NCBI GenBank assembly: GCA_045837725.1
Contig: JBEWZL010000152.1
Coordinates: 124,001-188,000 of the forward strand
Reading direction: 5' to 3'
Length of the DNA: 64,000 nucleotides
From: Vermamoeba vermiformis
Lineage: Eukaryota
Position 1 is the stretch's first letter. Each line of letters opens with the position of its first letter. The notes beneath the pieces were generated by a model. It was given only the letters and a program-made list of their open reading frames with translations, did no database searches and was not told the DNA's origin. The translations under genes were made by a program, and so were the position numbers. Positions 1 through 64,000 of this stretch are shown here, one piece after another.

Positions 1-110
1 ATAGAGGTGCTCTAGAAAAGTATACGGATTAAAAGTCTAATAAGCGACGCGGGTGTTGGGTGGTACGTGAGTTAATTCATTTTTGGCCAACGCAAGGAAG
101 CAACGGCAGG

Positions 111-2015
111 ATGATTGATAGGAGAGTCATTGCTATAGGTCTCCTTCTTTGTGCTTCGTCTGCTCTGGCAGCGCAAACGGTGGAGCCGATCTGGTTGTCG
201 CCTATCAACACGAATTACGGTAATTATTCTGGAGATGACGTCAAAAAATTTAATTTGTATATTTTAATGCTAATTAACAGTTAGTGATTGATTTACTGAC
301 TTGATCTTGCATTTTGAAAGTTCCGATCCTCGGAGAATCTTTTTATTTATTAATTTAATCGCCTAAAATTAAAGCGTCAATTATTGACTGTATTAAACAG
401 ATAATTTGGATGAATACTCTGAGCAATTCCCGGAACAAGGAGTTTGGTCCACCATCCCTGTGGGCGCTGGAGCTCGTGGTGCAGTTCCAATGTTACTGAA
501 AGATTCGAAAGGTACTTTGTGGATCACTTTTGGAACCTCTCGACGCGTGCCACCTCTCTACTTACAGACCGTTTGGAATTACGATCCAAAACAAGATCTT
601 TATCGTTGGGTCGCTGGTCCTGGAAACTCTTCAACATACCTTCGCAACCCTGGAGAGCTAAGAGTGCCTTCACTTGATAATTTTCCTGGTACTATTGCTT
701 TAAGCACCGTTACAATCGATCATAACGACAACATCTGGTTCACTTCCTATACTGACTGCTGCGAACTTTGGATGTTTAATACTACGTCATACTTATTCAC
801 TCGTATGCAAGGTAAGCGCAATCAGCAGATTATATGAACACAAATAAGTATAAAAAATAACTTACTTGCTCGGATCCAGATTTAAATCTCGACATTAAGA
901 AGCCAAAAATTAATTTTTACTATTTAGGAGATTCTTCCGCTGCACAGGCGATAGATCCCAACTACGGAAATGTTCCAGGTGAACCAGGTCCCGAAGTCAG
1001 CCCTGGCAAAATTTCTGGTGCTTGTTTCGTGACCGATTCGCTCGACAATTTGTGGCTTATTTCAGGATTTGACTCAAGTTCAGCAACAAATAGAGTGTGG
1101 CACTTCAATACGACATCGTTACTATGGACCTTCATTAGTGGCAATGACACTTCTGTTGACACGACGTACGGCTCCAACCCTTATTATGGCGGTCGTATTT
1201 TGCCTGGCTGTGACATCGATGAAAATGACAAAGTTTGGTTGTTTGGCGGCGAAGGTTCAGCACAAGGTCTCTTTGACTTTAGTGACATGTGGTCATTTGA
1301 CACGCGCACGAAACAATGGCAGCTAGAATACGGCACACAAAACAATATTTTAAATGGCGCTAATATCGTATCAAGCGATTTCCATGCGGATAATTATCCT
1401 TCTGCAAAGCGAGCTCCAGCATTGGTCAACAGAAATGACGGAACTTTGGTTTTAGCCAGCGGAGGTGGCTACGATGTGAATCACGGTTCATTCGGAGGAC
1501 AAAACGATATTTGGCTATTCAATAAGACGTCGAAGCAATGGAAGATAATCTACGGCGATCCAACGAAACTCGATTTTCCGGGAAATTTCACTCATTACCG
1601 AACTGCTGGATCTGTTTTGAGTGGAAGATCAGCGATCGGAAGAGCGAATGGATTGAACCTTGACGGCGATTTATTCATTGTTGGTGGTGAGGTGAGCACT
1701 CGCTACATGGGAAGCAAGGAGATCTGGGTAGTGCCGTACGACCAATGCACCAACAACGCGCACAAGTGCTCAACGAACGCACAATGCATTGAAGAGATGA
1801 TTGGCTACTCGTGTGAATGCAATCAAGGGTTCACTGGCGATGGATTCACGTGCACTGCCAGCCCTGGATCTGTCAACGAACCTTCAAGCCCTAGCACTTC
1901 GAATCCCAATACAGGACCTCCTCCTACAACGAATCGTCCCGCCACTGTCTCTAGCTCGTACAGAATCTATCTTGGCTCTTCATGTTTTGCACTGGCATTA
2001 GGTCTGTTGCTCTGA
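111..2015 (+). CDS. Secreted/GPI-anchor-like Kelch (galactose-oxidase-type) beta-propeller protein with a C-terminal EGF-like domain; 3 exons (111-219, 401-811, 928-2015)
   Basis: Signal peptide MIDRRVIAIGLLLCASSALA; GT-AG introns join in frame; Kelch-like repeats (VWLFGGEG, DMWSFD, DIWLFN, LFIVGG); EGF CTNNAHKCSTNAQCIEEMIGYSCECNQGFTGDGFTC; Ser/Pro/Thr stalk and hydrophobic C-terminus. Confidence 0.8.
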
Positions 2016-2232
2016 TATGCACGTGATTGACCTCACCCTGTAATAAACACGTGCAATCTAAAACGTTAGTGGCTATACTTTGATTGCGCATGCAAAGCTT
2101 AAGTTGTCAAGTACAGTGCACTTCTGTTCTGAGGTAATACAATTTTATTGCTTTGGTTGAATTTCGGTAAGTCAATCCGATAATCATGTATTTTGATGAC
2201 ATTAAGATAAAGCAGTCATTAGATCGAGAATT

Positions 2233-2916
2233 CTATTCACCAACGGCATCGGGATTAGCTTCAACACGCTCCAATTCGTTCAGCACAGCCTGGCTATCAA
2301 ATCCAATTATGTGCCCACAGTCGACGCACAAATTCATGAGTACATAATCACCGCTGCCAATGCCAGGTAAGGTCGGAAGGTAACCTGAATACAGAGAATT
2401 AGACGCAGCACAAATTTGGAGTGGATGTGTTTTCTACCATCGTATTCGAACCCATTGGGGAAAATTAGATAGTTCCTATCGGAAGCTTTCGAGCTTATGT
2501 GCAGTATTCTGTGGCCTGCGCACTTATCGCAAGTAATTCCGCGCTTTTCTGAATTTTCTTTTTCGAGTCTTCGCCTTTTTGCCGCTCGTCGTACTGGATC
2601 TGCTTTCTCTTTGTTCGCAACAGTTTCCTTTACCTCATTTAACTCTTTTGTAAGCAGCTTCACCACGTGTTCTGCACGTTGAAACGAATTAGTAAATTTT
2701 CAATTTCCTGTAAATTATTTTTGAAAATGAAAGTATTATTAGCTTGCCTATTTTTATATGTTTCACGGTATATAACGAAGGGTCGCGTAAAATTGGCTTT
2801 ATAGGCTCGCCTTCTCGCTTGCAAAATGCTTGGTATTTATTCCAACTGTCAGCGAGTTTGTCTTTGAAGTTCTTCGAGACCACTTTCTCTAATGCGATTA
2901 TTTGTTGATCTGTCAT
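2233..2916 (-). CDS. Small hypothetical protein with two CxxC pairs (putative Zn ribbon) and a basic NLS-like stretch; 3 exons
   Basis: Spliced reading MTDQQIIALEK...KHIKI|EHVVKLL...AKRRRLEK...CDKCAGHRILHISSKASD...EYD|GYLPTLPGIGSGDYVLMNLCVDCGHIIG...VGE*; first intron 2747-2672 is GC-AG, second is GT-AG. Confidence 0.7.
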
Positions 2917-3209
2917 AGTTGTTGTCTTCGTGTTAGATTTGTCAAAACTGCAGATTTTTGTCTTTTTCTTGATTTTTTGCTTTTCCCACCCTTGCAACAG
3001 GTCCCATGTTTCGGCAAAGGAAACCACATACATGAACGTCCATATTTGAATGCTGCTATGTAATATTAGCTTGGTTCTGATCGTTCACTTGCTGCCCGAA
3101 ATTGGTTCGGGATCCCGAATGTTTGCCCGGATTTTGTTGTTCAAGAGGGGGCATTTCTATCAAGAATATTCATTTATCCTAACCTTGTTGCCACAACAAA
3201 GGCGAGAAT

Positions 3210-5771
3210 ATGTTTTTGCGTGCATTTGTATTGCTGATCGCATCTGCCGCAATCGTTTCTGCAACACCAGTAAGCCCTTATTTGGCCATTAACACACCAA
3301 AAAATATTTTTCATATTTTTCATAAATAAAGCAAACTCTTATTAATCGCTGTTAGGGTTGCACTGTTGCAATTGCTCAAAGCGGCTTAAATGAAGTCCAC
3401 GATATTATTATGCCGATAGTTAATCAACAACTAAATAACATTAAGATCCCTGATATCCAACAAGTTGAAGGTAATTCAAGAATTAATTATAAAAAATAAT
3501 CAAATAATTTTATTTTCATATATCCGGTGACACTTACCCGTTTACTTAATCTAATGCGATATTAATATAGACACTCCTATTGGCAAGATTACTCTCACCG
3601 TTTCGGCCATTGCCTTAACGGGTGTACAATTACAAAGCGCGATCACGGTCGCTCCTGGCGTTGGCTTCACCGTGGCTATGTAAGCTGAATATAATATGAT
3701 GATATATACCACATAAAATTATTTTTAATAGTTAAAAGTGATAAACTCGAATATAAAGCGAAATGGTTGACAAAATATTTTTAGATCGAATCTGCAGGCG
3801 GCTGTGCATGCTAACTGGGGCTACAGAAAGGTATGATATATTATCTATGACTTATATATAACATAATAATTCTTATTTAGAATCATTGGCCGCATCTCAA
3901 AGACCACGGCAGCGCAGATGTCAGCGTCGGTCAAACTAACGTAGTATCTATGCACAAGATTACCTCATAACTATCATATACTGATATACTACTATCATTT
4001 TAGATCGGAGTTACCGTTGCCGTTGGCCTAGCAAACAATAGACCTACAGTTGCGGTCACCGCATCCGCTTGCGATATTGGCAGCTTCAGTACGTAGCCTT
4101 TCTTAACTTAACTTAATATATACATCATTTAAGTATATTTATACTAAGGTATAATATTATAGATATTAAACTTCACGGCGGAGCTAGGTAATGATGGATG
4201 CACGAACCGGATCTAAATTTTAAAATCTTGATTTACTTTTATTTTAATATCCATAATATACTAACGGTTGATAATATAATTAGTTGGCTATACAACATCT
4301 TTTTGAAGATTTTCAAGAATTCCATCAAACACTCGATCGAGAAAGCCATTCAAGAAGCAGTAACAAAAGCGATCAACGATCAAGCGGAGAATTTTTTGCA
4401 GAACAAATTTCATGTAATTAGACATCTCAATCATCAGGTCGAAATCGATTTTGAGTTCACGGATCCTTCTGTTTTTGGATCGAACTTTGCGTTGTTCAAC
4501 ATCAAAGGCGAGATATTGAGCATTAATAATCCGAGCGAGTACCCTGTTGCACCACCTCCTATTAATCCTCCTGCTCCATCGAAGATGCTTCAGGTAACGT
4601 TCCACATCCGAAAAGTTTTTCGTTCGGATTCACCTCCGAGGATCTAGCACCTCGAAAAATTTGACAAATCTTTTTAAAAATTATGCTATATCGTAATTTA
4701 TTTGAATTAATGAAGGTAGTAAAGATTCTAATTGATTTTTATTGTACTAGATTGCCGTTTCAGAGTACCCATTCGGCAGTGCTGGCTACGCGTACCTTCA
4801 AGCCGGAAAATTGCACTACATTGTGTCACAAAAGAACATCCCGCCTGCATTCCCTTTAGGCTTGAACACCTCTGATTGGGAGTGTACGTACCGCTACAAA
4901 GTTATCGCAATATGACACTTTGACATTTTGTGACACGCGGTCATTTTTACCTCCAAAAATCTTTTTTGCTGCTAATTAGCGAAATTTCGTTCACCATTAT
5001 AAATAATAGTAATAAGAATATTATCATCTAAGTTACAATGGCAAAATAATCACGTGCCTATTTAGCCTGATGGATCCGCATGACTAACGCTTTGGTCTAT
5101 ACTATAGATATCATCCCTGGCCTTTACAAGACCTATCCCAATGCTGCCATGCAAATTTCTCTCGCAGCTACTGCCGCACCAGTAGTATCGATCTCGCCGA
5201 GTGGTATTGATTTGCTCGCTGGTGGCGAGTTAGATATTCAAGTGTTGCTCTCGCCTAACAATCCTATTAATGCCTTGTCCTTCTCTATCAAAACTGAGAA
5301 TGTCATTAAGGTAAGAATAAGACGTTCCGTTAAAAACTTGGTCGAACATGGCCGCTCGATCCGATCCCAGATTCGCGGATCAAAATTGCGCTACGTACAT
5401 TTACTTATATTTCTGCTTTATATAGATCGAAGTAAATGCTAGCTCAGTGGTTATTCCGTCAATCTCAGCTGTGTCGTTCAGTCTCGCCTTGACCGTAAGT
5501 CGGATCTCGAAAGAAAACTGACTTTTTTTTGCGACCTTATAACTTTTGCTACATTTAGAACTCAACTGTTGGCCCAGTGATCGGCATCGATGCAATTGAA
5601 CAAATGTTCTCGTGGACCTTTGAAAATGTTGCCGTGCCGTTGATCAACGCTGTAATTTCTAACGGATTCCCATTGCCAATCACTGGCGGTACACATCTCG
5701 TCAATCCGACAATTTCATTCCAAAATCACTTTGTACTCATTGAAACTGATTTCGCTGGTGCGCCCAACTGA
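3210..5771 (+). CDS. BPI/LBP/CETP-family (TULIP) lipid-binding protein, secreted, multi-exon
   Basis: Signal peptide MFLRAFVLLIASAAIVSA, then TPGCTVAIAQSGLNEV...IKIPDI; DHGSADVSV; IKLHGGASWLYNIF...SIKHSIEKAI; IIPGLYKTYPN; VPLINAVISNGFPLP...FVLIETDF, all typical of two-domain BPI/LBP proteins. Confidence 0.88.
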
Positions 5772-6067
5772 GCTGAAATTTATTTGGTTGCGTTAGGTTT
5801 TGTTGTAAGATTAGTACCACTATATAAATATAGTCAATTAATCATGAAATGTACCTTGTTTCGGTCGATCCAAATTAATTCGTTTGACTGACGTAAAACT
5901 TAGTACGTAGTTACGTTTAGACCATAATTTATAACGATATGACTCAACATATTCCAAGAATATATTGCCTTACGAATAACGTTAAGTTTTTGTAATTGCT
6001 TCCAACGTTAATTGAGTCCGGAGCGACATTGAAATTGAAAATTTTTTTATTTTTTAAACGAACAAGA

Positions 6068-7707
6068 ATGGAGACCATACAAGCCGAAGTTAAATTATCC
6101 GAACGATACAAAATCTTAGGACAGCTTGCGTATGAGAGTAGGTGCATCGTTTAATATTCAAAGGCTCGATCTGATCTATTCTGAAGGAATCGACTACATT
6201 TTTCAAATTCGAGTTCTCAAGTGCTGGGACAAATGGACCCAAACAATCGTCACATTACATCTCGTGGACCCTTTAGTCCAAAATGACCCTGTTTCTGCGG
6301 TTAGCCACTTCCGTGGATTGATGATCTCGGATCAGCTGCAGCTCATGTCCAATAATTTTCTCAGAATCAACGATATCTGGTATTCTAAATTATCCAAAAA
6401 AATAATAATAAATAGGGAGTACATGGGTAAGATTATTTGTCCTCGTGGAATTTTAATTATTAATTAAATTTTTTTCCAGATTTGACGTTGACTAAAGCCC
6501 TCCAAACCAAAAAAATCACTTTCGACGATAAAATACGTATATTCTACCAACTTGTTGTAATATTGAGCGAATTACACGACGCTGGAATTATTCACACGAA
6601 TTTGAACGTAAGTTAACTTTCTAAAATGGATCCACTTTAATTCAGAGCACTTCTCATTATTTAATAGCCGGACCATGTTTTGCTAAGCGAAGATTTGAAG
6701 AAAGTTAGAATATGCGGATTTGTAAGAAAATCAGCGCTTGTGACCGATACTTTAGATCGCGGATTGAACTTCAGATACCTCAAACACGACGTCATGTTCC
6801 TATATAGGCCGTACGATCTACTTTCCTACTATTATGGGTAAGACCTAACTATGTGTACCACGGTTTTTTTAGAATTTTTCGAGCGATCTCACATTAAAAC
6901 TCAAAATATTTTAAAATTTTTCTACGAATTCTAATTTTCGATTATAATCGATAAATTTAAAATGTAACAATATTAATATTACTAGTATGTGATAATTACT
7001 GACTAATTTGTATTAATCACAGGTACAACCCACCTACAGCGAGCATGTTAGACGTTTGGTCGCTTGGGCTAATCTTTGCATTTATTCTCAGAAATGGAAT
7101 TTCCTTATTTAGTGAAGACAAGACGAGACACCCCAACTACGCCGCTACCGAAGTTGCGACAGTTTTGGGTCAACCACGCGTTGAATCAGTTACCGATGCT
7201 CATGGCAATATGACCATGTTTTACGTGGAGAGTAATCCAGGGCAAACTATTACCAATTTAGGAAGGAGTTTGCCGAAAGATGAAAACACGAAAAAATGGT
7301 TGCCGGTGTTAGGCGCAATGTTAAATTATGACGTACGAAAACGAATCACTATCAAAGACCTATTAGAGCATAGTATATTCAAAGAAAAGGCTATTCAAGA
7401 CATAATTAAAGATACCGATCGACCTGCAAAAATGGATCGGATCTCGATCGAAGTGCCGAAAGATATGGAAAAATGGACTACTGGCAGGTTTTACCGTTAT
7501 TTAAAATCCATATTTGATCATAGAAGAGGCTTGATAGATGAATCAAGGCTTAATTTGGTCATATTGGCACGTAATTTGACGAAGTCAACTCCTGTTCCGT
7601 TGGAGATCTGGATCCACATTTTTAGGCTCGCAAATACAAAGGCATTAATGTACTTGCCTCCATCTAATTTCGATTTGGATAATTGGAGACAAGAAAGCCT
7701 AAGTTAA
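6068..7707 (+). CDS. CMGC/MAPK-like kinase-fold protein lacking catalytic residues (pseudokinase) with a C-terminal F-box-like tail; ~5 exons
   Basis: ERYKILGQL...VLKCWDKWTQTIVTLH (no beta3 Lys); LHDAGIIHTNLNPDHVLL (HRD->HTN); VRICGFV (DFG->GFV); LDVWSLGLIF; MLNYDVRKRITIKDLLEHSIF; tail VPLEIWIHIF. Confidence 0.75.
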
Positions 7708-7967
7708 TGTCAGATTACTTGTAGAGTGTTTTTAATGCAAGATCCAATAAAAATCTTGACTTGCGCTTCATCAATCCTTAATATACATGAGGTACATGTT
7801 AAAACGATCTTATTAAAGCTATTAAGACTATTATCAAGCATTTTTGACGCACGATCGCTGGATCCAGATCTGGAAGAAAAATGTAAGTCACGTGATCAGT
7901 TTCTATGGTGTAATGTACAAGCAGTGTTTATTTGCGGAATTGTATTAATAATGAATATATGCCCTTA

Positions 7968-10900
7968 TTAAAACAATTGCTTTTGCTTCTTCAATTCAAT
8001 GCGTTTCCAATCGGACAAATTTTCAAAGTCTTCTTTGTTCATGCCAAAGATGCGTTCAAACTCTTCGTCCGTCATATATAACTAAAATTCATTATTATTA
8101 TGTATGATATCATAGTATAAAATATATAATATTGTACTACGTACTTCTAATTTCGACTTGTCGCAATATTCAGGTGGACTTTTGATTAATTCTTCGTACG
8201 TATATTTTTTCTTAATTAACTCGAGAACTTCTTCCATTGGTCGAATATGTGCAGAAAAAGCCTAAAAAGGATATTAAGAATATATTTCATTTAAAGTTTT
8301 GTTTTTGTTCGTACCTGAGGATTACTATTTTTGGCATATTCCCAGCCGAAGAAATGAACCGTGAATTCTAACGGCTCTTGACCCGATTTGATGATATTAA
8401 TAGGATCGCCTAGTCTCTCGCCCATAGGATGCTTATCAACATAATCCTATGAAAAAATGGCGATTAGTGAAATTTCCTTATTTGGAAAAGTTTGGAGGTT
8501 CGTACCAGTAAAGTCTCAAGCGTTAATTGCTGCAAAATTGGCACGGAATTCTTTCCAAACCAGACCCAGATCGAATCTTTGCAGTCTAAAATGAAAACAT
8601 CGCGATCGATAAAATCATCTTGCGTGAAATCGAAAATTTCTTCGATCTGTATGGACAAGTTAGCATGAATGTTAATATTACCATATTTGGCAATAAAATT
8701 ATTACCTTGAATTGACCTGTCACAATTTGAGCTTGATAAAGAATTGGCCACGTGTTCGAATTTGATTCTTCGTTCTGTGAAAAGTATCGTTAGTTCAACA
8801 AAACAAAAGCAATAGCAATATAATGCTTTTCCTTATTAGGAAATATTGTCAATAGCCCGTACCTCTGCATAAAGCCAAGGATAAGTCTCGCCGTAGAATT
8901 TTTCACCGCTGGCAGCCAATCCCAAAACATCGACAAAATCATCGTTCATTTGATCAGAACTGAATTCTATCAGCTCGGTATCTTTGCACCAAGCAAGTTT
9001 TTCCGCATTGAACGAAATTTCGTTGTACGGACTTCGCATAAAGTACGTTTTGAGAGGTGTTGTGAGGATCATACTTTCATTAACGTTCACGCTTCGTAGC
9101 CTTGGTTCAACTTCCAATAAAGTGCCTAATTCGAACGAGCCCTTCAGCTGGTACAATTTGGTCTTGTTCAAGTAATTTTCTTCGGCGTTGTATTTGCCCT
9201 TATGAATCACCATTAGGCCACCAAAAATTTTCAAGAAATGTTGTGGCTCTTTTCCTTGAACTACTCGGATCTATTTCATAACGTTAATATAAGATCTTAC
9301 TAGAAAATATGATCGTATTTATTTTACCTGTTTGGCTTCTCCTCCAAGTTTGTCGTCCAGATCTATCGTTAGAACGGCGGAAAATCCTTTGTCCATCTAA
9401 CACATAGCATTAAAATATTGGTAAATAACGAATATTAGCTACGGTATCGTGAGTGAGAATTAAGTGTCAAAGTGTCAAAATGTCAAAAGTGTCACTTACA
9501 ATCGTGCTGTTTCGGCCTTGCCAAAAGTAGATCATCTTATGTTCAGTATTCTTAATAGTATAGGTGTATAATATTAAGTAACTTTCACCGCTGAAAAAGT
9601 GCCCGTAATCTTTCTTCGCCAACGGAACTTTTTCGTTGTTTTCGCTGCGCCGAACAATCCACATCAAAGTTTTTCCGCTGCCGTCATCGATGATGGTTTC
9701 TTTAGGTTTTTGCGGCCTATTAAATAACTTATTCACGTCATATTTAGCCAACGGAACTCGTTTTTTGGCTGCGGGCATTGGCGCAGGTCCCGTGGCAATT
9801 GGCAAGCGACCACCCCAGTTCGCGAACTTGACTTTGAAACTGACGGGCTCGGGGACACCTGATACTAGTTTTTCCACCTTGACCCACTTGAGCTTTTTCC
9901 TGGTCAGTAATGCCTATAAAAGGAAATAATTTGTAAGAGACTTCCAAATATGGAAAAAGTAGTACCTTCGCGTGTTCCGAAGCTTTTTTCCGTACGTCTT
10001 CTGAGGTATTTTTGCCCATCCAGCAATAAACTAAATATAATTAGATGGATATTTCCTAATATGGAAATCATACCTTCGTTAGGGCAGTCCATAACGAAAC
10101 AGAACAAATCGTTTAAGACTTCTTTCATGAATTTGTCTCCTTCGACTTTTTCGATCTGATCTTTGATTCTGTAACAAGATAATTATTACTATATTAGTAA
10201 ATATTCATATCGAACAGTTGTCTTACCTGTACAAATGAATGGCGGGTTTGACGTCTTTCTTTTCTTCGTGTGATGGAATTTCACCTTCAGGATTCAAGTA
10301 ATTCCAAAACTCGTCTTCAATTTCTTCTTTACACTCGCCTATAATACATTTATCATATTAACACTAACTTTGTTTTTCGAAAGTATCAATAAAGGCATAC
10401 CAATCGTGAAAGTTTGAGATCTGCCCATATTATCTTCGTCCTTCAAACGCTTCGCGAAATCGACTGCAATAAAATTAATAAATTTATCGTTGGGAGTTAG
10501 ATAACTATAAATACCTGCAAAGGCTTTTTCCATACGATTGGCTTCAGGTCCGTACCAAACGAATATTTTGTCCTTCGTGTCAAGAACGAACGCGCAGTTT
10601 ACATGCAGCGATTGAAATTTCAGTTCGACCTTCTCAGGGATGAGAATCTTACGGCCTTGAATTTTGTACAAAGAAAATGTCGCTAATTTTTCTTTGCTTG
10701 TCGGGGTTGCTACATGGCGCTACAAAAAATCATTAATATTTCCTTTTATGGCAATGTCAGCCTTACCAATTGAATCATTCGCTTGTGAGGAGTTTCGGGT
10801 ACGTTACTTTTGTTTTGTTGTGTGTGTTGTTCTAACGATTTCATTCCCTAAAAAGGAACATCGCGAAATTAATTTCCATTTTAGTGATATTTGCCAAAAT

Positions 10901-13385
10901 TAGGCAATTACCTGAATCGGATTAACCGTTGGTTTTCTTCTATTTTGAGCACCAGTTGGTTTTCTAGCGGTAGTCAGGCCTGGTTTCGGAACAGCTCCGG
11001 CAGCGGCAGATGTGGTAGTTGTTCCGCCAGCCTTTGCCGCCGCTTTAGTTTTTCCGTCAGCACCCGCGCTCTTTTTAGCTCCAGCCTTTGCCGGGCTATT
11101 TTTAGATCCTTTTGCCGGTGCAGCTTTAGTCTTGCCAGTTGTACTTGAAGTTTTCTTCGCTGCAGCTTTTGTGGTCGTTGCTTTTGTACCTTTTGCAGGA
11201 GCTGCTTTTGTCGCACTTGTCTTTGCATTTGTATTGCTGGCAGTTGATTTTTCAGATTTTTTCGCGGTTGCTTTTGGCGCTGCTGCCTTTGCAGAGGCCG
11301 CGGCAGGTTTTTCCGCTTTGGTAGCCGCCTGTGCAGTCGCCGGCTTCGACTCTTTAGGCTTCGCACTCGAGGCTGTTGTAGTTGGCTTTGCTGCGGGCTT
11401 TTCAGCAGCCTTTGTAGTCGTTGTCGTGGTCGTTCTCGGTGTCTTAACGCTGGCTGGTTTCGGTGCAGTTTTCGCGGCAGCAGTTGATGGTAATGTGACA
11501 GGTGTCAACTTCGGTTTAGCTGCTGCTGAAGTGCTAGTAGCAGCTGGTTTCTCTGTCTTAGCAGCTGTCGTGCTCGTTTTAGTACTTGCTGCTGAAGTAG
11601 ACGTCGCGTGGTTCGCGGAGTTTTGGGCTTAGCTGCCTCAGTCTTTTTTGCAGCCTTAGTTTCTTTTGGCTTGGACGCAGAAACGGCTGTTTTAGTTGTG
11701 GCTCCTGCCGCCGCTGTTGTGCTCGTCTTTGCCGAGGTAGTAGTTGTCGTGGAAGTTCTCGGAGTCTTCGGCTTTTCAGCTTTTGGAGCGACCTTTGTGG
11801 CTGTACTCGTTGTAGTTGTAACTGCTCTAGGCGTCTTAGGCTTAGCAGCCTTAGGCTCCACTTTAGTCACAGTTGCTTCTTTTGCAGCTGTTGCGGTCGT
11901 CTTTGGCTTCGCAGGCTCAGCTTTCGGCTTAACTTCCGTCTTCGAGCTTGTTTTTGCTGCGGCCGTCGTTGATTTTTTAGCTGATGCTGTCACAGTTACA
12001 GATTTGTCCGCTGTCTTCTTCGTCGCTGTAGTTGATGTTGTTGTACGTGGTGAAGGAGCGCTAAGTTTAGACTTTTCTTTTGGTTTTGCGGCTGAGGCCG
12101 TTGTCTTTGTCGTTGAAATCTTGGGAATTCCCGAGGCCTTTGGTTTTGCTAACTTTGAAGCAGCAGGTTTAGCCGTTGTTGCAGAAGGTGCAGGAGCTTC
12201 CTGTAAATTAACTTGCTCAGAACATTGTCCAAAATTTACTATGTTTACCTTTTCCTGCTTTGGCTGTTCTTCGGGCATTTCCTCTTCTTCGTCATCGTGC
12301 GTTTCGTCTTGATGACCAACGGTATGTGGTTCTTCTAACTGGCTTGACTTGACCACTTCCTCATTATTTTCGTGTTTGGTCTCAGATGCCAGATCGTGGG
12401 ACGTGTTTCCTTCATTCACCTCTTGTTCAGCATGATGTTCTTCCTCATCAAGTTCAGTGTCGTGCTTTAATACTTTTGGTTCGGCGTGTATTTCGCTAGC
12501 ATGCTCCGAGTCAGGTGTCTGTGTGGTGCTATTTTCGTTAGAAGGTGCTGGAACATCGTCCGTTTCATTGGCTTCTTCGCAAAACACAGACGCATCGTGA
12601 TCGTGCGTATTTTCAATGTCCTTGACTTCTTCAAGTACATCTTGCGGCGCTTCATCGTGGTGCTCGTTGCTATCCTCATTGTTGGTTGGATTTGCAACTT
12701 CCTCGTGCGGCTCTTCAGTCGCGTCGTCTGCGCTGTCTTCGTGCACCGTCTCTTCAACATTATGACCAGTGTCTGCGTGATTGACACGCACGCCTTCTTC
12801 GTGATGATTTAATACGTTCTCATCGTGGGCAGTGTCATCATGAGATGTCACGTGAGTACTGTCTTCACGTGGACTTGACACGTGCTCTTCGTTCGTTGTT
12901 TCTGGCTCTTCGTGGTACTCTTCTGTGACATCAGCTTGATCCTCTTCATGATAATCTTCGACTACAGCTGTTGCTGCATCTTCTGAAGCTGGTGCCTCGA
13001 TGCTGCCGTCGTGTTGAACAACCTTGTCAGACGACACATCCGCGACATCGTTGCTATCTTCGGGCGACTCATTATTCAGTTGATCTGCCGAAAATTCTTC
13101 GTGCTCGGGAGTCTCAACGTGTTCATGACTAGGATTTTCCTGTTCATGAACGACAGGCGCGGGATTATCCTCGAGTTTGACCTCATTGGCAGGAGTAGGT
13201 TTTTTCTTCAACCACGGCTTTTCAGCGGGATATACTCGTTTAGGCGTTAATAGCTCTTCGATGCTTTTTTGTTTTGATTTTTCTACGAGTTCATCGCCGT
13301 TAGGGTTGTAAAAAGTCGGACCTGTCTCGTCATCCAAGATCTGCTCATCGTCTACTGCATTATCTACGTCCTCATTGTCAGACAT
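7968..13385 (-). CDS. Large villin/gelsolin-family actin-binding protein: acidic His-rich N-terminus, Lys/Thr/Ala/Pro-rich region, gelsolin repeats, C-terminal villin headpiece; apparent frameshift near 11608
   Basis: Gelsolin motifs CAFVLDTKDKIFVWYG, YGHFFSGESYLILYTY, IYFWQGRNS, DVFILDCKDSIWVWFG; headpiece YMTDEEFERIFGMNKEDFENLSDWKRIELKKQKQLF*; ORFs 11505-13385 and 10900-11508 join after a 1-nt shift. Confidence 0.88.
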
Positions 13386-13962
13386 TACCTAATATAACAT
13401 ATAAATTAGCATTAGAATGCATTAGTGCCTAACGTCAACAGAAAAAAAAGCAAAAATTAAATTTAAAATATCTCATGCACTCGGAAATTACGTAAATACT
13501 CGGTATAATACAATTATTAATGCGGTAGCATTTTTTAAAATAAATTTTAGCGAATTAAACAATCAAATCCGAAAAAGCGGGTTAAATCTGCTGTTAAGTT
13601 TCGATAGTTACCTAGAATTGATACAAATTAATATCCTTATTGTTGACCACTTGTGACGAGCTTTACAATTCGATTCAATTTAAAAACTTATTCATGAAGC
13701 TGAAAAACGGAAACAAAAACACGGTTTCAGTTTATCCCGGCCCTTTACCCCGCAAATCCACATTAGCAACAAAAGATATGCTGCTAAGCAGTCGTAAAAA
13801 TAGGAGATTGATTGAGGATCCGCAGTTTCCATTTTGAGCCAGCTAATCTGCTTAAAAAGGCGAAAACGATCCTTTACGCTAGGTTGTTTATTATTAACAA
13901 TAATAAAGCGACTACATACATGTACAACAAAATTTACATCAGCTAATACTACAAGTTCTTTC

Positions 13963-16900
13963 TCAGTTAAATCCACCGCACTTTTCTTGCACGAAGCGTA
14001 CTAAGCAACTATCCAACACTTCGTACTTTTTAGTGCAAGGTACTGGATCGTTCTTGTGAATATCTGCAAAGAAAGGATGCGTCAAAACTCGATCCGCGCT
14101 TGGTCTGGCTTGGGGATCGAACTGCAAAATTGACGCAATCAAATCAATGCACTTTTCTTTGAGGTCTTGTTCGTCTTGTTTGAATATCAATGGCATAGGC
14201 TCCTTTGATGGCTTGGCAATGTTATTAGGCCAGTTCTCGATTTGGGCACGGAAGCTGGTGTTTTCCTTTTTCGGCCAATCACCACGTATTGGCAACTTAT
14301 TTACAACAGTAAGGTCCCTAAATATGATTATTAGGAACGCCCTTATAAATATTTATCTTGCGGTCTTACCTAGGTCTGCATTCTTGGACTGACAGCACGT
14401 CGTGCACAAGCTGCTTCGCGTTTTTGCTCATCAAAAGTACGCGACCACCGCGAATGACTTCAGCCATAGTAATGCCTAAATAGGATATAAATAGTAGTCC
14501 TTAATGTTTACAATGACCACGTACCCATGGACCACACGTCACACTTCTTCCAATCCATATTTACAGCGTTCAAGTCGTTGTTCAACTCGTCTGAGTTTCT
14601 ACGACGTTCGAGTCGTTTGTGAAGTACGTGTTGCAATGCCGCTAGTTCGGGCGCCATATACACAATATTATAATACAGATTCGGCAATGGAGCCATAAGT
14701 GATTTCTAGACAAAAGATTTTAGTCTCGATCCGGATCGTGTCAACTTGCAATTTGTACGTACCTCTGCTTCATCGCCTAAGAAGGCATCGTTTAGAGACC
14801 TAGCTTGAGCGAAGCTAGTCAGCTTAGCCTTGTAATAATTGCCAACCATCTCGACCAAGATGCTAGACGGCTTGATGTCTCGATGCACGATATCACCGCT
14901 AAAAAAAATTACGCTTAGAAACAGAGGTGTCCAGACATTAGCGACTATTTAATACTTACCTATGCAAGTAGAACAGAGCACTGAACATTTGATAGAAAAT
15001 TGTTTGAATGTTCTTCATAGTCAGCTGCGTGCTAGCACATACATAGCCCAAGTCGTGTTGAATGTACGGCAAACTGGAAATTTCGTTAGTAACGCTACTT
15101 CATCGAGTATAATATCAATACTATACTTACATCTCGTAAAAACAGCTAGTCTCGCGGATTATGCCCAACGGCTTGATGATGTAAGGGTAGTCCAACGTCG
15201 TCAAAATCAACGGCTCCCTGAAGGCGTGGAAGAACAAAGGACTTCTGTGCAGCTCTTCCTTGGTGAACTCTTCAATGTCTTTGCTGCTCTCGAGCTTTTG
15301 TGGCTCAGGAACACTGCGGCCAAAGAACTTTGTCGGGGTGCTCGTGCTCGCGCTTGGTTTGTACGCGGGCAAATCGAACTTCTTGACAATGTAGCTCGTG
15401 CTCGTAGCAACTTCTTCAACGCGCCAAATAGGACTTGCACGTGACGTGCCTCGGCGCTCACAGAATTTGTACTCGCTTTTGTTTTTGATCAGCGGACCTG
15501 AATGGCCCCATAGTCGTCGGAAGATGTCCGTGGGCGAGGCAAATTTTGTAGCAATCTTGTAAATAGGATCTTTGACGCTCTCTAAGTAACTAGCAGGACC
15601 CGTCGGACTTCTATCCGAATCACCTCGGAGTTTTCCCTGTAACAATGTCAGACGCAAAAAAAAGGAAAAGAAATGAGGATAGACTTACAGATGAATTACG
15701 CTTCTGAACGCGCAACTTGTCTTCTTTTTTTCTTAACTTGGCAAGTGTGTCTTCGAGTTCGGAGGACACTTCGACGAGTTGTTTTTTGAGCCCTTCCGAT
15801 TTTTTCTTTGCCTTTTCTAGTTGCAGCTGATACTCTTGTTGCAGCTTCTGTTGCTGTTTTTCTTTTTGACTGATCGCTGCAAGTGCTTCTTGTTGTCTGT
15901 CTTGCAGCTCTAACTCACGTTGCGCAAGCGTGTTCTTCTCGCGTTCGATGAGGGCGTTCTGTTCTTGCAATTGTCTCAAGAGCTTTCGTGACTGCTCGCT
16001 GTCTTGCTGAGTCTCACGTAGTGCCTTTTGTAATTGCTCACCTCTATAAAATTATTAATACAACGGTCAAAATTATTGCTCGATCTGATCTACCTCTTCT
16101 TTTCTTGGTCGAGAATGTTCGATTGATAGTGCAATCTATTATTAGCATCAGCGACTTCTAACTCCTTTTCTTGACGTAATTCTTCGAGTTCATGTTCGAA
16201 CAACTGTAGCTCTTCGTTTTTACGTTGCAGATCTCGCTCCACTTCTTCGTTTCGTTTTTGAAGTTCTGAAAGATACGTGACGTTAATATCTCATTATAAT
16301 ACGTGTTAACTGTGAATTTATAGCAATATGTAAAGATATTAAGGCTATAGATCGTTGAGGGACATCATTAAACCGAAATTTCTCTTTGGTGCACGCGATA
16401 GATCTTGCGTCTGAAAATGATTGCATAATGCTCTATAGTATTATTTAACGTGTAACATACCTTCCAGTTGCGCTATGACTTGATCTCGTTCGTATTCGCG
16501 TTCACGAACTAAAGCCCAGAGCTCTTCCATATTTTCGTTCTTGGCCTGTTGGAATGGATCCACCTCCGCTGGCTGATTCTGAAAATTATTGTTGAACGGG
16601 TTGTTATTGAACGGATTGGCATTGACATTATTATCGTTGTTCTTATTTTCATTGTCGTTGTTGCCTTGCTTCGCCTTTGATTTGATAATAAAGTCGCGAA
16701 GAGTTTCAGCGAAATAATTTCGTGAATAGCCTGAGAGGACTTGCCTATAGAAACGAGTATAATAATTAATAACTACTATAATTAAGACTTTGCAGGAAAT
16801 TTAATTGACGTTCAGCATTGAAGGGTCGATCGAATTTCGTAAAAATGTAGTAATAAATACCAAAGGCATTTGCAGCAATATTAACGGAAAATTTGGCTTT

Positions 16901-17436
16901 TAGTTGTATAATAGGCTAATATTATCGAATTAGAACTGAAAAGAATAATTTTTAACCTTCGATCTCCCTCGTCAATCCAAACAAAAAAATTTGCTTCTGA
17001 TGAGCAACCGCGCAACTGTTTAGTAATTTGGTATAATTATAATATTATATGATATAACTTACTTGCACTGAGGACATTCTGCTGCTTTGCCTGCATTTTT
17101 TGCTCTTTGGAAGATGTCGCTTGCGCATTCCTCGCACAAAGAGTGGCCTATTAATATCATTTTAATTAATACAACGTGCATGTCTTTCATTGATTAAGCT
17201 CCGCTTACCGCAAGAATTAGCATTAGCCTCGCCTTCATTATTGGATTTGGCCTCCAAGACCACAATCCTTTTACGGTCGTCGTCGAATTCTTCCATGCAT
17301 ATCATGCTTGATAAATAACGAATTTATTATTAAAATAATTTTTAAATACAAAGGTGGATTAAGATCTTAATTTGCAGTGTCGGATCGCATCTTACCACGA
17401 AAGCAATTCGGCGCCTATTGATCCGTTCATATCCAT
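13963..17436 (-). CDS. RING finger + coiled coil + MAPK/CMGC-like kinase-fold protein (probable pseudokinase), multi-exon
   Basis: Spliced RING CMICMEEF...CGHSLCEECASDIF...ECPQC; Asn-rich linker; long Q/E/K coiled coil; kinase motifs YIVKK, HRDIKPSSILV, KLTSFAQAR (DFG->SFA), YMAPE, CDVWSMG, LQFDPQARPSADRVLTHPFF. Confidence 0.8.
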
Positions 17437-17598
17437 TTTAACGTTCCTATACACAAGTTGAATATACAAATATTATACAATACACATAAATACAAAATAA
17501 AACAGAGGTGTGTTGCTCTCTTGGTCGAGATCAAAACGAAATAAATTGAAAAAAATTTTGATTTTATCAATCCACGAACACAAGATCAATAGGATAAT

Positions 17599-19406
<1,808 letters not shown>

Positions 19407-19596
19407 TAAAGCATGTAAATAATATAATCTCTCCTCGTGTTCTCCATCTTTGCACGTTTTTTTTTCGCTGATCCAAAAAAAATGCCTCGGGCTAAAAAAC
19501 AAGTCCGACATGCCTTTCAGTCCGTTCAGGTCGCTCATCCGTGTAGCAGAAGAGCAAATAATTGTTGTATAATATAATACCCAATAATCAGACAAG

Positions 19597-21439
19597 ATGA
19601 GCAAGGGATCAGAGAAAAGTCGCGGAAAGAAACCCAATCCTAAATTGCCCGAGGAGATTGAAGACAAATTTAAGAATGTTACTATTGGTATTATTTCACC
19701 GACTAACGTACGTACTTTTAACTAGCAAGATCTGGATTCGACCGTTATTATTTTTTCGATCCAAAAAATTATAATAATCCCCAAATACCGATACAATAAT
19801 TGCTATATACATATAATAATTTATGCACGATAAATCTATCGAAAAGGAATTTATTGGTGAATATTTTATTAATGGATCGATCGCATCAGACTGCTACTAT
19901 GGAACACCACTCAATATTTGCACCACTTGGTTTCGACAATAGTTTCGATTTGGACGAATTTAAGAAGAATTTCAAAATTAAAATCATCTCTTATGATGAA
20001 AACGAGTTGGTGTTCGATCTTATCGGTGTTGACGCCGCTGTTGCCAATGCTTTCAGACGTATATTGATTGCCGAAGTAAGTATCAAAAACGAACATTATT
20101 GTAATTATTATTTGATTATGATTCAATAATTGACAAATCCAAGATGCGATCAGATCGCGTTTCTGGATTCATTTTCAAAATTTTCAAAATTAAGAATTTA
20201 AAACAGATTTATTAATGAAAATATTAGGTGCCCACAGTAGCTATTGAAACCGTTTATATTCGCGACAACACATCCATGATCCAAGACGAAGTTTTAGCAC
20301 ACAGATTGGGCTTAATTCCCATCAAAGCTGATCCTCGCAAATTCGAGCCTATTGTTAATCCTAGTACGTCTTATCGGCTACTATAATATTTACCATATTA
20401 GACGCTAATATGATTATTACATAGACGAATATACTGACACAAACACACTCGTGTTCAATTTGACCGTAACTTGCGAACACAATCCTGACGGAAAAGATTC
20501 AGAGAACGAAGACGAAAAATATATTAACTCTAAGGGTACGTCTCGCAAATACAATAATAAGCTTAATCTATTCTAGCAAATTGCTTGAAATTTTTTGATC
20601 CAGATCTCGTAAATTTGCAAATAAGATTGTTTAATTTTATTAGGGACTCTCATTTTAATATTACCTTAATGGTACTTACTGATTGACTAATTTGTTTATA
20701 GTGTACTCGCACCATTTGGAGTGGAATCCTCAAGGCCAGCAACAACAACAAATGGCTGATGTTCGACCAGTCTACGAAGATATTTTGATCGCCAAGTTGC
20801 GCCCCGGACAAACAATCGATGTCGTGTGCTACTGTCAAAAGGGAGTTGGCAAAGACCACGCCAAGTACTCACCGGTCTCGACTGCTGCTTACAGGTAAAG
20901 TCTCGAGCTCATACTATAATTACTATATTTAAAATTATACGTGCAACTAGCTCACTCGCAAAATTTTCAGATTGTTGCCTAAGATCGAATTTCTCGAAGA
21001 AATTACTGGTGCCAAGGCGAAAGAACTCGTCGATTTGTGCCCTATGAAAGTATTTGATATTGAAGATCTTGGTGGTGTTAAGAAGGCACGTGTGGCTAAT
21101 CCTAGAAACTGCACTATGTGCCGTGAGTGCATCCGCGATCCCGAAAACCAACAGAAAATCAAGTTGTCTCGCCAAAAGGATCACTTTATCTGTAAGTATC
21201 ATATTATATTAGAACGTATTTATATAAGCCACAATGCTCAATGCTGGCTTTAGTACAAGTGTTTCAATTTGATCCCGATCTAACTTATTGTTTTAGTCTC
21301 TATTGAAAGTGTTGGAATTTTGCCGCCTGAGATTTTGTTCGAAGAGGCTGTTAAAGTACTGTTGGACAAAATTACCAAGCTTCAAACCGAATTAGCCAAA
21401 CTTCAACAAGGCCATCCTGAAGACGAGAACAACCAATAA
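19597..21439 (+). CDS. POLR1C: RNA polymerase I/III shared subunit RPAC1 (RPC40)
   Basis: [31 protein letters not shown]...[77 protein letters not shown]. Confidence 0.96.
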
Positions 21440-21536
21440 AATCGTTAGTTTTGAATAATAAATATTATTTCATAAGAAGTAGAATCCAATTATTTTTATA
21501 AACATTGTTTATGATTCGGTAATATTTACTAAATTT

Positions 21537-23556
21537 TTATTTTTTCGCGCTAACTGGAGGCATTCTGTACGGGAACAAAGCCATTTCACTGTATCTATGA
21601 ACGGTGTCCAAAATCATGATTTGTTCATCGGCACCAGCGGAGTCGCAGCCAGACACAAACGCGTTGTCGCAAGTCGAGCCACCGAAGCAGTAAATTGCGT
21701 CGTCAGAACCGATGCATGATTTTCTGAACGAAGGGATTGGCAAGGCTGGTCTGCTGAACCATTGTTGGGCTTTAGGATCGTAAGCCTAAAAATGAATAAT
21801 AGTCAGGACCTATTGATAAAATACCCATCCTTGCGGGAGATAGATTAATATTGGTACGTACATCAACTACTTGAATAGGATGGCTCAATCCGTTCGTAGC
21901 AACTTCACCACCAATAACAAATACTTGATCGTGGAGCACGGCCATACCAGCGTCACTATTTAATATGATATTAATAACCGGCGATGAAGAATACTTTTCA
22001 CAGCGCGTGCATAAATTTGAGTTGGATCCGGATAAGTTTGCACGAGCAGATCCACGAATGGTTACAAAAAATAGCTAGGTATGTGTATAGTTAAATTATA
22101 ATAGGTCTTACCCTCTAGCAGTAGGCATAGGCTCACGAAGCACCCATTGGTTCAAAGTCGGTTCGAAGCTCTCAAAAGTGTTCAAAATGGGGTAGTTCGG
22201 AGCACTGCCGTAACCTCCAGCAACAAAAATTCTGCCGTCCAACTCAACAGCTAGACAATAAGTGTTAGCTATATATAAATTATACAGTTTGAGCTCATTA
22301 TGATAATTACCTTCAATATCACCACGTGCCAAATTCATGTCTGGACCACGGACCCAGTACTGACTAGTAATGTCGTAAACATCGGTGCCTATAGTAACAA
22401 ATACATTAGTACATATTAAAATTAATTAAGGAGTCCTTATTATATTCAAAACTTAGACTTACTGTTCAACGAGGTATAGTCACCATCGTATCCACCCATG
22501 ACGTACAAAGTATCGTCGACAATAGCGGCTGACATATCAGATCTGCGTATAATAATAATCAGTATTGAGGAGTGCATTAAATGATGATAACCCCGCATTT
22601 CGGTTCAAGTTGGATTTGCTTCGGGATCGAATCTGCCGTTACCTGGGAGTAGGCAATGTCTTATGCTTTAGCCATACGTTAGTATCAATTCTATACTCTT
22701 CAACTGCGCCTAATACAGTATCAGTGTCGCGTGCACGACCGCCAATAACGAAGAAACTGTTCTTATGTGCGTAGGCAGCAAAACGGTATCTACAAAATGA
22801 AGAATTAGGAGTATATATAATAGGGACTAATTAATACCTTGCTGTTGGCATAGGAGGACCAGAAGTCCAGCTATCAGTTTGGGGATCGTAGATGTCGAGC
22901 GTGTCCAACGTTGGTGTAACAGCATCGATCTTATTCGTGCCACCAACCACGTAGATTTTTCCATTTACAAATAGTGCTTCATGGTCACTAAATAAGACGG
23001 TTAAAAGAAGGTCTTAGGGGTGAATCTCCGAGATTTGGAAATGGGATCGAGAAATAAACCGGTAATATTATTAATTGACTTACCTACGAGGCGTTGGCAT
23101 TTTAGTTCTGTTTGTCCATTGTCCTACTACCACGGGCTAGTGTGAAATAACGATCAGATCCCAATTTATAATTATTTTTTAGCTAGATCGTCAAATTTTA
23201 ATTACAATTTGCAAGAAAAATATTAAATAAAATATTACCATGCCGACAGGTTCGTATCCAAAGGGAGGCACATAATTATCAGTCCAAATAACTTGTTGTG
23301 AAGAGAGATCTTCTAAGGAAGAAATTCGTGCTGCGAGATAATCATTATCAAGCTCGGTAAATATGCCAATAATGACAATAAGGATGAGCAATACGGCAAA
23401 CATGCATCCTAAGAAGATAACCCACAACTTCAATCTTCTCAACGTCGCATTCAGCTCGCTAGCGGTCAAGATCCGAGCAGTGCCTTGGCCCGCATTTCTT
23501 GATACCTCTGCTTCGCCCAGCGACTTGCTGTCTAATGGTATTTCGTCTACTTCCAT
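21537..23556 (-). CDS. Kelch-repeat protein with a single N-terminal transmembrane segment (type II membrane protein), multi-exon
   Basis: TM LWVIFLGCMFAVLLILIVIIGIF; Kelch repeats GKIYVVGG, DTLYVMGGYDG, DGRIFVAGGYG...FESFEPTLNQWVLREPMPTAR, IYCFGG. Confidence 0.85.
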
Positions 23557-23888
23557 TGTGGCGTTTGAAATAATAATGAAAATGACGAGCAATTAATCAA
23601 ACGGTCAAAAAGTCCGAAAAGATCCAAATGTGATCGATTCTAGAATGGCGGCAATGACACCATCATATATCAATAAGCATACTATTAATTGAGGTAGAGT
23701 ATCTCTTTAGATACGCGATCTGCTGAGTCTATTAAAACACGTTTTCAACGTCTTGGACTCCAAATCTCGATTGAAATAAATAGAATGGTATTATTTAAGC
23801 ATAATAACTTATTTACACGATGATTGCACAAATACAAGAGCATAGTTACTCGTGGTCGTAGAAACATACGGATGTGGCCACCTTATTA

Positions 23889-26309
23889 TTATTCAATCGG
23901 CTCAGCGACGTCGCTTGTTTGAGTAATGGATCTTTCAAGAGGAGATTTGACGAAAGATGTAGTTCGGCTCAAAGAAGTTGCAGTAGTGCCTGAACCACTT
24001 CCAGATGCAGTCTTAGCGTTCGAAGAGCCTTGTGCGGCTGTAGGCTCAGTAAATAGATATATTCTAGCCCACGAGTCAGCAATAATAGTCGCATATATAA
24101 AGGCTGAAGCAATGACATGAGGCAAAGGCACGGTGGCAATTGTAGGTGCGATGAAAATGATGACAGGAACCAGCGAGATAACGCGCACGACACCGTTAAT
24201 GATGATCTTCTTATTAACCTATAATGAAATGAAATTAATTAATGTCAGTTGATGGATTTGATGGTTAACTGAAACGTTACAAATGCGGATGTGTTCAAAA
24301 ATTTCATGAAGCGCACTTAAAAACAGCCAATAATAACCCAGTGTATTAAAAGCATATCAACTTACGCCGAGAACGTGTTGTTTAGTCTCATAACGCAGAG
24401 AACTGGCTTGCTTAACTTTCTTGCCGATCTTGACCACCGTGACAATGTAAAAGATCAAAAACGCGAGTGAAACGATGAGGTAAATGACGATGACTGGAGT
24501 AGTAATCTCAAATACGAGATAGTAGCCCAATATAGTCACCACAAAGATCACGACGATGAAGAGAATGATGAAGACGAAGAAGAACGGCTTGAATCTTGCC
24601 AAAAACGGGTAAATCTTGATTGAAGAGTCGGTAAGAGCTTCGTACCTATCAACATTACAATAGTTAGATTGAATTCAAGCAGATCTAAGGCGTCAAATAA
24701 ATTAAAATACAACGGAACATTTCCGGAGCGTAGTTTTCAATTAATATTGCCTTTAAAGCTTAAATGGTTTATGTATAAGCCTATTAAGCGGAACTTACCA
24801 ATAAAAAGTGATGAGGATGAACGTGGCAACTTCGTAAGGAAAACTGATCGTGGTAATGAACGAAAAAGTTTGACCGTAGACGCCAAAGCAAGCAAAAGGA
24901 TCGACAGGCAAGTATATTAATCGCACTATAGTGAGAAAAAAGCGTTAGAAAACGTTTCAATAACAGATCTAAAAATAAAACTTGGAGTTTTAATGCGCGT
25001 ATCAGTTAGAACGGGGTTTGAACTTAAGCTCGCGGTAATCTCGCAAAATTTTATGATTTTAACTTACGCAGGTTAGCAATAATTTCAAGAGCCAAGCAAA
25101 CTTGAGGTACGTTAAATTGATGGCCTTGATGACGAATAAACATTATCAATTTGTAAAGAGCGTAGCCGATGAGACCGACGCATGCTGCAGGCAATATAGC
25201 TCTGAAAACTACCGTCGTTGCGACGCTGACAATCGCATCTATCCATGGACTTCCTAATTTAGAAAAATTAACTAGTTAGCTATAACGTTAATCAAGTAAA
25301 ATGCGATTTGGATATTGAAACAGTGCCTTATGTGAAAATAAGATAATGTTGTAGTCAGGCGAATGCAAATTGCAAGACAAAGTTAACGAATTCAAACTTT
25401 ACTTAAAAGGAAGTAAAATGCGTTTAAATACAACAGGCACGAGAATTTTGAATAAATAAATTATATTAACAGATGGGTAATGGCAATGCCGATTAATCTG
25501 GAGTATATAATTTAATGGACCAAGTTCAACGTACAGAAATTTCGGAATTAGAAAGATTTGTGTTTCATTGCAGATCTTTATAAACAGCTCGTATTCTAAA
25601 CGTACCTTCAGAAGTCAACGTGGCGGTGATCAGGGTACCATTACCAAGCGCATCTAAGATCGGTTGGAACTCTTTATTGTTGATCTCAGAGATCGGAATG
25701 GTGATTTGTCCTGACGGATGATTCGCCGTTAAGCCGCATCCGTATTGACCGGCAACAACTTTCGTAAATTATATTAGCAATCGATACATCGAATATAAGC
25801 CTTAAATATAAAAGATTTGTTTCCAAATATTACCCGTTTTGGTTCACATAATTTCTTCGCGTGGTTAATACTTACGTGAACCAGTGCCATATACAATAGC
25901 GATAGCGCCCTTATCTTGTATATCAGTTACTATTTTCAGCCAGTCGTTTGCATTCACTTGGTTCAAGAAAACAATTTTGCCAGTGAGCACGTCGAAAGAT
26001 GCGTTTGCCAGTTGGCTTGTGACCGGTTCAAATGTGTAACTAAGATCGTCGCCTAATATAATATGAGATTAGTATCGACATTGAATCGACAGATGCGGAG
26101 TTTTTGCGCGCCATGCGGTTTTAATACTTGGCTGGCATTGTTTTTGGCTTGATCAACATACCTTTCCAATAATACTGAGAGGTCTGGAATGTCCAGTTAC
26201 CGATACTTGCATTCTCGATAATCAGTCTTGATTCGGTGCTGATTGCCAATAGCGCAAGTGTAATCACAAGCAGATTCAGCGGATGTAGCGTTCGGAGACC
26301 AAGTGTCAT
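23889..26309 (-). CDS. Signal peptide + PA-like domain + 7TM receptor-like protein, paralog 1; 7 exons
   Basis: LTGKIVF...IQDKGAIAIVYG...GQYGC...TIPISEI (PA-like); seven hydrophobic segments with FNVPQVCLALEIIANL, DPFACFG, TFILITFYW, DSWARIYLF; Ser/Thr-rich tail. Confidence 0.85.
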
Positions 26310-27338
26310 GAGCGGCAATTTGATTCAATGTGCTACTCGTGTTGTCTACTTATCATCAATAGTAAAATAATGAATTTTGTTCCGAGCCCGCGGCTTTTTT
26401 AAGGCTTTCTGACGTTTGTCATTTCATTATTTTAATTTTTCAAGGCCCATTAATTGACGTTTCAGATACTATGCATAATATTGGTTAGTCATGCAGTCAT
26501 TATTCATAAGTACTAGTACATAAGGCTTCTTAACAATTTAATAAGGCATCAGAATTTCAGCATTATAATGATTGCGTACCTGCACGGTCAGAATCAATTT
26601 CTTCATTTGTAAAATCTATATTCTATAATAAGAATATGACTTAAAATGTTCAAACTGCAAAGGCTCACTCGTGGACTTCGCGTAAGTTTTTGTAGTAACC
26701 GTGCGCATCTGACAAATTCGACAGTTGAAACGGACCTGCAAGACCGTTATATTATAATCTATTGATTCTCATTTAACGATAGTCGTGTCGTAATTAAATT
26801 CTTTTGTGTTTGCTGAGTTATTTTTTCGGGCCTGATCACTAGATTTTTATTTGTGCCCTTACCCACTAAAATTCCGCTGTGTTTATACCATAATCGTATG
26901 CAATACTGCACGTACATAATATTATGGTTATGGTTATGAACCCAAAAAAATTTAGTCAGGGCGGAATCTTGCATCAAAGATTTTTTGTTGGTTTAGTTAA
27001 ATAATAATGCGTATAAAACTCACCACGTGCCTTATAAATTTTCGACCGATTTTTTGCACCCAAAAGAAGTTGGTGGTAAAGCTTTCCAGCTGGAAAAAAA
27101 AGCCTCATCTTCCCGCCATCCGTTTCGTTGGCACAGCTAGCTGTGCTTATAAATCTAACCAAAGAATGCTATCATTAACGCCCTCTTATGTATTCCTATT
27201 TAATGGGCTAGCCTAATAATAATGGGCGCCTTTTGCTCGAGAGGAGAAAAAAATTTGTTGGTCAAAGTTTCGTCAACATAGAATACAATTTTGGGGTTTG
27301 TTGGAACATTCAATTGAGTTTAATATAAGACTACCACA

Positions 27339-30300
27339 ATGGCAGCTTCGTTTGATTACAAACTTGCCGAGGAGCAGCTTCAAGAATACGAAAAGAAGCA
27401 AGATCTGATTGACGCCAAAATTCGTGAGATTGCGAACCGTAAGAATGAAGCAGCAGGTCAAAAAGAAAAAATTGAAAAGGAGTTAGAGGATCAGAAGAAA
27501 ATTGTCGCGTAAGTATCAATAGGAAGATAAAACAATTGTTTAACATTTAGTTTCTCAGTTCAATTCATTCTAATATTTGAAATTTGTCGAAATTAATTTA
27601 GTTTATAGCATGGGCATATTATTTATATGTTTAACGGTCACTTTAAGCGGATGTGAAAATTTAAAAAATTCAATTTTGTTCCCTGAACTAATGGAATAAC
27701 TATTTAGCGAGAAAGAAGCAGAAATTAAGCAATTAGAAGAACAACAAAAGCAAAATGACGTGGAAATTAAAAATTTGGAAAAAAACGAAGCCGAAGTGCA
27801 AGAAAAGATCGACTTTTTGAAACAAGAATTGACTCAAATTCAAGAACAAATTAATCAGGCCACTGAAAATATGAAGGCTATTGATCAGCAAATTCAATTT
27901 ATTGACAACTACAAAATTGAGCTCGAGGTAAAATTATTTCAGAGCAAATCCGCTCAATTTCCGCCTTTGCGATTTCAATTCTTTGCAAAATACTCATATT
28001 GATTCTTTTATAGGAAAAATTAGAAGATTTGCAGGCATTAAAGCAACAAACTGAGCAGCAATTGACTCAAAATCAAACCGAATTGAAAGATCTTCAAAAG
28101 CAACGCGTAGATCTCGCTGTTGAAATCGAAAAGACTCACGCTGAAGTAGTGGTACGTATTCAATATTAATATATATTATACAACTGAATTGAAGAACTTT
28201 CTTTTTTGTTTTCAAACGGATGAGACAGCAAAATATTAAAATTGGGTATAATGGCTTATTATTACTCTATATAGGCGCTTGAGGCTGAAATGAACGGATT
28301 GGCCGCTGAAATCGATCAACTTAGACAACAAGAAAAGAAGTTGACCGAAGATCAGACCCGACTCGAACAACAACAAGAAGTCTTGGAGATGGAAGTCGAT
28401 AAGTTGAACGAACAGATCAAAAATATTACGTAAGTATCATATATTATATCAACAATAATATATCAAAGAAAACCAATTCTTTTTTTGGCTCGAAAATTTA
28501 ATTTTGTTTGTAGCGAGGTTTTGGCGGCAAAAGCGTCGCAAAAAGCTAAGCTCGAGGAAGAATTGGCCAAATTAGGCGAGAAATTGAAGGGTCTTGAGTC
28601 TGAACGACAACAATTGGAAAAACAAAAGAAGACCTTGGAAGATCAAGTCTCGAAAATTAAGTACGGGTCGAAATTAAATATAATATATTAGTATATTAAT
28701 ATATGACTCTTTTAGAGCGCAAGAATGGGAAGAAAAGATTAAATTGGACGGAATTATTAAGACAATTAATGGTTTAATTGCCGCTCTCGACACGGTCGCT
28801 GCAGACATTGAAAAAATTAAGGTACGTAATATATTTATATATAAAATATAATTATATTGGTTGTACTTATGTTGATTATAGGGAGAGTTGCAGCAGTTAG
28901 CTGAAAGAGAACAAAAATTGACGGCGGATCTGAACACAACGAACAACACTATTATAGAGACTCAAAAACAATTAGAGGCCGCTAAAACTAACCTTGGCAA
29001 AGAGCAAGAGAAATTAAAGCAAAATAAGGATTTATTAGCACAATTGACGCAACAATTAAAGGCCGCTGCGGATCAACACGCCGCACTGGTGCAGCAATTG
29101 ACGCAAAACCAACAATTGTTGGAAAAATTGACTAAAGAGGCCACAATACTAGCAGAGGCTATTAAACAAAAAGATCTTGAAGTTAAAGACCAAGAGGCCA
29201 AGGTTAAAGATCTGACTGATCGATTGAAGGCGCTCGAAGGTATGTCTATTTTTGGAAATCAATAGTTCGCATTTCCTAATTAGGAGATTTCGCAGAACAA
29301 ATGAAGCAAGTCGAAGTTGACGTTCAAAATGCCATCAATGCGGAAAAACAAGCCGCAGCTGAACTCGAAAAGGCAAAACAAAATGTAGCTGCTGCCGAGA
29401 ACGAGGTAATGCTGAAGTTTTGCATTAATATGGTCTTATTAATTCTATATTATAGCTTAAACAAGCACAAGCGACGAACAATCCTGTAGTAATCGAAGCT
29501 GCGTTGAAGAAAGTGCATTTGGCACAGAGCAACTTGGGACAGGCCCAGAGCAAGCACAACGCCGCCAAGACTCGTCTCGAAAATGCAAATAAGAACAAGG
29601 CCGCACTGGCTGCAAATATTGAGCAGACTAAGACCGCATTGAATCAACAGAAGTACGTGCTAATCGTGACAGTCTGACACTTTGACACGTGTCAAATATT
29701 TTTCACGGCTGATTCTAACGTGTCTAAATTTAGGACCGTTCTTGATACTAAGCAAAAAGAATTAGTCGGTCTTAAGCAACAACACGAGGTCAAGACTCAA
29801 GAGATTGGCAAGACTAACGAGGTCATTAAGAAATTGACGGCTGATGTTGCCGCCAAAGACGTTGAGATTAAAAACTTCCACGAAAAGATTAAAGTCACTC
29901 AAGAGTACGTAGCTGGCGATCTCATTCTTCTTTAACTAATTTTCCTAATTAGGCAAATCATGGTTGGCGAGAAGAACGTCAACACTTTGAACACTCAGAT
30001 TGAAAGCTTCAACGGCCAACTCGTCGAGTTGAACCAAAAACGAACTGCGTTGGTGACTAATATCGATCAAACTAAGAACAATATTAAAGAATTGAACGGT
30101 GCTTTGAAAGGCGCGCAAGACAAGCAAAAGAATCTGCAAGGTAAGCCTTTCATGAATCCTTTTCACTGAACAAAGCTAACCCAAACCTTTAGCTCAACGA
30201 GTCGAAGCTGAAAAGAACAAAGAAGCCACGGTAGCTAAGATCCAATCGTTGAAAAATCAGCGTCAACAGCTCGTCGAACAAACGAAGGCGTTGAAAAAGA

Positions 30301-31698
30301 AGTGGAAAGAAGTCGTGAAGCAATCTGAAGGCATCAAGCACAAGCTTTCTATTGCTAGTCAATCTGTGGCTGAGCTTCAAGGTACGAACCAAACGCTATT
30401 TGATCCGACATGGATCCCAGATCTGTTTAGATCTGTTTACCAGATCTACTGGCCTGATCAAATTCGCAGAGAATTTTTGAATTATTGTAACATGGAATTT
30501 CTAATTGATTTTGTGAGCGAAAAAAGTCATTAGTAGCAATTTCATTTGTCACTAACAACTTGTGTTAGAGCAACAAAAGCAAGTGCAAACGCAGTTGAAC
30601 GATGCCAAAGGTCGCTTGGACAAAGTGAACAAAGAGCTCGAGACCACCGTCAACAAGCAGAAAGAAGTCGAGTCACAAATTTCTGCAAAGAATAAGTTGA
30701 TCCAAGACAAACAAGTGCAACACAAAGAAAAATTGACGCAAAGAAACACCAAGGCTGCATTGCTCGTCAATCTTGACGGTCAATTGCAACAGAAGACCGT
30801 GTTGATCCAGCAACTCCAAGAACAACAAAAGCGAATTGAACAAGGTACGTCACGTGTTTTGAGATATTTTTCGCATGTCGTATATTCAGTGTTAAGTCTT
30901 ATCTTCGTTCGCTGATCGCTCACCAAAAAAAAATTCGAATGACTTGCAGTTTGACACGTGAAAAATATAAAGTGACACGTGTCAAACCGGGAAGCCTTAT
31001 ACAAATATTATTTCCGCGGCCTTTAAAACCCTATTTTGTTGCCAAATCTAATGATTTACGTGTCAAAGTGTCAAAATGTCATTAACGATTCTTTGCAGAA
31101 ATTCGCGCGTCAAAGCGAGAAATGAAGCGACTTGAAGACGAAAACAAGCGACAAGCGGAAAAACGAGCGGATCTGAAGAGCGACCTCGAGAAGCATAAGA
31201 ACCGTGCTTATACTCTCGAAAGTGAAGTGAAATCGCACAATCAAAATATTGCCGGATTAGGCAAGCAAAAAGAAGCCGTCAAAAAGCGCATTAATGAAAA
31301 CGCTACAAAATTGCGAAATCTCGTTGGCGAGGTAAAAACTGAAATTTTTTTATTAATATTTGATTAAATAACCATATTTTAATATTATATTATGGATTAT
31401 TAATGATATTTCTCGCTATTAGATGAGAAATTTATCGACTGTCGTGCGAGATCTGGAAGCAAAAAAGAAAAATTTGGTGGATTCGGCGCAAGACACTGAA
31501 GTCAATTTAAAATTATTCCAAGAACAGTCGATGCATAATTCTAAATTTATCAGCTCTGGTTGGAAGTTATTAAAGCAATTGAAGGGCGCTAAGGTCAGTC
31601 AAACTAACAAGGCTGAAAAACGCGTTGAAAAACAACTTGAAGAGGAAGAAGAAATTGAAGAAGAAATTCAAGTGCAAAGACATAATTATAATTATTAA
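27339..31698 (+). CDS. Long, almost entirely coiled-coil protein (Q/E/K-rich), many exons
   Basis: ATG 27339 (MAASFDYKLAEEQLQEYEKK); heptad-rich ORF pieces from 27760 to 31698 separated by GT-AG introns; no globular domain recognised. Confidence 0.75.
29675..29707. repeat. Intronic TGACACGTGTCA / TGTCAAA-type dispersed mini-repeat (other copies ~4913, 9463, 30951, 31059, 49458, 49582, 54810)
   Basis: Recurrent TGACACGTGTC..ATATTTTTCACG(TGTCAA) and tandem GTGTCAAA units, all located in introns. Confidence 0.6.
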
Positions 31699-32000
31699 TA
31701 TTAATATTAATTAAATCAAAGTAGTCCTATTAATTTTTGTTGTAGTAATAATAACTAAAAATATTTTCCGTCCTTTCATTCAGCCGTAAGTGGCGCGTAA
31801 TTTTCGTGACTATATTTATCAGGAATTTTTGCATAACAGAACCACGTAATTAATGTTTTGTTGCGATCCAATCTGAGAATTTTTATTGACGCGTGTCACT
31901 TTCGCAAGACGCATTTTCGTGCACATGTTCACGTGGTAGCCAACAATAAATACTGAGAAATGGTGTAGATAGATATTTAGTATCTTATTCAGTTGCTCAA

Positions 32001-33821
32001 ATGCAAGTCCACACTACCGTCATTATAAGCTCTTTGCTTATTTTATTGTCCGTTTCTATTGGTGAGTTCAGTGAACGATGGTATACTAGTATACCCACTA
32101 AAATATCATGGTTAATTTTTAAAATATTTTTGGATGCTAGTAATAACTAAATATTCGTTTAGGAAGGGCAGATAAAGTAGATTCGACAACCGGGCAAATT
32201 TTCTATACAAAAGGCGGCGTTGTTTATGGCTCTCCCTACCATTTTCTGGATGACGTACAATTTTTGGTGCAGCTTTTGCCAGATAAGAACGCCAAAATAG
32301 CGCGCCTCTCCTTGGATGCGGATTTGGGGTGGATTTACTTCACAAGTTTAACAGACAAGCTCATCGCTTCTGGTTCTCGTTACAATTATCTGCTCAAAAG
32401 TATGCAGCCTTTAATACCGTTTGCCGGACAAGGAGATCCATGGACCAGGCCTTCTTTTGTTTTGGATTTGGATGACAACTTGCTGTTTTGGACTGGCATT
32501 AGCAACGCAATGAGATCAATATCTAACGGAGCACAACCAACTCAAATTACTAATTCAACTATGCGAGTGAGTTCAGCAAAACTAAACATTTTTGTTTTCA
32601 TGAATGGGACATCCAATTTAATACCAATTTTTAAAAAGGTGGAAGGATTAGCGTATGATCAAGCTAGAAAGAACATCAACTTGATCAAGCTAACAACTAA
32701 AGGCGATTATTACACGTACGATCTGTACACAATGAACATTGATGGATCAAATCAGCTGAAAATTGGCCTTTTGAACGAATGGAGCTATAGAGCCTATCCT
32801 TCTATGTCTATAATTACTGTTCATGACGGATTAGTATTCGTTGGCTACACCGCTTACTACCTAGAGACTAGCCAAAACATACTCGGAGTTTACTGCAACG
32901 GCAGTCAAGCGCGTGTAGCGCCTTTATGGATTTCAGAACATGATAGAGATCTTATCACTGATATTGCATACGACCCTAAAAGCCGTTCTCTCGTTTGGAT
33001 CCTGCAAACTGGTCAAATCTGGAAAGGTCAATTGAACTCCGACAGCACTAAGCTCGTCGATGCTACTGTTCTTCTTAACGATACTTCTCTTGGCGAAGGA
33101 ATTATGATCTCTCAATCGAGCTGTGATTTCAACTGTTACCTGAACGGCGCTTGCTCCGAATCCACCAAAGCAATGCAAATGTGCTCCTAATTATTTTCCT
33201 AGTACTACTTGCAAGACGTTTTGTACTAGAGAAGAAACATGCTCTGGTCATGGCTCTTGTTCTTCAGCAGACGGATCTTGCATCTGCGATCTGAACTGGG
33301 AAGGATCTCGCTGCAACGAAAAGAAGAAGTCGCCTCCAATCTTTCCTAATGCATTCGTAGCAAAGAACGTATCGATGTCTGGCCCTAATTCTAACGCTGT
33401 TACTGCGACAGTAGCAATGTACCAGCCTTTACAATTGCAACGATTTGATTGGTCGAACGGAACAACAACAATTCTCCGCTACGATCTCGGCTTCAGATTT
33501 GACTTATTCAAAGGAAGTTGCAACACATCAATCCTTGGCGGATTATTGCCTCAGTTCCGCGTGCCCGCTGATGCTGTCTTAAACGGAACTACTGCATGCG
33601 CGGCGCCTTCTCCCTGCAACATTTGGTGGTCTGCAAAGGACGAGCGAGTGTTCTATACTACAAGAAATCCTTCTCCTAGTACCGATGGTGATCTTCCTGT
33701 GTTGATTAAGGACTACAAGACGTTGCTCGTGACTTCGTACGATGTTTTGTTGTTCAACTCGAACACGCCTGACAAGTCGCTGTTTGATTTTCCTACGACT
33801 TGCTTGCCAAAGATCAACTAA
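32001..33821 (+). CDS. Secreted beta-propeller + EGF repeats + ependymin-like C-terminal domain; apparent +1 frameshift at 33167-33169
   Basis: Signal peptide MQVHTTVIISSLLILLSVSIG; propeller-like GWIYFTS, EGLAYD, DIAYDPKSRSLVW; EGF CYLNGACSEST|KQCKCAPNY and CSGHGSCSSADGSCICDLNWEGSRC; tail PPIFPNAF...ILRYDLG...CNIWW...PDKSLFDFPTTC. Confidence 0.72.
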
Positions 33822-33958
33822 CAAAAATTAATTTTCAACATCAATTTCTAAGCTAACACACGCACAACCTTTCTTTCGAAGCATTCTAATTACACATCCA
33901 CAATAAATTCAATAATTTTTGCATACTTTTTCTGTCGAAAGTGATTGGTTTATTTTGA

Positions 33959-35953
33959 TCAAAAAAATGGATCGTCATTCCTCTTCGTATTAATTTGAGG
34001 CTTTCTAACTTGCTGCGCATTAGCTGAACCACCAGGTTTCACGCCGGATCCAATGTTCAATTGCCCCGGCACGGCTCTTGCTAATTGATTTTGAACATAA
34101 TCGTTGTTATTACTGGTCTTAGGCTTTTTAACAGGCGGGCCTTGATTTTTATGTCCGCCGTCAACTTGTTTTCTTTTTTCGCCGGATGCAGAACTCTTTG
34201 GAGGTGGTAGTTTGCCTGCCTTACGTAACATTCTCTCGCGTTCTTTTCGCTCTTCTTCGGCATCTTCCTTTCGGCCTAGCCAAGTACTATAATTGATATA
34301 AGTATTAGGTCATAGATCGAATAGGTAATGGTTTGGAAGCGGCACGAGATCCGGATCTAACACGTACCTCCTCCTTTCTTCGTGCTCAATTTCGTCGAAT
34401 CCTGCTTCCATATCTCTATCATCTCCATCGTCGTAGTATTTTGATGGATTATATCCCGTCACGCTCCTATAAAATTATATCAAAATTAGTTTCGTTTTTC
34501 TTTCGATCTAACTTCAAAACGAATATTCAACCTTTAATATGAGTCTCGTAAATTATTTGATATAATATATTAATATTTTATGTAATATTATCGTATTATT
34601 TTGATTTTAAATGACTCGGATCTGACCTCAAAGCTCGTTTCCAGTCCTCTTCATAATAATCTTCTTCGATATCACTCGCCTCTTCTGAAGCCACAAATGA
34701 ATCCTCTTCATATGACTCTTCATGCGCTGCTGGTGGTGGTGGGCTCGTCGGCCTGGATGATCGTCGTAAGGTGATCTAAAAATGGACTTGTTCTGAATTA
34801 CCAAAAAAGTCAAAAATAATTCTAAATTGTTTTTTTGCTTAAAATAGTAACTTACGTTTGCGGATGCGTTTGTGGCCATTGCAGCACGTTGAGCTGGGGT
34901 CAATAAATGAGCTGGCACTGGCGGAGCAGATCTTACTCGTTGACTGTTATTAGCCGGAGCACCTGCTCGTTGTTGCGGAGCGGATCCAGCGCCTCCTGCT
35001 AATTGCTGCTTTTTTCGCTGAATTTCTGCTAATTTTCTTTGCAATTCTTTTTCCTCGTCTTCTACTTGCTTCAGCTTCTCTTTACTCGGCAGACTTAATC
35101 CTAATTTAATTCCATTGATACTGCCTTGTGCACTTGAGCTATTTTTAGGCGCATTTGATTTAGTATTTGTCGTTGTATTATTTTTGCTTGAATAATTTGT
35201 GGTTGAATTTGTCGGTTTTGCAGTTGGTTGTGGTTGATGCTGCAGGCTTTTTTAAAGGGTCTCCGATGACTAATTTTCCATTACTCGAATTACTGGAATT
35301 TTTTGTAGTATTATTTGCTGGTCTATTATTATTATTACTGGTTGTATTATTTGCGGTGTTGGAAATTTTGGAATTGTTGGGATTATTGGCTTGGCTGTTC
35401 TTATTTACATTATTATTGGGTTGTTTTGGTTTGCTACTGTCACTTTGTTGGGCTTTCTTATTAAAAGATACGCCTGAAAATACGCTCGAGCTAGATGACG
35501 CATCTGATCCTCCAGATTTCGAATTTGAGCCAGTTGGTTTATCAGACGATTTATTTTTGTAGCTCGATACTGATTTAGAGCTCTTTGGTGGAGGCTTTTT
35601 AGGCTTTGGGGCAGGATCTGTATAATTTACAAAAAATAAATTCGAAGTTCAAATTGAGAATTTTAAGAATAACCCAAAAATTAGAAGCACATTACCGAAA
35701 ATTTTGTAAATATTATTCTTACCTTCATGCTGAATTTCTTGCATAAATTTCTGGACTGGATTTTGACGTTTAGGTGGAGGAGGTGCCTGCACTTGTATTT
35801 TCACCTCTAAACCCTTGTTAGTATTTTATTATCGATAAAATTATTAGAAAATAGCTCACCCTTTGCTTGCTTAAATGCTGAAAAGACAGTTGGATCAATC
35901 TGAGGCTCCTCACGTCTCCGTTCAGGAGAAGGAGGCCTCATCATCAAATGCAT
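33959..35953 (-). CDS. SPT2: SPT2-like chromatin protein (histone chaperone)
   Basis: C-terminal motif ...EEDWKRAL|RSVTGYNPSKYYDDGDDRDMEAGFDEIEHEERR|STWLGRKEDAEEE matches the SPT2 domain pattern; long low-complexity K/N/S/P N-terminal region. Confidence 0.75.
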
Positions 35954-36145
35954 GGTGGTTGAAGTGTTGTAATGTGTTGTATTAGTACGTTTGCTTCATA
36001 AAAATATTAAAGTTATTCCAATAAACGTGCGCAAATTGGCCGAGAAAAATTCCGACGCTTTTTTTCAAGTCCAAAAGGTCCCCTTTTTGTCTTTTGACCT
36101 TTGTGTTCCGTCACCAATATCAAGTGTTCAGGTACATTCAGAACA

Positions 36146-38072
36146 ATGAAGTTGAAAATCAAGAGCGCGAGAGGCAGCACTTTGTTAGAGATCGAAATTA
36201 ATCCAAATGCGACCGTCGATGAATTAAAGCAAAAATTCTTCGAGAAAAGTATGTGCTGTAATTAATTATAATTTATTATGCGTTGTATATTAATATTTTG
36301 TTTAAAGACAAGAAATTTTACCCCGAGCGACAAAGATTCACTCTTCCCAGCGATGGTATGCAACGAATTTAACCATGATTACAGCTCAAAATATTATGCA
36401 ATGCTATTCCACGAGCTAATGATAATCAAGAGACGTTTAAACGCTGCGCTAGAGCAAATCTAACAAAGATATTTTTAAATCCGCAGGTGGCGCGCCAAAA
36501 GTTGTAAGAGAGGGTACCAAGCTCTCCGAATATAACCTTAAGGACGGAGGTAATATTAATTTCATAAACCGTTGATTAAATGCCTTGCTCATTTTCCGCT
36601 TTTGATCAGACAGTCTCATCTTCAAGGATCTAGGCGTTCAATTCAGCTGGAAGACTGTCTATACTGTTGAATACTTAGGTCCTTTGCTCTTGTACACTTT
36701 GCTCTATTTCAGACCCGCTTTGATCTACGGAGCAGCTGCTAGCCAACCCAAAGTATGGCAACAAGAGTAAGTAACGCACTAAAACCGATTATAATCAATC
36801 ATAATTTATATTAAATAATGCATAATATATGTAATGGAAGTGATTCGGAGCCAAAGTTCCGTTACAAAAAATATTTATTTTTATTTTTATAGTTACGATG
36901 CTTTCTTTAATACCTAAATCAATATTTCCATAAATATATGAATTTTTAATTAATTTATCGATTATGCGTTTTGTTCTTTTTATGTCTCATGTGAGTTACT
37001 TCGGGATCACATTCGAAATTGCTTGGGAGTTAATATTTATTCTTCTAGCACTAAAAATAGGACTATCTTATATATTAGAGTTTATTTTTCAGCAATAGCG
37101 CATCGAATGAATCAATACTTTCTAAATCTCGTTTGGTTTGGATGCGATCGCTAACTCAATTTTATCTCTATAGTTGGGCTTTCTACTGCTGGGCGTTCCA
37201 CTTCGTTAAGAGAATCTTGGAGACGCAATTCATCCATAAATTCAGCGGTGGTACTCTCGGATTCAGATTCATGGTCCGCAACTCGATGTACTATTACTTC
37301 TTTGGTGCTTATGTTGGTTACTACGTCAATCATCCTCTTTACACCCCTGTAGCTAATGAGCAGCTCGTTTACATCGCCACTGGCTTCTTTGCCGTAAGTA
37401 CTTACATTAGGCGACATGACGTCGGATCTTTCTAAAAACAATCACCTCATCAATATCGAGGTTGTTATTATATACAATGGTCTGCGTTAAGAATAATCAT
37501 TTGGAAAATTAACACTCCAAAGCGTCCTACACTTTACAAACAGATCGAATCCGCATTTCAAACTTAACTTAATGGTTATTTGTTGACGTAGCATGGCTAA
37601 TCATACCTTCATTAACTATAGTTGTTCCAAGTTTTGAACTTCTGGATCCACTTCCAATTGAGCCGTTTGCGCGACGATAACGCCAAGGAGAGAAAGATCC
37701 CTCAAGGATTTTGGTTCAATTTTGTGTCGTTCCCGAACTACTTCTTTGAAATCTTGATTTGGGTTGCATTCAACGTCATGACTCATACTGTTGCTGGTAA
37801 GTGCCTTTACTTTTATCTGCTCGCGAATCCAATTTTTTTGGATCTCGATCCCAAAACAAAATCAGCTTTAAATTCCATTCCGAAATATTCATCCCATTAT
37901 CGAGAACTAATTTTTTCGTCATTAAGGTGTTATCTTTAACGTCGTTGGTGGTCTTACTATGACTCAATGGGCGATCGGAAAGCACCGTCGTTACAGAAAG
38001 ATGTTTGATGGTAAAGAAGGCAGAAAGCAATACCCTAAAAGCAGAAAGGCTATTATCCCTTTCATGATCTAA
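36146..38072 (+). CDS. TECR: Very-long-chain trans-2,3-enoyl-CoA reductase (TSC13/TECR) with N-terminal ubiquitin-like domain
   Basis: ATVDELKQ; FKDLGVQFSWKTVYTVEYLGP; HFVKRILETQFIHKFS; YYVNHPLYTP; KIPQGFWFNFVSFPNYFFE; QWAIGKHRRY...YPKSRKAIIPF. Confidence 0.93.
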
Positions 38073-38906
38073 ATTAGGTATAATTTTAATCGCGATCAGA
38101 TCCCGTACACAAACGGGCGCAAAATTTAAGGCCCTTTAATAACATCAATAAATAACTTATTTATATTTAACTATGAGGAGATAAATTATATTTACTATTT
38201 TCGGTTTAATTTACATTCGAACAGTTGACCTACATTTATTTACAAATTGTCGCAATCGGATCCGATTTGTCGTACTTAAGCAGTCACAAACGAGGAATCG
38301 TGCAGCGTTCTTGCTAGGTGTAGGATTAAGATCATTAGTGTGCATTCTGAGCGATAAAAAATGCCACTTTGAGCGAAATATTATTGCAGCTTTACCTACG
38401 TTCTTGCGTACAAGTTAAGTAACCGTTGCAACAAGCTACCTACCTACACTTCCCTTTTATATGCACCGAATTCTACCCAAGTAAGTAGTTTCGTTAGGAA
38501 GTTTCAGTACAAATAGTTTTCTATCGGCGCAAAACATTTTTTGCTGCTTATCTAAAAGAAACAACGTATGGGTGTTAGATCCATCTGCGAATTACTGCTG
38601 ACGGTTCAAGAAGTGCATTATATACTCAGATGAAGGTAGTGTTAGTTTCAATCCAGGTTTAAAAAATTGGATTCAGCTCCCAAAAATTCTTTTGTTGCTC
38701 TAAATAATTGTAGTACTTAGTATCTAAATTAATCATTATGCCTATGAATTTTCAGAGCTAGAAAAGTATAACGTTCGCTTGGAGGGTTGCCAGAAAACTG
38801 ATCACGTTTTGTTGGCTTTATTTTAACGATTCATCGAGCACCACGAACAGGCCCTCGTTAAAAATATTATAAATTAGGTCAAGGAGGATAGATTTCACCA
38901 AATGAA

Positions 38907-40640
38907 ATGGAGGTAAGGTCCAAATAACACGCACATCACGAACTTTACACGCTGAGCCTAATAAATCAATAAAAACCTTGAAATATTTCATTTAAAATTA
39001 TTACACCGCGATTTTTATTTTATTCTGAATTTTATTTCAGGTGTCAAGCGAATCTCCATCCGCATCCATTGCCGCTTTACCGAAGGAGTTACTGGCCGTT
39101 ATAATCAAGAGCATTCATCCCTACGACACAATATTTCTTCGAGCAACGAGCAAAGGGTTCAACAGGCTTTGCAAGGAGTTTCAACCATTCCCTCAGTTTC
39201 ACGTGCTGGATCAAAACAAGTGCATGGCTTATCTCATCGAGAATGGCTCCATATCATGCTTAGACTATGTCAAGAACGTATTGCACTTCGAATGGACGTC
39301 AGAACAATGCTTTAGTGCAGCACGATGTGGTCAAGTTGAAGTGCTCAAACATCTTCGTTCGAACGGCTGTCCGATTGATAATCCATCAGCGATTATCGAA
39401 TGCACCAAAGGAACATGCAATATTGATATGATCAAATACTTACACGAGAATGGTGCGTCTTGGAACCAAGTGGATCCGACGTCAAAGAACCAAATCTCTA
39501 TACCGAATTTTGGAGTCTTTGACCGTAACAACACCGTGCAAACAGTGACTGAGAATATGGCATTTCACGGTCACTTAGAGTGCCTTAAATATGCAGTTCA
39601 GAATGGTTGTGAAAACAAACAATTGTGGTACACGCCGTCGATCGAATGCTTGGACTTTGCCATCAATAACGGCTTTCTTTGGGGTGGTGGAATTGGCTCG
39701 CTCGTCCTTGGGACACGTAGCAGTATGATTCCCGTCAAAATGAACATTTGCGAAGAAGCTGCTCACCGAGGAGACCTCACCATACTTAGCTACGCACATC
39801 AAAAAGGAGCAGCGTTCAATAACAGCGCTTCATTTGCAACAAGAGAAGGACACCTTCAGTGTCTTAAATACGTTGTAGAAAACTCTGCTATGCCGTTGCA
39901 AAGAACTCCAGGAAATTTTGGCATCAAGACAATCGAGTGCTTGCAGTACTTGTTAGAGAAGTTAGATAGAGAAACAATTGACTTAAAATCACATACCATA
40001 TGGTCTTCAGCGGCAGCATCGATCGATTATCTCAAATTTGTTCATGACGTCAAGATCCCAGTGCCTTCATCACGACTCGAATCGTTGTTAGAAAAAGCAG
40101 CTTGGTCCATCGAAACATTCAATTTTATGCTTAATATCGTCAAGGTATCAAATCCAACGATGATTCTATTTGGTGCGTGTGCTGAAAACGGATATCTTGA
40201 AGCATTAAAACTCATTGACATGTCGCCCGGCGGAGATTTCAGCGGCATCGGCAAAACTTGCGATTAAACAAGCAATTCGATCGAAGATAGTGGCTGTATT
40301 GGAATTTGTATGGAATTACTTTCCAAATAAGGAAGAGTTCAGCAAGCACGAGTGGATTCTTTTAGTTTCTACGTCCACACCTGAAATACTCGATTTCTTT
40401 ACCAAAAAAGGAATGATATGGACTTCAGAGCACATCAAATTTGCAGCGGACGGCGGAAACTTGGCGAATTTGGCGTACTTGACGCGGATCGGATGTGAGT
40501 TAGCCTTGCATTGTAGCAGCAAATACTAATTTGTATTCATAGGCCAATGGAGCATCGAATTTAGGCCCATTTTTGCAACAGGCCATCATATGTGCATTAA
40601 GTACGCGCAAGAACACGGATGCAAGAAATTTCTACGATAA
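38907..40640 (+). CDS. F-box + ankyrin-repeat protein, copy A; apparent +1 frameshift at ~40226
   Basis: Micro-exon ATGGAG|gtaagg spliced to 39041; F-box LPKELLAVIIKSIHPYDTIFLRATSKGFNRLC; repeats such as WTSEQCFSAARCGQVEVLKHLRSNGCP; last exon CIKYAQEHGCKKFLR*. Confidence 0.8.
39167..39375 (+). repeat. 209-bp near-identical coding block shared by the three F-box/ankyrin genes (also 41011-41219 and, inverted, ~53433-53641)
   Basis: By-eye alignment: 4 mismatches between copies A and B, all synonymous. Confidence 0.9.
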
Positions 40641-40890
40641 TTTTGCCAACGTAAAAGCCAAGTTTAAAGTTTTATTTCGAACTGTATTTATTAAACAACA
40701 GAGCACACAGCTACACTGGGCTGACTGGAATAACTTGAACCGAATGGAGGAAAGTGAAGATTCGATAATTTTCCAATAAATTCGACGATAAATATTTAAT
40801 CAAAATATTATTTAATGCAAGCTAATAATCGGCTATATTATTATTGATAAATTGCGCCATCTGCCCTATTTTTAAAATATTTATTTTCAG

Positions 40891-42498
40891 GTGTCAAACG
40901 AATCTGCATCCGTTCTCACTTTGCCGAAAGACGTGTTAGGTCTTATTGTCAAGCATACGCATCTCTACGACACAATATTCCTACGAGCAACAAGCAAATG
41001 GCTCAACAAGCTTTGCAAAGAGTTTCAACCTTTCCCTCAGTTTCACGTGCTGGATCAAAACAAGTGCATGGCTTATCTCATCGAGAATGGCTCCATATCA
41101 TGCTTAGACTATGTCAAGAACGTATTGCACTTCGAATGGACGTCAGAACAATGCTTTAGCGCAGCACGATGTGGTCAAGTTGAAGTGCTCAAACATCTTC
41201 GTTCGAATGGCTGTCCGATACATGAACAAACAGCTCTTGCTGCGTGCACTCAAGGCACGTGCTCGTTGTCAATGATCAAGTACTTGCACGAGAGCGGCGT
41301 ATCTTGGGACCAGCTAGATCCAAATGCCGAAGGCATGCAAGCTGAGGCCCATCTAACGTCAGACATGGCACAACACGGCCACATTGATTGCATCAAGTAC
41401 GCAGTTCAAAATGGCTGCGACGACAGGAAAACACATTACACGCCTTCGATTGAATGTTTGGACTACTTGATCCAAAACGATTTTGACTGGAGAGACAAAT
41501 TTAACCCAACACTAGGGCCTAGTCAAAAACGGATTAAAATGACATCTTCTAAACTAAGCATTTGCGAAGAAGCAGCTGGTCGAGGTGATCTAACTATGCT
41601 CAAATACGCTCATCAGAATGGAGCCCCGCTGAATGATAGTGCCATGGTCGCAGCCAAAGAAGGCAAGCTAGATTGTCTTATTTACGCAATAGAGCACGGC
41701 GACAGCAAGCAAGTTATACCGCATAACATCAAGACTATCGAATGTTTCAAGTACTTGCACAATAAGTTCGGATTCGACGCGGTGACAAAGAACTTTCGTT
41801 GGTTTCATCCGATTTCAAGTGGCGTGGAATATCTTCAATTCTTATGCGACATTAATGTCCCGCTGCCTGGTGCCGTGGAGCCAGATAGTGATGAAGCCAG
41901 GATCGAACGGATGATTGCATTTTCAAAGGCCGCGGATAAGTTTGAAACGTTCAAATTTGCCCTCGATCACTTCAAATTTCCTTCACCAACGTCATATTTG
42001 TATTACCCATGTGCTAGAAGCGCTAATTTAGAAGGCTTGAAAATGCTGTTTGAACGAAACATTCCTTTTGCTACAACGAAAGAAGAGGAGAAAAATGTGG
42101 TCAGCTTAATTGGCAGTGCTATTAGCTCGAAGAACTTGGACGCGATGAAATTTATATGGGACAAATTTTCCAAGATCGACGGATTTAGCATGGAAACGGA
42201 TTGGCTGGACGAGGCAGCGATGTTTTCGGCCCCTACTATCCTCAATTTTTTGACGGAAAAAGGAGCAAAATGGGATTCAAAACACCTTCAACATGCTGCA
42301 CGTAACCAAAATTTGCCTAATTTGGCATATTTGACGAAGATCCAATGTAAGAACCAAAAAAAGGTTTTGCTTTGAAACGCCGAATCTTTCTAACAATTAC
42401 TAAATTTAGGTCAATGGAACGAAACGCCGTGTCAATTAGACCAAGGCAACATTTGCGTCAAATACGCACGAGAACACGGTTGTACGAAATTTCAATAA
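40891..42498 (+). CDS. F-box + ankyrin-repeat protein, copy B; first exon/start uncertain
   Basis: 494-codon ORF starting right after the acceptor ttttcag; F-box LPKDVLGLIVKHTHLYDTIFLRATSKWLNKLC; ankyrin-like repeats; last exon CVKYAREHGCTKFQ*. Confidence 0.82.
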
Positions 42499-42882
42499 AA
42501 AAAACTATTTGTTTATCTCACTCGATCAATTAGAGTCAAATTATACAACGTGCAAGTCATAACACACCATTATAATAAACATATGGTGGGTTGAGATACA
42601 ATTCGGACCGTACACCTCGAAAACCAGATCAAGACTAAAAGACTAAAAGATCAGCGTTTCCGTTCTTGGCTAAAATATCGCGTAAAAATATTTATTTTGC
42701 TCGAAAATTTTAATGGTAAGTAACAATAATTTTGTCGCTTTTTGCTGAGGAAATAAAAGTGGAACCGGATGTAAATAATTATTAAAAAATTATGCAGCAA
42801 TTCAAAAATCAATCGTAATAGCAGCAATCATTATAATTAATTCCCAGAATATTTCTTAAATATTAATTAAGTTTATTACCAG

Positions 42883-44259
42883 ATGAAACCGATCAGCATC
42901 AGAACGCAAGAGGAGATTCACGATGCTATTTTCAACGAGCAAGAATATATTATAGATCCTACCCTCGAGGAACTCTCCTTAATGTGTTATTATCCACAAC
43001 TAGTAATTTCCTTAGAAACAGCAAAGTCAATAGCCGAAAAATTAAAAAACCACAAAGCCCTCACAAAAATTCAAATCGACGGTCATCCATTGTGCTACGA
43101 CTCAGCCAGATTGATATGCAGAGCATTGGCTACTATAGAGACCCTAAAAGAAGTCGCGTTCATTGATACATTTACATCACCGGATGCGATGAGATGGATC
43201 GTGGAATTAATTAACGCAAAACCGAAGCTAAAATCACTAATACTAGATGATAATATAATATTTACGTTTATGAATTCAAAAGAATTATTTTCAGCCTTAG
43301 AACTATCACAACTAGAAGAATTGAGGATCCTCAGCAATATTATTGGTGAGAACGAAGACACAATAGACCTGTTGGCAAATTTCCTAAAAAGGAATAATTC
43401 ACTGAAAATTTTTGCCGTGGGAGAACTACAACCGACCCCCGGTAAAATAAGTGATAGCGGATGGGCCAAAATTTTTGATGGACTTGCTGAAAATAGTTCA
43501 ATAACAAGGCTTAAATTATATGGATATGTTAGTGGAGATATAAGCATAGCGAGATTAGTGAATTGTTTCAGGATTAACAAACACTTGACGGATCTGGATT
43601 TGGCTAGAAGCAAGTTAGCGGATCCACACATCGTTTCGCTCATCGAATCGATTATGGCTACTGATAGTATACAATATTTAGACCTATCATCGAATGATAT
43701 AGCAGCTCAAGGCCATCAAACTCTTGCCAAATATTTGGCGCGAACAAATTGGCTCGTTTATTTGAACGTTTCATTCGGCGAAAATAGAGGACTGAGATAT
43801 TTATGGGAAGGAATTAAAAAGAATTCAACTTTATTGCATTTAGAAATGTACGGCATATCAAAAGAAACTTTTCATATTTCAGATGCGGAACGAAGTTTAC
43901 TGGTACATCCGACAATTTTGGAGTTTGAATGTGACAGCTTTATGATGGGCAAATATAACCCATTCACGGAGAAATTACAAGAAAACAAAAAGAAAATTCG
44001 AAGAAGTCGCAAAGATATCACGTTTATTGTCTTAATGCTGGCGAAAGGTCTCGCGAGATCTAATTTTCCACCCGAGATCTGGTTATTAATATTACATCAC
44101 GTTACTATCCCATCGTACACTCGTCTTGCTAGAGCTAGTCTATTATTCGATTGCATCATCAAGCATTACGACGAGATTTTTGGACGGATCGAACGAAGAG
44201 AAAAATTCAAAATCATCCAACATAATACTACCTTCGAAATTTACTTGGACAATAATTGA
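42883..44259 (+). CDS. RNI-like (NLRC3/RanGAP-type) leucine-rich repeat protein with C-terminal F-box-like motif; coding region intronless
   Basis: 458-aa ORF with ~28-aa repeats (LKSLILDDNII, NSSITRLKLYG, LTDLDLARSKL, IQYLDLSSNDI, NSTLLHLEMYG); tail FPPEIWLLILHHV. Confidence 0.85.
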   Translation: MKPISIRTQEEIHDAIFNEQEYIIDPTLEELSLMCYYPQLVISLETAKSIAEKLKNHKALTKIQIDGHPLCYDSARLICRALATIETLKEVAFIDTFTSPDAMRWIVELINAKPKLKSLILDDNIIFTFMNSKELFSALELSQLEELRILSNIIGENEDTIDLLANFLKRNNSLKIFAVGELQPTPGKISDSGWAKIFDGLAENSSITRLKLYGYVSGDISIARLVNCFRINKHLTDLDLARSKLADPHIVSLIESIMATDSIQYLDLSSNDIAAQGHQTLAKYLARTNWLVYLNVSFGENRGLRYLWEGIKKNSTLLHLEMYGISKETFHISDAERSLLVHPTILEFECDSFMMGKYNPFTEKLQENKKKIRRSRKDITFIVLMLAKGLARSNFPPEIWLLILHHVTIPSYTRLARASLLFDCIIKHYDEIFGRIERREKFKIIQHNTTFEIYLDNN

Positions 44260-44618
44260 CAAGGTAATTCAACTCCATTAACTATACTATAACCGTTTGA
44301 TTACGTTAACTTACAAGATCTCGTTGTGTGTCAAACTCTCTAACGGTTTTTTTTTTGCTAGATCCAGCGCTGCTCCACTTTTCCGAGACTTTCACATGCA
44401 ACAGTATAATTATGCACCTTAGTGCTACTAGTATGTGATTACAATACGAGTTCACATATTTAAACTTCAAAATCATGAAATGACACGCTGTGACATGAAG
44501 CCAAAAGGCCACAAAAGCACGTGGCGGACAAAAGAAGTGTACGACTGAGACCATTATAAAAGCTTTGTTAATTTTAACGTTGCAACGGAGAACCGCACCA
44601 CAAGAGAATTGAACCGAA

Positions 44619-46784
44619 ATGCAGCCTTGGCCAAAATCTAGAAGTTTTTTGTTGGCGATTATTCTTTGTTACGTTGGATGTACCTACGCGACGCTAACAA
44701 TTAACGGAGGAGCGTTCGGCAATATGACTCTACAGTCTGGACAATATTATTGGAAGGGTAAGCTGACTTTTACGTGTAAACTTACAACTTGTAACGAAAT
44801 CCAATAATTTTTGGGAACCGTGTGATGTCTATAAGACTTATACTAAGGCATATATATTTAGGTGATGATTGGAGTCTGAATTTTGAACCTGTTACTGGCC
44901 AGCTAGCAGATTCGTCAATGCAAGATCTGACCGGCAAAATCGTCTTTCAAGAGTTCTTGGGCAATCGTGACTGGCTACCTCGCATTAAGCAGATTCAAAG
45001 TGCAGGAGCTATAGTCATATTATACGGCACGGATTCGCGTAAGTTTCAATATGGAAGATTACAATGGCGCTTCATTTTTTTTTTCTAAATTTAGAAAAGT
45101 CCAGATTTGCTTTTGACTCAGTAGATTCTAATCTTTAAACATAATATAGTCGTCTCCGGACAATACGGATGTGCTTTGACCGCAGCTGAGCCTACCGGAC
45201 AAATTACTATTCCCGTTGCCGAGATCAATCAAGGCGAGTTTGCTGAAATCCGACAGGCGGTTTTAAACGGCACGATTATCGAAGCGACATTAACTTCAGA
45301 AGGTATGTTATATGTAAATATTATATACTGAATCATATCATGAAATTTTATCGCACATTTCCTGTGGTCTGTTTTTGGATCCTGCAATATTTTTTATAAT
45401 TAAAAATCTGGTACTGGCATCAATTTTAATCGCTTTTTTTGAAATTATAGGAAATCCTTGGAACTTATTAGGCGGAGTTGCCGTTATAGTCGTATTTAGA
45501 GCCATTTTTACGGCAGTTTCGGTCGGGCTGATCGGATACGCAACTTACAAATTGGTTTGGTTTGTTCGCTATCAAAGACCTCAATTTAATGTTCCGCAAG
45601 TTGTTCTTGGCTTAGAGATTATAGCTAATTTACGTAAGTCCTATTTAAATTTCGGAATTAATTGCGATTGCACGAGATAATTTTTTATTCGCCTTGTGAA
45701 ACCGTTATTTAATGCAATTCTCGCGGGATTAGCCGTGCGTTTATACTATATACTTAAATATGACATTAATAATACTATTGTTTAGTCAGAATCGCGTATT
45801 TTGCGGTCGATCCGTTTGCGTGTTTTGGAAACTACGGAATCGCTACAAACTTCTTAACAACGATTAGCTTTCCATTTGAAGTTGCCACATTTGTATTAAT
45901 TACGTTTTACTGGTAAGTGTCAATCTTTGAGTCCTGCGGAATTTTTAAAAATTCGGATTTGAATCTTGTGGATCCAAACATTATTAATTACGGCGGAAAA
46001 ACAAGCCGATTGTTTCGAATTAATTATTGCGACGTAAATGTAATTAATTACGTTATTTAATGCAGGTTTGAAGCGGTCACAAATGCATCCATCACAATTT
46101 ATCCGTTCGTCGACAGATTCAAACCATTTTTCTTTGCTTTTACGATCATATTTATCGCGGTGATTATACTCGTTAGTGTCTTAGGATACTTTCTAGCATT
46201 TTCAATCACAACACCGGTGATTATTATCTACGTCATCGTATCTTTGGCCTTTTTAATCTTTTACATCGTGACGGTGGTCAAGATCGTAAAGAAAATTTCT
46301 AAATCAAACAATTTACGTCAAAAGAAGACTAAGGCACTTACGGAGGTACGTTACATATTAAATTTCAAATATTTAATTGCATCAGATCCGATTTTAATTG
46401 AAAATTTGCATCAAATCACCAAAATTAAATTTAGACCGGACAAATGTACACATATTACGTCCTATCGTATCTAATAGATTATAATAGGTCAATACGAAGA
46501 TTATCGTAAACGGCATCATTCGCATGTTGTCCCTGATCCCGATCATAATTTACGTCTCGCCCGAGATCGCAACAGTTCCAATGCCACAACTCGTCGGATC
46601 CGTATTCATTTACGCTATGATCATGCTCGATTCATGGGGTAGAATATATTTATTCAAAGAGCCTCACCGTAGCAAGTCTTCAACGGGAGGATCTAACTCG
46701 AAGAAATCGGAACAATCTGGAGTCACCGGATCCACTGCCAAAGCTGAGATGGGCGACACTCAAGCACCGGATACTCAAGTATAG
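44619..46784 (+). CDS. Signal peptide + PA-like domain + 7TM receptor-like protein, paralog 2; 7 exons
   Basis: Same intron positions and motifs as paralog 1: QYYWKG|DD, LTGKIVF, GQYGC, IPVAEI, FNVPQV, DPFACFG, ITFYW, DSWGRIYLF. Confidence 0.87.
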
Positions 46785-47239
46785 AATGTTAGTACTATTA
46801 TTACTTGTACCATAGCAAAAAAAAGGTCAACCGATAAAACCTACTTGAAAACCAGATCCGGATCTGAGCAACCACAACATCCGTATTATAATATATTCAT
46901 AAGCTTTGCTAATTTAGTATTCATATATAACAAATGGCTCACCTTTAGCGAAAGAATGCATCTCTAGGCTGATCGCGGGAAGTTGAATTTGCCAGCAACC
47001 ATCAGCCCTGTTGCATATAGGACGAACTGTATTTTTCTTCGAAAAACGACGAGTAGTATAAGTTATACTAGTAAATATGTTAAAGGAACCATAGTAGGTT
47101 TCCTCCATAGATGTTCGGCGGGATCGAATCATTCTACTGACAAATTCATGAAGACGTCGAATAAAATTCAATTTGATAAAACTATTTACATTCAAATTCA
47201 CGCTGCATTTTTGATTTCGAGATGAAATTTCTTCTAATT

Positions 47240-48652
47240 TTAAAGTTGACCTTGTCTCGTAAGCGCTAAACTTTTCTGTCGTTCCATTTCAAGCTGCACT
47301 TTTAACCTTCTATTCTCTTCTCTTAATCGTTCAATCATCGACACTACTTCTGGCTCACTCGGCGCAATTTGTACGACATTCGTATTGGCCTGCAATTCTT
47401 CGATGATCTGATCTTTTTGGTACAACTGCGTCACTAAAGATTTAATCTCGTGGTCCTTGGCTTGCATTAGTTTTTCAATAGAGCCCTAGTATATGTAAAT
47501 ATTAGTGAGTTTGAGCGATAATTAACATTACACTCTTTCGTTTTTGCACCTCTTCGGGCGGTGGTGCTTGAACACTTTGGATGTGCTCGTTTGCGTTCTC
47601 GAGCTCTTGCGTAAGCTCTAATATTTGCTTTGATAAGGTATGTTTCTGTTCCTCTAAATATCGAATGTATTCGCCTTGCTTGGTCATCAAATCCGAATCC
47701 ACATCCTCCGCGAAACTAGATCCAAATTTAATTTCAGTATTATTGCTTAAAATTTCAATAATACATACTCATCGTCATTAGCATTGATATCGTTGAATTG
47801 TTTCTGCGAAGTAAAGAAAGATTCGGTCACATCTGGCGACTTTCTCAGACCATTATGTCGTACAACTTGATCTGCAACAAAAAGTCACGATCTAATGCTA
47901 CTATATCAATATAGTAATATACGTACATGAATACATGATGTAGCAAGGCAATGTAATAGCATTTTCGACCGTTACAAGCACTTGTAGCGCCACTAAAGCC
48001 GAGAAATGTTCCTCGCCTTGATCCGCAGGCCAAGTTGTCGCAATTAGCACTACAATAGCGTTGCCTATATAATATATTAATATTAGCTATATTATCTTAA
48101 TCATGGAAATTTTGAACGAATTTTCAAGGATCTGATCTCGATCGACTTTAGCACATCAAGCCCAACAAGATTTTAATTATGAAATTAAATATGATCTTCA
48201 TAATATTATAGTGCTATTACTTACCTACAGACCAAATATAGGACGGAATTTGAATAAGACTGTGAGATCGTCTGTAAAATTGAAGATAACCAGCTAATCT
48301 CACTCGTCGGTGAAAGAAGTTGATATATGCATTCAATAGCATAATAATAAAATATGCAAATACGTGCAATATACTTCTAAATACGAAAGGAGTGAACTTT
48401 GTGCCAATCGAGGTGAAACTATCGACATCCAAAAATAAATAAATATTGTAAGCGGTCTAAAAATAAAACACATATTAGAATATGCATTATATAATGAATA
48501 GTATCGAGGAAAATTACCAAAACAATAAACTGTAAAATTACAGCCCATAAAGTAGGAACAGAAGTGAATCTGTGCTTGTCGACGTCTTCATCATCTAAAG
48601 GGAATGGTATATGCACCGAAAATAGCTCTTGCGACTCTTCGTAGACTTCCAT
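47240..48652 (-). CDS. TMEM192: TMEM192-family (lysosomal) membrane protein with C-terminal coiled coil
   Basis: Spliced HRRVRLAGYLQFYRRSHSLIQIPSYIWSV|GNAIVVLI; YQVVRHNGLRKSPDV; SDLMTKQGEYIRYLEEQKHTLSKQILEL, the characteristic TMEM192/plant FIP1 motifs. Confidence 0.8.
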
Positions 48653-48966
48653 ATTGCATATGTGGTATCTTCTTGATACAAATCCGAGAGAAACGTGCAA
48701 GCGCGCAAAATAGAAATTCTATTCTGGACGTAAGGTTAGCTTTGACATTATTAAGTTAGTGTATATACGTAAGTATACTTATAACATCCCAAGGCGTAAT
48801 AAGCTTCCAACACTCTCGAAAACTGGATAGCAGTCAGATTTGGCTTTGACTTTGAAAAAAGCGGATGATTTTTATTTGAATTTATTAGCCAAGTACAGAA
48901 ATAACTCTATCTGCAGATAGGACTAGGTCATTTAAGGTTTATTGTGTATGGAAGTTATAAATAAAC

Positions 48967-51520
48967 TTAAAAGTACAGGAAACCATAGGAGCAAATTACA
49001 ACACGTGCTGGGATCAGTTTTAGGTTGGTCAGAACTGTTTGCGAGTTGGCCAGTTCAACGTCATCACGAGGCGAAGAAGTCTTATGAGAGCTCGTATTGG
49101 TACCAGTCTTCTGCGAATTTGTGTTGGTGCCAGTTTTTTGACTTTTGCCGGTGCCAGTAGCCGAGGACTTGGCTTTCGTAGGCTCTCTGAACAAATAGAT
49201 CCGAGCCCACGAGTCCAACAGCACCATGGCGTAGATGAATACTGATCCGATGTAATGTGGTTCAGGCACGCTTGAAATTGTTGGGACACTGAAGACAAGG
49301 ATCGGAATCAACGTGCAGACTCGAATTACACCGTTGATGATTATCTTCGTGTTGATCTGAAATAGATAATGTTAGTACACTGTGCTCAATCTAATCGTTG
49401 ACTAAACTGGTCTTAAACTTAAACGAGTATAATTGAGAGATGGAGTTGCGCTGAAACTGACACGTGTCTTAAATATTTTTCACGTGTCAAAATGTCAACT
49501 TCAAGCTCATGGTTGATTGTTTAAAGAGGAAATTTTCTGCTCAAGTCGCGCAGATATTCAATGCCGATATGTCGCTGAAAATGACACGTGTCAAGTATGC
49601 TTGTTTCACACACGCAGAATTTTCATATTTGTACGAGCGTGGTGCATGGAGAACTAGTATATAGTTAAAAATTATTCGGTAGTTACTTCAAAAAAAGCCA
49701 ACGATTTTAAGTTTGCGATTTTGGACTTACCTCTTCAAGAATTTGTTTCTTCTTCTGTCGCATGGTCTGAGACTTGGCCATCTTGCGCACAATTTTTACG
49801 ACAGTGACGATGTAAAAGATTAGGAACGCTACTGATACGATCAAATATACGATGATCACTGGCAATGTAATCGGCAAGGCGATGACGTAGCCAAGAACTG
49901 AGAGCAGGAGCATTAAGATGATAAAACCGATGGTGAATGCAAAGAAGACTGGTCGTAGTCGGTGCAGGAATGGATAGACGCTCAGTGACGCGTTGTTGAC
50001 TGCTTCGAACCTGAAATAAACAACGATTGGTTGTCAAAAATTTGAAACTTTAACGTATAACATATTAATCAAATATAGGTTCATAGCATCATAATTTCGA
50101 TAAAATAGGTGCGAAACGTTTTTCCGCTGAAAAATTTTTGACATTGAACGGAGAAAAATTTGACACGAGGCATCCGCTTTTTTTAGTTAAAATGATGTTC
50201 CTATTCTCCGCGTTCCGATAATGTCATACATTAAGACTTACCAGTAAAAAGTAATCAGGACAAAGGTTGAAACTTCGTAAGGCAAACTGAGTGTCGTTAA
50301 GAAACTCAACGCATCCCCGTAGTATCCGAAACATGAAAACGGGTCGACCGCAAAGTAAGCTATGCGAACTATAATAATAATGTGGCTATCAGTAAAGAAC
50401 TGAAAGTAGAATTAATAATTATTTTTGTTAGTGTTTGCACACAAGATGAAACACTGAAATTATTTCTTTTAAGCCAATAGTACTTACTTAAATTCGCTAC
50501 TATCTCGAGGCCTAAACATACTTGAGGTACATTGAATTGATGCCCTTGTCGGCGCACAAACATTACGAGTTTGTAAAGAGCAAATCCGATCAGACCAACC
50601 GCGGCCGCGGTGTAAATAACTCTGAATACGATTATAACAGGTATACCACCAAGTATTTGGTTCCATGGATTGCCTGTACTCAACGTGAATATATATTATA
50701 AAGAATTAAATTCAATTGACCGATCGCCAGATCCGGATTCGGTGTAATAAAATTTTCAACTTTGAGAAACAATAGCCAATATACTTAATGTGCGGTACTT
50801 ACCTTCAGAGCTAAGAGTAGCTTCTACATCAGTAATTGACCCATTCAGCAAGGCCTGTCGAATTTGTGCGAATCTGACGGTTGCGATCTCGGCGACGGGA
50901 ATTTTAACGGTGCCAGTTGGTCTCGCACCTGTCAATGCACATCCATATTGACCAGATACGACTAAGGTAGAAGTAAATAAATAACTATAATGTATGACAC
51001 AAATCAAGATTGGGTATAAAAAAAAATACTTGGGGGCGGATGTATCCGTTCTTTGCCCCAAACTTACTCGATTCAGTTCCATATATGACAGCTATAGCAC
51101 CTGCTTCTTGAATATTCAATATGGCTTGCAACCAATTACCGACAGCCAAAAACTTTTGAAAAACGATTTTGCCCGTCAGATTTGTCATTGTTGAGTCAGC
51201 CAGCTCGGCGGTAACCGTATCAAATACCATATTGATATCATCGCCTAATAGTACGAATGCAAATTAGTATTTCGAATGATTACCGTTCGCCGCGGCCGAA
51301 ATAAATCGATCCAAATTTTCCGGATGCAGTCTCCTTCTGTTGCAACTTCTGAACGGACTCTACGAGAAGATAATATATGCATACCTTTCCAATAGAACTG
51401 TGCGGTAGGGATACTAACGTTAGCAAACGGTCCCGTGTTAATTGTCAGCATGGCCATTGCACTGGAGCTGAAACAAATGACCAAAAGCACCACGCAAATT
51501 GAAACGAGTGTTGAACGCAT
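48967..51520 (-). CDS. Signal peptide + PA-like domain + 7TM receptor-like protein, paralog 3; 7 exons
   Basis: MRSTLVSICVVLLVICFSSSAMA; QFYWKG; LTGKIVF...GAIAVIYG; GQYGC; DPFSCFG; ITFYW; DSWARIYLF; tail with SQKTGTNT x2. Confidence 0.87.
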
Positions 51521-52161
51521 TACATACAGTCGTATAATATAATAGTATAATATAATAGTATAGTGGGATAAGAAGGCCAATGTGGTAGATCTGTTGAGTT
51601 GTTGGTATATTGTTAACCTTTCTAAATTTTAATTAGTGAAAAGAACACACAATGGTTGACGTATTTCATACGAGACTTGCGATTGGTCACATTTTTGTAG
51701 CAGTCACGTGGTCATAATGGACTGCAAAGATTGAAGAGTCACGTGGCTGGCACACAAATTATGATTGGGAAGTCATTGTTTTGTAATAATCGAGCACCTA
51801 ATATTATCGCTAGAATACTATTATTAATATTAATAATTAATTACGCCGAGAATAACGAATGTTTACACTTACAGTTGAACAAAGTTAATCCGGATTAATG
51901 AAATTTGGTAGAATAATTATATCACATAAACTTAATTTTTAGAGTATCTGAAGCACAAAGAAATTAATTTCGAATTTTTACCTCATTTTTCGAGCTAACT
52001 AAACCGGATTTGATCTCGATCTTAGTCTTGCTCCATTTACCGAGTTTTTGTTCATATTAATTTGAGTTTACAACGAATCTTAACGTGTTTGATTCAGGAT
52101 TTGTATTTAGTACCAGTTGTGTTATGCGCAGATTGGTTAAAAATAAATAAGTGTTTTTTAA

Positions 52162-53764
52162 TTACGCCGATTTCTTTTTCTGTTCAAATTTCCAGCAGCC
52201 ATGCTCGCGGGCGTATTTGATGCACTCATTATAATTTGATATGCAACGTGCTTCGTTCCATTCACCTAAAAAAAGTCAGAGATACATAAGGTGCTGCTAA
52301 CTACGTACATCCAATTCGAGTCAAGTATGCCAAACTAGGTAAGTTTCCTTCTTCCGCAGCCTTTTGCAAATGCGTTGTGGTCCATTTCGCACCGCATTCC
52401 GTCATAAATTGCAGAATTTCTGGCGTTGAATGACATACTGCCACAGTTAAAACATCTTCGATATTAAAACCTTCCTTATTTGGAAACAGATTCCAAACGA
52501 AGTTGACGACTTCAATTTGCTTCGATAAGATTGCACTGATTAATATCTCCTTAAAGTTGTTCAACTTTAGATAGCATGATTCTTCAATCACTTCGCTTGT
52601 TGTGTCGGATATTTTTCTATTGTTGACAGGCGAAGACGCCTCATCATGCTTGTAATAAGGAAGATTTCGCTCAACAGCGATTTTCAAGCCTTCAATGCTG
52701 CCACGTCTAGCCAACAAAGTGTACACATCAAACCAGGCATATACGGATCGCGGTAAGTGATCGATAAAGAACTTCAATGTTTCCACTGAATCAGCAGCTC
52801 TATCGACTATACTTTCACACTCTGCGTCATCTATTGGTAATGGAATTCCGCTGTCAATTACGAAATGCAAATATTCCACATTTGTTTTTGCAGGCACTTT
52901 CCAGTCGAAATGTCTAGCAATTGTTTCAAGTCGAAATTTGCCAAGTAAGTACTTCAGGCACTCAATAGTCTTTATAGCCGTGGGCAGATTGATGAACTTT
53001 GAATTTTCTATTGCGTAGATCAAACAGTCTAGGTGCCCTTCTTCGGCCGCTGTCAGACTGCTATCGTAAAGTTCTGCGCCGTTCTGATGTGCATGCTTCA
53101 GAATCATCAGATTGCCACGCTTTGCTGCTTCTTCGCATATTGTAAGTGGTCGGTGCTGTCCATACACAAGAAAGCCTCGAGCTGCACCTTTCCAATTCAA
53201 GTTATACTCAATCATGAAGTTCAAACACTCTATCGTAGGTGTATAGCCGACTATCTGACCGCTATAGCCGTTTTGAAAGGCATACATGAGGCAGTCAATA
53301 TGTCCTTGACGAGCGATATTTGCAAATGCCAAGTGCAGTGAACTGCTGATCTGACAGGTCTGGTGCAAGTACTTGATCATTGACAACGAGCACGTGCCTT
53401 GAGTGCACGCAGCAAGCGCTGTTTGTTCATGTATTGGACAGCCATTCAAACGAAGATGTTTGAGCACTTCAACTTGACCACATCGTGCTGCACTCGAGCA
53501 TTGTTCTGACGTCCATTCGAAGTGCAATACGTTCTTAACATAGTCTAAGCATGATATGGAGCCATTCTCGATGAGATAAGCCATGCACTTGTTTTGATCC
53601 AGCACGTGAAACCGAGGGAATGGTTGAAACTCCTTGCAAAGCTTTCGGAACCATTTGCTTGTGGCTCGTAGGAATATTGTGTCGTAAAGATTCAAAAAAT
53701 TGAATATTACGCCCCAAGAATCTTTTGGTATCGAGGTAAAAGCGGATGCAAATTCGGTTGACAT
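52162..53764 (-). CDS. F-box + ankyrin-repeat protein, copy C
   Basis: ATG at 53764; F-box IPKDSWGVIFNFLNLYDTIFLRATSKWFRKLC; shared ankyrin block; last exon CIKYAREHGCWKFEQKKKSA*. Confidence 0.85.
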
Positions 53765-54056
53765 CCCTAAAACTAGCTGACGTTATATAATATTTTTAGA
53801 ATAAAAATAATTAGGGCAATAATATAATAATTAAATATTATCTTTTTTGAAGGTGACCTGAAAATCAGGTTTCAAGCCTTTTTAACTTACGTGTCGTAAT
53901 TATAAAACTCTTATTCCCCTATTTTGTGGATAAAATTTGACCTTTGTGGTGGTTAGGAAGCGGATTGAAAACAATAATTGATTTGTGAATCTTCGGTTCT
54001 CTTCACCTTTTAAAAGTTTATTATTTAACAACTATATTGTACAAAAACATTCCTTT

Positions 54057-56421
54057 TTACACATCAACACTATCGTTAGTTGATCCGTCAGGAGGAGTGC
54101 TAATCGGATTAGCCACAGTGGTCGTAGTGGCACGCATTGAGTGGCCCGAATTCGCCGATTTGTTGGAGGTCGATGAAGTTTTACCGTTAGGAGTCTTAAA
54201 TAAGTATATTCTAGCCCACGAATCGAGCATCAACAGCGCGTAGATGAACGCGGATGCTGTCACGTGAGGAATTGGCACCGATGAAATTTCAGGGGCAATG
54301 AATATGATAACGGGTATCAATGAGACGACTCTCGTAGTGCCATTGATAATAATCTTCTTATTGATCTGGATATTTATTTGCGTTAGCACGTGACTCACGA
54401 ATATTTCCTTTTATAGTAATTTGAATGAGACGTACCGTTCGAAGTTTCATTTTTCTGCCTTGACGCATGTTGTTTGCGTGTTTGACTTGTTTGCTGACTT
54501 TAACGACAGTAATAATATAAAAGACTAAGAAGGCAACGGAAACGATGACGTAGATGATGATGAGCGGTGTAGTGACGCTGAAGTTCAAGAAATAGCCCAA
54601 AATTGTCACCAATTGCAGCACGACAATGAATCCGATAATAAACACGAAGAAAAACACCTTGAACTTGGACAAGAACGGGTAGACTTTCACCGACGCGTCT
54701 GTCAGCGCTTCGTACCTATCACAATAAAACCGTTTGTTAGCGTTAAAGAGAAAACAGTTTGTCAGTGACAATGATTCATAAGCAAATGAATAAACACTGC
54801 CTTGGAATTGACACTGAGTGTCAAAGTGTCAAAGTGTCAAATTTAAATTTAACGGCTCCGCTCCGAAAAAATCCATTTCTGACCCAACCCGAATGTTGTT
54901 CGGAATATGCTTACCAATAGAACGTGATCAATATGAACGTGGCAACTTCATAAGGAAAGCTGATCGTGGTGACGAATGAAAATGCTTGGCCGTACACTCC
55001 GAAGCAGCCGAACGGATCCACAGGCAAATAGATCAATCGCACTAAGATAGAAAGTATATAATAAGCATTTAATAAATCAAATGAAACTCGACTATGATTT
55101 AAGAGTAAAACTTGCCAAATTAAGATGAAAATATCTTTTTGATTAAGTAACGAAGACCGCCTCCGCGCTCAATAAATTCATCGGAAAAAGATGCAATATT
55201 ATCGTACTTACGTAAATTAGCGATAATTTCCAAAGCGAGCGATACTTGAGGCACGCTAAATTGGTGGCCTTGATGACGAATAAAAAGAATCATTTTGTAC
55301 AGCGCGTAAATGATTAGCGCTACTGCCGCTGCAGGCAATAGTGCTCTGAATACGACGATGACTCCGGTATTAACGATGGTACGGATCCAGGGACTTCCTA
55401 TTTTGGAAATTTGTAAATTAATTAGTGTACGGCCGATATCCGTATATACGGTTATATTCCGAATAAATTTGATAATTACTATACTCTCGATTTCTCGATT
55501 TTCATTTTACGAAATTCCACTTCACGAATCCAGACAGAAATTTGATGCCAAATTTAATGCCACGCCAATAAATTAAATGATTATGATAAACAATGGTTGC
55601 ATGAAGATGAAATAACAAAATAAAAATTCAAAATATCGGCAGTTCCACTGGCAAAATGTTTGCCTCCATCATCCAAACTTTGCAAGAATTTCACGAGAAA
55701 GATTTTTGTGCGACACGGTATACGAAGACGTACCTTCAGAAGTAAGCGTTGCATTGACTACGGTACCGTTCATCAGTGCATTAAGAATTGGCTGGAATTT
55801 TTTGTTGCTGATCTCGGCCATCGGGATCGTAACAACACCGCTTGGGTGATTTGCTGTGAGACCGCATCCGCTCTGACCAGGAACCACTATGAATCAAAAT
55901 TAATATAATTTCATGAAATAATGATTTAAGTGATAATAATCTTATAATGTGCACATTGAAGTACACATGGATGCACAACGTATTAAATTTTCGGGGCTAC
56001 GTACGCGCACTACTTCCGTATAATACGGCAATTGCTCCTCGGTCTTGAAAATCTTTTACGGAGGCAACGAATGTTAAGTAATCGCCCTTTGGAAAATAAA
56101 CTATTTTGCCTTGCAAATCCGTAGCACCGGATTCTGTCAATGTCGCAGAAACTTCGTCAAAGATACTATTCAAATCATCACCTACATCAAATAATATATT
56201 AATATGCGGGATTTGGTGCTTTTAGGCAATTTCAAACGATAAATTTTTCTCGTCTCGAAACAAATCCGTCGCGTACCTTCCCAATAATACTGCGACGTTT
56301 CGAGGCTGAAGTTGCCAATAATAGGGTCGTCGATTATCAGTCTAGCGCTAGCTTCGTTCGCGAGTAATCCAATTGCAATGGCAATCGCTACACAAATCAA
56401 ATAATGACCGAGTAATTTCAT
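54057..56421 (-). CDS. Signal peptide + PA-like domain + 7TM receptor-like protein, paralog 4; 7 exons
   Basis: MKLLGHYLICVAIAIAIGLLANEASA; QYYWEG; LQGKIV; GQSGC; IPMAEI; FSVPQV; DPFGCFG; DSWARIYLF; closest to paralog 1. Confidence 0.87.
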
Positions 56422-56797
56422 CGCGTTTGCCAAAGTAGATCCAGTAGCGACTTGTGGTCGGTTGTGTTCTCGAATAATGTTGGAATGAAAACGCTTTCTC
56501 ATCATAGTTTTTAAATTTCGCCGCGTGCGCACCTTTTGACAACTTATCAATGTGCATCCGCTCGTGGGATCTTATGAGTACGCCAAGTACACATATCTTC
56601 TGTGCACTAATTGCAATTATCGATTGAGTCGTATAATACTCCGTAAACCGTTACGAAACGATTTCGATAAGTTTACCTAACTTAATTTTCGAATGCCTAA
56701 CACGCACGTTAAAAAATTAATTTTATTATTATACAATGAAATCAACGTGACGTACTTGTTGTTGTTATCTCCAAAGTAGCACTCCTTCTATAATACA

Positions 56798-59033
56798 CTA
56801 TCCACGAGCCTCGCTTGCAATGATATCCTCGTTCGTCGAAGTTGGTACAGGAGGCACATCCGACGATCTGTTTTCATTTGCAATGGCATTACTTGACTTG
56901 CGTGAATGAGGTACTGTGAACAAATATATCCTAGCCCACGAATCAAGCATGATGAACGCATAAATGAATGCTGAATCGATCACGTGGGGCACTGGCACGT
57001 CATTAACCGTAAGGGGAATGAACACGAGCACGGGGATCAGGGCCAAGAGTCGTGTCACACCGTTGAGTATAATCTTCATATTAAGCTATAATATGAGAGA
57101 CGTTAGTACCTTGATTATATTGCCCAATTCGCGGAGCGAACAGTATTTCACCGCGTCGGAATAAATTTTGCGGATGTGATCTGGATGCGGCAATGGTTTT
57201 TTCGCTACATAATCATTACTTACCTTTTTAATACTCTTACTATCCTTTACTCGCATATTTCGATTCTGGTGCACCTTCTTGGTTATTTTGGCGACGATGA
57301 CTATGTAGAAAATGACGAAAATGACTGATACGCCAGTGTAGATGATAATCAACGGAAAAGTGATGTTGAATGCCAAAACTAGGCCCAATATGCTCACTAC
57401 GAGCATCGCTGTTAAGAATCCAATCGCTATGATGAAAAACGCAATGCGGGATCTTTTCAGAAACGGATACACTTTGATACTCGCATCCGTAATGGCTTCG
57501 TACCTTAAATACACAAGTGAGCATCCCAATACCTTAAAATTCAAAAATGTGCTCAAAAAATAAATTTCAATCGGATCTGGGTTGATGAATGATGACCTGT
57601 CTCCGACTTGAAGAATCACAATCTGACAGTATCTAGCGTGCGTATATCTAATTAAATATTATTCAGCTTACCAATAAAGTGTAATAAGCATGAACGTAGC
57701 AACGTCGAATGGAAAACTAATCGTAGTCAGCAATGGAAATGCGAAGCCATAAACACCAAAGCAGCCGAACGGATCTACCGCGAAATAGACAACTCGAACT
57801 AAAATACAAAAATAGCGTTAACATAATACTAAGAAATTATGCCTATAAATAGATTGGCTCCGATTTGTTTGCGATCTCGGAAGTGCCTTCCGTTACACGA
57901 GCATGCTCGGCTTCACCTTATTAAACTAGCGATGAAAATATTACATACGTATATTAGCGATGATTTCTAGAGCTAAGCAGACTTGAGGCACGTTGAAGAC
58001 TGAGCCTTGAGCGCGGATGAACATGATCAGCTTGTACAACGCATAGCCGATTAGACCAACCGCAGCTCCAGCCAATATGACACGAAAAACTACTATGACT
58101 GCTACCGATCGCAGCGTACTTGTCCAAATATTACCTAATTAAGAATCAGATCTGGTATGAATACTGACGTTTTTTGCAAAAAATTGCTGCAATAGCCATA
58201 TCGCAATTATCACCATTTAGAAAATAATACAATTGCAGTATGTAGCTGTTTTCGATACAATTTGAGAAAGTGGAAGCGACATCCAGTAAAGATTGAAAAT
58301 TAATTCAGTACGTACCATCAGACGCTAAGTTAGCTGCAATGAGCTGACCTTTCAATACACCCTCAAGTATTGGTTGAAAATCAGCTGCATATATTTCTGC
58401 AACGGGGATGCTGACTTCGCTCGTTTGAGTTCCGCCGGCCAAAGCACAGCCACTTCGCCCGGGAATAGCTATCGATTGAATTAATTAATATTTATATTCA
58501 TTCAACGCCGTTTGAGCTTATTCCCGTGGATTAAATGAGAAAATTGAGCTAATTTTACCTAATCCAGCAAGGTTTTGTTTTCTCTCGAATCCGAGAATGA
58601 TTCAATTCATTATCTCAAAGTATTAATTACCTGAAGTAGATCCATATAACACTGCTGCTCCTCCAGCATTTTGTATTCTTTGAACCTCTGATAGAAAAAA
58701 GCTATCGCCTACTTTTGCCAAGTATACGATCCTGTTTTTGAGCTGTGATTGTGAGGCATCTGCTAGAAATCCTGATACCGGATCGAACAGAGTTCCTAGT
58801 TCATCGCCTATATAATATGTATATTAGCGTCGGTAATTAAAAAAAAAATTTTTTCTCGCTACGCTTGATCCGGATGGAAAACGGAAATATATTGGCTTGC
58901 CTTTAAAGTAATATTGCGCCGACGGCAAGGTAGTATTATACCGAGGTACTGTTAGTGTCGCCGATACTTTAAACACTGCATAACTCGATAATAATACGAG
59001 CAAACATATTTGTGTTGATCGACTGATATTCAT
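56798..59033 (-). CDS. Signal peptide + PA-like domain + 7TM receptor-like protein, paralog 5; 7 exons, first intron GC-AG
   Basis: MNISRSTQICLLVLLSSYAVFKVSA; QYYFKG|gcaagc; GRSGC; IPVAEI; FNVPQV; DPFGCFG; ITLYW; DSWARIYLF. Confidence 0.85.
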
Positions 59034-59741
59034 TTACATATAGGCAGATTGAAATAGTAATATACCAAACAGCACTTGATCGCTGTTTAACTCGTTTAGT
59101 TTGTAAAGAACAATAAAAATGACGCGTTGAGTTGGGTAAAATGAGTGACAGGCAAATTTTAGTGGATTTCGATGCAAACTCGGTTGCATGCATCTCCAAA
59201 GTTATAAAAGATCTAACGGCTGTGAATTTTATGCCTACATAAAGAGGTAACGCAATTAATATAAGATTCAGCGGGTTACTAAAACTCGAGCTCGAGATTT
59301 GCTGTAACGCACGTTCAATAGTCAATAGAAAACGTTATTTTAGTAATATCGCCATTAAGTGACATCAAGGGACGGCGAAACGGGGCTGATCCGATTAGCC
59401 GAAATTTTTAAAAGATTAATTTGTATTTCATAATAATTCAGACTCCCCGAAAACCTTACAATTTACTAATTTAGAAGCTAAGGTCCATAACGCAATTTTT
59501 TAATAAATTATTGAGAAGATTTACGCTTACCTAAGTCGCTCAATCCGAGCAGATTTGCAATCTTCTTCAAAGTTTATCCTCCCATGCTTCCCAACGCTGC
59601 GTTGATCTTCGTTGTGTAATAACTGATGGCACGTTATATTATTACTTCATAAGGTCAGTGGCTCACGTGAGCGCGTGCTGCATAATAATGAGAAAATCTT
59701 ATTTTTTGCATTTTACCGCCCGCTCGAACAACAATACAATA

Positions 59742-60762
59742 ATGGAACAAAAAATGCAAAATTTAGAAGTGTCTGATAAACCCGGACAAGGTACGTAATA
59801 TTTAGATCTTTTAGCCAACAAAGTAATGGCCAAATAATATAAAAATATATTATTGTGACTTCGTTTTTTGCTTTAAAAGTAACCCACAAAATTCTAAATA
59901 TAATATTCGCTTACTACATTAATAAGAAATTTTTCTTAATTGGGAATTTACGATTTGCCCTTCTTAAACCTTCGGATAATTTTGATTTTAGTTCGATCCA
60001 CTTTAATAATAAATTGCGTTTTAATTATTTAGTGCGATACTTCACGGAAGATGAGCTTCGCCAATATAATGGAGCAACAGATTCGACTCCGATCTACATT
60101 GCAGTAAAGGGAAAGGTAAATTTATTTTTATCCGTGTAACAAGGCAAAACCAAAGAACAAAATATTATTATAATATTACAAGAAATTCATTTTGAAGTAA
60201 ATCAATTAAAATTACTCTGCTTTATGTACATTTGTATTTCCCGATCGCGTCAAAAACTGACCATTGCAATATAGGTCTACGATATTTCAGCCAAGCGCGA
60301 ATTCTATGGCCCAGGATCGTCTTACAATGCATTTGCAGGCCGAAATGCGACGAGGTACTACAAATTTCAGTTCAGAACTTAAAATTTCAATACCATTACG
60401 TCAGATCCGAGCCTTCTTTGGGCAACGTAATACCAATATAGTTATTAATTCATTATTTCACCAGAGCACTTGCTAAAAGCTCGTTGAATCCTGCTGACAT
60501 TGATAACCCTTCAATTGCCGATTTGAGCAAGGACGAAATCTCTACTCTGAATGATTGGGTGATGCACGTAAGTACCTCCATATAATTTCATATGAAACTA
60601 GTATAAAACCTTGCAAAATTGATGCTTCGAACTTGGAGAAGATTCAGTTCGGTTACGCGAGCCTACTCCTATCGCGATCGAGTTAATAACAGCTTCTTTT
60701 TATAGTACGAGTCCAAATACCCGACTGCTGGCTATTTACTCCAAGATAAGAGTAAGATCTAG
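59742..60762 (+). CDS. Cytochrome b5-like heme/steroid-binding (MAPR family; neudesin/PGRMC-like) protein; 5 exons
   Basis: RYFTEDELRQYNG...PIYIAVKGK|VYDISAKREFYGPGSSYNAFAGRNATR|ALAKSSL...LNDWVMH|YESKYPTAGYL. Confidence 0.92.
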
Positions 60763-61059
60763 TGATTTGAGCGGTCTTGAAACAATTCCCAGCGAGTACG
60801 AATTGTAATTGTAATTTATTAGCCTTATTCAAGTATAAATGTAAATTTAATCGAAACAACCTCATTGTACACCAATTACATAACAACTAGGAGACTTAGG
60901 CTTGCAGTTAGTGTAATTTCATAGAACGGAGTTTTGGTAGAAATTTTTGCGAATAGTAAAAGAACACAGTACTATAAGATCTAGTACTAGATCGAATTTT
61001 AAATGCTCTAAATCTCTTACTATTTATTGCACGATACGAGTGGTGGTGATCTTAGCCCG

Positions 61060-63251
61060 ATGGAAAGAAATAACTACAGAAAGAACGTTAAGCGGCCAGA
61101 GGTGGAAAAAAATCAAGAAAAATTGACGTGTGTGCCTACGGATAAATTAAAGGTAAGGGCAAGCAGCTCTAAGCTTTAACGGTCAATAAAATTTAAATTA
61201 TTAAAATGAGAAATTTTAAATAATTCTAATTTATAATCGCTGTTCAGGCCCTAATTGCTCGAGTAAATAAATATTAATTTGCTAAATTACTAATACGGTT
61301 ATTATTTACAGCCGCTGCAAGGTGATCGCAAAAATATCGTGCTCTTTACGGTTGGCTCATTTTGTCCCGTTCACTATAATCACGTAAGTTTGTCTAGGAT
61401 CTCTATTTTAAAAATATTCTCAAATTTTGAATATTTAATTGAGTAGCATTCAATGAAATGTGGATGCGCATGGCGCGTACTCGATTGCCGCTATTTATCA
61501 TTTGCCCGTACTATTTGTGGCCAAAACTTACAAAAATCAATAATAAGTGGCCTTATATACCCTTATATCCACAAATTATTTCAATCGATGCACAAGAAAA
61601 AGAACAGAAACCGACCCAAAATAATGTCGCATCCGTTTTGCGTCGCGCTTCATTAACCGTTGCTTATGACGTAATGGTTTGGGCGAGTTGTATACGGTGC
61701 ACGTTATGTTATTAACTGTGAAATCACCTTCTGGACGAGTACATGTTTGGGAGCGTTATATAGATTCGTTTCAGCAATGGAACAAATTCAGATCAGGTCT
61801 TTCACAAGTTGTAGCTTATCGGTCGGAGTGGTTCATCGTCTTCTTATCTTTAAATTACTGGATTATCTGGATAAGTACACGTTGGCATACTTCGTCAGAG
61901 CTGCAGCTTTGAAATACTTCGATTTGCGACCTGTTAGCGGTGAATTCATCGTGGACAGGTCACTTACCCCCCCTATGGTCATACGACTATAGATCTATCA
62001 CTTGACGCAACCACCGTGCACTCTCCCGTTCAATTTCTTTTTTGCTTCCGCTCGATCCTCGATCCTACTTCCGTTTTTACTCTCGCCTATATCTTTCTTT
62101 ATTTACTATAATGTACTTGGGTGGAAGTGATAATAATATACATGTACAGATCCGCATGATGACTGCAGCCAAAGAGTACCTCGAAAACAGCGGCAAGTTT
62201 TTGGTAGTCGGTGGATTTCTTTCAATAACGTAAGGCATTTATTTGGAGAACACTATAGTATACTTCTATTGTCCGTTGAATTTGGTGCATGACTAACGAG
62301 ATGCTCTCGGACAGACCTGACGATCGTTTGAAAAAGAAAGTTGGAGCTGATCTGGCGATACCAGCAGTCCATCGTCGTGAAATGTGCAATATATTAGCGT
62401 CAGATCTGGATTGGCTTGCTATTGAAACTTCGCAGTACACGCACAACACCAACACTGCCGCGGCAAAACGACTTGTACAAAACGTTGTAGATCTGCATTA
62501 TGGACGTAAGTTTCGGTTATTATTATCGTATTTATGTATATTGATGCGATAAGGCATTGCAAATATTATTTCCTGCTAGCTCGTGCGAGATTGTTCGTGG
62601 AGCTATTTCTGGATTATTCCGCCCAGCGAAACGAAAAAGTTACCTTTAATGGTCGGATAGTATCCACTAGTGCCTCCTCGAATTTCTCCTCGTGCATCTT
62701 AAATAATTAAAGCACAAATCGATTAATTTGGAAAGACCTCTTTGTGCACCTGGATCCGGGATTCGGATCTCTTTGGTCATTCACGAAAAATAGTAGACTT
62801 ACATTTGTATTCGCAGCTAATCGTGTCTCTGTCATGTCAGTATCTGGTGGTGACTCGTTCCTGAAAATCAAGTCGCAGAAGACCTTTGATGAAGGTACAT
62901 TCCTATCGGGATCGCGCACGTTGAAAACTCGTTAACTGACAGTTTCCTATGCTAGGACTCGTTGTAGTCATTAATAGAAAGGTCGATTTTGACATTCATG
63001 CCCAAATTGCTGCTCACCCATTCGTTAATCACATGCTCGACAAGTCCGTATTCATTCTTTGGGAAGATAACTGGGAAAACACTGAAATGAGCTCCACTAA
63101 GATCAGAAACGCCCTATTAGAAGACAGTGATAGTGTAAATAACAATACGAACAATAACAACGCAAATGACGGCGCTAACCCGCCGCTGCTGGATCCGCGC
63201 ATCTACAAGTACATGAAGGAACATAATTTGTTGTATAAAAGGAAGAGATAA
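61060..63251 (+). CDS. NMNAT: Nicotinamide/nicotinate mononucleotide adenylyltransferase-like protein, multi-exon with one 766-nt intron
   Basis: GSFCPVHYNH|IRMMTAAKEYL...VVGGFLS; HRREMC; GGDSF; LVVVINR; MSSTKIRNAL; LDPRIYKYMKEHNL. Confidence 0.82.
61681..62043 (+). ncRNA. Candidate structured non-coding RNA (identity unknown) inside NMNAT intron 61384-62149
   Basis: Terminal helix 61681-61699/62012-62027, second long-range helix 61753-61765/61993-62008, hairpins 61895-61912, 61928-61961, 61973-61992; G-U pairs favour the + strand; T6 run 62038-62043. Confidence 0.5.
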
Positions 63252-63752
63252 ATGTAAATAGTATCTTGCGAAATTACTAACAAATTTGGAATATTTTTCA
63301 AAAGATTTTCGACATCGAGGCACACATTTCTTAATAGTTAAAATTAATTGCAACTAAAGATTCGACCTGCGGTATCACTATGTGACAGATTGCCGAATAG
63401 GAACTCCCGTGGCAACTGATAATGAGAATAGTTGTATTGTTGTGTCTATAATGCGGTCTAGCTTCATTTGCCGCCGAAATGGAACAAAAAACTTTCAAAG
63501 TTGCATTTTGTGTATCATCAATGAAAACTTGCTTGATTGCCGTCCAATAACATTATTGAGCATTAAATATGTACCTTCGATAGTATCATTATTGCAATGC
63601 CGCTTAGTTGCATGATTCAATTTCAAATTCAACAAAGATTTTTAGATCGAGTAACAAAGATTGATTGCATTTAAAATTTATTCGCAATAAATAAGTGGGA
63701 TTCTATTGTACAAGGGAAAATAAATAAAACGGTTTGTGATTACCACGACTAT

Positions 63753-64000
63753 TTACACGCCAAGCAGCTTGTTGGATCCAAACTTGACAATCTGCGCGCT
63801 CCAAAAAACAAAAATGGCTGCTAATATGATTATTGAACGTTGATAGAACTTCGGCCTGTTGAATAAGAAAGCTGTACATAGCAAGAGAAATCCAATTACT
63901 CCTGTAAGCACGATCGGGATCAGTTTCACTGCTCTAGATTTCGGAATAAAAATTCTTACCTGCTCGTATACTTGAATCAAATGAAGGACCAATTATTATG
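63753..64000 (-). CDS. 3' end of a membrane-protein gene running off the window edge
   Basis: Open frame with two hydrophobic segments (LIPIVLTGVIGFLLLCTAFLF, IIILAAIFVFW) ending at stop 63753. Confidence 0.45.

Follow-up and report, generated by a model that had tools for sequence, protein, structure and literature searches.

RNase P RNA is encoded within an intron of a Pol II gene in insects and crustaceans, according to two published accounts (PMC4287351, PMC6797745). The arrangement resembles the locus analysed here: a structured RNA of ~300–400 nt lies in sense orientation in the intron of an unrelated protein-coding gene and accumulates as free RNA. Its terminal stem would likewise define the ends of the molecule. 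The present element matches no model of RNase P or MRP RNA at E values up to 10. It also differs from intronic RNase P RNA in having several paralogues, between which one hairpin is exchanged, and its release from the intron is only a candidate route.

The DUSE-dependent Class I RNAs and snRNAs of dictyostelids, as described in one study (PMC7919456), share with the element a multi-copy organisation, paired 5′/3′ ends, a conserved stem and a variable interior, together with a CCCA-type motif ~60 nt upstream and a T run downstream. Class I RNAs, however, are far shorter in that account, which expects DUSE to be limited to Dictyostelia (PMC7919456), and the motif at our locus departs from the DUSE consensus and is not enriched. 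A third likeness is to retrozymes and small circular hammerhead RNAs, which are strongly folding units of a few hundred nucleotides with genomic DNA copies and abundant RNA (PMC4918200, PMC7761336, bioRxiv 10.64898/2026.07.22.740005); the element has these features and, in addition, one head-to-tail junction. It differs in having no defining hammerhead, and the raw reads of run X21 contained no such junction at the reporting threshold.

Host intron and fold of the element

The element lies within a GT..AG intron at 61384–62149 on the forward strand of the window (the whole 64-kb stretch of DNA that was analysed). The initial annotation had singled this intron out as oversized, and its length of 766 nt is borne out by 16 spliced reads joining 61383 to 62150; the other introns read in the same putative NMNAT gene are ~157, 85 and 300 nt long. 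The middle of the intron is indeed richer in G+C (0.39–0.465 at 61600–62100 vs 0.29–0.37 in adjoining intron sequence). The host gene was called NMNAT from two motifs in its translation, GSFCPVHYNH and SSTKIR, the former of which, by reading, suggests a nucleotidyltransferase-type motif in the upstream exon. Both motifs are present, but Pfam and PDB searches with single host exons as queries gave no match, and the name is kept here as putative.

The element folds on the plus strand at −120.7 kcal/mol (z −5.59), better than every one of 100 shuffled controls. This fold is well defined, with an ensemble diversity of 22 compared with 89 ± 20 in 20 shuffles, and it is strand-specific: the reverse complement reaches a z of −0.47, with 30 of 100 shuffles as good, and the flanking parts of the intron −1.73 and −1.33. 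When 347-nt windows were scanned at a step of 100 nt over the whole 64 kb on both strands, the one at 61701 had the lowest G+C-corrected energy of 637 on the plus strand (−4.3 sd), and no outlier was seen at the element locus on the minus strand. Second on the plus strand was a G+C-rich coding stretch at 11201 (−4.26); the low-energy region 11100–11800 (+) is low-complexity, G+C-rich coding sequence of the opposite strand. With 22 G-U pairs among the 124 predicted, these values sustain the earlier proposal that the plus strand is favoured.

Several pairings that had been picked out by eye recur in the minimum-energy fold, namely the pairing of the ends (stem P1), GCGTTA/ATAGAT with ATCTAT/TGACGC, and the hairpins GACCTGT...ACAGGTC and CTATGGTC-ATAC-GACTATAG. 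Two others were upheld only in part. The palindrome TCAGAGC-TGCA-GCTTTGA exists, but the fold draws its bases into the long hairpin; both complementarities proposed for ATCTGGATAAGTAC are real by reading, but the fold selects a third partner at 61843–61849, and the suggested switch or pseudoknot is left without support. Folding of the whole intron retains the inner core, including the inner stem (61753–61766 with 61993–62008). The seven-C run at 61967–61973 is the only C7 or G7 run in the 64 kb and, among the differences listed, is free of any in four sequencing runs.

Table 1. Features of the element and of its host exons (positions in the window)
Feature	Position	Strand	Basis
Structured RNA unit, ~344–348 nt	61681..62027	+	z −5.59; RNA depth confined to 61682–62041; relatives' contigs end at 62024–62028; X9 junction
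Closing stem P1, 5′ strand	61681..61699	+	Pairs with 62012–62027 in fold
Closing stem P1, 3′ strand	62012..62027	+	Fold
Conserved 5′ module: two hairpins, inner-stem 5′ strand (61753–61766), small hairpin	61692..61795	+	Differences: X21, 1 fixed; X4 record 2, 0; X9 record 7, 2/124
Variable part of long hairpin (whole hairpin 61789–61926)	61796..61918	+	132 unlike letters instead in X4 record 3
Conserved 3′ module	61919..62028	+	2 fixed differences in X21 (61936, 61965); X4 record 4, 0 over 61815–62011
Hairpin GACCUGU...ACAGGUC	61928..61961	+	Fold; inverted-repeat search
Longest unpaired stretch of fold, ACUUACCCCCC	61962..61972	+	List of unpaired runs
Hairpin CUAUGGUC-AUAC-GACUAUAG	61973..61992	+	Fold
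Inner stem, 3′ strand	61993..62008	+	Pairs with 61753–61766; kept in whole-intron fold
T6 run	62038..62043	+	Read from sequence; 10 nt past RNA 3′ end; depth ~0 from 62042
ACCCAAAA, DUSE-like, not significant	61614..61621	+	Ends 60 nt before 61681
Host exon, upstream	61312..61383	+	Translation ...GSFCPVHYNH; RNA depth ~30–36; 6 fixed differences in X21
Host exon, downstream	62150..62229	+	Splice joint; loose end at 62229 running into next exon; 12 fixed differences in X21

Searches of Rfam 15 at gathering scores returned no match in the whole window, and at E values up to 10 the region 61300–62250 gave just two hits at chance level, mir-9418 (E 4.9) and CrcZ (E 7.6), neither of them within the element. 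The element matches no described Rfam family, in agreement with the initial annotation, which had found no RNase P/MRP, SRP, U3 or TPP consensus. Models of NAD+ or other riboswitches in Rfam were equally without match, which speaks against the cis-acting regulation that had been considered for an NAD-synthesis gene. Other known kinds (snRNAs, 7SK, Y RNA, telomerase RNA and small ribozymes) likewise had no model match in the element. Resemblances to RNase P/MRP regions, the SRP Alu domain, Y RNA and U1 proved to be coincidences of 7–8 nt, in the wrong order and without Rfam support; among them is an unpaired ACUUACC, which equals the U1 5′ end motif. A protein-coding reading was also rejected: no Pfam family matches the open frame of 105 codons, only two of seven fixed substitutions fall at third codon positions and one variant is 11 nt longer, so the element is not coding. 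No tRNA genes were found in the sequence. Elsewhere in the window lies an LRR gene whose closest protein is 43% identical to its product.

A discrete RNA from a conserved multi-copy family

Raw RNA reads from a related strain (X21) show a discrete transcript, as the initial annotation had supposed. Summed depth is 125–165 over the conserved modules, ~28–36 over the exons and 0–1.4 over the rest of the intron (roughly ~160, ~30 and ~0), which places the element at 4–5 times its flanking exons. The strain is diverged and the library behaves as unstranded, so the transcribed strand follows from the folding and the G-U pairs. Only partial fits were obtained for 392 of the 470 reads placed on the stretch, which makes other family members the source of most of the RNA. 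For expression of the intron copy itself only the X4 and X9 contigs speak, which could include DNA.

Toward 61682 and 62041 the X21 depth declines gradually, which suggests the ends of a molecule, and fold-back joints cluster at 61696–61808, near the 5′ end. A run of A follows 62028 in two reads, and X4 record 5 begins exactly at 62028. Among the X21 reads no position was listed at which starts or ends accumulate sharply, so the ends are placed only to ~10 nt; the 3′ end, at ~62024–62028, falls 10 nt short of the T6 run. A 121-nt contig of X9, at depth 24, links 62024 head to tail with 61692 via 13 further letters and may represent a circle, a tandem copy or a ligation artefact. An X9 variant carries, by reading, an extra A positioned to pair with U62024, which is bulged in the window copy.

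The element is conserved above its host exons. In X21, ~214 nt of the conserved modules hold three fixed differences vs 18 in 152 nt of exons; in X9, 13 of 81 positions differ in exon 3, as against 2 of 124 and 4 of 177 in the element contigs, although this run may be a mixture, which would weaken the comparison. X4 is without difference over 61721–61844 and 61815–62011. Each variant, the "variable" hairpin included, is 97–100% alike between organisms whose exons are 84–88% alike, which argues for selection rather than decay. The window copy has the minority letter at 61936 and 61965.

Several variants are present per organism. At least two to three were found per run, differing in 61796–61918, and this replacement of the middle hairpin by unlike sequence in co-existing variants points to a small multi-copy family. 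The replaced segment is bounded by a predicted base pair, 61795–61919, and loose ends of X21 reads flank the variable part at the same two positions (55 and 86 reads). By hand, the first and last letters of the replacement segment are complementary over nine consecutive pairs (two of them G-U), followed by ~10 more. Among the differences listed, eight of nine well-supported substitutions either fall at unpaired positions or leave the pairing intact (null mean 4.85, P 0.02), in a test that uses a fold derived from the same window sequence. In one minor variant 4 of 13 substitutions break predicted pairs, at the hairpin tip.

Of the 24 runs listed, 20 contain part of the stretch; they come from 11 studies, and 18 of them hold at most 0.40 of it, approximately the element's share of the intron. 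Low-coverage DNA of the source sample (X10, 41 million letters) holds 0.30 of the words, again the element's share. DNA depth in X19 is only ~12, so the element is not a major satellite. A blastn search (word size 9) gave no further copies in the 64-kb window, and exact-pattern scans for two conserved stretches gave no loci in viral_contigs, metagenome_contigs and genome_contigs. Small shares also occur in RNA and DNA runs labelled as water, biofilm, sludge, wastewater and root metagenomes (including X11–X18 and X20). Carriers of the element may accordingly be common, although such small shares are a lead only and carry no claim about habitat.

Function and origin of the element

We consider it probable that 61681–62027 (+) is a single gene from a small, multi-copy and undescribed family of stable, highly structured non-coding RNAs of ~345 nt that act in trans. 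In the proposed architecture the RNA would close on itself via P1, and the inner stem would enclose a multi-branch core made of conserved hairpins, the unpaired C-rich stretch and one long hairpin, which would keep its shape and change its sequence among family members. We infer that the molecule is the RNA component of a ribonucleoprotein, in which protein binding or activity would reside in the conserved 5′ and 3′ modules and the exchangeable hairpin would serve as an arm specific to each member.

Two routes of biogenesis can be envisaged. The RNA could have its own promoter, perhaps for Pol III, in which case transcription would terminate at the T6 run and trimming would follow, or it could be released from the spliced intron and trimmed back to P1. 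Pol III transcripts typically end in a T run and have internal A/B boxes or an upstream type-3 promoter. By reading, the conserved modules hold no A/B boxes. Of the independent Pol III RNA proposed in the initial annotation, the evidence supports a separate, structured plus-strand RNA of ~345 nt, with the T6 run located downstream as described. Pol III as its polymerase is hypothetical: the RNA ends before that run and the DUSE-like 8-mer is not enriched. This ACCCAAAA does lie ~60 nt upstream and does repeat elsewhere, but its frequency is no more than chance (five occurrences in the window vs 2.7 expected, with 9 of 100 shuffles reaching five); the canonical DUSE pattern has four matches vs 5.75 expected, and none of them is close to the element. 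Intron-processed stable RNAs, with a biogenesis like that of snoRNAs or insect RNase P RNA, are oriented in sense within a spliced intron, have ends that a terminal stem defines and follow the level of their host. The element has this orientation and such a stem; its RNA stands at 4–5 times host level, with other loci contributing. We lean slightly toward an own promoter, regard release from the spliced intron as a serious possibility, and leave a smaller share to other routes.

The strongest competitor, although in our view unlikely, is that a repeated or mobile unit landed in the intron, be it a SINE-like retroposon, a satellite monomer or a retrozyme-like element moving via circular or tandem forms, and that the RNA comes from its other copies. 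In favour of this are the multi-copy nature of the family, whose members have conserved ends around a variable interior, and the length of the intron copy, which is that of exactly one unit. The ends also make up an imperfect inverted repeat, and an 8-nt direct repeat, TCCGTTTT, occurs at 61632 and 62070. Animal retrozymes are tandem units of similar size, and the X9 head-to-tail contig would fit such an arrangement; the raw X21 reads, however, are without a joint of this kind at the reporting threshold. By reading, the borders hold no poly(A), no A/B boxes and no convincing target-site duplication, and the low X19 DNA depth counts against a major satellite. The strand specificity of the fold is unlike that of a DNA-level palindrome, and the likeness of variants between organisms with diverged exons points to selection.

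Ribozyme signatures bear on the same question. The hammerhead core has the form CUGANGA ... GAAA ... UH, and a regular-expression search found no CUGANGA on the plus strand of the circularised unit; the one minus-strand match falls in the variable part, where, by hand, helix II cannot form. A hammerhead retrozyme or viroid-like RNA was rejected on this core motif. No ribozyme family matched in Rfam at E values up to 10, a search in which a motif split across the unit ends could be missed, and a search by hand gave the first 7 nt of the element no P1 partner of the HDV type.

An intron structure acting in cis on host splicing, by shortening the distance between splice sites or masking the 5′ splice site and possibly in response to a metabolite, is quite improbable. 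Sense orientation and the unusual length of the intron would suit such a role, the closing stems would confine ~350 of the 766 nt to a loop, and by reading the longest unpaired stretch contains ACUUAC, which is complementary over 6 nt to GUAAGU at the 5′ splice site of the host. However, that match is weaker in most family members, which have C at 61965, the 5′ splice site pairs elsewhere in the whole-intron fold, and no riboswitch family matches. The RNA accumulates well above exon level, with depth near zero in the remainder of the intron, and variants appear in RNA runs without host exons or intron flanks. Because there are several variants, runs without the host exon (X4) and conservation far above the exons, a free-standing RNA fits better than the splicing regulator of an NAD gene put forward in the initial annotation, and a purely cis-acting splicing switch is unlikely. 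A functionless chance structure or assembly oddity, to which the lack of a known family and of homologues in the three contig collections might point, is hardly credible for an element that folds better than all its shuffles and whose conservation and expression are seen across independent runs of 11 studies.

One specific identity is a long shot: in a lineage whose telomeres consist of G runs, the family could be the telomerase RNA that is still missing. UA-C7-UA (61965–61975) would template (T)AG7-type repeats, or A-G(1–8) by slippage, the hairpin directly upstream (61928–61961) would be the template boundary, and the inner stem would be the core-closing helix. Size, a helix-closed core, a single unpaired UA-C7-UA, the upstream hairpin and the downstream T run would all be in keeping with telomerase RNA. 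Telomerase RNA usually comes from a single gene and has an unpaired template complementary to ~1.5 telomere repeats. Unlike it, the element occurs as several co-expressed variants per organism rather than as a single gene, no pseudoknot was found in it, and no Rfam telomerase model matches. Dictyostelium discoideum has telomere repeats of A-G(1–8), and one report states that a dictyostelid telomerase RNA has never been found (PMC6592521). Were this identity correct and the host related to dictyostelids, the missing dictyostelid telomerase RNA would become a testable question.

Implications for structured RNAs in poorly sampled eukaryotes

None of the 4227 families of Rfam matches this ~345-nt RNA with its well-defined fold. 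To our knowledge, eukaryotic structured non-coding RNAs of 300–400 nt are few, and nearly all are ancient ribonucleoprotein cores (RNase P, MRP, SRP, telomerase, 7SK, U3). The element evolves several times more slowly than the adjoining coding exons, and its paralogues keep two modules and swap one hairpin. Knowing which proteins bind it and what the exchangeable hairpin does could establish a new class of ribonucleoprotein in a poorly sampled eukaryotic lineage, and its location within an intron offers a natural test of whether such RNAs are produced from host introns outside animals.

Host gene, intron and neighbourhood

The host intron is 766 nt long, as stated in the initial annotation, with GT..AG borders, and 16 reads of an RNA run join 61383 to 62150. 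The host gene encodes a putative NMN/NaMN adenylyltransferase, named from motifs read in its translation: GSFCPVHYNH and SSTKIRNAL are both present, the two signature motifs of these enzymes. Single exons as Pfam queries gave no match, PDB sequence searches with them returned nothing relevant, and a protein atlas offered one weak cytidylyltransferase-like lead (0.85).

Elsewhere in the window lie three paralogues, each a single exon, in which Pfam sees ankyrin repeats and, weakly, an F-box. They are almost identical over their first ~100 residues and look like a recently expanded family amid an otherwise intron-rich region.

Features of the host intron, its gene and other genes in the window
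Feature	Position	Strand	Remark
Gelsolin-repeat exons	8467-10719		downstream of open frame 10900-13388
Long low-complexity open frame	10900-13388	-	acidic and His-rich, then Ala/Thr/Lys-rich
F-box/ankyrin paralogue	39029-40267	+	single exon
F-box/ankyrin paralogue	40876-42375	+	single exon
F-box/ankyrin paralogue	52301-53782	-	single exon
Open frame	54358-54828	-	adjacent to the next and an apparent paralogue of it (by reading)
Open frame	57086-57658	-	weak tetraspanin match, under Pfam cut-off
Host gene exon	61062-61154	+	by reading
Host gene exon 2	61312-61383	+	72 nt, by reading
Host intron	61384-62149	+	
Stop-free frame	61675-61992	+	105 codons, nearly coincides with the element; chance probability ~1% (our estimate)
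Host gene exon 3	62150-62229	+	80 nt, by reading
Host gene exon	62315 to ~62510	+	by reading; further exons downstream

Predicted fold of the element

The middle of the intron had been described as structured, and its structure exceeds chance: 61681-62027 (+) reaches -120.7 kcal/mol (z -5.59), a level attained by none of 100 dinucleotide shuffles, while z is -0.47 for the reverse complement and -1.73 and -1.33 for the flanks of the same intron. In an energy scan of 347-nt segments at 100-nt steps across the 64 kb, regressed on G+C, none of the 637 + strand segments deviated further than the one at 61701 (-4.3 sd), the runner-up being a G+C-rich coding stretch at 11201; minus-strand residuals at the element were unremarkable (-0.18 to +1.87 sd). 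The second-lowest + strand folding energy, in the G+C-rich part of 10900-13388, is in our view a composition effect. The strand asymmetry arises because 22 of the 124 pairs are G-U. The fold is well defined (ensemble diversity 22 vs 89 +/- 20 in shuffles), and when the whole intron was folded with its exon edges, the inner domain 61753-62008 was unchanged and only the outermost stem re-partnered. Most of the helices first proposed recur in this fold, but the TGCA palindrome is unused by it. ATCTGGATAAGTAC can indeed pair in the alternative ways proposed, yet there is no support for a switch.

Modules, variants and ends of the RNA

Part of the intron is contained in 20 of the 24 public runs listed (from 11 studies; 8 are RNA on record). 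Most of it is present only in the two best "organism A" DNA runs (0.84 and 0.55 of sampled words); the other 18 contain at most 0.40, about what the element alone would give, since it makes up 347 of 767 nt. Four runs (X4, X9, X19 and X21) were compared in detail with 61250-62300, the counts of differences and loose ends being among the rows listed. X21 consists of raw RNA reads. Of 152 exon positions, 18 are unlike the window in this run even though it shares its species label with the best DNA run, so the label seems to span clearly diverged lineages.

Fixed differences in X21 number 6 in the 72 nt of exon 2 and 12 in the 80 nt of exon 3, and just 1 in 61692-61795 and 2 in 61919-62028. X9 may combine more than one organism; there, a spliced exon-3 contig has 13 differences in 81 positions, and element contigs have 2 in 124 and 4 in 177. 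Two X4 contigs (61721-61844 and 61815-62011) show 0 differences. Several variants are present together in each run. An X4 variant has 132 unlike letters in place of 61796-61916, a break common to X21, where 55 reads exit at 61795 and 86 enter at 61919; a second X21 variant diverges across 61849-61889, and X9 contigs lack 61773-61914 or 61849-61918. The window's own middle is 98-100% conserved in X4, X9 and X19, and at 61936 and 61965 the window copy carries the minority letter. Because the coexisting variants differ in the middle, the unit consists of two conserved modules with an exchangeable middle. No other copies were found within the 64-kb window.

This variation modestly backs the fold. 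Nine well-supported substitutions comprise five unpaired, three pair-keeping (G-U to A-U, A-U to G-U) and one pair-breaking; with the same types placed randomly, a mean of 4.85 is compatible and at least 8 has P 0.02, in a test biased in the fold's favour by deriving it from the window sequence itself. The replaced segment ends at the predicted base pair 61795-61919, and the start and end arms of the unlike replacement are complementary over nine consecutive pairs, 2 of them G-U (by hand, loose-end consensus), with about ten more beyond and one bulge (by hand). A hairpin is therefore retained with different sequence, and its G-U pairs fit the + strand alone. The X9 junction variant has an extra A positioned to pair with U62024, which is bulged in the window copy. 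Counting against the fold, 4 of 13 substitutions in a minor X21 variant disrupt pairs at a hairpin tip, which indels mark as remodelled.

Summed X21 depth is ~28-36 across both host exons, 0 at 61394-61573 and at most 1.4 onward to 61681, then rises to 38 at 61682-61717, reaches 125-165 where the element is conserved, and falls to 15 at 62006-62041 and ~0 past 62041; 392 of the 470 reads placed on the region match only partly. Depth remains high where the conserved modules meet the variable region, with reads continuing into unlike letters, but it tapers at the outer borders, as expected of molecule ends. No position was reported where many molecules start or stop, which counts against sharp ends; two X21 reads carry C and nine A following 62028, and the X4 contig over 61917-62028 starts exactly at 62028. 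Because the library appears unstranded (mate orientations about equal, exons included), the strand rests on the fold, not the reads. "Opposite strand" joints concentrated at 61696-61808 are probably artefacts of hairpin-primed second-strand synthesis close to the 5' end of an RNA that folds strongly.

A 121-nt X9 contig runs from 62024 through 13 letters to 61692, joining the unit's end to its start (depth 24 vs 55-93 in neighbouring X9 contigs); X21 raw reads held no head-to-tail joint at the reporting threshold. The junction could be a natural circle, tandem copies in the X9 organism, or ligation or template switching between ends made adjacent by the terminal stem, and under each reading the element ends within a few nt of 61681 and 62024-62028.

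Synthesis from the element's own promoter is close to an even prospect, and release from the intron a plausible if less favoured one. As annotated, ACCCAAAA ends 60 nt upstream of 61681, and PMC7919456 reports DUSE at such a distance in dictyostelids; but the window contains 5 instances of this 8-mer vs 2.7 expected, and the DUSE consensus has 4 matches vs 5.75 expected, none near the element. The T6 run is present downstream, but the RNA ends 10 nt short of it and no read depth reaches it.

Identity of the element

The initial annotation was right in its overall observation of a structured RNA in an oversized intron, and its interpretation is borne out in part; a switch finds no support, and a purely cis-acting role is unlikely. 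Rfam returned no family for the window at gathering scores and none matching the element for the intron at E up to 10. Two conserved patterns found no homologues in viral, metagenome and prokaryote contig collections. On balance, we regard the element as the putative RNA of an RNP that acts in trans, from a family not yet described.

The main rival, a mobile or repeated unit, accounts for the number of copies, for the length of exactly one unit and for the X9 junction, but we hold it doubtful, as it leaves both the strand-specific fold and the selection on every variant unexplained. An imperfect 17-nt direct repeat (61632-61648 and 62070-62086; first 8 nt identical, TCCGTTTT) encloses the element with 33 and 42 nt of flank; it may have arisen as a target-site duplication when a larger segment inserted, or by chance, and we estimate that ~4-5 such 8-mer pairs are expected in 767 nt. 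That the element acts purely in cis on splicing is quite unlikely, although, notably, 6 nt of its longest unpaired stretch, ACUUACCCCCC, are complementary to the host 5' splice site. The boldest reading, in which UA-C7-UA would serve as the template of a telomerase RNA, is also improbable, partly because several variants are co-expressed; the C7 run occurs once in the window and shows no difference in the four runs, among the differences listed. PMC6592521 gives A-G(1-8) telomere repeats for D. discoideum and its telomerase RNA as not known. Coding sequence was rejected: the 105-codon frame has no Pfam family, just 2 of 7 fixed substitutions fall at third codon positions, and one variant is 11 nt longer, a non-coding pattern. 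A hammerhead was also rejected, with no core on the + strand of the unit, read as a circle too, and the sole minus-strand CUGANGA in the variable part, where helix II is impossible (by hand).

In our verdict the element, which matches no described class, is a multi-copy gene for a structured small RNA, here embedded in an intron.
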